Part shown: in pieces, positions 1 to 24,000 of the stretch
Numbering within the stretch: position 1 is the first letter of the stretch
Layout: each line of letters opens with the position of its first letter
DNA from: Allomuricauda sp. d1
GTDB lineage: Bacteria > Bacteroidota > Bacteroidia > Flavobacteriales > Flavobacteriaceae
DNA: 24,000 nucleotides
Assembly: GCF_039592695.1 (NCBI RefSeq)
Contig: NZ_JBBUTK010000003.1
Location: 564,244-588,243, forward strand
Direction of reading: 5' to 3'
Made by a program: the position numbers and the translations under genes
The notes under the pieces: model-generated
Seen by the model: only the letters and a program-made list of their open reading frames with translations
Told to the model about the DNA's origin: nothing
Database searches by the model: none

Positions 1-435
1 GAAGGAAATGTGTACACTGTTACCGCCATTCAAGAAACGTTGGACAAAAGCAATCTGGGAAATCTTGAAGTGGGCGACATCGTCAATTTGGAGCGTGCCA
101 TGGTCTTGGGCTCACGATTGGATGGGCATCTTGTTCAAGGCCATGTGGACCAAACCGCAATTTGTAACAATATTGAAGAGAAAGACGGTAGCTGGGTTTT
201 TACCTTCGGATATGACACTTCAAAAAAAAATGTTACCATTGAAAAAGGTTCCATCACTGTTGATGGTGTCAGCCTAACGGTTATTGATTCAAAAAAAGGT
301 TCGTTCTCAGTGGCCATCATTCCGTATACTTACGAAAATACACGGTTCAGCACCTATAAAGTAGGAAGCGTGATCAATCTAGAGTTTGATGTGATTGGCA
401 AGTATGTCGCACGGTTGTTGCAACTTAACGATTGA
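1..435 (+). CDS. ribE: riboflavin synthase (alpha chain), 3' portion; the start lies upstream of the window
   Basis: Frame 1 is open from base 1. The translation EGNVYTVTAIQETLDKSNLGNLEVGDIVNLERA...GHLVQGHVD...GSITVDGVSLTV...IPYTYENT matches the duplicated lumazine-binding repeats of riboflavin synthase (recalled E. coli RibC: ETLRITNLGDLKVGDWVNVERA, GHLMSGH, IDGISLTV, IPETLERT). Confidence 0.85.
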   Translation, partial: EGNVYTVTAIQETLDKSNLGNLEVGDIVNLERAMVLGSRLDGHLVQGHVDQTAICNNIEEKDGSWVFTFGYDTSKKNVTIEKGSITVDGVSLTVIDSKKGSFSVAIIPYTYENTRFSTYKVGSVINLEFDVIGKYVARLLQLND

Positions 436-441
436 AAGCGT

Positions 442-2244
442 TCAGAAAACGTCTTTCATCTTGGCCCATACTCGGCGCAGTGTAACAGCAGAAATCACAA
501 CTATTATGGTCAATATTACCGCCAATGTATAATTGCCATAAATCCAGTTGCCGGTAGCAAAAAGGCAACTGTAGACCAGTACGCAACCTACGAGCATGGC
601 AATGATTCCCGAAGGAACAGTCCACCTTTGTGTGCCGTCAACTATAGATTTGTCTTCAGCTTGGGCAGCTTTCCGAATTTTTTCCCATCCAGGGCCACCG
701 GGCTGTGTTTTTTTGTAAAAAGCGTACAAGGTTTCTTTAGATTCAGGTTTTGTCAAATAGGTGACCGCCAACCAAACAATGGTGGTCAGCAACACCACTA
801 ATACAAATTTGCTCCATGCAGGAAATGGTGCGCCATCCGACAGAAACAATTCGTCTTCAAATTGCCAAAACAAAATGGAGACAAAACCAGAAAAGAACAT
901 AGCAACGATTTCGCTCCATGCATTGATGCGCCACCAAAACCATCGGAGTATAAAAATAAGCCCCGTGCCCGCACCGAACATGATGATGATGTCAAACAAT
1001 TGCACAGCGTTCTGCAAGGCCAAGGCGAACAGTGCACTGAGCACCATAAGCACAATTGTGGTGATACGCCCCACCCTGACCAATTCTTTTTCAGAGGCGT
1101 TTTTGTTGATTTGCTGCTTGTAAAAATCATTGACCACGTACGATGAGCCCCAGTTCAGGTGGGTTGAAATTGTTGACATATAGGCAGCACCCAACGAAGC
1201 CAGCACAATGCCCAACAATCCCGAGGGCAATTTGGTCAACATGGCCGAGTAGGCCAAATCATGGCCCAATTTGCTTTCTTCAATATTGGGAAATGCCTGT
1301 CGAATACTCTCCAAGTCTGGAAAAACCACCAATGATGCCAACGCGACCAGAATCCATGGCCATGGACGCAGGGCATAGTGAAGAATATTGAAGAAGAACG
1401 TGGCCCCAACGGCGTGGTTTTCATTTTTGGCCGCGAGCATACGCTGCGCGATATAGCCACCGCCACCCGGTTCGCCACCTGGATACCATGCACTCCACCA
1501 CTGGACGGCCAGGGGCACTATCAACACGGTAATCAACGCTTCGGTATTCGAAAAATCGGGCAGAATGGACATTTTGCTCTTGACCAAATCGTTCTCCAAT
1601 ATGCTTGAGAGCCCACCGACTTCTGGCATGTTCACCAAATAGATGGCCGCGCCAATAGCGCCAACGATTGCCAAAAAGAAGAGCACAAAATCGGTATAGA
1701 CGACGCCTCGAAAGCCGCCAATGGCACTGAAAATCATGGTGATGCTTCCGGCAATCAGCACCGTTTGAATGGGGCTAAGCCCCAACATGACCTGCCCAAT
1801 TTTTATGGCCGCCAAGGTTACCGCAGACATGGCCATGACATTGAAGATAATACCGAGATAAATTGAGCGGAATCCCCTTAAAAAAGCGGCTGGTTTACCA
1901 CCATAGCGAAGTTCGTAGAATTCCATATCAGTCTTGACATCAGATTTTCGCCAAAGTTTGGCGTAGACAAAAACGGTCAATAACCCTGTCAGCAAAAAGA
2001 CCCACCAGCCCCAATTGCCCGAAACCCCATCGGTACGTACAAAATCAGTGACCAGATTAGGGGTGTCAGTTGAAAAGGTGGTGGCTACCATTGAAAAGCC
2101 CAATAGCCACCAAGGCATGTTTCGGCCCGACAAAAAATACTCTGTGGTGTTTTTTCCCGATTGTTTTGAAACGTAGACGCCAATGAAGAGCACAAGGGCA
2201 AAAAAGCCAAAAATAATGGCGTAATCGAGGGTTTGAATATCCAT
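442..2244 (-). CDS. sodium:solute symporter family (SSF) transporter
   Basis: 600-aa ORF that is hydrophobic throughout (about 13-14 predicted TM stretches). It has SSF-like N-terminal motifs (EYFLSGRNMPWW, FSTDTPNLVT) and GGxxGVVYTD. Substrate cannot be assigned. Confidence 0.8.
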   Translation of the reverse strand: MDIQTLDYAIIFGFFALVLFIGVYVSKQSGKNTTEYFLSGRNMPWWLLGFSMVATTFSTDTPNLVTDFVRTDGVSGNWGWWVFLLTGLLTVFVYAKLWRKSDVKTDMEFYELRYGGKPAAFLRGFRSIYLGIIFNVMAMSAVTLAAIKIGQVMLGLSPIQTVLIAGSITMIFSAIGGFRGVVYTDFVLFFLAIVGAIGAAIYLVNMPEVGGLSSILENDLVKSKMSILPDFSNTEALITVLIVPLAVQWWSAWYPGGEPGGGGYIAQRMLAAKNENHAVGATFFFNILHYALRPWPWILVALASLVVFPDLESIRQAFPNIEESKLGHDLAYSAMLTKLPSGLLGIVLASLGAAYMSTISTHLNWGSSYVVNDFYKQQINKNASEKELVRVGRITTIVLMVLSALFALALQNAVQLFDIIIMFGAGTGLIFILRWFWWRINAWSEIVAMFFSGFVSILFWQFEDELFLSDGAPFPAWSKFVLVVLLTTIVWLAVTYLTKPESKETLYAFYKKTQPGGPGWEKIRKAAQAEDKSIVDGTQRWTVPSGIIAMLVGCVLVYSCLFATGNWIYGNYTLAVILTIIVVISAVTLRRVWAKMKDVF

Positions 2245-2285
2245 AATTTGATGTTGGTCGAATGTTAAAGATAGTATTTTATCAA

Positions 2286-2293
2286 TATTTTTG
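2286..2293 (+). promoter_or_regulatory. candidate Bacteroidota sigma-A -7 box (TATTTTTG, fits TAnnTTTG) upstream of the TauE-like gene
   Basis: Exact match to the TAnnTTTG consensus, 16 nt upstream of the ATG at 2310, in the divergent intergenic region. Motif match only. Confidence 0.35.
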
Positions 2294-2309
2294 ACCTTCA
2301 GCCAGCACT

Positions 2310-3056
2310 ATGTCGACCATTGCTATTTCTACCGCCGCTTGGGCCATGGCCTATACCGCCATTTTTCTTTTGGGCATTTCAAAATCTGGTCTGAAAGGGC
2401 TCTCCATTTTTAATGTAACGCTATTGGCGCTTGCTTTCGGAGCACGGGAGTCTACAGGAATAATGATGCCGCTGCTTTTGGTGGGTGATGTATTTGCCGT
2501 GATTTATTACAACCGCCATACCCAATGGAAATATATCATACGCTTTATGCCATGGATGATTACCGGAATTCTGATCGGAGTATGGATTGGGAAAGAGCTG
2601 CCCGAAACCCAGTTCAAAATCGGAATGGTCATTGTCATTTTTATCAGCTTGGCCCTTTTGGTTTATTGGGATAGACGAAAATCAAAGTCTGTACCCACGC
2701 ACTGGAGCTTTGCGGGAAGCATCGGTGTTTTGGCCGGTATTTGCACCATGATCGGTAATTTGGCTGGGGCGTTTACCAACATTTTCTTTTTGGCCATGCG
2801 CCTGCCCAAAAATGAATTTGTGGGTACTGCGGCATGGCTGTTCTTGATTACCAATGCCTTTAAAATGCCCTTTCACATCTGGGTCTGGAAAACCATTTCT
2901 TGGGAAACCTTAATCATAGATCTAAAGTTGTTGCCCGCCATTTTTGCTGGTTTGGTCTTGGGTGTGTTCTTGGTAAAGATCATCAATGAAAAACAATACC
3001 GGCAGTTTGTCTTGGTGGTGACCGCGATTGGGGCTGTGGTGATATTGTTCAGGTAG
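2310..3056 (+). CDS. TauE/SafE-family (sulfite exporter-like) integral membrane protein
   Basis: 248-aa polytopic membrane ORF of the size and hydrophobicity pattern typical of the TauE/SafE family. The family call is from recalled resemblance, not a search. Confidence 0.6.
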   Translation: MSTIAISTAAWAMAYTAIFLLGISKSGLKGLSIFNVTLLALAFGARESTGIMMPLLLVGDVFAVIYYNRHTQWKYIIRFMPWMITGILIGVWIGKELPETQFKIGMVIVIFISLALLVYWDRRKSKSVPTHWSFAGSIGVLAGICTMIGNLAGAFTNIFFLAMRLPKNEFVGTAAWLFLITNAFKMPFHIWVWKTISWETLIIDLKLLPAIFAGLVLGVFLVKIINEKQYRQFVLVVTAIGAVVILFR

Positions 3057-3113
3057 TGCAAGCCTTTCTGTTTTGTTAAGTATTTGTTAATTCTAACTAT
3101 TTGAAATATCTTC

Positions 3114-3317
3114 ATGCCTGTGAATCAATCATTTATTCCGATGAAAGCCAAAGAAAATGTAACCGCTGCACGAATTCTTACCGCTGCCCTACTGTTCAGT
3201 ATTGCAGTTTTGGCCTATACAGTACATAGGGAGTATTCAGAGGAAATCTCAGATCACATTGAAAAAACTGTTGTTGAGCTTTTGCCTGATATGGAGAATA
3301 GTCTGGCAAAACTATAA
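3114..3317 (+). CDS. hypothetical small single-pass membrane protein
   Basis: 67-aa ORF with one hydrophobic helix (ARILTAALLFSIAVLAYTV). It sits in an otherwise empty gap, and no family is recognised. Confidence 0.35.
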   Translation: MPVNQSFIPMKAKENVTAARILTAALLFSIAVLAYTVHREYSEEISDHIEKTVVELLPDMENSLAKL

Positions 3318-3331
3318 TCTAAACAAAAATC

Positions 3332-3353
3332 AAGCCCCACTTTCGCAGGGCTT
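3332..3353. terminator. stem-loop between the small ORF and the convergent tRNA
   Basis: AAGCCC (3332-3337) pairs with GGGCTT (3348-3353) around a 10-nt loop. It lies between two convergent transcription units and has no strong U-tract. Confidence 0.3.
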
Positions 3354-3357
3354 ATAC

Positions 3358-3434
3358 TGGTGGTCCCACCTGGGCTCGAACCAGGGACCCCTTGATTATG
3401 AGTCAAGTGCTCTAACCAGCTGAGCTATAGGACC
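3358..3434 (-). tRNA. tRNA with CAT anticodon: elongator tRNA-Met or lysidine-modified tRNA-Ile2, not an initiator
   Basis: The reverse complement reads GGTCCTA-TA-GCTC-AGCTGGTTA-GAGC-A-CTTGA-CTCATAA-TCAAG-GGGTC-CCTGG-TTCGAGC-CCAGG-TGGGACC-A-CCA. This gives a full cloverleaf with a 7-bp acceptor stem (one G-U pair), a TPsiC loop TTCGAGC and an encoded CCA. Position 1-72 is paired and the anticodon stem has no GGG/CCC, which argues against an initiator. Confidence 0.9.
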
Positions 3435-3541
3435 CTGTCGCTTTAGCGACAAAACTCAAAATCCAAATCCCAAAATGAGAAATGTTTTTGAGGATGGCAA
3501 AATTAAGCTATTCTTCCGATATTTCTAATGGATTCCAATTT

Positions 3542-3970
3542 TTAAGCCCCCTCTCCTTTGGGGAGAGGGGCTTCTTGGCACAATTCCACCAACACCCCAT
3601 TTGTGGTTTTTGGATGCAAAAAAGCCACCAACTTATTGTCTGCTCCTTTTTTTGGGGTTTCGTTCAATATGGTGAACCCTTCCCCTTTTAATCTTTTGAT
3701 TTCACCCACAATATCATCCACAGCAAAGGCAACATGGTGTATGCCCTGCCCCTTTTTCTCCAAAAATTTTGCAATGGGGCTATCGGGGTTGGTCGCTTCC
3801 AGCAGTTCGATCTTATTGGGGCCATTTTTGAAAAAAGAGGTGCGTACCCCTTCGCTGGCCACTTCTTCTATTTTGTAATGGGGCCTGCCCAACAATTTTT
3901 CGAACAGATTGTTTGAGGCTTCCAAATCATTCACGGCAATACCGATGTGCTCTATTTTCTTCATTTGCAT
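3542..3970 (-). CDS. mce: methylmalonyl-CoA epimerase (VOC/glyoxalase-fold)
   Basis: MKKIEHIGIAVNDLEASNNLFEKLLG...GIHHVAFAVDDI...LHPKTTNGVLVELCQ is the typical epimerase sequence. The start is probably the third codon (ATG at 3964). The last 9 codons (APLPKGEGA) are encoded by a G/C hairpin. Confidence 0.8.
   Translation of the reverse strand: MQMKKIEHIGIAVNDLEASNNLFEKLLGRPHYKIEEVASEGVRTSFFKNGPNKIELLEATNPDSPIAKFLEKKGQGIHHVAFAVDDIVGEIKRLKGEGFTILNETPKKGADNKLVAFLHPKTTNGVLVELCQEAPLPKGEGA
3544..3573. repeat. G/C-rich palindromic hairpin (AAGCCCCCTCTCC-TTTGG-GGAGAGGGGCTT) overlapping the 3' end of mce
   Basis: CTCTCC (3551-3556) pairs with GGAGAG (3562-3567). The stem extends through CCC/GGG and AAG/CTT with one bulged C. 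It is probably a terminator or REP-like element. Confidence 0.6.
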
Positions 3971-4054
3971 GAAATTACTAAAGTTAGCCCCAATTTAACC
4001 ACTCCTAAATTATCAAATGATGAGTTTGGTCATTAATTGGCTTATTTTTGCAAG

Positions 4055-4447
4055 ATGGAAACGCAACGACAGAAAAAAATAGCGGGTATCTTACAGCAAG
4101 ACCTCGCCGAAATATTGCAACGGGCCGCCACAGATGGTGGTATGAAGGGCGTTCTTATCAGCGTTTCAAAGGTGAATGTGACCGCCGACCTTTCCATTGC
4201 AAAGGTGTACATCAGTATTTTTCCTTCGGATAAAGGGACAGAATTATTGGACGGCATCAAATCAAACGAACCCTTGATCAAACACCAGCTGGCCCAGCGC
4301 ACGCGCCATCAAATGCGCCGCGTACCAGAGCTGATATTTTATTTGGATGATTCTCTTGACTACATAGAAGACATCGAAAAATCATTGAAGGGCAATGAAA
4401 ATCCACTTGAAAATCGCGACCTTCTGGATAAGCGAAAGAAAAAATAG
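4055..4447 (+). CDS. rbfA: ribosome-binding factor A
   Basis: METQRQKKIAGILQQDLAEILQR...VSKVNVTADLSIAKVYISIF...RRVPELIFYLDDSL is classic RbfA. I prefer the ATG at 4055 over the upstream TTG at 4037 used by the ORF track. Confidence 0.85.
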   Translation: METQRQKKIAGILQQDLAEILQRAATDGGMKGVLISVSKVNVTADLSIAKVYISIFPSDKGTELLDGIKSNEPLIKHQLAQRTRHQMRRVPELIFYLDDSLDYIEDIEKSLKGNENPLENRDLLDKRKKK

Positions 4448-4449
4448 CT

Positions 4450-5658
4450 TTGAATTTTCCATTGTACATCGCCAAGCGGTATCTACGCTCTAAAAGCAGC
4501 CAAAATGCGGTGAACATTATCAATTTTATCACTTTTTTGGTGATTGTCATCGGGTCGGCAGCCTTGTTTATTGTTCTCTCTGCTTTTGCGGGATTGAAGA
4601 CTTTTAGTCTACAGTTTACCAACAGCTTTGACCCTGACCTAAAAGCGATGCCTGTGACCGGGAAGGTTTTTTCCCTTTCCCCACAAGAGGAAACCGAATT
4701 GGGCAACATTGGCGAGGTCACTCATTTTTCAAAAGAGCTGGAAGAGCGCGTATACCTCTCGTTTAAAGACAAGGGTGATATTGTTGATATCAAGGGGGTA
4801 GATGAGAATTATCGAAAGACCACAGGTATTGACAGTACGATATATTTTGGTAATTGGGGCGTGAATGGGCAGAGCGCGGTCATGGGTATCGGTATCAGTA
4901 ATTCACTGGGCATTCCTGTCGGCAACTATCAAAACCCCATGGTGGTCTTGGCCCCAAAACCGGGCAAAGGTTCTGTTTCATCGCAATCGCTCAATTCAAA
5001 GCCCTATACAGAACTGCCCCTCGTTTTGAGCGGTGTGTACGCCATTGAAGACAATCTCGACAAAAAGTATGTTTTTGTTTCCCTTCCTCTGGTTCAAAAT
5101 CTTCTGCAAAAAGACGATGGCGAGATTTCAGGCATTAATTTCAAACTGAACCCTAGTGTTGATTTAGAGGAAGTCCGCACAGCCATAAAAAACATCTTGG
5201 GCGAAAAAGTGGTTGTACTGAGTCGACGTGAGCTCAACGGGACACTATACCGTATGCTGAACACAGAAAATTTGGCCACCTACCTTATTTTTACATTGGT
5301 GCTCATTATCGCCCTGTTCAACGTGGTCGGGGCCATTATCATGATGATTTTGGACAAACAACAAAATTCAAAAACACTCTTCAGTCTGGGCACGACCATC
5401 AAAGAACTTCGAAGAATTTATTTTGTTCAGGGCGTTTTGGTGACCTCGTTGGGTGGGCTTATCGGTGTCATCATAGGTTCATTGCTGATTGTTTCACAAT
5501 TGGCTTTCGGCTGGCTTAAAATCACCCCTTCTCTGGCTTACCCAGTAGAATATGGTGTGATGAATGTTGTCATCGTTTTGGCAACGATTGTGGTGTTGGG
5601 GGTCATTTCTTCAAAGATTGCCAGTAGTCGGGTATCAAAAAAACTGGTGTCTTTCTAG
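4450..5658 (+). CDS. LolC/LolE-like FtsX-family ABC transporter permease
   Basis: 402 aa. The N-terminus FPLYIAKRYLRSKSSQNAVNIINFITFLVIVIG is typical of LolC/E-type permeases, followed by a large periplasmic loop and then 3 C-terminal TM helices (FtsX domain). The TTG start lies 3 nt after the rbfA stop. Confidence 0.75.
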   Translation: MNFPLYIAKRYLRSKSSQNAVNIINFITFLVIVIGSAALFIVLSAFAGLKTFSLQFTNSFDPDLKAMPVTGKVFSLSPQEETELGNIGEVTHFSKELEERVYLSFKDKGDIVDIKGVDENYRKTTGIDSTIYFGNWGVNGQSAVMGIGISNSLGIPVGNYQNPMVVLAPKPGKGSVSSQSLNSKPYTELPLVLSGVYAIEDNLDKKYVFVSLPLVQNLLQKDDGEISGINFKLNPSVDLEEVRTAIKNILGEKVVVLSRRELNGTLYRMLNTENLATYLIFTLVLIIALFNVVGAIIMMILDKQQNSKTLFSLGTTIKELRRIYFVQGVLVTSLGGLIGVIIGSLLIVSQLAFGWLKITPSLAYPVEYGVMNVVIVLATIVVLGVISSKIASSRVSKKLVSF

Positions 5659-6671
5659 GCGAATTGAAAATTTCCGAACTTTTCGAGAACCTCATCAAAA
5701 GCGGCGAACACATCAATTGCTTCGTCACTGGTCACCATTTTCATTCGGTATTCCTTAAAGTGTGGAATGCCCTTAAAATAGTTGGTATAATGCCTTCGGG
5801 TCTCGAACACGCCCAATTTTTCGCCCTTCCAATCGATGGCCATCTGCAAATGGCGACGGGCCGCCTCAACACGTTCTTCCATGGTTGGGGGGTCTAAGTG
5901 CCGGCCTGTTTCAAAATAATGTTTCACTTGGTTGAAGAACCAAGGGTTGCCAATACTTGCCCTGCCTATCATAGCACCATCAAGTCCGTAATCATCACGC
6001 ATTCTCATTGCAGCCTCAGGGGTATCCACATCGCCATTACCAAAAACGGGAATGTGCATTCTTTGATTGTTTTTGACCTCAGCAATAGGTTTCCAGTTAG
6101 CTTCACCTTTGTACATCTGAACCCTTGTTCTTCCATGAATGGAAATGGCCTGAATGCCCACATCTTGAAGGCGTTCGGCAACCTCAACTATTTTTATGGA
6201 ATTGTGGTCCCACCCCAAGCGGGTCTTTACGGTCACCGGAAGCTTGGTGCGCTTCACCATGGCCTCGGTCAATTTGACCATCAAGGGAATGTCGCGAAGA
6301 ATACCTGCCCCAGCATTTTTACAGACCACTTTTTTTACCGGGCAACCAAAATTGATGTCGATGATGTCTGGGTTGGATTTCTCAACGATATCAATGGCTT
6401 GCAACATCGAATCCATTTCGGCCCCAAAGATTTGGATGCCCACGGGGCGTTCTTTTTCGTAAATGTCCAATTTGATGACGCTTTTTGCGGCATCGCGAAT
6501 CAATCCTTCAGAAGAAATGAACTCGGTGTACACCACATCGGCCCCGTTCTCTTTGCAAAGCGCACGGAAGGGTGGGTCGCTGACATCTTCCATAGGGGCC
6601 AAAAGCAACGGAAAATCAGGCAGTTCTATGTTTCCTATTTTGGGCAAACCATTTTCTTTTTCGGACAGCAA
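5655..6671 (-). CDS. dusB: tRNA-dihydrouridine synthase B
   Basis: LLLAPMEDVSDPPFR...DINFGCPVKKV...VTVKTRLGW...ISIHGRTR...NGD are the Dus family catalytic motifs. Confidence 0.88.
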   Translation of the reverse strand: MLSEKENGLPKIGNIELPDFPLLLAPMEDVSDPPFRALCKENGADVVYTEFISSEGLIRDAAKSVIKLDIYEKERPVGIQIFGAEMDSMLQAIDIVEKSNPDIIDINFGCPVKKVVCKNAGAGILRDIPLMVKLTEAMVKRTKLPVTVKTRLGWDHNSIKIVEVAERLQDVGIQAISIHGRTRVQMYKGEANWKPIAEVKNNQRMHIPVFGNGDVDTPEAAMRMRDDYGLDGAMIGRASIGNPWFFNQVKHYFETGRHLDPPTMEERVEAARRHLQMAIDWKGEKLGVFETRRHYTNYFKGIPHFKEYRMKMVTSDEAIDVFAAFDEVLEKFGNFQFA

Positions 6672-6701
6672 AATTACAAAATTGCCAAAAAGAAGGGCAA
6701 A

Positions 6702-9119
6702 TCATTGATTTTCAAGTCGTTCACGTTCTTTCTTTTCAATGGTCCGCTCGTTGTCTTCGAGTCTGAAATTGCCGAAGTTATAGGTGAACCCAAACCTGAC
6801 GAACTGGGTCTCAGGCTGTGAAAAATAGAAATTGTCTTGGTTCAGGTATTGAGAGGTGTAGGTGCCGTTTGCTTTGCCCAAAAGGTCCTCTGCAGCAATG
6901 GATATTACGGCGCGGTTGTTCCAAAACGATTTTCTGAGGCCAAGCGTCAGATTCGTGGTAGGTGATTGTACGTACGAACCGAAGAGATATTTTGAAAAAT
7001 GGGTGAACGTGACCTCTCCTGTAAAACTTCCATCTTCTGAAAGAGTGAGGTAATTGGCCAAGTATACGTAAAAGCCCTCAATGCTATTAGTCGCGGGGAT
7101 GTCGCCACTCTCCACTGCCAAAAAAGTTTCATCCTCGTGAAAAATAGAAGTATAGGCGTACAAAAACCAAGGATTGGCAATACTCTTGCTCAATGTAAAG
7201 TCAATGCCGTATGATGTGCTTTCCAAAACATTTTGCTTCAACTGTCGCAGCACCAACAAATTGTTGTCTTGAAATACCAAGTCGCTGATGTAGTTGCCAT
7301 TATCGCGATAATACAGATCAAAGAAAAACTCGTTGTTCAGGGTATAGTTGAGGTTGAAGTTATTGGTGAAGTTGGGCTGTAACCTTGGGTTACCGTCCTC
7401 AAAATCATTTTCGTTATAGAAAAATCGAAACGGATTCAAATCATTGTACCTTGGCCGTGCCACGCCCCTATCGTAATCAAATGAAAAGCTATGGCTTTCT
7501 GATGCCGTGAACAGCACATTCAAAGAAGGAAAAACACTCAAAAAATCTTGTGAATTGACCACGTCAAGGGTGCGTGAAATGCCTTCGGCATTGGTTTGTT
7601 CGCCCCTGACCCCGGCTTTGACCGACCATTTTTCCCAACTCTTCAAGATGCTCACATAGGCCGCATAAATCGATTCATTGTACTCAAAATCATCAGACAG
7701 TGAGCTATCGACTACATCGCTGTTGCCCAAAAAATTGGAATACAAAATGCTGTTCTGAGAATCGATAGTCGAAACTTTCAGGCCTGTCTCCAACGATGTT
7801 GTTCCAAATGGAAAGTACAAATCGGCCTGGCCGGTCAAAATTTGAATGTCTTGATTTGCATCGGTCCGAAACCCAAAGCTTCTTGAAAAACCTCCCGTTG
7901 CATCAAAATAATCTGAAAGAATGTTTTGTGTGGATGCTTTGCCATAATCGGTGTAATGCGCATTGAGCGACAATTGGGCGCCTTCTTTTTTGAATTTGTG
8001 CATATAGTTCACATCAAAAGCGAGGTTGGTGCGGTCGCGTCTTCCTGAATTGTCGGTCACAAAGGTGGAATCCAACTGGTTTTGCCCGTCGAGTATTACA
8101 GCGTCCAGATTTCTTCGCCATTCTTGATCTGGATTAAAAGACAGGTTTGATGTCAGATTCAGGCTGTTTCTACCGTCAATATCATAATCAGCTATAACTG
8201 TAGCGGTATGGATCTGCGAATCGGTAATCTGTTCATCATCTGTCGACCATCTTGAAAAAACATCGTTGCTGTCATTGATAAAATTGATGCCCTTGTCGAC
8301 CTGTAGAGACTCTTTTTTTGGATTGAAAGAATAGTTGCCAAAAAGGCTCAGCTTGTCTGTTTTGAAATAATGGCTCGTGCCGATGACATATTTGGGAAAT
8401 ATGGCTTGGGTAAAACTCCCGTTGACACTGCCCTTGTAGCCCGGTATGATGTTCTTGCTGGTAACAATGTTCAATATCGGTCCGCCCTCGGCATCGTAGC
8501 GCGCAGGTGGGTTGGCAACCACTTCAACGGATTTGATGTTCGTTCCCGATAATCCTTCCAGTAAGTCTTTCACTTCCTGACCTGACAATTGCACTTTTCT
8601 GTCGTTTAGATATACCGTGGCCGATTGCCCCTTGATCTGAAGGTCTTCTTGATTGACAATGACCCCAGGTGTGCTTCTCAAAATATCCCAAGAACTGCCT
8701 TGTGAAACGACCGTGTTCTCGACGTTGAAGACCAATCGATCCGAAAGTCGTTCGAGGGTCGGGCGCTTTGCGGTCACCACCACTTCATCCAAAGTCTGGG
8801 CAGCTGCGGGAATGATCAATGCGCCCAGCGATATATCGTTCTTGACGTCCAAAGCCAAGGGTTTTGAAGCACGCCCCACATAACTGGCCTGCAACAGATA
8901 GAGGCTGGGGGCGATGTCTTCAAGATTAAAAATGCCCTGCTCATCAGCTGAAGTACCCTGCACAAATGTGGAATCTGTAGCGTTCAACAACAAGATATTG
9001 GCAAAAGCCACTACCTCGTTACTGTCGTCAATTACTTTGCCCTTTATGGAGAAGGTCTGGGCAGAAATGCTAGAAATGGCAAAAGCCGCTAATACGAAAC
9101 AGCGCAGCAGTGGTTTCAT
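6702..9119 (-). CDS. outer-membrane beta-barrel / TonB-dependent-receptor-like protein with N-terminal carboxypeptidase-regulatory-like domain
   Basis: Signal peptide (MKPLLRCFVLAAFAISSISAQ), a CarbopepD_reg-like segment (IKGKVIDDSNEVVAFANILL), a plug-like region (LDEVVVTAKR...VYLNDRKV) and a long beta-strand-patterned C-terminus ending FGFTYNFG... Confidence 0.75.
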   Translation of the reverse strand: MKPLLRCFVLAAFAISSISAQTFSIKGKVIDDSNEVVAFANILLLNATDSTFVQGTSADEQGIFNLEDIAPSLYLLQASYVGRASKPLALDVKNDISLGALIIPAAAQTLDEVVVTAKRPTLERLSDRLVFNVENTVVSQGSSWDILRSTPGVIVNQEDLQIKGQSATVYLNDRKVQLSGQEVKDLLEGLSGTNIKSVEVVANPPARYDAEGGPILNIVTSKNIIPGYKGSVNGSFTQAIFPKYVIGTSHYFKTDKLSLFGNYSFNPKKESLQVDKGINFINDSNDVFSRWSTDDEQITDSQIHTATVIADYDIDGRNSLNLTSNLSFNPDQEWRRNLDAVILDGQNQLDSTFVTDNSGRRDRTNLAFDVNYMHKFKKEGAQLSLNAHYTDYGKASTQNILSDYFDATGGFSRSFGFRTDANQDIQILTGQADLYFPFGTTSLETGLKVSTIDSQNSILYSNFLGNSDVVDSSLSDDFEYNESIYAAYVSILKSWEKWSVKAGVRGEQTNAEGISRTLDVVNSQDFLSVFPSLNVLFTASESHSFSFDYDRGVARPRYNDLNPFRFFYNENDFEDGNPRLQPNFTNNFNLNYTLNNEFFFDLYYRDNGNYISDLVFQDNNLLVLRQLKQNVLESTSYGIDFTLSKSIANPWFLYAYTSIFHEDETFLAVESGDIPATNSIEGFYVYLANYLTLSEDGSFTGEVTFTHFSKYLFGSYVQSPTTNLTLGLRKSFWNNRAVISIAAEDLLGKANGTYTSQYLNQDNFYFSQPETQFVRFGFTYNFGNFRLEDNERTIEKKERERLENQ

Positions 9120-9208
9120 TCATCGTTTGGGTTGTAGGCAAATCTAACGATTTATTTGCGAGGCTATTGTTAAAGCAATAAAAGACCCCTCTGGGCCTTC
9201 AAAAGAAG

Positions 9209-9216
9209 TATATTTG
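9209..9216 (+). promoter_or_regulatory. candidate -7 box TATATTTG (TAnnTTTG) upstream of lepA
   Basis: Exact consensus match 8 nt upstream of the lepA ATG, which would imply a very short leader. Motif match only. Confidence 0.3.
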
Positions 9217-9224
9217 CAGTTCTT

Positions 9225-11021
9225 ATGAAAAAGATTCGAAATTTCTGCATTATTGCCCATATCGACCATGGTAAAAGCACGTTGGCCGACCGATTATTGG
9301 ATTATACAGGTTCTGTGACCGAACGCGAAAAAAAAGAGCAATTGCTCGACAGTATGGACTTGGAGCGTGAACGCGGCATCACCATCAAGAGCCATGCGAT
9401 TCAGATGGAATACCAATACGATGGCGACACCTATATCTTGAATCTTATCGATACTCCCGGGCACGTTGATTTTTCGTATGAGGTATCCCGTTCGATTGCG
9501 GCCTGCGAAGGGGCACTATTGGTGGTCGATGCAGCCCAGAGTATTCAGGCACAGACCATTTCAAACCTGTATTTGGCTTTGGAAAATGATCTCGAAATCA
9601 TTCCTGTGCTGAATAAGGTGGATCTGCCCAGTGCGAATCCTGAAGAGGTGACCGATGATATTGTTGATTTATTGGGATGCAAGCCCGAAGAGGTCATTCC
9701 TGCAAGCGCAAAAACCGGTATCGGTATAGATGACATTTTGAAAGCAATCATTGAACGAATTCCGGCACCAGAAGGAAATGAAGAGGGGCCACTACAAGCC
9801 TTGGTCTTTGATTCAGTCTACAATCCCTTTCGGGGTGTCGAAACTTATTTCAGGGTGCTTAACGGATCTATCAAAAAAGGCCAGAAAATCAAGTTTATGG
9901 CCACGGGCAAAAGCTATTTTGCCGATGAGATCGGCACCTTGAAGTTGACACAACATCCCAAACAAGAAATAAAGACCGGTGATGTAGGCTATTTGATCAC
10001 AGGCATCAAAGATGCGAGGGAGGTTAAGGTTGGGGATACCATCACTTTGTCAGAAAACCCGGCTACAGCGGCCATTTCTGGGTTTGAAGATGTAAAGCCG
10101 ATGGTTTTTGCGGGAATTTATCCTGTTGATACCGAGGATTATGAAGAGCTGCGCTCTTCGATGGAAAAACTGCAACTGAACGATGCTTCTTTAGTGTTCA
10201 CTCCCGAAAGCAGTGCGGCTCTTGGGTTCGGGTTCCGCTGTGGGTTTTTGGGGATGCTGCACATGGAAATCATTCAAGAGCGTTTGGAGCGCGAGTTTGA
10301 TATGACCGTCATCACCACTGTGCCCAACGTGAGCTATCATGCTTTCACTACCAAAGACCCAGAAGAAGTGGTCACTGTAAACAACCCTTCCGATCTGCCC
10401 GACCCATCAACACTTGACCGCGTTGAAGAACCCTACATCAAGGCCACTATCATTACCAAGTCTGATTTTGTCGGCAATGTAATGTCGCTCTGTATTGACA
10501 AACGTGGCCAGATTACCAATCAGACCTATCTGACCACTGAGCGCGTTGAGCTTACTTTTGATATGCCCCTCGCCGAAATCGTTTTTGATTTTTACGACCG
10601 CCTAAAAACAGTTTCGAAAGGCTATGCGTCTTTTGACTATTCCCCCATTGGGATGCGTACCTCAAAATTGGTTCGGGTAGACATCCTTCTGAATGCGCAA
10701 CCCGTAGATGCCCTTTCTGCTCTGGTACATTTTGACAATGCCCATACGATAGGCAAGAGAATGTGCGAAAAACTAAAAGAACTCATTCCCAGACAGCAAT
10801 TTGACATCCCTATTCAGGCAGCCATTGGCTCAAAAATAATCTCTCGTGAGACCATCAAGGCCTTGCGAAAAGACGTAACGGCAAAATGTTATGGGGGCGA
10901 TATTTCACGAAAGAGAAAACTGCTCGAAAAACAGAAAAAGGGTAAAAAGCGTATGCGTCAGGTCGGTAATGTTGAGATTCCACAACAGGCCTTTATGGCG
11001 GTGCTCAAGTTGAACGATTAA
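9225..11021 (+). CDS. lepA: translation elongation factor 4 (LepA)
   Basis: [34 protein letters not shown] and a C-terminal LepA-specific domain ending [10 protein letters not shown]. The identification is unambiguous. Confidence 0.97.
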
Positions 11022-12874
11022 TCTGCGACTTCTTCTTTGCTGGCCAATATGTCAACATTAAACATTTTACCGAGATAGACCAATTTATACCCTTCATCAA
11101 TATCGGTAAATTCTTTGCTGAAAGATGAAATGATTTTTAAATCTCCCTGCTTGTCTTTTAAAAAAATGGGGATTATATGTTCGTCTGCTTTGGTAATCTC
11201 GATAAGGCCATCATATTGTTCTTTGTCCTTAAGTTCAATTTCATTGATGGCTGGATATTTTCTAACGGCTTCCGTCAGTTTGATAAAATCATCGGTATGG
11301 GAAAAGAGCCCCTCTTCCGGATTGTTTTCGGGGTTGTTCATTTCGTCTGTGTTGACCAGCCTAAAGGCCCCATTTTCACCAAATTGCTTTTTGAACTTTT
11401 CAATGGCAAACTTGTTGATATCCGAATTGCCCGTCAGGGCCATCAAGTAGCCCATATCGTTCAATTCAATATTATCGGTCAACGTGTCTGAATAGATGTC
11501 GGCTGCAATGGCCTCGACTCCCAATTTTTTTGCTTTTTCAACATTGGTCTGGTTATTGTCGATAAGTACCACATGGCGCTTGTTTTTCTTCAGATAACCT
11601 GCAATCAGCCTTGAGACTTTTGAGGCGCCTATTATCAAAATGCCCTCTGACTTTGTTAAAAACACTCCCACTAACCGGGCAAAAAGCCTAGCAGTAGTAG
11701 CGTTGAGAAGCACGGTGCCCAATACGACCATAAACACCAGTGGGGTAATGTATTCTGCCCCGGGCTCGCCTTTTGCAAGCAGTTTAGAACCGAAAAGCGA
11801 TGCAATACCGGCAGCCACGATACCCCTTGGCCCCACCCAGCCGATAAACATTTTTTCGTTAAGCTTCAGATTCGAACCTTGTGTGCTCAAAAACACCCCA
11901 AGAGGCCGAATCAGAAATACAATGACAAGAAAAAGGGCAGCGGTCTTCCAGTTGTAGATGAGCTGCATGTCTGAAATATCAATGTTCGCGGCAAGAAGTA
12001 TAAAAAGAATGGATATCAATAGAACGCTCAACGATTCTTTAAAATAGAGCAGTTCTTTAAGGTTTGGCAGGTCTATGTTCCCCATGACCATTCCCATGAC
12101 CACTACCGCAAGTAGGCCCGATTCATGCGCAAAGAGATCTGATTCAACGAAAACCAACAAGACCACCGATAATGAAACCACATTCATTAGATAATGGGGT
12201 ATCCAGTTTTTCTTGATGACAAAGGCGAGGCCGTGGGCAAAGGTGAAGCCGAAAGTGAAGCCGAAAAGCAATATTTTTCCGAACTCTATCAAAGCCGTTT
12301 TTGTAAAGGCACTGCCTTCGCCAACACTGATAAATTCAAACACCAAAACTGCTACTAACGCCCCGATGGGGTCAATCAAGATGCCTTCCCATTTTAGCAC
12401 TGCCGAAACATCTTTTTTGAGTGGTATGTTACGAAGAATGGGTGTAATTACTGTGGGCCCTGTAACGATAATTAAGGCAGAGAACAAAAACGATATCTGC
12501 CACGACAAGTCAAAAATGTAATGTGCTGCGATACCTGCCCCAAAAAAAGTAACCAATGTGCCAATGGTAATCAACTTTGTGATTACGGGGCCAACATTGG
12601 CAATTTCAGAACGTTTTAAGGTCAACCCGCCTTCAAAAAGTATGATACTGATTGCAAGTGACACAAAATAATAGAGGCCATCACCAGGAAAAAGACCTTT
12701 TTTACCATTCCAAATGGGCTCAATGAGCTTGCTGCCATCTGCGGTATAAAGCGTTGCGATTGGCCCGACCAAGAGCCCGATCAAAATCAGGGGTAAGATT
12801 GCGGGCAACTTCAATCGCCAAGCGACCCATTGTGCGATGATTCCAAGTATAATGATTCCCGCTAATTCGAGCAT
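11018..12874 (-). CDS. cation:proton antiporter (Na+/H+ exchanger family) with C-terminal TrkA-N/RCK-like domain
   Basis: About 12 TM helices, followed by a Rossmann-like segment [31 protein letters not shown] place the start at ATG 12874 ([11 protein letters not shown]). The 27 upstream codons of the ORF track (to 12955) look non-coding. Confidence 0.8.
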
Positions 12875-13027
12875 GGTGGTATTTTTTCGAAATTTACAGT
12901 TTTCTTTAAAATATCCTTGCCCATATCCGGGCTTTCTGAATTTGTTAAAATACAAATAATAAAACGGTGTATTATAACCATTTGCGGTACAGTTTTCTTA
13001 TTTTGCGCATCCTTTTGCCCATTTTGA

Positions 13028-13900
13028 ATGCAGCTATACCCCATTGAGACCGGTAATTTCAAGTTAGATGGCGGGGCCATGTTCGGTGTCGTGCCAAAAT
13101 CGTTGTGGAACAGGACCAATCCTTCAGATGCCAACAACATGATTGAACTGGCCATGCGCTGCCTTCTGATCGAAGATGGCGATCGACTTATCTTAATCGA
13201 CAACGGGCTTGGCAACAAGCAATCAGAGAAATTTTTCGGTTATTACCATTTATGGGGAGACCATTCTTTGGATAAATCCCTAAAAAAACATGGTTTTCAC
13301 CGCGATGACATCACCGATGTATTCATGACCCACTTACACTTTGACCATTGCGGGGGCAGTATTCAATGGAACAAAGACCGAACAGGCTACGAACCTGCTT
13401 TTAAAAATGCCCGGTTTTGGACAAACGAAGACCATTGGCAATGGGCGTTGGAACCCAATCAAAGGGAAAAGGCCTCCTTTCTGAAAGAGAACCTGCTTCC
13501 GATGCAAGAAAGTGGTCAATTAAACTTCATAAAAAAGGCACAGGCCCCGTATTTGAATTGCTCTGATCTCGATTTTGGCATTTTATTTGTAAACGGCCAT
13601 ACCGAAAAACAGATGTTGCCACATATCAAATACAAAGGAAAAACCGTGGTCTTTGTGGCAGATTTGATTCCAACAGTGGGGCATATTCCTTTGCCTTATG
13701 TCATGGGCTACGATATGCGGCCTTTGGTCACATTGGATGAAAAAGGCACATTTTTGAACGAAGCCGCAGAAAAAGGGTATGTGCTATTTTTTGAACATGA
13801 TGCACACAACGAAATGTGCACCTTAAAAAGAACGGAAAAAGGGGTGCGGTTGGATCAGACTTTCAAATTTGAAGAAGTGTTTGCTGCTTCCTCCTTATAA
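13028..13900 (+). CDS. MBL-fold metallo-hydrolase
   Basis: The HxHxDH motif is present as THLHFDHCGG, with downstream His and Asp ligands (NGHTEKQ, FVADL, FEHD). 290 aa. Confidence 0.75.
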   Translation: MQLYPIETGNFKLDGGAMFGVVPKSLWNRTNPSDANNMIELAMRCLLIEDGDRLILIDNGLGNKQSEKFFGYYHLWGDHSLDKSLKKHGFHRDDITDVFMTHLHFDHCGGSIQWNKDRTGYEPAFKNARFWTNEDHWQWALEPNQREKASFLKENLLPMQESGQLNFIKKAQAPYLNCSDLDFGILFVNGHTEKQMLPHIKYKGKTVVFVADLIPTVGHIPLPYVMGYDMRPLVTLDEKGTFLNEAAEKGYVLFFEHDAHNEMCTLKRTEKGVRLDQTFKFEEVFAASSL

Positions 13901-13914
13901 ATTAAACATGCAAG

Positions 13915-15558
13915 ATGATAAGACAATTTAAACCTTCTATTTCAATTTTAGCAGCAATACTGCTTTCGGGGTGTGGCGCAACTGCCTTGGTTTCCACTCC
14001 CGTTGAAAATATAGATGCCGTACCGCTTAAAGTATCTGATTTGACAGAGGCCCAGGAAAAGACCTGGGGGCATGCCGATTTGGTGCAAGACACCATTCCT
14101 GGTATGAGTGTTGATCGGGCCTATGCCGAAATCATAAAAAACAAAAAGGGCAAAACGGTGATTGTGGCCGTGTTGGATTCTGGTATCGACCTTGACCACG
14201 AAGACCTTGATGATGTGCTGTGGACGAACAAAGACGAAAAGCCGGGCAATGGCAAAGATGATGATGGCAATGGCTATGTAGACGACATTCACGGGTACAA
14301 TTTTTTGGGTGAGGCCTATAACGAGCAATTGGAGTACACCCGAATGCTCCGGTTGGGGGTTGGTACCGCTGCAGAGAGGGCAAAAGCACAATTGAAACTG
14401 GACAAGGAATACCCAGAAGCTTTGCAAAACAAACAGCAGTATGAGCAAATATTACAAGTCGTAAAAAATGCAGATGCCGCTGTCAAGGAAGCATTGGGAA
14501 AGGATTCGTACACCAAAAAAGATGTCATGGGCATCGAGGCCAACACCACTGAAATGCAGCAACATGTTGCTGTATTGACCCAAATGTACGGTTACGAAGA
14601 CAGTATTGACAAAGTGCTCGAGCAGCTTGAAGAAGGGGTTGCCTATTTCACCGAGCAGGTGAACTACAATCTGAACAAAGATTTTAATGGGCGTGAAGTT
14701 GTGGGTGATAATCCTTATGATTATAACGACCGTGATTATGGAAACGGCAACCCCGACAGCAGGCTCGAAGACGAAAGCCATGGCACCCATGTTGCCGGCA
14801 TCATCGCGGCAGAAAGAAACAACGGCCTTGGTGCGAACGGGGTAGCCAAGAACGTTGAAATTATGAGCATTCGTGCCGTGCCCAATGGTGATGAGTATGA
14901 TAAAGACATTGCGCTGGGCATTCGCTATGCCGTCGACAATGGCGCAAAGATTATCAACTGCAGTTTCGGAAAATCATTTTCGCCAAATGCTGAATGGGTT
15001 TATGAGGCCATAAAATATGCAGCTGTCAACGATGTGCTTATCGTTCATGCGGCGGGCAATGATGGCAATGACATCGATGATCAATCCAATCCAAACTATC
15101 CGAACGATCATCGCTTTGGCAGTAATGAAATTGCTGATAACCTGATCACGGTAGGGGCTTTGACCAGTAACTATGGCTCAGAGATGGTCGCAACGTTCTC
15201 CAACTATGGAAAAAACAATGTGGATGTCTTTGCGCCAGGTGACGATATCTACTCAACAATGCCAAACAATGCGTACGATTTTAACGGTGGCACCTCTATG
15301 GCGGCACCAGCTGTTGCGGGTATTGCCGCGTTGATCCGTTCGTATTATCCCAATCTGACCGCTCCAGAGGTCAAGCATATTTTAATGCAATCCGGATTAA
15401 AATCTAAAGCCTCAGTGGTTGTTTCTGGCGACCCGAACAAATCAAAGTCCTTTTCAGAAATTTCAAAATCGGGCAAAATGGTCAATGCCTACAATGCGCT
15501 CTTAATGGCCGATAGCGTCTCAAAAGGAAGTAAAACCCTTGATTACAATGCTGAATGA
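13915..15558 (+). CDS. S8-family (subtilisin-like) serine peptidase, probable lipoprotein
   Basis: Lipobox LLSGCGA. The catalytic triad motifs are VAVLDSGID (Asp), HGTHVAGIIAA (His) and GGTSMAAPAVAGIAAL (Ser). Confidence 0.88.
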   Translation: MIRQFKPSISILAAILLSGCGATALVSTPVENIDAVPLKVSDLTEAQEKTWGHADLVQDTIPGMSVDRAYAEIIKNKKGKTVIVAVLDSGIDLDHEDLDDVLWTNKDEKPGNGKDDDGNGYVDDIHGYNFLGEAYNEQLEYTRMLRLGVGTAAERAKAQLKLDKEYPEALQNKQQYEQILQVVKNADAAVKEALGKDSYTKKDVMGIEANTTEMQQHVAVLTQMYGYEDSIDKVLEQLEEGVAYFTEQVNYNLNKDFNGREVVGDNPYDYNDRDYGNGNPDSRLEDESHGTHVAGIIAAERNNGLGANGVAKNVEIMSIRAVPNGDEYDKDIALGIRYAVDNGAKIINCSFGKSFSPNAEWVYEAIKYAAVNDVLIVHAAGNDGNDIDDQSNPNYPNDHRFGSNEIADNLITVGALTSNYGSEMVATFSNYGKNNVDVFAPGDDIYSTMPNNAYDFNGGTSMAAPAVAGIAALIRSYYPNLTAPEVKHILMQSGLKSKASVVVSGDPNKSKSFSEISKSGKMVNAYNALLMADSVSKGSKTLDYNAE

Positions 15559-15559
15559 T

Positions 15560-17413
15560 ATGAAGTTAGCCAAACAACTGATCGCTTCCGTTCTTTTACT
15601 TTCCATGCCTTCCGTAACTGCCCAAAAAGGGCCTTGTTATTGGCAACAGCATGTGGATTACCAAATGGATGTCACTATGGATGTGGAGACCTTTCAATAT
15701 GACGGCACCCAAAAGTTGGTGTACACCAACAACTCGCCTGATACGTTGAACCGTGTGTTTTACCACCTTTATTTCAATGCCTTTCAACCCGGAAGTGAAA
15801 TGGACATGCGATTGCAGACCATCAAAGATGGTGACGGACGAATGCTCGAGGACGGTAAAAGCCGTATCGCTACTTTGGCAACTGAAGAGCAAGGTTATCT
15901 GCACGTGCAAGCATTGACCCAAGACGGGCAAAAGGTCTCGTTCAGCGAAGAAGGTACCATTTTGGTGGTCGACTTGGCGACCCCGATTGCGCCCGGGGCG
16001 AAGACCAAATTCGATATGGAGTTCAAGGGCCAAGTGCCCTTGCAAATTCGCCGTTCGGGCAGAAACAGCAAAGAAGGGGTGGCACTCTCAATGAGCCAGT
16101 GGTATCCTAAAATGGTGGAATACGATTTTGAGGGTTGGCACCCGAATCCGTACATCGCTCGTGAGTTCCATGGGGTTTGGGGTGACTTTGATGTCAAGAT
16201 CACCATTGACAAAGACTATACGATAGGTGGTACGGGGTATTTGCAAAATCCGCAAGAAATAGGCCATGGCTACGAAGCCGAAGGCAGAAAGGTCAAGACC
16301 AAGGGAAAAACCCTGACGTGGCATTTTAAAGCGCCCATGGTTCACGATTTTATGTGGGGGGCCGATCCAGAGTATGTTCACGATGTGGTTGAGATGGAAA
16401 ACGGACCTACATTACATTTTTTCTATAAAGACAAACCTGAATTGCTTGAAAACTGGAAAAACCTACAGCCCAAGACTGTTGATGCCATGAATTTTTTCAA
16501 TAAAAATATTGGCGAATATCCTTACGAACAATATTCTGTGGTTCAGGGCGGTGATGGCGGAATGGAATATGCCATGAGCACCCTAATCACTGGTGAACGC
16601 TCTTTTGGCAGTCTGGTCGGGGTCATGGTGCATGAGCTGGCGCATTCTTGGTTTCAACATGTGCTTGCCACCAATGAATCAAAACATTCATGGATGGATG
16701 AAGGGTTTACTTCGTTCATCAGCAGCCTTTGCATGAACGAAATCATGGAGCAGAACAAAGACTTTCCGTTTGAGGGATCCTACAAGGGTTATTACGCCCT
16801 CGTGAATTCAGGTAAAGAACAGCCACAGACCGCCCATGCCGATCGATATGACCTGAATTTTGCCTATGGCATTGCGGCATACAGCAAAGGGGCCATCTTT
16901 TTGTCGCAATTGGGCTACGTGATCGGGCAAGACAAGTTGTTGCAGACCATCAGAAAATATTATGAGGATTACAAGTTCACGCATCCCGTTCCGAACGACA
17001 TTAAAAGAACGGCAGAAAAAGTGTCCGGCATGCAATTGGACTGGTACCTGACGGATTGGACACAGACCACCAACACCATCGATTACGGAATCAAAGAGGT
17101 GGTTTCCAACGGAGACACATCAACATTGGTCATGGAGCGCATTGGCTTGATGCCCATGCCATTGGATATTCTTGTGGTCGATACCGATGGCAACCAGCAA
17201 ACCTACTATGTTCCTCTAAGGATGATGCGCGGAGAGAAAGAGAATCCATATCCAAACATACAACGAACCGTTGCCGAAGATTGGGCGTGGGCATCCCCTA
17301 CTTATGAACTGATCCTTGATATGCCAAAGGGCAACATTGCCGGTATCTCCATCGATCCATCGATGTTGATGGCCGATGTGAATCGTGAGAACAATACGTA
17401 TAGCGGGGAGTAA
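15560..17413 (+). CDS. M1-family zinc metallopeptidase (gluzincin)
   Basis: HELAHSWF followed by WMDEGF (HExxH-x18-E). Signal peptide MKLAKQLIASVLLLSMPSVTAQ. The ATG at 15560 lies 1 nt after the S8 stop. Confidence 0.82.
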   Translation: MKLAKQLIASVLLLSMPSVTAQKGPCYWQQHVDYQMDVTMDVETFQYDGTQKLVYTNNSPDTLNRVFYHLYFNAFQPGSEMDMRLQTIKDGDGRMLEDGKSRIATLATEEQGYLHVQALTQDGQKVSFSEEGTILVVDLATPIAPGAKTKFDMEFKGQVPLQIRRSGRNSKEGVALSMSQWYPKMVEYDFEGWHPNPYIAREFHGVWGDFDVKITIDKDYTIGGTGYLQNPQEIGHGYEAEGRKVKTKGKTLTWHFKAPMVHDFMWGADPEYVHDVVEMENGPTLHFFYKDKPELLENWKNLQPKTVDAMNFFNKNIGEYPYEQYSVVQGGDGGMEYAMSTLITGERSFGSLVGVMVHELAHSWFQHVLATNESKHSWMDEGFTSFISSLCMNEIMEQNKDFPFEGSYKGYYALVNSGKEQPQTAHADRYDLNFAYGIAAYSKGAIFLSQLGYVIGQDKLLQTIRKYYEDYKFTHPVPNDIKRTAEKVSGMQLDWYLTDWTQTTNTIDYGIKEVVSNGDTSTLVMERIGLMPMPLDILVVDTDGNQQTYYVPLRMMRGEKENPYPNIQRTVAEDWAWASPTYELILDMPKGNIAGISIDPSMLMADVNRENNTYSGE

Positions 17414-17433
17414 CTCCATTAAAATCAAAGAAA

Positions 17434-17464
17434 AATCCGCTTGGAGCCTTTAACTGAGCGGATT
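17434..17464 (+). terminator. stem-loop downstream of the M1 peptidase gene
   Basis: AATCCGCT (17434-17441) pairs with AGCGGATT (17457-17464) around a 15-nt loop, 20 nt after the stop. The trailing U-tract is weak (ATTCAAAT). Confidence 0.35.
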
Positions 17465-17478
17465 ATTCAAATGTAATT

Positions 17479-17515
17479 GTCCCCTTGAGGGGACAGCGAA
17501 TCCGCCAAAAGCGGA
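17479..17515. repeat. G/C palindromes on the left flank of the DUF559 gene: GTCCCCTTGAGGGGAC and TCCGCCAAAAGCGGA
   Basis: Hairpins at 17479-17494 and 17501-17515. The core CCCCTTGAGGGG is the reverse complement of the CCCCTCAAGGGG core at 18003-18014. Confidence 0.6.
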
Positions 17516-17569
17516 AAGCAGGGGTGTAGATAATTCCTTGTAACTTTCCCAAAAATTGTCTTCTCAAAG

Positions 17570-18397
17570 GTGCCAAAAAATAAAATCATACCGTACAATC
17601 CCAAGCTAAAGGAATATGCCCGTCAATTGCGTAAAAACAGCACCTTGTCAGAGACATTGCTTTGGCAAAGCATAAAAAACAGGGCGCTTGGGGTGCAGTT
17701 TCATCGTCAAGTGCCCCTACTTGAATATATTGTCGATTTTTATTGCCATGAAATTAAACTGGCCATCGAAATAGACGGTGATTCACATGAATACCGTTAC
17801 GAACAAGATGCTAAACGTCAAGGTGAGTTGGAAAAAAGAGGGGTTGAATTCATCCGGTTTTCAGACAATACGGTTAAAAATGATATGTTCAGCGTGCTGT
17901 TGGCGTTGGAGGAAAAGCTTAAAAATCTTGTGGAAAACACCCCCCTTGATCCTAACTCAAAGGGGGGGTCAAGAATAGCTTCACCAACATCCCCCTTCCT
18001 CCCCCCTCAAGGGGGGAATAAGTTTCCAAAAAAAGAAAGGCTGAAATCACAAAAGCTTATTGAACAGGTTTTTTTGGATGGAAAGGCCGTGACCCAATTC
18101 CCCATAAAACTTATCTATCTCAAACATGGGCTGATAGCGTCGCCCACCGTACAGGCCGGTTTTGTCGCCCCAAAGAAAAACTTTAAAAGTGCCGTCAAGC
18201 GCAACCGTATCAAACGCCTGCTCAGAGAGACGTACCGCCTCAATAAGCATACCCTTTTTAACAACATAGAGGGAAATTATGCGTTGATGATTTTATATCT
18301 TGGGAAGGAGTTGCCACAGTACAAGGCCATAGAGGAAAAAATGGTGGCCGTGTTGGGCGCATTCATAAAAAAAGTCTCAAATGAAGAACGTACGTAA
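17570..18397 (+). CDS. rnpA: single 275-codon ORF: N-terminal DUF559 (Vsr-like endonuclease-fold) domain fused in frame to the RNase P protein component
   Basis: Residues 1-~120 (IPYNPKLKEYARQLRKNSTLSETLLW...YIVDFYCHEIKLAIEIDGDSH...GVEFIRFSDNTV) are typical DUF559. From ~18020 onward (FPKKERLKSQKLIEQVF...FKSAVKRNRIKRLLRE) the sequence is typical RnpA. There is no stop codon between the two parts and no ATG at the usual RnpA start. The only in-frame alternative start nearby is GTG at 17930. Confidence 0.75.
   Translation: MPKNKIIPYNPKLKEYARQLRKNSTLSETLLWQSIKNRALGVQFHRQVPLLEYIVDFYCHEIKLAIEIDGDSHEYRYEQDAKRQGELEKRGVEFIRFSDNTVKNDMFSVLLALEEKLKNLVENTPLDPNSKGGSRIASPTSPFLPPQGGNKFPKKERLKSQKLIEQVFLDGKAVTQFPIKLIYLKHGLIASPTVQAGFVAPKKNFKSAVKRNRIKRLLRETYRLNKHTLFNNIEGNYALMILYLGKELPQYKAIEEKMVAVLGAFIKKVSNEERT
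17940..18016. repeat. G/C palindromes on the right flank of the DUF559 domain: CCCCCCTTGA-TCCTAAC-TCAAAGGGGGGG and CCCCCC-TCAA-GGGGGG
   Basis: Hairpins at 17940-17968 and 18001-18016. They lie inside the ORF and encode the linker TPLDPNSKGG...LPPQGG. Confidence 0.6.
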
Positions 18398-20003
18398 GAA
18401 AATAATCGTTTCCGTTTTTGCGGTGTCAATGTTGGTGGTCGGAAGCAGTTTTAAGAGCGATTTCTTTGAAATTGCAAAACAGATTGAAATTTTCACCACC
18501 CTGTTCAAAGAGCTCAATATGAACTATGTTGACGAGACGAATCCCGCAGAATTGATGGATTCTGCCATCAAAAACATGCTCAATGAGCTGGACCCCTACA
18601 CCCGCTTCTTGAACGAGCAAGATGTTGAGGCGTATAAAATCAACAATGCCGGCGAGTACTCAGGCATAGGGGCTTTGGTGCGTTCTTTTGATGACCGGTT
18701 GCTCATCATTGAGGCCTACAAAGACTATCCCGCCGACAAAGCGGGGCTCAAGGCAGGTGATGAAATTGTGAAGATTGGCGATATTGAGGTAAAAGATTTT
18801 CAGGACAACGCCAGCGAGCTGCTGAAGGGGGCCAATGACAGCGAGATTGAAATCGCCTACAAAAGACAGGGGCAAACCAAAACCGCAACCATCAAGAGAG
18901 CTGGGGTCGAGGTCGATGCCGTGCCTTTTTATGACATGGTCGATGACAAAACAGGGTATGTCGTGCTGTCTAAATTCAACCGAAAGGCATCAAGCCAAAC
19001 AAAGTCTGCCATTCAAGACTTAAAGGGCAAGGGTGCCGAACGATTGATACTTGACTTAAGGGGCAATCCCGGGGGGCTGCTTTCCGAAGCCATCAACGTC
19101 ACCAATCTGTTCGTGCCCAAAGGGGAGCTCATCGTGACCACAAAATCCAAGGTCAAAAAATTCAACCAAGAATACAAAACGAAAAACCAGCCCGAAGATA
19201 CTGATATTCCGCTTGTGGTGTTAATAGATGGCAGCAGTGCCTCGGCCAGTGAAATCGTTTCCGGGGGGCTTCAAGACCTCGACCGTGCAGTCATCATGGG
19301 CGCCCGCAGTTTTGGCAAGGGCTTGGTGCAGCGACCTTTGAAATTGACCTACGGCACACAGCTGAAGGTCACCATTTCAAGATATTACACCCCATCTGGA
19401 AGGTGCATCCAGTCTTTGGACTACTGGAACAGGGATGAAGACGGCAAAGCGGTCAGAAATACGGTATACAACAATTTCGCCACCCGAAATGGTCGCAAAG
19501 TACAAGATGGTGGCGGGGTGATGCCCGATATTGAGATTGCTTCCATCAAATCGAATGCTTTGATTGAAAGTCTTGAAAGAAACAATATCATCTTTGATTT
19601 TGCAACTTCCTTTTTCTACAAAAACGATTTTTCTTCGGTGGCAGATTTTAGTTTTTCCGCAGCTGACTACAATGATTTCAAAGGTTTTGCCAAAACCCAA
19701 GATTTCAGCCTAGAGACCCAGTCAGAACAACTACTGGAAGAGGCCATGAACAATGAAGAAGGGGTCTTGGGACCAACCGTGCAGGCCAAGTACAAAGACT
19801 TGCTGTTGGCCATCGGCCAGGGCAAGATCTCATCGTTGGATACGTACCAGACCGAAATACAAAAAAAGTTGGAAGATGAACTCATCAAACGCTATTTTTA
19901 CCGCGATGGCCTTTATGAATACTATCTTTCGAACGATGATGCCATTTTGACGGCAAAGACCCTATTGGCCGACAACGACAAGTACCTCGGTATTTTACAG
20001 TAA
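18381..20003 (+). CDS. S41-family C-terminal processing peptidase (PDZ domain-containing)
   Basis: PDZ segment (GIGALV...AGLKAGDEIVKIGD) plus the S41 motifs DLRGNPGGLL, SASASEIV and FGKGLVQ. Overlaps the rnpA ORF end by 17 nt. Confidence 0.88.
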   Translation: MKNVRKKIIVSVFAVSMLVVGSSFKSDFFEIAKQIEIFTTLFKELNMNYVDETNPAELMDSAIKNMLNELDPYTRFLNEQDVEAYKINNAGEYSGIGALVRSFDDRLLIIEAYKDYPADKAGLKAGDEIVKIGDIEVKDFQDNASELLKGANDSEIEIAYKRQGQTKTATIKRAGVEVDAVPFYDMVDDKTGYVVLSKFNRKASSQTKSAIQDLKGKGAERLILDLRGNPGGLLSEAINVTNLFVPKGELIVTTKSKVKKFNQEYKTKNQPEDTDIPLVVLIDGSSASASEIVSGGLQDLDRAVIMGARSFGKGLVQRPLKLTYGTQLKVTISRYYTPSGRCIQSLDYWNRDEDGKAVRNTVYNNFATRNGRKVQDGGGVMPDIEIASIKSNALIESLERNNIIFDFATSFFYKNDFSSVADFSFSAADYNDFKGFAKTQDFSLETQSEQLLEEAMNNEEGVLGPTVQAKYKDLLLAIGQGKISSLDTYQTEIQKKLEDELIKRYFYRDGLYEYYLSNDDAILTAKTLLADNDKYLGILQ

Positions 20004-20016
20004 TCAAACTTATTCG

Positions 20017-21084
20017 CTACAACGCGTCTAAAGGACTGGTGATCTTTGAAAGGCTTCTGGGGGTGACCTTGGTGTACACCTGGGTCGTTTTTATAGAGTT
20101 ATGCCCCAACAATTCTTGAATAAAGCGCATATCGGCCCCAGATTCCAGCAAATGGGTGGCATAGCTGTGGCGAAGGCCGTGAATGCCGATAGTTTTATGA
20201 ACACCCGCCTTTCTCATGGCCGTTTTAAAGACATTTTGCACACTGACCTTGGCATATTGACCCCCATATTGCCCTTCCAACAGATAATTCTGAGGACGGT
20301 ACTCTAGGTAATACCTTCTCAATAGCGGTAAAAGACTTACGGGAAGCGGTACATACCTGTCCTTTTTTCCTTTGGCACCTCGAATGTGCACCATCATACG
20401 CTCACTGTCGATGTCACCAATCTTCAGGTTTACCACTTCTGACACCCGTAGCCCCATGCCATAGGCCAGTTGTAGGGCCACAAGATGTTTTATGTTTGAT
20501 GTTACCGAGAGTATTCTCTTGACCTCATTCTTGCTCAGTGCCTTTGGCAGCACTTGGGGTTTTTTGGGCCTGGGAATGTCAAAAAACATTTTTGGCCGAT
20601 GCAGCACCTGTTCATAATAAAACTTAATGGCATTGATTTTACCATTAAGTTTTCGTTCAGCCATCTGCTCTTTTTGCACACAATACAGAAAATAGTCTTT
20701 TAGCCGCTTGGGGGTCATTTTTTCAACAGGAAAATCTTTTAAAAGCAGTAGCAGATGGTAGAACTCGCTTAAATATTGTTTGATGGTGTTCTGACTGTAC
20801 TGTTTTAGTTTCAATTGTTCATGCATTGAAACATACGCTTGGCGATTGACTTGGTTCACTTTTGACAGTTTTGAACCGATTGTGGGTTTGGGCCCAAGTT
20901 GAAGTGCCTTTCGCACGCTAGGCAAGTCTGGCAGGTACCATGCTTTTTTGGTCTTGCTCCATTTTGCAGAAGGAAATCTTGACCTCAACGCCTCTTGCAG
21001 ATTTTTATCAAACACAAAGCGAACCTGAATGATCGGTCGACCTCGATGCTGGCCAAAGGAGAAGTGATATTTTGAAAAATCCAC
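20017..21084 (-). CDS. tyrosine-type site-specific recombinase (XerC/D-like catalytic domain with a Bacteroidota-type N-terminal domain); not a canonical IntI
   Basis: Catalytic residues are present: GLRVSE (Arg I), HGLRHSYATHLL (His-x-x-Arg) and LLGHNSIKTTQVYTKV (His/Tyr). There is a SAM-like core-binding domain (TIKQYLSEFYHLL). The N-terminus HRGRPIIQVRFVFD...KWSKTKKAWYLP is seen in many Bacteroidota integrases. GTG start at 21084. The spacing between GAKGKKDR and HGLRHS is too short to hold the IntI-specific additional domain. Confidence 0.9.
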   Translation of the reverse strand: MDFSKYHFSFGQHRGRPIIQVRFVFDKNLQEALRSRFPSAKWSKTKKAWYLPDLPSVRKALQLGPKPTIGSKLSKVNQVNRQAYVSMHEQLKLKQYSQNTIKQYLSEFYHLLLLLKDFPVEKMTPKRLKDYFLYCVQKEQMAERKLNGKINAIKFYYEQVLHRPKMFFDIPRPKKPQVLPKALSKNEVKRILSVTSNIKHLVALQLAYGMGLRVSEVVNLKIGDIDSERMMVHIRGAKGKKDRYVPLPVSLLPLLRRYYLEYRPQNYLLEGQYGGQYAKVSVQNVFKTAMRKAGVHKTIGIHGLRHSYATHLLESGADMRFIQELLGHNSIKTTQVYTKVTPRSLSKITSPLDAL

Positions 21085-21235
21085 TTAGGTGTTTTGTATA
21101 TCTTCTTTTCAAAGATATATGTTTTATATACAAAATGCCCAACACAATGATGTATTTATATTTTGCGTTATTATTGCGATACAAAAGAATATAAGTACTT
21201 TAGGGTGGGTTATATAAAACTACACCTATTTACGT
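21085..21235. promoter_or_regulatory. attI-like / divergent promoter region with nested palindromes
   Basis: TTTTGTATAT (21092-21101) pairs with ATATACAAAA (21126-21135), with inner ATATCTT (21098-21104) / AAGATAT (21112-21118). There is an imperfect inverted repeat GTATTTATATTTTG (21152-21165) / CAAAAGAATATAAGTAC (21182-21198). The region ends at the first G|TTAGGC junction. Confidence 0.5.
21110..21117 (-). promoter_or_regulatory. candidate -7 box (TATCTTTG on the minus strand) for the recombinase gene
   Basis: Exact TAnnTTTG match on the minus strand, 25 nt upstream of the GTG start at 21084, embedded in the palindrome. Motif match only. Confidence 0.3.
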
Positions 21236-21247
21236 GTTAGGCAACAT

Positions 21248-21985
21248 ATGAGACAACTTAACATTCACGAATTGGAAAGCAAAACGCACGACTATTTTTT
21301 GGACGTGGAATATGCCCAGCATAATGACGTGAAAAATAAGTTAACTCAACTAATGAATTTTTTGAGCAGCCAAGATATATCCAAGAACATTCTAGAGAGG
21401 ATAAAAGAAGATTACAATGATTTATATCAAAAACTTGACCCCCTTAATGACCAATCCCCAGAAAGAACCAAAAGAGATATTATAGAACAACTTTTAACAC
21501 CAGACCACCAAGGAGCCTTTGGATATTTTCTCATTGAAAAGAAGTTCAAAGAGCCAAGAAAAGTTTCTCAACATTATATCGATTTATCCTGGAAGTGGTA
21601 CAGTCGAGGACATAATTATAATGAACAACAAGATGGTTTTAATTTCTATTTTTTAAAACCTTTTAAAGAGTTATTCGACTGGTATTTATCTGAAAGTCAA
21701 ACCGAAAAGGAATCGGACTTTTTTTCATATAAAAGTCAAGAAAAAGTCTTTGAAAAATTAGATAACCTTGAGGAAATGCTAACAAAACAAGGATTTGGAC
21801 AAGGGATAATCTTTAATGAAATTGAGGAACTAAAGGAATTGACTAAAAAGCTGAATAAAAAAAATTGGAGTGAAATCATTAAAGGTAAGTTCGTGGACTT
21901 AGCCTTAGGAGGTATTCTAACAAAAGAAGCTGCAATCAAAGCAATTGAATTCCTAACTGGAACGGAACTGAATTTATTAAAATAA
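21248..21985 (+). CDS. cassette 1 ORF: hypothetical protein, 245 aa, no family recognised
   Basis: Clean ATG-to-TAA ORF that starts 12 nt after the junction. It is AT-rich, rich in Lys, Glu and Asn, and predicted soluble and helical. No motifs I can name. Confidence 0.7.
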   Translation: MRQLNIHELESKTHDYFLDVEYAQHNDVKNKLTQLMNFLSSQDISKNILERIKEDYNDLYQKLDPLNDQSPERTKRDIIEQLLTPDHQGAFGYFLIEKKFKEPRKVSQHYIDLSWKWYSRGHNYNEQQDGFNFYFLKPFKELFDWYLSESQTEKESDFFSYKSQEKVFEKLDNLEEMLTKQGFGQGIIFNEIEELKELTKKLNKKNWSEIIKGKFVDLALGGILTKEAAIKAIEFLTGTELNLLK

Positions 21986-21989
21986 ATAC

Positions 21990-22120
21990 GTTGCCTAACA
22001 ATGGCTATAATTCAGCTTTGCCCTCTGCCCTACTTGAAAATCTATATCTTTAAATCGGCTGGATTTCGAAGCTGGAAAATCCCGTTGGGATTTCCCAAGC
22101 CGAAATCATAGCCGAGACCG
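21990..22120 (+). repeat. attC-like recombination site of cassette 1 (~131 bp imperfect hairpin)
   Basis: GTTGCCTAAC (21990-21999) is the reverse complement of GTTAGGCAAC (21236-21245). GGCTATAATTCAGCTT (22003-22018) pairs imperfectly with AAGCCGAAATCATAGCC (22097-22113). An inner hairpin lies at 22074-22095. The site ends GAGACCG|TT. Confidence 0.7.
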
Positions 22121-22143
22121 TTGTGGGTAATGTTGACCAACCA

Positions 22144-22980
22144 ATGGAAATAAACGAACAAGCAAAATATATTGACCATTTTTTAAGAGAATTATATAAT
22201 TCATCTTTTGCTACATCATTAGCAATGGGAATTGAAATGAAACAATTACCAAGTCAACAGAACAAAGAGAAATTTAAGACATTAGAATACATCTTGGAAG
22301 AATTAGAATTGGTCGAATTTGTGCTTGGAAGAGATAATTCAACTTTGAGCGGACAATGTGAATATCACATAAGTGGGAAAGGTCGTGAGCTGGTCGAAAG
22401 AAACGAATCAAGTATTGGATTACTTTTAGAAAGAGAAATTCAAAATGTGACAAAAAATAATCCTTTGTTTGACGACAAAGAATGGGATAAATATTATGAC
22501 CGACTTCTTGAAAAAAGAGCTGACCAAGCAGATTTTTTTCTTGATATGATAATTGAGAAGAAACTCATAAATCTTGACAAATCTACATTGAGAAAATATT
22601 TTAAAGAATGGTTCAAAGAAAATCAAGAATTCGATTTACAAATAAAGAATGGAGATTTGGCAATAGAAGATGGTGATTTACAAACTGTACCTGACTTCAG
22701 CGAAGAAAACATACCTGAATTTATTAAATGGTTTCAGGAAAAAGGAAATGAATTTATGGACTTTCTAAAAGAAAAAGGGTTAAGTGTTCAAGAAAACTCA
22801 AAAGAACAGATTATTAACCAAGGAAATCTTATAATAAACAAGGATTCTAAAATTAAAACTCAATCCATTGGAGAAGAAAAAGAACAAAAAGAATCGAATT
22901 GGAATAAAACAAACGTTATCATAGCTTTAGTAGTTGGAATAGCGACAATTATAGGTGTGATTTGGCAAATAATAGGATAA
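22144..22980 (+). CDS. cassette 2 ORF: hypothetical tail-anchored membrane protein, ~278 aa
   Basis: The ORF is open from GTG 22123, which lies inside the junction core, but ATG 22144 (MEINEQAKY) is more plausible. There is a single C-terminal TM helix, NVIIALVVGIATIIGVIWQIIG. AT-rich, and no family recognised. Confidence 0.7.
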   Translation: MEINEQAKYIDHFLRELYNSSFATSLAMGIEMKQLPSQQNKEKFKTLEYILEELELVEFVLGRDNSTLSGQCEYHISGKGRELVERNESSIGLLLEREIQNVTKNNPLFDDKEWDKYYDRLLEKRADQADFFLDMIIEKKLINLDKSTLRKYFKEWFKENQEFDLQIKNGDLAIEDGDLQTVPDFSEENIPEFIKWFQEKGNEFMDFLKEKGLSVQENSKEQIINQGNLIINKDSKIKTQSIGEEKEQKESNWNKTNVIIALVVGIATIIGVIWQIIG

Positions 22981-22987
22981 AAAACAC

Positions 22988-23117
22988 TACCCACAACAAC
23001 GTGTATAGCTCATTGCGGCTCTAATGGTTATTTGAATCTATTTTCCTACAAACAATCTTTACATTCTTCGGAATAAAACGTACCTTAAATCCCGCAACGA
23101 AGCCATACACAATACCG
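22988..23117 (+). repeat. attC-like recombination site of cassette 2 (~130 bp imperfect hairpin)
   Basis: TACCCACAAC (22988-22997) is the reverse complement of GTTGTGGGTA (22120-22129). GTGTATAGCTCATTGCGG (23001-23018) pairs with CCGCAACGAAGCCATACAC (23092-23110). An inner ATTC-TTCG-GAAT hairpin lies at 23063-23074. The 3-nt versus 6-nt internal loop is the same as in site 1. Confidence 0.7.
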
Positions 23118-23470
23118 ATGATGTCGAATACGCCTGCGGCGTACTTTTGCTGCACTGCTGGCGCAGTCACCGCACCAAAAGCGAGTCGACATCATCGCCG
23201 CGCTATGCCAGATTGCAAAGACCGCAGGATAAGGGACATTCTTGACAATATCGCCGCAACGGCTCAACTACTCGACATATCGGGACGCTATATGCAATCT
23301 GGTCGACTGATTTTATTCCCAATACCGCAAAATCCACAAGGAAACGTCCGCTGGTGCGGACTCCTTGGCGAACAATGCCGCAGGGTAAACCCGATGCCAA
23401 TCCCAGCGGCATTGTTGAAAGGATTTTGCTATATTTCCATAAAATCCGCCGGACTTCACATAGCGCGGCG
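23118..23470 (+). other. cassette 3: GC-rich, repeat-dense unit without a convincing ORF (possible ncRNA, decayed cassette or stack of recombination-site remnants)
   Basis: It is bounded by junctions G|ATGATGTCGA (23117) and GCGCGGCG|TTGTGG (23470). Several internal inverted and direct repeats are listed in the findings. The composition is clearly more GC-rich than both neighbours. Confidence 0.55.
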
Positions 23471-23487
23471 TTGTGGTTAATTTTCCA

Positions 23488-24000
23488 ATGAAAGGACTGC
23501 TTAAAACAATTTCGGAAAAAGCTATTGAACTTCAGGATTTTTCATATTCCGAAGAGCAAATCCAGCATAAATGGCTAGGGACAAAACCCGTAACGGAAAA
23601 TGAACTTGAATCAATTGAAAAAAGGTTGGGAATTCAATTACCAGAGGACTATATCAATTTTCTGAAAATAACCAATGGATTTTCAGCTCCAAACCTTGTG
23701 GAACCGACTTTTGAGCCTTTTTGGAAAATTGACTTTCTTAAAGAAGTGGACAACTTCATAATCGAAGTTTGGAAGAAAAATGGACTTACCGAAATTGGAA
23801 AAAATCTTGAAAGCAGCATTATAGTCGGAGGAATTGAAGAAGAACAATACTTTTTACTAATTCCACCCGAAAAGGCAAATGACAACTGGAAATATTGGAA
23901 ATTCAGTTCATGGCAACCAGGGGAGGACGAATATGAAAACCTTCAGGACTATTTTGAAAAGGTTCTGGAATTTACACTTGACGAACTAGAACATAAATAA
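23488..24000 (+). CDS. cassette 4 ORF: SMI1/KNR4 (SUKH-1) family protein, the family used as immunity proteins of polymorphic toxin systems
   Basis: ELESIEKRLGIQLPEDYINFLKITNGF is the hallmark SMI1_KNR4 N-terminal motif, and the size (~170 aa) fits. ATG at 23488, 18 nt after the junction. The TAA stop occupies 23998-24000. No toxin gene is adjacent. Confidence 0.85.
   Translation: MKGLLKTISEKAIELQDFSYSEEQIQHKWLGTKPVTENELESIEKRLGIQLPEDYINFLKITNGFSAPNLVEPTFEPFWKIDFLKEVDNFIIEVWKKNGLTEIGKNLESSIIVGGIEEEQYFLLIPPEKANDNWKYWKFSSWQPGEDEYENLQDYFEKVLEFTLDELEHK

Follow-up and report, generated by a model that had tools for sequence, protein, structure and literature searches.

The question raised by this locus is whether genes can be captured by integron logic beside a recombinase that is not IntI. 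In a 24,000-nucleotide stretch of DNA from the marine flavobacterium Allomuricauda sp. d1 (order Flavobacteriales), here called the window, positions 20017 to 24000 comprise a minus-strand recombinase gene, a conserved platform of 151 bp, and, divergent from the recombinase start codon, an array of four co-oriented plus-strand cassettes (Table 1). We conclude that the locus is very probably a platform for gene cassettes, carried on the chromosome and operating in the manner of an integron. All four junctions in the original prediction read as written, and the cassettes start at G|TT, except for one at G|AT. The low G+C content noted for the cassette ORFs also holds, at 29 to 37% compared with 41 to 51% in the housekeeping part of the window. 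However, the S41 peptidase gene proposed as shared locus context is conserved in none of the relatives retrieved.

Table 1. Features of the recombinase, platform, and cassette array in the window
Feature	Coordinates	Strand	Details
Tyrosine recombinase	20017..21084	-	355 aa, GTG start; Pfam Phage_integrase 1e-38; Phage_int_SAM_4
N-terminal beta-beta-alpha-beta-beta domain	about residues 1-60		
SAM-like core-binding domain	residues 87-164		
Catalytic domain	residues 182-341		
Palindrome abutting recombinase start codon	21085..21142	.	Inverted repeat; arms 21085-21101, 21126-21142
Candidate outward promoter, Bacteroidota type (putative Pc analogue)	21174..21203	+	Conserved motif; TTG 21174-21176, 19-nt spacer, TACTTTAG 21196-21203 (TAnnTTnG)
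attI-like insertion site	21216..21236	+	End ...TATTTACGTG|; junction between G21236 and T21237
Cassette 1	21237..22120	+	ORF 21248-21985 (245 aa, function unassigned) and site 21990-22120
Cassette 1 R''	21990-21999	+	GTTGCCTAAC
Cassette 1 inverted pair	21236-21245 / 21990-21999		GTTAGGCAAC / GTTGCCTAAC, exact
Cassette 1 model match	21986-22133		E 1.7e-20
Cassette 2	22121..23117	+	ORF 22144-22980 (278 aa) and site 22988-23117
Cassette 2 inverted pair	22120-22129 / 22988-22997		GTTGTGGGTA / TACCCACAAC (R''), exact
Cassette 2 model match	22984-23130		E 1e-21
Cassette 3	23118..23470	+	ORF-less, fully structured element; hairpins 1 and 2
Cassette 3 hairpin 1	23117-23196		
Cassette 3 hairpin 2	23197-23470		Base CGCCGCGCTATG / CATAGCGCGGCG
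Cassette 3 inverted pair	23117-23127 / 23186-23196		GATGATGTCGA / TCGACATCATC, exact
Cassette 4 (incomplete)	23471..24000	+	Starts TTGTGGTTAATTT; ORF 23488-24000; site beyond window

The central evidence is that each cassette carries, at its start, the complement of its own end. The first 10 to 14 nt of each window cassette are the reverse complement of the sequence just past its own cargo (the end of cassette 4 is unread); the complementarity reaches about 14 nt, interrupted at position 11 by a conserved A/C mismatch, and the three inverted pairs predicted are exact. About 20 other inverted pairs of 10 to 11 nt occur in the same 3-kb stretch, so the window pairs alone are weak evidence; the placement of the pairs and their recurrence in relatives are decisive against chance. 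About 45 Flavobacteriaceae arrays yielded 130 candidate own-cassette GTT...AAC pairs, picked by a context filter from 257 exact pairs and including a minority of chance matches. Site length has a tight mode at 127 to 131 nt, which we take to be like that of Vibrio cholerae repeats.

A dedicated covariance model (R1), a check proposed with the original prediction, was built on the ~130-nt sites, with seeds selected via exact pairs. It has just two matches in the 24-kb window, both array sites, and 119 matches in 1.09 Mb of 79 related loci, of which 118 lie on the array strand and on the array side of the recombinase. Complementarity was scored at seven variable positions, with at least 6 of 7 counted as a pass. 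Own-cassette pairs passed in 67 of 78 model-defined cassettes, as had been expected of further units, whereas the physically adjacent halves of the same site passed in only 6 of 105 cases and random pairs in 4%. Circularity of seed selection is controlled by non-seed sites and later loci only: own pairs passed at 26 of 34 non-seed sites, and an independent locus fetched afterwards (L083) gave own-pair scores of 6, 7, 7, and 5. By this measure and by homology breakpoints at G|TT, the crossover falls where it does in integrons.

The breakpoints come from cassettes present in different genera. Homologues of cassette 1 in Croceitalea and Maribacter are 83 to 90% identical. At the nucleotide level, homology runs from 21236 to about 22002; the first shared bases are exactly those of G|TTAGGCAAC, and the attC-type sequence upstream is unrelated. 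Cassettes common to different genera share about 91% nucleotide identity from 7 nt before the junction. In some genomes, homologues of cassette 1 keep R' and R'' and have different inner hairpins, which is not predicted by simple whole-site co-transfer.

The sites have the form of attC sites: each is an imperfect palindrome that has R''/L''/L'/R' boxes, a spacer left unpaired, and a conserved AAC...GTT core. The R' consensus, GTTRYNN, only partially fits the GTTRRRY of integrons. The predicted hairpins are borne out by compensatory changes in 10 of 13 inner-stem pairs, and the bottom strand is favored, as in attC sites. It is more stable in 48 of 50 sites (mean strand difference, -4.0 kcal/mol, compared with +0.2 in controls), and G-T pairs are biased toward it (246 versus 54 between strands; z = -6.9).

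The recombinase itself is IntI-like in fold, yet outside the integron-integrase model. Among PDB structures, the integron integrase VchIntIA (2a3v) matches its fold best, and the alignment has a gap opposite VchIntIA residues of about 211 to 246, the IntI-specific insertion, whose absence had been predicted. This insertion is the additional domain near patch III by which IntegronFinder recognizes integrases. The protein falls below every curated family cut-off compared: 197 bits, in two stretches, for the integron integrase model TIGR02249 (cut-off, 265; NCBIfam), 205 for XerA_Arch (220; NCBIfam), 178 for XerC (335), and 174 for XerD (330). Residues R213, K238, H302, R305, H328, and Y337 are invariant across 38 homologues and, by our own assignment, are the putative catalytic residues. 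The N-terminal extension is real, at about 85 aa, and has no fold match in Pfam or the PDB, but its predicted "Bacteroidota-type" label is unsupported because the extension is also present in a clostridial homologue. The integron logic proposed originally is thus upheld by the split-site signature in about 45 arrays, non-seed sites, and the later-fetched locus, together with exact breakpoints in other genera, covarying hairpins, and the fold of the recombinase.

We consider it unlikely that the same recombinase built the array on duplex DNA, with the R boxes as Xer/dif-like core sites, whether in the manner of pdif modules or through cruciform extrusion, and with another role for the long hairpin. 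Such a reading draws on the recombinase scoring no worse against XerA than against IntI models, on its lack of the insertion that IntI uses for reading extrahelical bases, on an 8-bp inverted repeat in the family consensus of the attI-like region, typical of duplex core sites, and on inner hairpins that may differ between homologous cassettes. Like window-type cassettes, the pdif modules of Acinetobacter plasmids have inverted half-sites at their boundaries and depend for movement, as the cassettes probably do, on Xer-type tyrosine recombinases with no dedicated IntI involved. However, the host XerC/D acts on pdif sites as 28-bp duplexes, whereas the R'' and R' of window-type sites are about 118 nt apart in duplex DNA, around a covarying hairpin and always with a dedicated recombinase adjoining, and meet only on folding. 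The stems covary over the whole length of the site, and a G-T bias to one strand has no meaning for duplex DNA.

The platform between recombinase and array is also conserved. The original prediction placed a palindrome-rich region of ~150 bp here, and the 151-bp spacer does contain a palindrome, kept in about 40 related loci (family consensus ATTTTGTATATCA-N25-TGATATACAAAAT), which is a candidate operator or accessory binding site. A candidate promoter faces the array 33 nt upstream of the first junction; TAttTT.g is kept at its position in an alignment of about 40 platforms, and the motif presumably corresponds to the -33/-7 consensus of Bacteroides. The junction (consensus TATtTAcGTG|TT) and the recombinase start are ~150 nt apart in almost every related locus, and other arrays have G|ATGATG adjoining the attI-like end. 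The same site logic occurs on a Chryseobacterium plasmid and in a clostridial locus.

This arrangement bears on the possibility, which we regard as very unlikely, that a true attC cluster was left by, or is served in trans by, a canonical IntI elsewhere, with the adjacent recombinase a bystander. The sites resemble attC in crossover (G|TT), in box layout (R''/L''/L'/R'), and in length, and other phyla commonly carry attC clusters that lack an integrase (PMC4889954). However, the recombinase stands ~150 nt from the first junction, with conserved motifs, in most of about 40 aligned platforms; the sites are confined to its array side; and the pairing of recombinase and sites is kept on the plasmid and in Bacteroides. 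Surveys, moreover, find almost no IntI or integrons in Bacteroidetes (PMC9024848).

It is highly improbable that each ORF is an invertible segment between inverted repeats, switched like a shufflon or inverton. Bacteroidota commonly have invertible segments, and here an inverted repeat of 10 to 14 nt brackets every ORF beside a tyrosine recombinase. Against this, long ORFs in related arrays are nearly all co-oriented, the repeat sequence is particular to each cassette, and the same cassette occurs at different positions behind different neighbors, with breakpoints at G|TT. That the hairpins are terminators or REP/MITE-like repeats in an ordinary accessory island is scarcely credible: the sites are indeed repeated, structured, intergenic, and co-oriented with genes, but this would leave unexplained both the complementarity of each cassette start to its own distal end and the exclusive link of the sites to the recombinase, and the antisense-strand bias speaks against a role in sense RNA.

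Under the integron-like reading that we favor, the divergent Xer/IntI-related recombinase would insert circular, promoterless cassettes at the fixed attI-like site (...TATTTACGTG|TT), which lies 150 nt upstream of the recombinase start codon, and would excise them by recombining the hairpin sites between them. Each site is an imperfect palindrome of ~130 nt, in which an outer R stem pairs R''...AAC with G|TT...R' around an interior of covarying inner L stems and an asymmetric unpaired spacer (AAY opposite RARACC). Strand exchange would occur between the G and the TT of R', so that the 5' end of a cassette would be the distal half of its own R' and the 3' end would be R'' plus the rest of the hairpin. 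The recombined substrate would most likely be the folded bottom strand, and the cassettes would probably be read from the Bacteroidota-type platform promoter. We infer that the adjacent recombinase is the catalyst, that its substrate is probably single stranded, that the N-terminal domain or other surfaces may stand in for the IntI insertion, and that the platform promoter may act as a Pc analogue.

Cassette contents are varied. The cassette 2 protein has no match in Pfam or PADLOC; its hydrophobic C-terminal stretch, VIIALVVGIATIIGVIWQIIG, looks by eye like a membrane helix. The cassette 4 protein is of the SMI1/KNR4 (SUKH) immunity type (Pfam SMI1_KNR4, 7.5e-12), the one SUKH among the three cassette ORFs of the window. 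Among 136 cassette proteins of relatives, two are SUKH; the others are spread over 130 Pfam families, and the cargo takes in toxin-antitoxin pairs, restriction-modification, metal resistance, and beta-lactam resistance (beta-lactamases). The cargo of the platform family is generalist, not immunity-only. Related arrays also contain insertion sequences (IS) and group II introns, and other arrays have cassettes with the start GTTGTGGTTA and the end TAACCACAAC.

Cassette 3 is a special case. The original prediction placed an inverse repeat after the ORF of every complete unit; the pair is exact here as well, but no ORF lies between the arms of the third unit (23118-23470). A 120-aa ORF that runs across it (23118-23480) has no family match, and the reading frame is not conserved because 12 aligned copies differ by indels of 1 to 2 nt. 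Fifteen copies of the element occur in related loci, all within arrays and seven adjoining attI, with compensatory changes in 20 of 41 predicted pairs and a more stable bottom strand in 12 of 12 copies. Rfam, from which the published attC covariance model is absent, gave no match to cassette 3 or to the array sites. Read from the sequence, the element has a G|AT junction and a perfect stem of about 22 bp without an unpaired spacer, and it may therefore move differently.

Among the closest known systems are integrons, especially sedentary chromosomal ones, which share the divergent recombinase and array, the fixed insertion site adjoining the recombinase gene, the promoterless, co-oriented, mostly single-gene cassettes with diverse cargo, the unpaired central spacer and G|TT crossover of the sites, and their own-start/own-R'' complementarity and bottom-strand folding bias. 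The integron integrase, however, has the IntI insertion and lacks the extra N-terminal domain. Window-type sites are also more conserved in sequence than those of integrons, with a few families common to several genera, and some related platforms place the recombinase co-oriented with the array. Polyimmunity loci resemble the window in having tandem co-oriented genes beside XerC/D-like recombinases, to which a role in gathering those genes has been ascribed as a proposal (Zhang et al. 2012, PMC3482391); they were described at the gene-neighborhood level, and the window-type cargo, unlike theirs, is not dominated by immunity genes.

The original prediction also brought up rAID arrays, aptly, as the one gut array of the rAID-1 type examined, from Bacteroides ovatus, combines a homologous recombinase with own-cassette complementarity (9 of 11, compared with 2 of 121). 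That recombinase, a proxy for the rAID-1 reference BF9343_RS08045, is 44% identical to the window protein over residues 89 to 355 (267 aa; E 1e-66). Both lack the IntI insertion, and both stand beside small, co-oriented, low-G+C genes. The B. ovatus sites are hairpins with the same layout (R''-AAG-L...L-AAACCA|TTA) and a bottom-strand G-T bias, but they are about 55 to 60 nt long rather than about 130 nt. Ross et al. (2019, 10.1101/471110) define rAID-1 by a recombinase at least 44% identical to BF9343_RS08045 (E about 1e-100), at least two co-directional genes 3' of it, and an array G+C content of at most 41%; the rAID descriptions considered here give motif enrichment, without a junction or hairpin model. 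Judged by the B. ovatus proxy, the window recombinase is borderline or below the identity threshold, and the cassette ORFs of the window lie within the G+C limit. The B. ovatus array lies past the recombinase stop codon in the same orientation, whereas that of the window is divergent, and the window has neither a cargo dominated by orphan immunity genes, as in rAID-1, nor a Bacteroidales host.

It is about an even question whether all these loci form one integron-like family, spread across Bacteroidota and into Ignavibacteriota and Clostridia and including gut rAID-1, in which an Xer-like recombinase with no IntI insertion, whether lost or never acquired, recombines folded single-stranded hairpins at G|TT (A|TT in the Bacteroides locus). 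In that case, the capture of cassettes at hairpin sites either arose two times or is older than IntI, structure-specific recognition would come from the N-terminal domain or some other surface, and the B. ovatus crossover would be placed at CCA|TTA within a ~60-nt hairpin. The IntI-specific insertion is held to be indispensable for a tyrosine recombinase that acts on folded attC hairpins. Recombinases without it that lie beside attC sites have been dismissed as not IntI (PMC4889954). The recombinase described here also lacks it and stands beside large ordered arrays that bear every sequence hallmark of hairpin-site capture, in a phylum that is almost free of integrons according to surveys (PMC9024848). 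The R1 model could reveal such platforms in further genomes. Marine Flavobacteriaceae would have an overlooked pool of mobile cassettes, partly plasmid-borne, that would include beta-lactamases, restriction-modification systems, toxin-antitoxin pairs, and metal resistance.

The integron logic of the original prediction is borne out by cassette boundaries, a split-site signature, hairpin covariation, strand bias and the co-localisation of a recombinase. The recombinase, the spacer and the co-oriented units lie as had been described (see table), and the three inverted pairs reported with them are exact to the coordinate. About 20 further inverted pairs of 10-11 nt occur within the same 3 kb of the array, so the window pairs alone do not go beyond chance; the argument, a comparative one made on sequence, is carried by the placement of the pairs and by their recurrence in relatives. 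The proposed contrast in G+C also holds, with cassette open reading frames (ORFs) at 29-37% and the rest of the window at 41-51%.

Features of the recombinase, platform and cassette array (window coordinates)
Feature	Coordinates	Strand or direction	Basis or match
Recombinase ORF, 355 aa	20017-21084	-	ORF reading
Spacer (platform), 151 bp	between recombinase and array		sequence reading
Palindrome ATTTTGTATATCA-N25-TGATATACAAAAT, abutting the recombinase start codon	21085-21142		kept in ~40 loci
Motif TTG-N19-TAnnTTnG, window form TTG-N19-TACTTTAG	21174-21203	into array	conserved in ~40 platforms
ORF1, cassette 1	21248-21985	+	no family match; no defence-system match (PADLOC)
Site matched by covariance model R1	21986-22133	+	E ~1e-20
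ORF2, cassette 2	22144-22980	+	no family match; no defence-system match (PADLOC)
Site matched by covariance model R1	22984-23130	+	E ~1e-20
Cassette 4 ORF	23488-24000	+	SMI1/KNR4 (Pfam)

The window recombinase is identical to a protein of Allomuricauda sp. d1. Scanning one genome per species yielded 79 related loci, ~45 of them from Flavobacteriaceae, with recombinases 60-79% identical to that of the window. Where a locus includes enough sequence, co-oriented ORFs with spacers of 100-250 nt fill at least 5-10 kb on the side toward the recombinase start codon. Many contigs end a few hundred bases or less from the recombinase start, which repeat-rich arrays would be expected to cause. Assembly breaks located where the array begins, 40-430 nt upstream of the start codon, are found in L004, L007, L015, L017, L023, L026, L030-L032, L042, L045, L046 and L080-L082; their presence in many assemblies implies that arrays of this recombinase family are systematically under-assembled in short-read genomes and metagenome-assembled genomes. 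Synteny is confined to small groups of loci. The S41 peptidase gene, which had been put forward as a flank of the locus, is absent near the recombinase in 79 of 79 loci, and likewise in loci with recombinases 80-85% identical. The window cassette proteins have no homologue among the 79 arrays first fetched, and homologues of cassette 1 came only via the protein database. A separate feature of the window is a continuous 275-aa ORF at 17570-18397 (+) in which a DUF559 endonuclease-like domain (residues 12-116) is followed by a full RNase P protein domain (residues 152-260), with no Met between the two; this ORF represents a genuine fusion or else an in-frame insertion ahead of rnpA. Arrays in L080 and L085, too, have DUF559 genes nearby.

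The related arrays contain 257 exact GTT...AAC inverted pairs, 130 of which passed a context filter as candidate own-cassette pairs (both boxes from the same cassette), a minority being chance matches. Typically, their left context is ...ccG|TTRY.....A and their right context ...AAC|AAyGknTATA. The distance from R'', the box just after the cargo, to the next junction, where R' is split at G|TT, is tightly peaked at 127-131 nt, with a second mode at ~191 nt and a few sites as short as 48-64 nt. R1, a covariance model of the ~130-nt sites built on 36 sites and 17 base pairs, matches only the two tabulated sites in the 24-kb window and 119 in the 1.09 Mb of the 79 loci, 118 of them on the array strand and on the array side of the recombinase. 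Complementarity was scored at seven variable R-box positions, with sites defined by R1 matches and at least 6 of 7 counted as a pass. Cassette starts paired with the next downstream R'' (their own) passed in 67 of 78 cases, 47 of them perfect; for R'' and the R' physically joined to it the count was 6 of 105, and for random pairs 4%. Own pairs from non-seed sites passed in 26 of 34 cases, and a locus fetched later, L083, gave own-pair scores of 6, 7, 7 and 5. Failing own pairs mostly fall where a site of another class went undetected. A Flammeovirgaceae locus, L050, holds a single R1-type site (17465-17612, +) ~6.4 kb downstream of the recombinase stop codon, preceded at 11294-17347 by co-oriented low-G+C genes among which no clear GTT...AAC pairs were seen; this site may be degenerate or belong to a different sub-type.

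Comparison of DNA across genera indicates that at least one window cassette is mobile. The cassette 1 protein has homologues in Croceitalea marina (90% identical) and Maribacter dokdonensis (86%), in loci whose recombinases are only ~67-70% identical to that of the window. DNA homology to both genomes opens exactly at G|TTAGGCAAC, upstream of which lie the attI-like TATTTACGTG in the window and the unrelated attC-type ...GAACCG| and ...AAAACCG| in the other two genomes, and it ends just past R'' (GTTGCCTAAC). In C. marina, the R'/R'' pair of this cassette also encloses a second gene, of the DUF416 family. Two other cassettes are common to different genera at ~91% nucleotide identity; for one of these, homology opens 7 nt before the junction and the neighbours differ. 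The circle junction of cassette 1 is predicted to read ...GCCGAGACCG|TTAGGCAAC, and the site closing cassette 4, past 24000, should start TAACCACAAC. In some genomes, copies of cassette 1 (window 21990-22120 versus L085:6740-6811 and L086:6740-6860) keep R'/R'' around unrelated inner hairpins, which points to a site interior that is exchangeable independently of the cargo. Some arrays contain insertion sequence (IS) elements of the DDE_Tnp_1 and IS110 types, as well as a reverse transcriptase of a group II intron (L086:6829-8406, 927-2381; L088:13272-14273, 15738-17054), one IS directly 3' of the R'' of a cassette; this is reminiscent of integrons, in which IS1111-attC elements and group IIC-attC introns occur.

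When each site is joined to its own cassette start, the circular junction so rebuilt folds into a 10-bp R stem followed by an asymmetric internal loop (2-3 nt versus 5-6 nt), a 6-7-bp L stem, two 3-4-bp stems split by single mismatches, and a variable tip. Compensatory changes are present in 10 of 13 inner-stem pairs (36-site alignment), and the sites fold at energies 6.9 standard deviations lower than shuffles. The bottom strand folds more stably in 48 of 50 sites, with a mean bottom-top energy difference of -4.0 +/- 1.9 kcal/mol (versus +0.2 +/- 2.1 in random array segments) and 246 G-T pairs, versus 54 in top-strand folds. At R' position 11, 91% of cassettes have A, facing C in 76%, a combination that is a mismatch on the top strand and a wobble pair on the bottom strand. 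Such a bias speaks against both a role as sense RNA and a site that is purely duplex, and we consider Xer-like recombination between duplexes unlikely. A single-stranded, bottom-strand substrate is the reading that we are inclined to favor.

The adjacent recombinase is probably the catalyst. Pfam identifies a SAM-like core-binding domain and a catalytic domain, and R213, K238, H302, R305, H328 and Y337, which we read as the catalytic residues, are invariant across 38 homologues. The enzyme lacks the IntI-specific insertion, as had been noted from the sequence: its alignment with VchIntIA splits into two stretches that skip IntI residues ~211-246, i.e., the insertion. The nearest NCBI curated models are archaeal XerA (205 bits; cut-off, 220) and integron integrase (197 bits; cut-off, 265), with XerC and XerD scoring below both and the recombinase under every cut-off. 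For the AlphaFold model (mean pLDDT, 85), the best PDB chain is VchIntIA (E 7e-17), with XerA next. Residues 1-60 form a confident beta-beta-alpha-beta-beta domain that matches no Pfam family and no PDB fold; the extension is also present in clostridial and Cytophagia homologues. A Melioribacteraceae recombinase is without it, yet its array has R1-type sites. The N-terminal domain may have a role in recognition. That a canonical IntI acts on the sites in trans is very improbable. Inversion deserves hardly any credence, and the reading as terminators or REP-like repeats next to none. A scan for sigma-70 promoters and terminators, ill-suited to Bacteroidota, revealed no enrichment, and Rfam gave no match at E up to 1 across 20900-24000.

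Alignment of ~40 platforms defined the features of this region. The palindrome at the recombinase start codon is a candidate operator, which could tie recombinase expression to a signal; in integrons, a LexA box couples integrase expression to a signal. The motif directed into the array resembles the Bacteroides promoter consensus and is a candidate promoter. The end of the insertion site is conserved as TATtTAcGTG|, and the first junction lies ~150 nt from the recombinase start in most loci. Cassette ORFs start 12-24 nt past their own junction, and no conserved promoter motif was seen in that gap.

An inverse repeat had been described just after the ORF of each complete unit. The third pair is exact, but the unit concerned (23118-23470) has no ORF between its arms. 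It fills exactly one cassette slot, and a profile search found 15 copies, all 15 inside arrays and 7 in first position, adjoining attI, a strong enrichment that suggests very frequent re-insertion or a function there. The unit can be present twice in a single array (minus strand, locus coordinates: L044:3280-3561, 9568-9850; L022:7833-8113, 9572-9851; L039:7015-7290, 9572-9845). Across copies from several genera, 20 of 41 predicted pairs covary, and differences of 1-2-nt indels show that no reading frame is conserved. A sense RNA was ruled out, as the fold is more stable on the bottom strand in 12 of 12 copies. The junction of the unit is G|AT, and in the circular form the R stem continues into the next stem without an unpaired spacer. 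It may be an empty cassette, possibly selfish or regulatory. A second repeat of ~450 nt, not matched by the profile of the ORF-less element, has three copies, 90-98% identical, in the Maribacter array L014 (177-624, 3719-4183 and 7616-8086, array-oriented), one of which adjoins the attI-like site.

The 136 array proteins surveyed against Pfam match 130 different families, including DUF6090 (8 proteins), beta-lactamases (3), Eco57I/MmeI-type restriction-modification (2) and SUKH (only 2 of the 136). The cargo also includes Gp49 with HTH, which points to toxin-antitoxin pairs, together with cation efflux and the metal-resistance domains MerT, HMA and ArsR. Within the window, cassette 4 alone has immunity-like cargo. 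A dedicated immunity array was ruled out for the family on this cargo, the profile of which fits a chromosomal integron.

For rAID-1, the recombinase-associated immunity arrays of gut Bacteroidales, the published site analysis consists of motif enrichment only (Ross et al. 2019, 10.1101/471110), and a 2025 rAID preprint leaves integrons, hairpins and excision unmentioned. Among plasmid records, a protein search turned up one of Bacteroides ovatus in which an integrase precedes SMI1/KNR4, Imm26, PoNe-immunity, Tdi1 and other genes, a textbook rAID-1-type arrangement. Its recombinase has no insertion and is 44% identical to that of the window over residues 89-355; its spacers, of 65-95 nt, hold R''(...TAAC)-AAG-L''...L'-AAACCA|TTA. 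For 9 of 11 cassettes, the opening 9 nt recur as a reverse complement close to the stop codon of that same cassette, versus 2 of 121 other combinations, and the rebuilt hairpins contain 13 G-T pairs on the bottom strand versus 0 on the top. The link to rAID that the original prediction had drawn is supported by a homologous recombinase and own-cassette complementarity. The array on a Chryseobacterium plasmid is co-directional and has four R1-type sites; an IS110 element and a group II intron interrupt it. A clostridial locus (Marinisporobacter) has the same kind of start/end pairs. Accordingly, the broad family appears to take in rAID-1, with the window element as a divergent-orientation, long-site, generalist-cargo member. 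According to the IntegronFinder papers, recombinases without the IntI-specific region beside attC "are not IntI" and co-localise with <3 attC sites (PMC4889954), and there are almost no integrons in Bacteroidetes (PMC9024848). Full-text searches of freely accessible literature turned up neither an account of such Flavobacteriia arrays nor any model of rAID at junction level. Overall, we regard the system in the window as functionally an integron and as homologous to rAID-1.

Follow-up and report, generated by a model that had tools for sequence, protein, structure and literature searches.

Integron-type cassette arrays with covarying hairpin sites beside a tyrosine recombinase lacking the I2 insertion in marine Flavobacteriaceae

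Classical integrons (IntI/attI/attC; class 1 integrons and the Vibrio cholerae chromosomal integron) combine an integrase gene divergent from an array of one-orientation, mostly promoterless single-gene cassettes with an attI heading the array, a G|TT crossover, AAC/GTT cores and cassettes whose 5' end holds the last bases of their own site. In their attC sites, the R box is set off from the L box by a spacer that is unpaired or irregular, the tip is variable, and the bottom strand is favoured. These traits, together with a site length of about 55-200 nt and cargo such as a SUKH immunity protein, recur in the locus described here, which lies in a stretch of 24,000 nucleotides from Allomuricauda sp. 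d1 (hereafter the window). Recombination at folded single-stranded sites is currently tied to the gain of the I2 helix, which docks extrahelical bases (PMC7790495, PMC2727003); all known attC substrates are said to have extrahelical bases in the L box (PMC2727003), and integron surveys use the additional domain of the integrase as a definition (PMC4889954). Unlike classical integrons, the system described here has an integrase without the additional domain and its I2 helix, and with an extra N-terminal domain. Its sites likewise depart from classical attC: most lack extrahelical bases and the single unpaired base, if any (26/76), lies on the L' arm, the strand bias resides in four to five G.T wobbles and a 3-nt bulge, the spacers keep a conserved sequence (AAY and RARACC), and the full RYYYAAC/GTTRRRY pattern is not kept.

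Archaeal XerA and bacterial XerC/XerD acting at dif are also close, as they provide the best or near-best sequence matches (4a8e, XerA_Arch) and have the same domain order without insertion, whereas the recombinase of the window falls below the cut-offs, has the extra N-terminal domain and is encoded by a gene linked with a variable array, not with a 28-bp dif. The pdif modules of Acinetobacter plasmids are discrete gene modules between sites for a Xer-type recombinase. However, those modules have short duplex sites (28 bp) of alternating orientation, whereas the sites reported here are long strand-asymmetric hairpins in one orientation next to a dedicated recombinase. In the Xer recombination of CTXphi and other IMEX, XerC/XerD, which lack I2, act on a forked single-strand hairpin through one-strand exchange and replicative resolution, and Xer action on folded ssDNA has been discussed as a possible precursor state (Escudero et al., PMC7790495), although in CTXphi a whole phage genome enters the chromosomal dif via the housekeeping XerCD, with no array, no cassettes and no attI beside a dedicated recombinase. 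Besides, insertion-less members of an 'integron-like' subgroup of simple tyrosine recombinases have been reported in a paper whose accessible part ascribes no array or folded site to them (Smyshlyaev et al., 2021, PMC8138268), unlike the recombinase of the window, which adjoins a cassette array. No description of these arrays was found in the searchable literature, a coverage that leaves out subscription-only papers.

The recombinase and its distribution

The recombinase, 100% identical to a protein of Allomuricauda sp. d1, matched Pfam PF00589 and PF13495, and NCBIfam NF040815 ('site-specific tyrosine recombinase/integron integrase') was its best model. It reached 205 bits with the NCBIfam XerA_Arch/integron integrase model (cut-off 220), and stayed below the cut-offs of the curated IntI models (TIGR02249, 197 bits, 5e-58, cut-off 265; NF011946, 118 bits, cut-off 435) as well as those of the Xer equivalog models (XerC, 178 vs 335; XerD, 174 vs 330). 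Its identity to IntI1, represented by a reference sequence 100% identical to annotated intI1, was 32%, with a single 44-aa gap at IntI1 residues ~212-255, which correspond to the additional/I2 domain; similarly, the alignment to VchIntIA jumps residues 211-246, and the I2 helix is thus missing. A plasmid tblastn search at 1e-15 did not recover intI1, presumably because this gap splits the alignment. The catalytic residues R213, K238, H302, R305, H328 and Y337 are invariant across 35 orthologues, and the KDR-to-HxLRH spacing of 66 residues is Xer-like. The best Foldseek match was 2a3v, the integron integrase VchIntIA, and the archaeal XerA structure 4a8e gave 148 bits with the recombinase sequence, while the clade-specific N-terminal domain of ~60 residues had no recognisable relative in a fold search. 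An earlier note on this DNA had spoken of a non-IntI recombinase, which is right in that the enzyme is no canonical IntI, lacking the additional domain and scoring below the TIGR02249 cut-off, but not in the sense of an unrelated enzyme, since VchIntIA is its best fold match and integron/IntI models rank at the top. It probably belongs among the insertion-less 'integron-like' simple tyrosine recombinases. Judged by model scores and the fold search, on which the placement is based, its clade may be either sister to IntI or a separate Xer-like branch.

Orthologues with 60-88% identity were found in ~46 species with the array on the same side, and more distant relatives (49-53% identity) were also accompanied by cassettes. 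The recombinase family is far larger, comprising 2,944 clusters at 50% identity with E < 1e-30, and the arrays inspected outside the Flavobacteriaceae orthologues were four (L040, L051, L052 and L082); one metagenome relative (P0074) had been auto-annotated as 'Integron integrase'. Across many genera, the order of gene, attI and array was constant in 22 of the 24 loci that were informative, with non-syntenic flanking genes. The neighbours in the window (an S41 peptidase and others) do not lie beside the recombinase in relatives, and a fixed chromosomal position is therefore unsupported.

Cassettes and hairpin sites

The features of the window are listed in Table 1. Each cassette begins with bases reverse-complementary to the beginning of its own 3' site, which places the crossover at G|TT, as in integrons. 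Thus, the 10-nt sequences at 21236-21245 (GTTAGGCAAC) and 22120-22129 (GTTGTGGGTA) are exact reverse complements of the R'' of their own cassettes, at 21990-21999 for cassette 1 (start TTAGGCAAC) and at 22988-22997 for cassette 2 (start TTGTGGGTA), and the 5' end of each cassette completes its own 3' site. In relatives, complementarity between a cassette start and its own R'' was at least 6/7 in 41 of 61 consecutive site pairs, against a background of 3/91 for R'' and R' inside one site and 3% for random pairs, and Maribacter halichondriae carries at least eight exact cassettes in a row.

Table 1. Features of the cassette array and its recombinase gene (positions in the window).
Feature	Position	Strand	Description
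Tyrosine recombinase	20017..21084	-	355 aa, GTG start; N-terminal extra domain, then SAM-like and catalytic domains
attI-like region	21085..21236		Between recombinase gene and first cassette; crossover after G21236
Cassette 1	21237..22120	+	884 bp; ORF 21248-21985 (245 aa), then attC
attC-like site 1	21990..22120	- (bottom strand predicted to fold)	Layout R'', AAT, L'' ... L', GAGACC, G; by direct reading R'' GTTGCCTAAC 21990-21999, AAT, L'' GGCTAT 22003-22008, then ATAGCC 22108-22113, GAGACC 22114-22119, G 22120
Cassette 2	22121..23117	+	997 bp; ORF 22123-22980 (285 aa), then attC
attC-like site 2	22988..23117	-	Layout R'', AAC, L'' ... L', AATACC, G; by direct reading R'' TACCCACAAC 22988-22997, AAC, L'' GTGTAT 23001-23006, then ATACAC 23105-23110, AATACC 23111-23116, G 23117
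'ATGATG' cassette	23118..23470	+	Without ORF, GC-rich, highly structured; GAT core, fully paired attC-like site
Cassette 4 start (TTGTGGTTA...)	23471..24000	+	ORF 23473 onward, SUKH-1/SMI1-KNR4; boundary from repeat

An alignment of 37 loci showed that conservation in the attI-like region (...TATTTACGTG, ...ACGTG|TT) halts exactly at the G, with divergence from TT on, identifying a common insertion point beside the integrase gene. The region also contains an inverted repeat beside the gene start (21085-21142). In attI, the arms of an inverted repeat are separated by a 6-bp spacer (CGTAAATA-CAGACT-TATTTACG), and the crossover lies outside that spacer. A TAnnTTTG-like box at 21196-21203 faces the cassettes and is presumably a promoter element, judging from the Bacteroidetes -7 consensus. 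The ORFs of cassettes 1 and 2 had no Pfam, NCBIfam or PHROG family, and the GC content of cassette 1 is ~0.32 vs ~0.44 in the remainder of the window. The protein of cassette 4 matched PF09346 (8e-12), and its ORF ends with the TAA at 23998-24000, the last bases of the window. The window holds three complete cassettes, and the 3' site of cassette 4 lies beyond it.

The geometry that had been proposed for the two sites, a 10-bp outer stem after rejoining, spacers of 3 nt on one side and 6 nt on the other, and a second stem enclosing a variable centre, was recovered at both, as were the small hairpins claimed at 22074-22095 and 23063-23074. Folding of both strands, which the earlier note had suggested as a check, yielded a more stable bottom strand in each case, with -27.8 kcal/mol (z = -5.0) vs -24.1 (z = -4.1) for rejoined attC1 and -23.6 kcal/mol (z = -4.9) vs -17.8 (z = -3.9) for attC2. 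Rfam gave no match within 19500-24000.

Exact chaining and a geometry scan run against controls served to collect the sites in relatives, since scanning for 6-bp stems or chaining with one mismatch proved too noisy. The geometry was found again in 22 of 24 related Flavobacteriaceae loci, a count limited to those with 2 kb or more of array-side sequence, and the array side in cassette orientation gave 113 matches (5.72 per 10 kb) vs 0.55-0.60 per 10 kb on the control side. Sites were about 55-200 nt long, spacer lengths were 3 and 6 nt in 78 of the 113 matches, and Watson-Crick pairing between the two spacers did not exceed 0.23. The idea that geometry is conserved with sequence left free did not hold, given that the family has conserved boxes (N7-AAC / A-A-Y / G-K-N-T-A-W-A ... 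C-A-T-A-N-N-C / R-A-R-A-C-C / G|TT) and a handful of sequence types common to several genera. The R-side core is GTT in 65/75 sites and GAT in 9/75, with AAC retained; RYYYAAC and GTTRRRY are strictly satisfied in 6-7/75 sites, and the family consensus is nearer YAYAAC / GTTR.

Pairs outside the site-selection criteria were Watson-Crick in 196/228 cases vs 93.6 +/- 6.2 after shuffling, 95.0% of cells were paired on the bottom strand vs 76.9% in shuffled alignments and 32-50% in slid registers, and the covariation score was 0.456 vs 0.123 for the control. The expectation of conserved geometry with covarying pairs in homologous sites was thus borne out: dozens of sites, drawn from over 20 genomes, keep the geometry, and their pairs covary. 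Positions that are not Watson-Crick on the top strand are A.C 160 times and G.T twice, and it is for this reason the bottom strand that is predicted to fold, into a structure containing G.T wobbles and a bulge of 3 nt; its stability in silico was the greater in 68/76 sites (p = 7e-13). This bias and the folding energies, both computed, agree with the earlier proposal of strand-specific pairing, as in integron attC sites read as a folded single strand. On the bottom strand, the three spacer positions by the R box can pair: two of them are G.T (72/75 and 57/75 sites) and one is T-A or G.T (54/75), and a 3-nt bulge remains; the 3x6 internal loop previously described is hence a valid view of the top strand only, as three R-proximal spacer positions can pair on the other. 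The arms are equal through 17 positions in 46/76 sites, the L' arm is longer by a single base in 26/76, and most sites lack extrahelical bases.

Interpretation and alternatives

The sites are hairpins of an integron-type cassette array found across marine Flavobacteriaceae, at which recombination itself is inferred, and the window is probably the integrase-proximal end of a functional integron-like gene-capture platform without I2 in a marine flavobacterium (Allomuricauda). Since the recombinase lacks the insertion that textbook integron integrases use on hairpins, the system appears to be a second form of integron, one not described before. The recombinase gene points away from an array of one-gene cassettes headed by a conserved attI-like site, and each cassette closes with an imperfect palindrome of 60-200 nt. 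In the mechanism that we envisage, cassettes would be circular units that are cut between G and TT and rejoined there. The partner in recombination would be the folded bottom strand of the palindrome, with an outer part formed by an R-box helix (AAC/GTT plus seven variable pairs), two or three wobble pairs and a 3-nt bulge, and an inner part formed by a ~17-bp helix with two conserved G.T wobbles and then a variable tip; the same wobble positions are A.C mismatches on the top strand, which may impose strand choice. The analysis itself establishes the architecture, the crossover point, the covariation, the strand asymmetry and the lack of I2. Adjacency and the analogy with integrons suggest that the neighbouring recombinase catalyses the reaction at these sites, and the same analogy suggests single-strand exchange with replicative resolution and a role for the N-terminal domain. 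As the enzyme lacks I2 and most sites lack extrahelical bases, recognition would have to rest on other features, and our guess includes the bulge, the wobbles, the AAY and RARACC spacers and perhaps the clade-specific N-terminal domain.

An ordinary integron, whose recombinase would be a normal IntI overlooked at first reading, could account for the integron layout, the AAC/GTT cores, the G|TT crossover, the TIGR02249 match (5e-58), the top fold match to 2a3v and the auto-annotation of the metagenome relative; however, it is made highly improbable by a 44-residue gap lying precisely over the IntI1 additional domain, the skipping of VchIntIA 211-246, a score of 197 bits against a cut-off of 265, the Xer-like KDR-HxLRH spacing of 66, the lack of extrahelical bases in most sites and the strict RYYYAAC/GTTRRRY pattern in only 6-7/75. 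The array might instead be the relic (CALIN) of a canonical IntI located elsewhere or lost, beside an unrelated Xer-like or mobile-element recombinase. CALINs occur often (PMC4889954, PMC9024848), the recombinase family is huge (2,944 clusters) with only four arrays inspected outside the Flavobacteriaceae orthologues, and the analysis covered loci rather than whole genomes, in which a canonical intI may lie elsewhere. We nevertheless regard such a relic as unlikely, as the gene/attI/array arrangement is kept in 22/24 loci despite non-syntenic flanks, attI conservation abuts the gene and stops at the crossover, and the site geometry deviates from classical attC in parallel with the absence of I2. 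Moreover, identical copies of one cassette are found both at attI and further inside that array, suggesting reinsertion at this attI, and IntegronFinder 2.0 reports a complete integron in just one Bacteroidetes genome (PMC9024848).

Conventional duplex recombination at short cores, as by Xer at dif or in Acinetobacter pdif, with the palindromes being incidental, would suit a Xer-like enzyme without I2 and the 6-bp spacer of the attI inverted repeat, but is quite unlikely in view of the covarying stems and the position of the crossover outside that spacer. A short duplex two-arm site with a 6-8 bp centre holding the crossover was not found, the cassette sites being ~120-nt hairpins; R'' and R' are ~120 bp apart in duplex and form no core site unless the DNA folds, and the 160:2 excess of A.C over G.T would be meaningless in duplex, where both are ordinary base pairs. 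The palindromes directly follow ORFs, are imperfect and recur in families, as transcription terminators or REP-like extragenic repeats unconnected with recombination would; yet the top (sense) strand folds less well, no T-run follows the palindromes, and the sites are restricted to one side and one orientation beside the recombinase. That explanation also leaves the start-end complementarity of the cassettes and the sharp attI boundary unaccounted for, and its probability is close to nil.

The earlier note had left a choice between convergent evolution and an unrecognised branch of recombinases. Convergence is less economical than divergence from a common stock, considering the shared VchIntIA fold, integron/IntI models, AAC/GTT cores, crossover point and attI layout, and the recombinase does stand apart from canonical IntI. 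We lean towards a second integron lineage that never had or has lost I2, in which bottom-strand hairpins without extrahelical bases would be used and G.T wobbles plus the bulge would set the strand; it would be widespread in Flavobacteriaceae and extend to further Bacteroidota and to at least one MAG of Firmicutes. If so, I2 would be no prerequisite for cassette-type hairpin recombination, and the system would allow a direct test of whether I2 is needed for it or only against second-strand exchange, besides offering an intermediate or alternative solution for the Xer-to-IntI transition. Likewise, abundant marine bacteria would hold a cassette pool that standard tools would miss or, at best, list as integrase-less clusters, reports that Bacteroidota almost lack integrons would reflect a detection artefact of surveys based on IntI and attC models, and a new site-and-enzyme pair would be available for cassette shuffling in synthetic biology.

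A cassette without an open reading frame

The attC2 site is followed by G|AT instead of G|TT because the next unit is the unusual ATGATG cassette. A group II intron, an IS and a MITE were considered for 23118-23470 and discarded, as no RNA-family, Pfam or PHROG match was obtained and the bounds are of the cassette type (G|AT ... CG|TT); a 120-aa ORF was rejected as well, since indels between copies are not multiples of three and no Pfam/PHROG match was obtained. Rfam gave no match to the unit in the window, and a related class-2 element gave only noise-level matches. The unit (271-282 nt) is present in the arrays of 11 related loci, 12 with the window, and is invariably bounded by G|ATGRTG and ...CG|TT, with compensatory changes in 21 of its 48 predicted pairs. 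Its G|AT and fully paired site are a misfit to the recognition rules of the other sites, and three of the arrays that bear it hold two identical copies.

The recombinase and its cassettes in the window

The recombinase gene in the window is followed by plus-strand ORFs that are parted by long imperfect palindromes and have a GC content of about 0.32, down from about 0.44. Direct reading of the two hairpin sites, attC1 and attC2, confirmed the stem and spacer geometry described in the earlier note. The ten bases from 21236 (GTTAGGCAAC, repeat I14) are the exact reverse complement of the first ten bases of attC1, and those from 22120 (GTTGTGGGTA, repeat I21) of the first ten of attC2; cassette starts are complementary to the next site downstream, so that the units are TT...G cassettes. 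Pfam, NCBIfam and PHROGs assigned no family to the proteins of cassettes 1 and 2. The product of cassette 4 belongs to SUKH-1 (SMI1/KNR4), which is characteristic of immunity proteins to polymorphic toxins. Elsewhere in the window, a single ORF has a DUF559 endonuclease-like domain (residues 12-116) and then an RNase P protein domain (152-260); it may represent a gene fusion, or the ORF listing may have run two genes together.

Features of the window and of related loci (↓, cassette boundary)
Feature	Position	Strand	Description
DUF559/RNase P ORF	17570-18397		
Tyrosine recombinase gene	20017-21084	minus	within last 4 kb of window
Upstream inverted repeat	21085-21142		ATTTTGTATATCA ... TGATATACAAAAT
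Promoter-like box	21196-21203		TACTTTAG
Cassette 1	21237-22120	plus	TT...G unit
attC1	21990-22120		GTTGCCTAAC-AAT-GGCTAT ... ATAGCC-GAGACC-G
Cassette 2	22121-23117	plus	TT...G unit
attC2	22988-23117		TACCCACAAC-AAC-GTGTAT ... ATACAC-AATACC-G
'ATGATG' cassette	23118-23470		353 nt; GC 0.52; no conserved ORF
Cassette 4 ORF	23473-24000		SUKH-1
'ATGATG', single copies	L003:1493-1774, L009:850-1129, L013:832-1111, L019:1891-2169, L033:1853-2124		
'ATGATG', double copies	L022:9576-9850 + 7837-8112, L039:9574-9844 + 7019-7289, L044:9572-9849 + 3283-3560		
Oscillospiraceae locus	L052:9995-14855		recombinase fragment and cassettes

The recombinase, 100% identical to an Allomuricauda sp. d1 protein, carries Phage_integrase and SAM-like domains and scored below the cut-offs of its best-matching curated models, NF040815 (XerA/integron integrase; 205 bits, cut-off 220), TIGR02249 (IntI; 197, cut-off 265), XerC (178, cut-off 335) and XerD (174, cut-off 330). 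Its alignment with IntI1 (32% identity; reference sequence 100% identical to annotated intI1 genes) has a single 44-residue gap at IntI1 ~212-255, the additional domain, and that with VchIntIA, the Vibrio cholerae integron integrase, skips residues 211-246; the C-terminal SPLDAL is common to the recombinase and IntI1. Catalytic residues are invariant across 35 orthologues. The AlphaFold model (pLDDT 84) best matched VchIntIA (E = 9e-17), with XerA next, and the first 60 residues are confidently modelled as a beta-beta-alpha-beta-beta-alpha domain with no Pfam family and no PDB fold relative. The earlier designation as a 'non-IntI recombinase' holds insofar as the additional domain is absent and the TIGR02249 score falls below cut-off, but the closest fold is that of VchIntIA.

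Sites of related genomes and their folded strand

About 46 Flavobacteriaceae species, with Maribacter, Winogradskyella, Croceivirga and Hyunsoonleella among them, have orthologues at 60-88% identity. A scan for the site geometry (AAC, 2-4 nt, 6-bp stem, then 4-7 nt and G(T/A)T) gave 113 matches on the array side in cassette orientation (5.72 per 10 kb), compared with 1.42 per 10 kb on the opposite strand and 0.55-0.60 on the other side of the gene. Of these matches, 78 have spacers of 3 and 6 nt and 13 have spacers of 3 and 5 nt. The proposed geometry recurs in relatives: of the 24 loci that extend for 2 kb or more on the array side, 22 carry sites. The proposal that it is conserved without sequence did not hold, since the family has a consensus (N7-AAC / A-A-Y / G-K-N-T-A-W-A ... 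C-A-T-A-N-N-C / R-A-R-A-C-C / G↓TT) and its sites group into few sequence types common to several genera. One type (GTATAACCGCAATTACGGCGGATTCGAC ... CCCGTAACTGACGGTTATAC) is near-identical in ten loci from several genera (L005, L009, L010, L018, L019, L022, L025, L033, L041, L044), which suggests that genera either exchange cassettes or draw them from a shared source.

Of 46 related loci, 15 lie on contigs that break off within 500 nt of the recombinase start, on its upstream side (L004, L006, L007, L015, L017, L023, L024, L026, L030, L031, L032, L038, L042, L045, L046), which fits a breakage of short-read assemblies at repeated attC types; given these ends, arrays are under-sampled in draft genomes. 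Metagenome contigs L081 and L083, of a relative at 49% identity, likewise end within this distance.

In relatives, the seven bases before a site's AAC complement those after the preceding site's GTT at no fewer than six positions in 41 of 61 consecutive pairs, against 3/91 within single sites and 3% of random pairs, and Maribacter halichondriae carries at least eight exact cassettes in succession. The segment from the recombinase to the first cassette is alignable across 37 loci; its conservation (...TATTTACGTG) ends exactly at the crossover G, beyond which every locus differs, and this pattern of sequence conservation identifies it as attI. A conserved inverted repeat directly upstream of the start codon, also present in 36 related loci, may serve as an operator or as an accessory site for the recombinase, and a second one (CGTAAATA-CAGACT-TATTTACG) lies farther on, ending at the crossover. 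About 33 nt upstream of the crossover and facing the cassettes, a box kept in relatives as TAnnTT(T/A)G, which resembles the Bacteroidetes -7 promoter box, may be a Pc equivalent.

Positions 8-10 of the L box (inner stem) were left out of site selection. They were Watson-Crick in 196/228 cases against 93.6 +/- 6.2 with partners shuffled, and each position took several kinds of pair. Among 64 distinct bottom-strand mini-sites, 95.0% of pairing cells were paired (76.9% when shuffled, 32-50% in slid registers) and the covariation score was 0.456 against 0.123. On the top strand, non-Watson-Crick cells in the first 17 L-box positions were A·C 160 times and G·T twice; A·C occupied position 7 in 58/76 sites and position 12 in 68/76, and the three spacer positions adjacent to the R box (outer stem) were A·C in 72/75, A·C in 57/75 and T-A or C·A in 54/75. 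These A·C positions become G·T wobbles on the bottom strand, which was the more stable in 68/76 sites (p = 7e-13). The proposed 3 x 6 internal loop therefore survives as spacers of 3 and 6 nt, but on the bottom strand it becomes extra pairs and a 3-nt bulge. Long palindromes might instead act in duplex form, where the excess of A·C over G·T would have no meaning, or as sense-strand terminators, whose need runs opposite to the observed asymmetry; recognition as strand-specific folded single strands, as originally suggested, agrees with both the covariation and the asymmetry.

Comparison with integrons

The platform shares the architecture and chemistry-relevant landmarks of classical integrons, but the recombinase lacks the additional domain that defines IntI and most sites lack the extrahelical bases that define attC, which Bouvier et al. 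(PMC2727003) list among the features that every known attC substrate shares: arms are equal in 46/76 sites, and in 26/76 the L' arm is longer by one base. The platform therefore probably works like an integron, yet lies outside the IntI-defined family. Escudero et al. (PMC7790495) attributed the move of integrases from double- to single-strand recombination to acquisition of I2, a helix of the additional domain. The available passages of Smyshlyaev et al. (PMC8138268) call the insertion 'not fully conserved' in an integron-like subgroup and link no arrays to insertion-less members. Full-text search of the openly accessible literature gave no description of these arrays.

The sequences establish how the platform is laid out, where the crossover lies, the fold of the bottom strand and the joint absence of I2 and extrahelical bases. 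The window recombinase itself would carry out the cassette reaction, exchanging one strand, with the junction resolved by replication; recognition would rest not on I2 but on the bulge together with the wobbles and the conserved spacers (AAY/RARACC), and perhaps also on the N-terminal domain. The main rival, a relic array built by a canonical IntI located elsewhere, is weakened by the gene-attI-array order, kept although flanks are non-syntenic, by site features that co-vary with the missing domain, and by identical cassette copies found at attI as well as farther along a single array. Moreover, surveys report almost no canonical integrons in Bacteroidota, IntegronFinder 2.0 finding a complete one in just one Bacteroidetes genome (PMC9024848).

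Wider family and the 'ATGATG' cassette

Against the recombinase, 2,944 clusters at 50% identity scored E < 1e-30. The best 150 align without the IntI insertion and most end in an SPLD-like motif, with a KDR-to-HxLRH spacing of 64-66 residues in the 46 measurable among them. A Bacteroidetes MAG member (53% identity) and a relative at 49% identity adjoin G↓TT cassettes. In an Oscillospiraceae MAG from termite gut (L052), a 201-aa insertion-less fragment (60% identity to query 157-355) precedes at least four exact G↓TT cassettes in its own orientation, in whose sites, too, the 3' spacer is the longer by 3 nt and an A·C position is present. The fragment and the similar sites indicate that the system probably extends past Bacteroidota, L052 having an 'inverted integrase' layout.

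attC2 is followed by G↓AT because the next unit is a different kind of cassette. The arrays of 11 related loci (12 with the window) contain units of the same sequence plan (271-282 nt), bounded without exception by G↓ATGRTG and ...CATAGCCCTGCG↓TT. The unit lies directly at attI in 8/36 loci and occurs twice in three arrays, where the two copies are identical through CG↓TT and part immediately after it. Its attC-like 3' site has an L box like the family's (GGCTATG / CATAGCC), but differs in being fully paired, with complementary spacers, and in having GAT where the family's core is GTT. The element had no Rfam match; RNAalifold predicted a multi-helix structure of 48 pairs, 21 with compensatory changes, and the cassette is a candidate for a new structured element, RNA or DNA, that may serve the platform.

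Follow-up and report, generated by a model that had tools for sequence, protein, structure and literature searches.

A 353-bp unit in a cassette array of Allomuricauda sp. d1 was found to be inserted exactly at the crossover point of an attC site. The window, that is the whole stretch of 24,000 nucleotides that was analysed, contains the recombinase gene of the array, two ordinary cassettes, the unit and the start of a further cassette. The unit is best explained as an ORF-less, cassette-like mobile element that was inserted by the recombinase of the array. It would amount to a symmetric hairpin, attC-like but oversized, whose branched core is conserved. This reading was given a probability of roughly 0.55. 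The features on which it is based are listed in Table 1.

Table 1. Features of the unit, its array and related loci. Positions are those of the window unless a locus is named; an arrow marks a crossover point.
Feature	Position	Strand	Basis or remark
Tyrosine recombinase, integron-like platform	20017-21084	-	Pfam Phage_integrase 1e-38
attC of cassette 1 (attC1)	21993-22120	+	Ordinary, ~130 nt, without insert; read from sequence
attC of cassette 2 (attC2)	22988-23117	+	Full to crossover G; inverted repeats I14, I18 and I7; fold
Unit: non-coding, self-folding, cassette-like insert	23118-23470	+	353 bp; homologous copies known
5' terminal arm ATGATGTCGA	23118-23127	+	Pairs with 23186-23195 (I8)
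Spacer ("cargo"), 58 nt	23128-23185	+	Two small hairpins, 23129-43 and 23144-81
Internal 22-mer TCGACATCATCGCCGCGCTATG	23186-23207	+	Template strand aligning both unit ends
Domain B1	23208-23302	+	Closing stem CCAGATTGCA/TGCAATCTGG (I4), stacked directly on the 22-bp helix
Domain B2, conserved core	23304-23451	+	Covariance model R1 and pair counts
Near-invariant 20-mer TTTGCTATATTTCCATAAAA	23425-23444	+	Retained even in the shortest relatives
3' terminal arm CATAGCGCGGCG	23459-23470	+	Pairs with 23196-23207 (I3); ends at crossover G23470↓TT
Next cassette	23471-24000	+	Starts TTGTGGTTAAT; SMI1/KNR4 (SUKH) ORF 23488-24000, Pfam PF09346 8e-12
IS110/IS1111-type copies	L040 3233-4288; L039 3446-4336; L045 87-1169; L001 7311-7817; L002 9695-10012

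The right end of the window is an integron-like platform. A junction at G21236↓TTAGGCAAC follows the recombinase gene and A+T-rich plus-strand cassettes come next, the first two with ORFs at 21248-21985 and 22123-22980 and the third with the SUKH ORF. The start of each cassette can pair with the R'' box in the attC site of that cassette. In cassette 1 GTTGCCTAAC at 21990-21999 matches the cassette start, and in cassette 2 ACTACCCACAAC at 22986-22997 matches the start TTGTGGGTAAT at 11 of 12 positions. The R'' box of attC1, GCCTAAC, can pair with the start of cassette 1, G↓TTAGGCAAC at 21236; attC1 has its crossover at G22120↓TT and ends in ...CATAGCCGAGACCG↓TTGTGGG. In attC2 the R'' box is CCCACAAC at 22990-97 and L'' and L' lie at 23001-10 and 23101-10. 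The end of attC2, ...AATACCG, resembles the ...GAGACCG↓TTGTGGG of attC1.

The platform recombinase scored 196.9 bits against the integron integrase model TIGR02249, under the cut-off of 265. On alignment to VchIntIA (2a3v) chain residues 211-246 were skipped, and the recombinase has no counterpart to the IntI-specific insertion, the extra domain between patches II and III that takes up ~36 residues in VchIntIA. Its closest solved relative is the archaeal XerA (4a8e). Judged by these comparisons, the recombinase is Xer-like and not a typical IntI, yet it adjoins a textbook attI/attC array. Its sequence is 100% identical to a protein of Allomuricauda sp. d1. Homologues with 66-85% identity, nearly all of them 355 aa, were found in many Flavobacteriaceae genera. 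Homologous recombinases also lie next to the arrays at loci L044 and L045.

The unit has a G+C content of 0.521. The corresponding values are 0.30-0.35 for the cassette ORFs, 0.44 for attC1, 0.385 for attC2 and 0.449 for the backbone. A content of ~57% had been claimed for 23121-23180 and 0.567 was counted there. The left end of the unit falls exactly on the expected G↓TT of attC2 and the right end on the crossover G↓TTGTGG, giving the integrated order ...ACCG↓ATGATG...GCGGCG↓TTGTGG. For the left boundary there is an ambiguity of 2 nt, since CG stands at the end of both the left flank (...ACCG) and the unit (...GGCG); inverted repeat I8 spans 23116-23127. With the 353 bp taken out attC2 reads ...AATACCG↓TTGTGGTTAAT, the same architecture as the ...GAGACCG↓TTGTGGGTAAT of attC1. 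As attC2 is complete to the crossover base and its flanks rejoin like those of attC1, the unit is an insertion exactly at the attC2 crossover. Both junctions support the original prediction of a separate ORF-poor unit between cassette crossover points. Two properties of an ORF-less cassette are seen in the unit: it is bounded by crossover points of the array on both sides and it has no conserved reading frame.

Joining the end of the unit to its start (CATAGCGCGGCG+ATGATGTCGA, 23459-23470 and 23118-23127) gives a 22-mer which is the exact reverse complement of 23186-23207. A perfect 22-bp stem without an internal loop had been described for the joined ends and 22 contiguous Watson-Crick pairs were counted. 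The repeats reported for the interior are all present. These are CCAGATTGCA and TGCAATCTGG (23208-17 and 23293-302), AACAATGCCGC and GCGGCATTGTT (23371-81 and 23406-16), GTCCGC-TGGT-GCGGAC (23346-61) and a degenerate copy of the arm at 23272-94. Domain B2 comprises a closing stem (23304-16 with 23439-51), an interrupted helix (23321-35 with 23421-35) and two hairpins, at 23346-61 and 23371-416. The second hairpin is almost free in sequence and constant in form.

Folding of both strands went far beyond shuffled controls, with z-scores from -6.9 to -10.0. As single-stranded DNA the top strand of the unit gave -88.8 kcal/mol (z -8.3) and the bottom strand -97.2 kcal/mol (z -10.0), making the bottom strand ~8 kcal/mol more stable. 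As RNA the z-scores of the two strands were -6.9 and -7.8 and the energies -143 and -159 kcal/mol, the G-rich minus strand being the more stable. In each of these four cases 0 of 100 shuffled controls reached the observed energy. The minimum free energy fold of the single strand 22983-23484 is a four-way junction centred on the crossover. Two arms come from attC2, namely its R''/R' helix (22991-22997 with 23470-23476) and its stem; the other two are the unit helices 23118-27/23186-95 and 23196-207/23459-70. As modelled, this is the geometry expected once two folded hairpin sites exchange strands.

The same fold could be taken to mean that the unit and the 130-nt hairpin upstream of it form a single ~480-nt recombination site of cassette 2. 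The unit would then have lost independent mobility or never have had it, and its 3' arm would supply the L'/R' strand that is cut between 23470 and 23471. The predicted pairing of the attC2 R'' box (22990-97) with 23470-76 (I7) is consistent with such a composite site. However, the helix into which the two ends of the unit pair begins and ends precisely at the junctions, as for an inserted circle and not for an extension. The distribution of the relatives, given below, bears on this composite site as well.

A 120-codon plus-strand frame (23118-23480) starts with ATG and spans the whole unit without interruption, and two database proteins resemble it. It might be supposed from this that the unit is a small protein gene, read in this frame or in one on the minus strand. 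The frames of the unit matched nothing in Pfam or NCBIfam and a search of 5.8 billion proteins with the unit frame returned two small hypothetical ORFs only. One of these, P0002, follows the window frame in its first half and another frame in its second. The copies of the unit in Saonia flava break the plus frame, the minus-strand frames differ between copies and the substitutions compensate stems, not codons. A protein gene is thus extremely improbable, and the protein-coding reading was rejected on the missing family match and on the mere two protein matches, one with a frame switch. The unit had been called ORF-poor, and the check for a conserved protein frame agreed with this in that the frame is not kept in relatives.

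Relatives of the unit were found through the two ORF matches and then by a scan with a conserved 19-mer, one genome being taken per species. The first loci were L001, in a Flavobacteriaceae MAG (OY969790.1), and L002, in Pseudozobellia sp. WGM2. Both are runs of small same-strand genes that look like cassette arrays. True homologues are present in at least 11 copies in OY969790.1, in five copies within 8 kb in Saonia flava, and also in Pseudozobellia, two species of Maribacter and Croceitalea. Cellulophaga and one more Flavobacteriaceae MAG (L028) have the minimal 3' piece only. Recurrence of the unit in other arrays had been named as a point to check, and it does recur, as a multi-copy family in cassette arrays of marine Flavobacteriaceae. 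In the one-genome-per-species scan relatives were confined to Flavobacteriaceae cassette arrays. Foreign high-GC DNA captured inside a site, one of three explanations originally offered, was left unsupported by this confinement, the G+C excess sitting in paired stems. A pattern scan of metagenomes for the unit gave chance matches only and a plasmid database search for it returned nothing.

All copies lie in cassette orientation and most end in ...CATAGCGCGGCG↓TTRRRY. Six copies are full or nearly so (the window copy, L001b and Saonia a-d). They follow five different attC ends, always as ...CG↓ATGATGTCG, and all end in ...GCGGCG↓TT(G/A)... The aligned full copies (L001b and Saonia a-c; n = 4) are 86-88% identical to the window copy and their flanking cassettes are unrelated. 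At L021 and in Saonia the sequence after each copy is complementary to an R'' box further down that cassette, and the right end of the unit is therefore a genuine cassette boundary. The attC type of the window occurs uninterrupted, as attC1 and at L001 6297-6446. The arrays L044 and L045, which lie beside homologous recombinases in two other genomes, have zero copies of the unit, showing the unit to be optional. The five attC contexts, the unit-free attC sites and the unit-free arrays argue for a separable, optional and mobile entity. Among the loci compared neither a circular form of the unit nor an empty/filled polymorphism of one locus was seen, which counts against a mobile cassette. Contigs of close relatives break at the array.

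A composite attC site would account for several of these loci. Every Saonia cassette examined carries the unit, each ORF cassette ending in hairpin plus unit, and the unit variants track the attC variants. Two adjacent Saonia cassettes have one attC variant and one unit variant in common. This pattern fits co-inherited composites as well as repeated insertion. At L021 and L011 there are cassettes that close with nothing but the 3' module, 430-450 nt downstream of their R'' box. Against a composite site, the unit follows five unrelated attC ends, the upstream hairpins lack nothing before the crossover base, and in attC1 and at L001 6297-6446 members of the attC family function with no unit present. 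The composite site was considered unlikely, though not negligible, and insertion of a separate mobile element was preferred.

On the sequences compared, the best reading of the family's history is that it multiplied in arrays of marine Flavobacteriaceae and then decayed or recombined into many partial forms. A pile-up of decayed recombination sites, also among the original explanations, does not fit the window copy, as this copy is intact and shows 86-88% identity to those of other genera. It does fit many of the relatives, which are truncated or chimeric. Toxin-antitoxin cassettes of OY969790.1 (L021 2549-2985 and 3727-4188; L011) end in 430-450-nt regions. Each region combines R'' with a terminator-like hairpin and semi-conserved sequence, and of the 3' module it has the distal part only. 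These ends fold no better than chance (z -1.2) and for this reason look like decayed or recombined sites.

Further variation was seen among the copies and their arrays. A ~56-nt mini-insert (TATTCA...AT-rich...TTCATCGGTCGCTACGCTCGGT), missing from the window copy, lies at differing positions within different copies of the unit (L001 9963-10018; L005 ~5377-5325, 4393-4340 and ~6325-6270), and relatives have a 56-nt one in the spacer. It has the look of a mobile or recombined module of yet smaller size. In four of the five Saonia copies (L005) GGACTTCA is replaced by a 40-nt insert (ACCAGCGCTCCAGCCCGCACACTGCTTTCGCAGATGTCGT), for example at 6112-6080, located ~33 nt before the 3' arm; L005e is without it. 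One downstream cassette (TTGTGCTTCATTATCAGAAACC...) follows two different decayed unit variants, in Saonia (L005, 2790 downstream) and in Maribacter sp. 4G9 (L013, oriented, 3783 onward), and the upstream cassettes of these two loci differ. Maribacter sp. R77961 has three copies, 92-98% identical, of another ~470-nt cassette (L045 1913-2382, 5816-6285 and 9352-9821). This cassette has no sense ORF and a short attC of ~60 nt, and one copy comes first in the array, adjoining the recombinase gene. Multi-copy gene-less cassettes may, from these sequences, be a theme in such arrays.

The structure of the unit is maintained in its relatives. A compensatory double change in the terminal arm in L001 (ATGATGTCGC/GCGACATCAT) keeps the helix paired, and the Saonia copies have one mismatch in the 22-bp stem. 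The covariance model R1 was built from four sequences over the 3' core (window 23304-23470) and used to re-align 13 copies. In this alignment, which was itself fitted to the structure, 92.4% of pair cells held standard pairs compared to 35-48% with the partners slid by 1-3 columns. Under the same caveat 18 of the 49 pairs had changed on both sides, and the covariation score was reached by 0 of 500 shuffles. A plain MAFFT alignment of truncated copies, when analysed with RNAalifold, gave no structural information. Departures from standard pairing in the core were about equal for G-T and A-C (24 and 17), so that no strand was favoured. Folding by itself does not account for the near-invariant 20-mer or for the conserved loops, a point against the preferred reading. 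A likeness of the 20-mer region to the attI region was dropped because 105 of 300 shuffles scored as well.

Selection of the core at the RNA level would make the unit a cassette-borne structured non-coding RNA gene or cis-acting RNA. It would act on the antisense strand or on the sense strand, where processing, stability or read-through of the array transcript could be affected. The high G+C content of the unit amid A+T-rich sequence, the strong RNA z-scores on both strands, the covariation and the greater RNA stability of the G-rich minus strand (-159 against -143 kcal/mol) are in line with this. ORF-less cassettes are a fair share of cassettes and some are known to encode sRNAs or promoters (PMC6557892). 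Rfam gave nothing in the window at E up to 10. At the gathering score nothing overlapped the units in six related loci, in which a group II intron and tRNA were detected, and a known RNA family was ruled out as the identity of the unit by these searches. No sigma-70-type promoter was found in the unit and no properly spaced Bacteroidetes -33/-7 pair was seen by eye, only a lone TACTTTTG at 23142-49. There is no excess of G-U over A-C on either strand and no consistent downstream gene family across the loci, and the unit ends fall on recombination crossovers, not on transcript signals. An RNA gene or element was judged improbable. In the modelled folds the missing strand bias and the better bottom-strand DNA fold lean slightly towards a site that acts at the DNA level. 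The ORF-less cassette with a structured interior was the best fitting of the three original explanations, the choice there between RNA and single-stranded DNA as the selected form tilting slightly to DNA.

Mobile elements that target attC sites were present in the same arrays. An IS110/IS1111-type IS inserts 5 nt after the AAC of R'', opposite to the cassette orientation, and ends in ...GGCTTTTCATAGGAG. Full-length or near-full copies occur in arrays of Zobellia, Arenibacter and Maribacter, and more than 50 truncated C-terminal pieces of the transposase (41-116 aa) are held in the protein database. The L001 array also has a group II intron (3889-5625, minus strand) lying opposite to the cassettes, as group IIC-attC introns do. 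It matched the Rfam models for D1-D4 and domain V/VI and includes an RT/maturase ORF (3931-5247).

The unit could be a transposase-less miniature of such an element, either an IS110/IS1111-type IS with a guide RNA or a group IIC intron, moved in trans. This would agree with the presence of IS110-family relics and one group II intron in opposite orientation in the same arrays, with the fusion of two unit copies (L001a and L002) to IS relics, with the CG dinucleotide that flanks the unit on both sides, and with the length of ~350 nt, the size of the non-coding parts of such an IS. The fused copies are deletion chimeras in which an IS in the upstream attC has been joined to the downstream unit. 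BLASTN and local alignment showed no nucleotide or protein likeness of the window unit to IS ends or transposase, and neither a DEDD transposase remnant nor IS-homologous ends were found in the unit. The insertion point of the IS is 5 nt beyond the AAC of R'' and not at the crossover, and CG↓TT is all that the unit flanks have in common, which is not enough for targeting by a guide RNA. One criterion for IS1111 elements is a pair of subterminal inverted repeats, 11-13 bp long, that have extensions of 7 bp and 3 bp (PMC11187229). On inspection the unit has no repeats of this 7/3 pattern, the unit ends giving only a weak gapped match of ~8/11 (ATGTGAAGT and ATGTCGAAT). The Rfam models for group II intron structure (D1-D4, domain V/VI) that find the L001 intron matched nothing in the window to E 10. 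An IS110/IS1111 origin had been suggested by a 68-aa minus-strand ORF beside L001a, which is the C-terminus of an IS110 transposase; this lead was rejected as no homology to the unit was found. A miniature of either kind was considered very unlikely.

The preferred reading, an ORF-less mobile element inserted by the array recombinase, implies a mechanism in several steps. In a circular form the unit ends would align on the internal 22-mer to give the perfect 22-bp stem, with the 251-nt branched conserved core on top. This stem would be the recombination site of the unit. One strand would be cut between G and A of ...GCGGCG↓ATGATG... and exchanged with folded attC2 at G↓TT by the tyrosine recombinase of the array. 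After integration the single-stranded DNA of unit and attC2 would refold to the four-way junction at the crossover. The neighbouring recombinase is the presumed agent, and movement would be continuing. Excision as a circle and re-integration through the integrase are suggested, indirectly, by the five insertion contexts. The conserved core probably serves the element, through compact folding and/or protein recognition, and not a host gene.

The crossover triplet of the unit is GAT, not GTT. IntI1 accepts a substitution of the middle base of GTT, and recombination in fact increased when this T was changed to A (PMC2811028), so the GAT triplet is no obstacle. A second GAT-triplet junction was seen at L001 ~13430-13450, where an ordinary attC ends in ...CCATAGCCGAGACG and is followed by ATGATAAAC and not by TT... 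Two points count against an attC-like site: the stem is without AAC/GTT, extrahelical bases and a central spacer, with a size of ~295 nt, and the recombinase is without the insertion that reads extrahelical bases. It might be speculated that a bulge-free symmetric hairpin is a good substrate for a Xer-like enzyme. A bolder and doubtful proposal is that the unit is a non-autonomous parasite of attC sites, which hijacks the Xer-like recombinase by means of its bulge-free hairpin. The 150-nt core and the 20-mer would then be a recognition or loading module, or an antisense RNA. If this proposal is true, the module would let the unit multiply inside arrays by insertion at attC crossovers instead of at attI.

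No description of this unit family was found in a literature search. What is new is the combination of a multi-copy gene-less unit shared between genera, a bulge-free 22-bp stem with GAT, a 251-nt covarying interior, insertion at the attC crossover and Xer-like recombinases. Integron cassettes are usually treated as passive cargo consisting of a gene and a short, poorly conserved hairpin. If the preferred reading is true, a gene-less multi-copy unit would show cassettes as selfish replicators and insertion from attC to attC could shape arrays. The family is a natural test case for the recognition of folded DNA by a Xer-like recombinase without the IntI domain. IntegronFinder caps attC sites at ~200 nt. 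Finders with a size limit would miss the unit sites and mis-segment Flavobacteriaceae arrays.

The unit was compared to known systems. It shares with attC sites and ORF-less cassettes its crossover-bounded ends, its array orientation and its lack of an ORF. As in attC sites, an imperfect palindrome has one half on either side of the cassette junction, so that complementarity extends over the junction of the circle. The 3' end, CATAGC-N6-G↓TT, is like the L'/R' side of the neighbouring attC sites. In contrast to attC sites, the stem consists of 22 perfect base pairs, with neither extrahelical bases nor an unpaired spacer, and the triplet is GAT/ATC in place of GTT/AAC at the R''/R' position (...CAT C / G ATG...). 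The "loop" is 251 nt, 86-88% conserved between genera, with a covarying three-way architecture. Usual attC sites are ~57-141 nt in length, and the total unit site, at ~295 nt, has roughly double the maximum length of these. The unit also differs from attC cassettes in occurring in many copies per array and in being inserted at attC rather than at attI.

The VCRs of Vibrio sedentary chromosomal integrons similarly punctuate a chromosomal cassette array with highly similar repeats. Here, however, ordinary attC repeats exist already, and the unit is an extra on some of them and is absent in related arrays. The IS1111-attC group of the IS110 family, which is guided by seekRNA or bridge RNA, has orientation-specific attC targeting, a circular intermediate and a structured non-coding region in common with the unit and co-occurs with it. 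The unit differs from these IS in having no transposase or homology, in lying at the crossover instead of 5 nt after R'', and in its opposite orientation. Group IIC-attC introns are likewise structured and invade attC sites, as the one in L001 does, but the unit has no group II domains, is half the size of a minimal intron and lies in cassette orientation. The CTX-phi-type folded single-stranded attachment sites of XerCD are set apart by the absence of phage genes here and by the position of the unit inside an integron-type array. In those sites a hairpin mimics the duplex core for a Xer-family enzyme, and the unit would resemble them in this, the recombinase here being Xer-like.

Follow-up and report, generated by a model that had tools for sequence, protein, structure and literature searches.

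A SUKH-1 gene carried by a mobile cassette in an integron-like array of Allomuricauda sp. d1

The last ORF of the analysed stretch of Allomuricauda sp. d1 DNA (24,000 nt in its entirety, referred to below as the window) encodes a protein that is predicted, from its sequence and from a structural model, to be a cytoplasmic, single-domain member of the SUKH-1 (SMI1/KNR4) family. The gene is almost certainly the cargo of a mobile gene cassette of ~660 bp, and this cassette occupies the fourth position in a chromosomal array that resembles an integron and starts at an attI-like site beside a divergent tyrosine recombinase. The SUKH gene is a new member of a theme known from gut Bacteroidales, namely orphan SUKH genes in recombinase-linked arrays, and its platform, a new variant of the integron/rAID kind, is more interesting than the gene itself. 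The account as a whole, i.e. a SUKH-1 protein on a mobile cassette in the fourth position of an integron-like array, recombination of hairpins and the role of an orphan immunity factor, is assigned a probability of roughly 60%.

The SUKH gene and the boundaries of its cassette

The SUKH-1 ORF runs on the + strand from the ATG at 23488 to the TAA at 23998-24000 and encodes 170 aa. The original prediction had placed the product in the SMI1/KNR4 family and had proposed a check with SUKH profile HMMs. The search of Pfam bore this out: PF09346 (SMI1_KNR4) matched with 46.4 bits (cut-off 25.4, E-value 7.5e-12) and PF14568 (SUKH_6) also scored above its threshold (28.9 bits, cut-off 27), with PF14567 (SUKH_5) slightly below (26.3 bits, cut-off 27). 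The assignment was further confirmed by the predicted structure. The AlphaFold2 model, for which 20 homologues served as input (pLDDT 85), exhibits the alpha+beta fold of SUKH proteins, and its best matches in the PDB according to Foldseek are all SUKH members, namely BF1740 Smi1/Knr4 (3d5p), yeast Knr4 and B. subtilis YobK (2prv) with probabilities of 0.9-1.0, and FBXO3 with probabilities of 0.54-0.66; the TM-scores of the top matches are only 0.37-0.55. On the sequence level the similarity to the solved members is marginal (E-value 2e-4 for 3d5p and 0.07 for YobK). No signal peptide was recognized by sequence at the N-terminus of the protein.

The SUKH cassette (23471..24000, + strand) begins with TTGTGGTTAATTTTCCA. 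Its 5' end and the entire ORF are inside the window, which ends on the stop codon, and the 3' attC of this particular copy falls past the window end. The start codon is located 18 nt beyond G 23470 of the GTTGTGG box, the junction being placed between this G and the TT at 23471, in agreement with the spacing originally proposed. The closest relative, found in a metagenome (L092), is a complete cassette of ~660 nt with the same leader and the same boundaries, in which the attC starts within the stop codon, is 140 nt long and scores 88.7 bits. The attC of the window cassette would be expected at or near the stop codon, with TAACCACAAC. The window copy and this metagenome copy represent a separate allele (86% identity at the nucleotide and 84% at the amino acid level).

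In 16 other genomes, belonging to about a dozen genera, the SUKH gene is bounded by GTTGTGGTTAA upstream and TTAACCACAAC downstream and its neighbours are unrelated. At these 16 marine loci, which share the leader of the window cassette, the gene is enclosed by cGTTGTGGTTAATTTGAAAAATG and AAAACTAACCACAAC, the genes to either side are unrelated, and the downstream boundary reads AACCACAAC, again with unrelated flanks. The genera include Aequorivita, Seonamhaeicola, Kordia, Winogradskyella, Psychroserpens, Tenacibaculum, Xanthomarina, Aquaticitalea, Mesoflavibacter and Maribacter. Cassettes of different genera are 75-98% identical at the nucleotide level, which argues for recent transfer.

Array units, attC sites and element X

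The rest of the window comprises housekeeping genes (e.g. lepA, rnpA, an S41 peptidase gene and transporters), which indicates that the array element is chromosomal. The array opens with an attI-like region (21085..21236, + strand), which ends with TATTTACGTG|TT and has the crossover between G 21236 and T 21237; its alignment with three relatives revealed the conserved pattern TATATAC..TATATACGWG|TT. The units that follow the recombinase on the + strand are low in GC (0.275-0.355 in stretches with cassette ORFs and up to 0.38 where attC1 is included), as compared to 0.36-0.48 for the recombinase gene and 0.38-0.535 for the flanking S41 peptidase gene. Reading by eye revealed that the units start right after the G of GTT and end in a ~138-nt imperfect inverted repeat. 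These repeats, the attC sites, have the form R''-L''...L'-R' with invariant AAC/GTT, and the first bases of each cassette complement the R'' box of that very cassette.

Cassette 1 (21237..22120, + strand) comprises an ORF at 21248-21985 (245 aa) and attC1 (R'' GCCTAAC at 21993-21999, R' G at 22120), and its start, TTAGGC, complements the GCCTAA of its R'' box. A homologue with 90% identity occupies a different context in Croceitalea marina. The AlphaFold2 model of the cassette 1 protein is confident and all-alpha (pLDDT 88.8), and a structure search with this model found no analogue in the PDB. Cassette 2 (22121..23117, + strand) comprises an ORF from 22123 or 22144 to 22980 (~280 aa), whose product has a C-terminal transmembrane helix, and attC2 (R'' CCACAAC at 22991-22997, R' G at 23117); its start, TTGTGG, complements the CCACAA of its R'' box. 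The proteins of both cassettes have zero matches in Pfam, NCBIfam, PADLOC and PHROGs. Together with the lack of a PDB match for the cassette 1 model, this leaves the suggestion that the two neighbours may also be immunity or defence factors without support. What had been counted as a single second cassette is really two units, cassette 2 proper and an additional element, here called X.

The seed alignment of attC sites contained 11 sequences, of which the window supplied one and other genomes the remaining 10. In its consensus fold an unpaired spacer separates the stem formed by AAC/GTT from a bulged stem of ~14 bp, with compensatory changes in 11 of the 18 pairs. The covariance model derived from this alignment (R1) finds exactly two sites in the window: attC1 (21990-22130) with 94.9 bits, yet as a part of the training set, and attC2 (22988-23127) with 65.6 bits and an E-value of 5e-13, independently of that set. 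At 85 loci the model identified 154 attC-like sites of ~138 nt (E-value <= 1e-3), all of them co-oriented with the SUKH gene or located on the strand opposite to the divergent recombinase, with a density of up to 23 sites per 20 kb. In an alignment of 122 sites, which had itself been fitted to the model, 92.7% of cells are paired (vs 21-35% with the partner slid), 14 of the 18 pairs exhibit compensatory changes, and double changes number 313, vs 84.5 in shuffles.

Cassette turnover can be seen directly in two Winogradskyella strains with identical recombinase, attI and core flank, whose sequences part exactly after GTTG. Beyond this point the arrays are wholly different: one carries an HpaII restriction-modification system and small ORFs, the other a beta-lactamase and DUF1963, followed by metal-resistance genes. 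Divergence right after GTTG pinpoints the crossover and demonstrates that the cassettes are exchanged.

Could the junctions nevertheless be ordinary intergenic repeats or terminators, and the SUKH gene a normal chromosomal gene that does not move? Such a reading would be in line with a recombinase that is not a canonical IntI and with the position of the 3' site of this copy outside the window. It is, however, effectively refuted by the identical boundaries amid differing neighbours in 16 genomes, by the complementarity of every cassette start to its own R'' box, by the strong covariation in the attC sites, and by the arrays that differ between strains with a common recombinase and flanks. The proposal that the SUKH gene is cassette cargo in a recombinase-associated array is thus upheld, and it has become stronger than could have been known when it was made, owing to the boundaries shared by 16 genomes and the covariation in 154 attC hairpins.

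Element X (23118..23470, + strand) separates attC2, which ends with ACCG at 23117, from the TTGTGG that directly begins the SUKH cassette, and its excision in silico restores the canonical ACCG|TTGTGG. It is 353 nt long, ORF-less and has ~50% GC; it starts with ATGATGTCGA, ends with CATAGCGCGGCG at 23459-23470 and carries an internal R''-like sequence TCGACATCATC at 23186-23196. A 120-aa ORF at 23118-23480 was taken as non-coding, as it exhibits no family match in Pfam or NCBIfam. The region is highly structured and folds far more stably than shuffled sequences, with z-scores of -8.1 for attC2 together with X (22985-23485, as DNA) and of -7.5 and -8.6 for the two strands of 23113-23487 as RNA. 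The Rfam scan of the entire window at gathering thresholds returned nothing but a tRNA and no match for the X region, and a relaxed scan of 22950-23520 gave chance-level matches alone.

Element X was found neither in a plasmid collection nor in the first 84 loci. A scan of metagenomes with a 22-mer from X identified two contigs with at least four further copies, and one of these contigs carries three copies within 3.3 kb, each with a normal cassette behind it. In L095 the copies that were read start precisely 3' of the G of a normal attC, and the copy in L096, as judged by coordinates, is located directly 3' of an attC. The ends of the metagenome copies are 86-94% identical to those of the window copy, and the middle is not alignable. 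X, which recurs behind normal attCs with conserved ends, is thus a recurrent cargo-free cassette with the core altered on both sides, i.e. G|AT with ATC and not GTT with AAC. An insertion of the IS110/IS1111 type and a remnant of a group II intron were also considered and ruled out, because the element has no ORF, is located exactly at the G| crossover, possesses an R''/R'-like pair of its own and recurs in the same place behind other attCs. As for its role, X could be a selfish element, a promoter or an RNA.

The recombinase and its relation to known systems

The tyrosine recombinase (20017..21084, - strand, 355 aa) is encoded divergently from the array and is related to both XerA and IntI. 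It matches the Pfam families Phage_integrase (133 bits) and SAM_4, and the catalytic motifs R, K, HxxR, H and Y are visible in its sequence. In NCBIfam it scores 205 against XerA_Arch (cut-off 220) and 197 against the integron integrase model TIGR02249 (cut-off 265), the latter being matched in two pieces; the score against PRK15417 is 118 (cut-off 435). The best PDB match is an archaeal XerA-type protein, the XerA-like recombinase from Pyrococcus (4a8e), and the alignment to VchIntIA (2a3v) likewise falls into two pieces, leaving residues ~211-246 of the latter without a counterpart. These residues represent the additional domain specific to IntI, which in integron integrases binds and reads the extrahelical bases of attC. 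The recombinase also possesses a family-specific N-terminal extension of ~85 aa, an extra domain in comparison with classical integron integrases.

The search for homologues of the recombinase returned more than 7800 sequences. Those at the top, which come from Maribacter, Winogradskyella, Allomuricauda and others, share 66-85% identity with the recombinase, and nearly all have a length of 355 aa. In the loci read, the recombinases of this identity range are always divergent from such arrays, a layout seen in L085-L087; the closest relative (L089) is located at a contig end, where the array is lost. The co-directional layout was seen at one locus alone (L008), in Flavobacteriales ALC-1, and with a different recombinase. 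There, a 376-aa protein, 44% identical to that of the window, precedes an array with the same class of attC, and this array shares its chromosomal neighbourhood with Winogradskyella arrays. The occurrence of the same attC class with the 376-aa protein means that at least two recombinase lineages serve this cassette pool.

According to the proposed mechanism, the recombinase would cut folded, single-stranded attC hairpins after the G and would exchange one strand, as integron integrases do. Partner sites differ in the bases 3' of the G (TTGTGG, ATGATG, TTACCC, TTAGGC). A classical two-strand exchange of the Xer type, which would call for homology in the overlap, thus seems unlikely, while a single strand exchange on a folded hairpin is consistent both with this lack of homology and with the compensatory changes. 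On the other hand, the scores below both integron-integrase cut-offs and the missing IntI domain count against hairpin recombination by this protein. Given a recombinase devoid of the integron-specific domain, the platform appears to work like an integron, but not like a classical one.

With classical integrons (above all the sedentary chromosomal ones, e.g. the Vibrio superintegron) the array has in common the divergent recombinase, the attI and the co-oriented, mostly single-gene cassettes. The window and the related arrays also exhibit attC sites of the classical type, i.e. imperfect R''-L''...L'-R' palindromes that have cores of AAC/GTT, an unpaired spacer and bulged stems, with the crossover 3' of the G (G|TT), and in both systems the cassette starts complement their own R'' boxes. 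Further common features are large arrays that vary between strains, ORF-less cassettes, and cargo that comprises toxin-antitoxin, restriction-modification and resistance genes. The differences concern the attC sites of the window-type arrays, which are long (135-226 nt) in comparison with those of classical integrons, and the recombinase: classical IntI has the additional domain, whereas the protein of the window lacks it and remains below both NCBIfam integron-integrase cut-offs.

In the other related system, rAID-1, the recombinase by definition shares at least 44% identity with BF9343_RS08045 and lies 5' of two or more genes with which it is co-directional, the GC of the array is no more than 41%, and the intergenic motifs are repetitive (bioRxiv 10.1101/471110). 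The rAID-1 arrays and the array of the window both occur in Bacteroidota, exhibit conserved repetitive intergenic motifs 'reminiscent of integrons' and include orphan SUKH-domain genes in their cargo; the GC of the window array is also within the 41% limit and below that of the recombinase and the host. However, the rAID-1 recombinase is co-directional with its array and that of the window is divergent (- vs + strand), and rAID-1 elements reside in gut Bacteroidales, whereas the window-type arrays reside in marine Flavobacteriaceae.

A broader interpretation, somewhat on the doubtful side, is that the array in the window, seen from its attI-proximal end, belongs to a second integron lineage that has largely escaped recognition and is widespread in Bacteroidota. 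Xer/XerA-like recombinases of this lineage, devoid of the IntI additional domain, would capture cassettes via ~138-nt attC hairpins, exchanging a single strand 3' of the G of GTT. The rAID arrays of gut Bacteroidales would then be one specialised branch of this lineage, the X-like cassettes with their co-varying core (G|AT with ATC) would multiply in arrays as cargo-free elements or serve as regulatory modules, and the SUKH cassette would represent an immunity allele that is widely traded in this pool. The biogenesis mechanism of rAIDs is still open according to their authors (PMC12247911); if rAID is indeed a branch of a second integron lineage, this would explain how it acquires its genes.

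IntegronFinder surveys of the Bacteroidetes reported In0 elements and one complete integron alone, that of Salinibacter (PMC9024848), and in the literature searched we found no description of cassette arrays in Flavobacteriaceae, which is not proof of their absence. The array provides base-level rules of construction (hairpin sites, crossover after the G, starts complementing their own R'' boxes), and it does so from a phylum in which standard integron surveys find almost nothing. If the recombinase truly handles folded hairpins without the extra domain of IntI, the view of that domain as the key innovation of integrons will have to be revised. In that case, marine Flavobacteriaceae would also harbour a large, unsurveyed pool of mobile cassettes with resistance, restriction, toxin-antitoxin and immunity genes.

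Function of the SUKH protein and cargo of related arrays

Within Flavobacteriia and Sphingobacteriia, 163 homologues of the SUKH family could be detected, and 80 genomic loci of these homologues were retrieved. In the window no toxin gene adjoins the SUKH gene, as had been noticed originally: the upstream units are two ORFs without a family match and one ORF-less element. The original prediction had named the absence of homologues beside toxin domains as a result that would speak against it, and this search was negative for every close homologue checked; none of the ~80 loci has a toxin gene upstream. The genes in that position are purD, a PhzF-like gene, yaaA, ppc, GH92, mfd or unrelated cassettes, and the upstream neighbours within arrays include a weak match to DUF3997, an outer-membrane beta-barrel, an APH kinase and ORFs without a match. 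In 16 Pedobacter genomes the SUKH gene is syntenic directly after purD, in most of them with a terminator-like hairpin and a T-run past the stop codon, and in five Flavobacterium genomes it is syntenic after the PhzF-like gene; with the covariance model, no attC sites were detected at the Pedobacter loci or at the loci named as Flavobacterium among those retrieved. Conservation within the family is strong: identity per alignment column averages 66%, and 35 columns are invariant across two classes. When 1.84 billion representatives were searched with a profile, 1260 relatives emerged. Many of these are fusions, with either an N-terminal lipoprotein with MORN-like repeats (an exported form) or a C-terminal domain of ~230 aa; the fused domains have no match in Pfam.

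By analogy with characterized relatives, the orphan SUKH protein would bind and block a toxin domain that acts in the cytoplasm and is delivered by competing Bacteroidota. This immunity role is suggested by what is known of the superfamily and by the SUKH orphans of the Bacteroidales rAID arrays, and the lack of upstream toxins in the homologue loci, the fixed synteny and the strong conservation lead us to regard the case for and against it as evenly balanced. Experiments have demonstrated that a T6SS effector is neutralised by SUKH orphans from arrays with an associated recombinase (PMC12247911; bioRxiv 10.1101/471110). The protein of the window resembles the SUKH immunity proteins of polymorphic toxin systems (B. 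subtilis YobK, Bacteroidales T6SS I2) in the Pfam family and fold, the small size and the predicted cytoplasmic location, but it differs from them in that a cognate toxin is linked nowhere in the loci checked. Moreover, the rAID I2 orphans are rapidly evolving proteins with two SUKH domains, whereas the protein of the window has one and is highly conserved; a mean column identity of 66% is unusual for a protein engaged in an arms race and counts against the immunity reading.

Alternatively, the cassette may carry a general SUKH protein-binding or regulatory module with a cell-intrinsic role (directed e.g. at a host enzyme or an envelope factor), which is sometimes fixed in the chromosome and sometimes traded. 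This explanation, which we consider rather unlikely, would account for the synteny after purD in Pedobacter and after the PhzF-like gene in Flavobacterium, for the strong conservation, for the absence of toxin linkage in ~80 loci and for the many relatives fused to other domains, and it has precedents in yeast Knr4 and FBXO3, which are SUKH proteins with functions other than immunity. However, bacterial single-domain SUKH proteins are reportedly tied mostly to polymorphic toxin loci, and the rapid transfer of the cassette between genera fits a conflict gene better than a housekeeping one. The functional validation of the rAID SUKH orphans (PMC12247911) also argues for orphan immunity rather than for a cell-intrinsic role.

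The cargo of the related arrays was scanned using 95 cassette ORFs. The 25 best-supported families, besides which there are 40 weaker ones, include two or three beta-lactamases, two Rce1-like proteases, an HpaII restriction enzyme, AbiGi, ParD, Gp49, GmrSD, several DUFs, one WapI-like immunity protein and one bacterial EndoU toxin domain. The idea of acquired interbacterial defence arrays survives in part, but these do not appear to be dedicated immunity arrays: the cargo among the best-supported families is mixed, whereas that of rAID-1 is dominated by predicted orphan immunity genes.

Or perhaps the SUKH protein takes part in the conflict between phage and host, as a component of defence or anti-defence, and not in interbacterial immunity? 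Related arrays hold restriction-modification, AbiGi and GmrSD cassettes, chromosomal integrons are known to store anti-phage systems (bioRxiv 10.1101/2024.07.02.601686), and the protein exhibits weak, partial matches to the PADLOC candidate PDC-M40A (E-value 1e-5, residues 33-65) and to phrog_25556 in PHROGs (E-value 4e-4). These matches, however, span the conserved N-terminal SUKH motif alone and are far weaker than those to the SUKH families, and the cassette contains no partner gene; a role of this kind is regarded as highly improbable. Cassettes without any ORF of at least 50 aa make up about a fifth of those inspected (25/129).

Cargo of the cassettes and their relatives

Fusions are common among the relatives of the 170-aa SUKH protein encoded in the fourth cassette (P0285, P0291 and P0247). 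In proteins of about 425 aa, an N-terminal lipoprotein signal and MORN-like repeats precede the SUKH domain, while in those of about 400 aa the SUKH domain comes first and the C-terminal part, about 230 aa long, is an unannotated domain; searches of Pfam returned no match for any of these extra domains. In Flagellimonas aequoris (L052, 8321–10516) a SUKH homolog with 49% identity is located directly 3' of an S41 peptidase gene, the same core gene that adjoins the recombinase of the window, and neither an attC site nor a recombinase was found near this homolog.

The 245-aa protein of cassette 1 (21248–21985) belongs to a family conserved in Flavobacteriaceae (42–90% identity). Its AlphaFold model is confident (pLDDT 88.8) and all-α, and comparison of the model with the PDB revealed no significant match.

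The cassette leader and element X

A shared pattern marks the first 20 nt of three cassettes of the window (21237–21256, 22121–22140 and 23471–23490) and of 143 sites from related loci. About 6 variable bases lie 3' of G|TT, and a conserved M-A-T-T-T motif is next; A occupies position +10 of the cassette in 99% of the 143 sites. An A-rich tract lies 3' of the motif, as often does the ATG, most commonly at +19. This pattern may belong to the recombination site or serve as a signal for expression.

The 353 nt at 23118–23470, here called element X, contain no ORF and are GC-rich and extremely structured; their insertion point coincides precisely with the G| of attC2. The core of the element itself is non-canonical, with CATCATC pairing with G|ATGATG. 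Several copies occur in related metagenome arrays, each in the same kind of position (L095, 1–52, 2126–2486 and 3236–3283; L096, approximately 819–1189, reverse strand), and comparison of the copies shows conserved ends and a variable middle.

Variation and layout of related arrays

In two Winogradskyella strains (L085 and L086, 1–10000) the recombinase, attI and core flank are identical, but the arrays are entirely different: one carries HpaII restriction-modification and small ORFs, the other a β-lactamase, DUF1963, a TonB receptor, Fur, MerT/HMA and a P-type ATPase. In one array of Aequorivita marisscotiae (CP122379; L002, 1–13000), a run of cassettes that are about 395 nt long and lack an ORF is repeated many times. 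The locus also has two IS110-family transposase genes, one of them inserted immediately 3' of the R'' box in the attC of the SUKH cassette.

In Flavobacteriales bacterium ALC-1 (L008), an array with the same attC class has at its 5' side a co-directional recombinase of 376 aa (6707–7837, forward strand), only 44% identical to that of the window; this arrangement corresponds to the rAID-like layout. The attI-like region (7838–7915) comprises the palindromes ATATATAACATATGTTGTATATAT and TATATAGAACATATGTTCTATATA, followed by ATTG|TTACCCAAC. The adjoining core genes (YebC, pterin-4a and RmlD-like) are the same neighbors as those of the divergent type in Winogradskyella.

The rnpA region of the window

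A single long ORF (17570–18397) combines a DUF559 endonuclease-like domain (residues 12–116) with an RNase P protein domain (residues 152–260), and probably represents either two neighboring genes or an insertion of DUF559 5' of rnpA.
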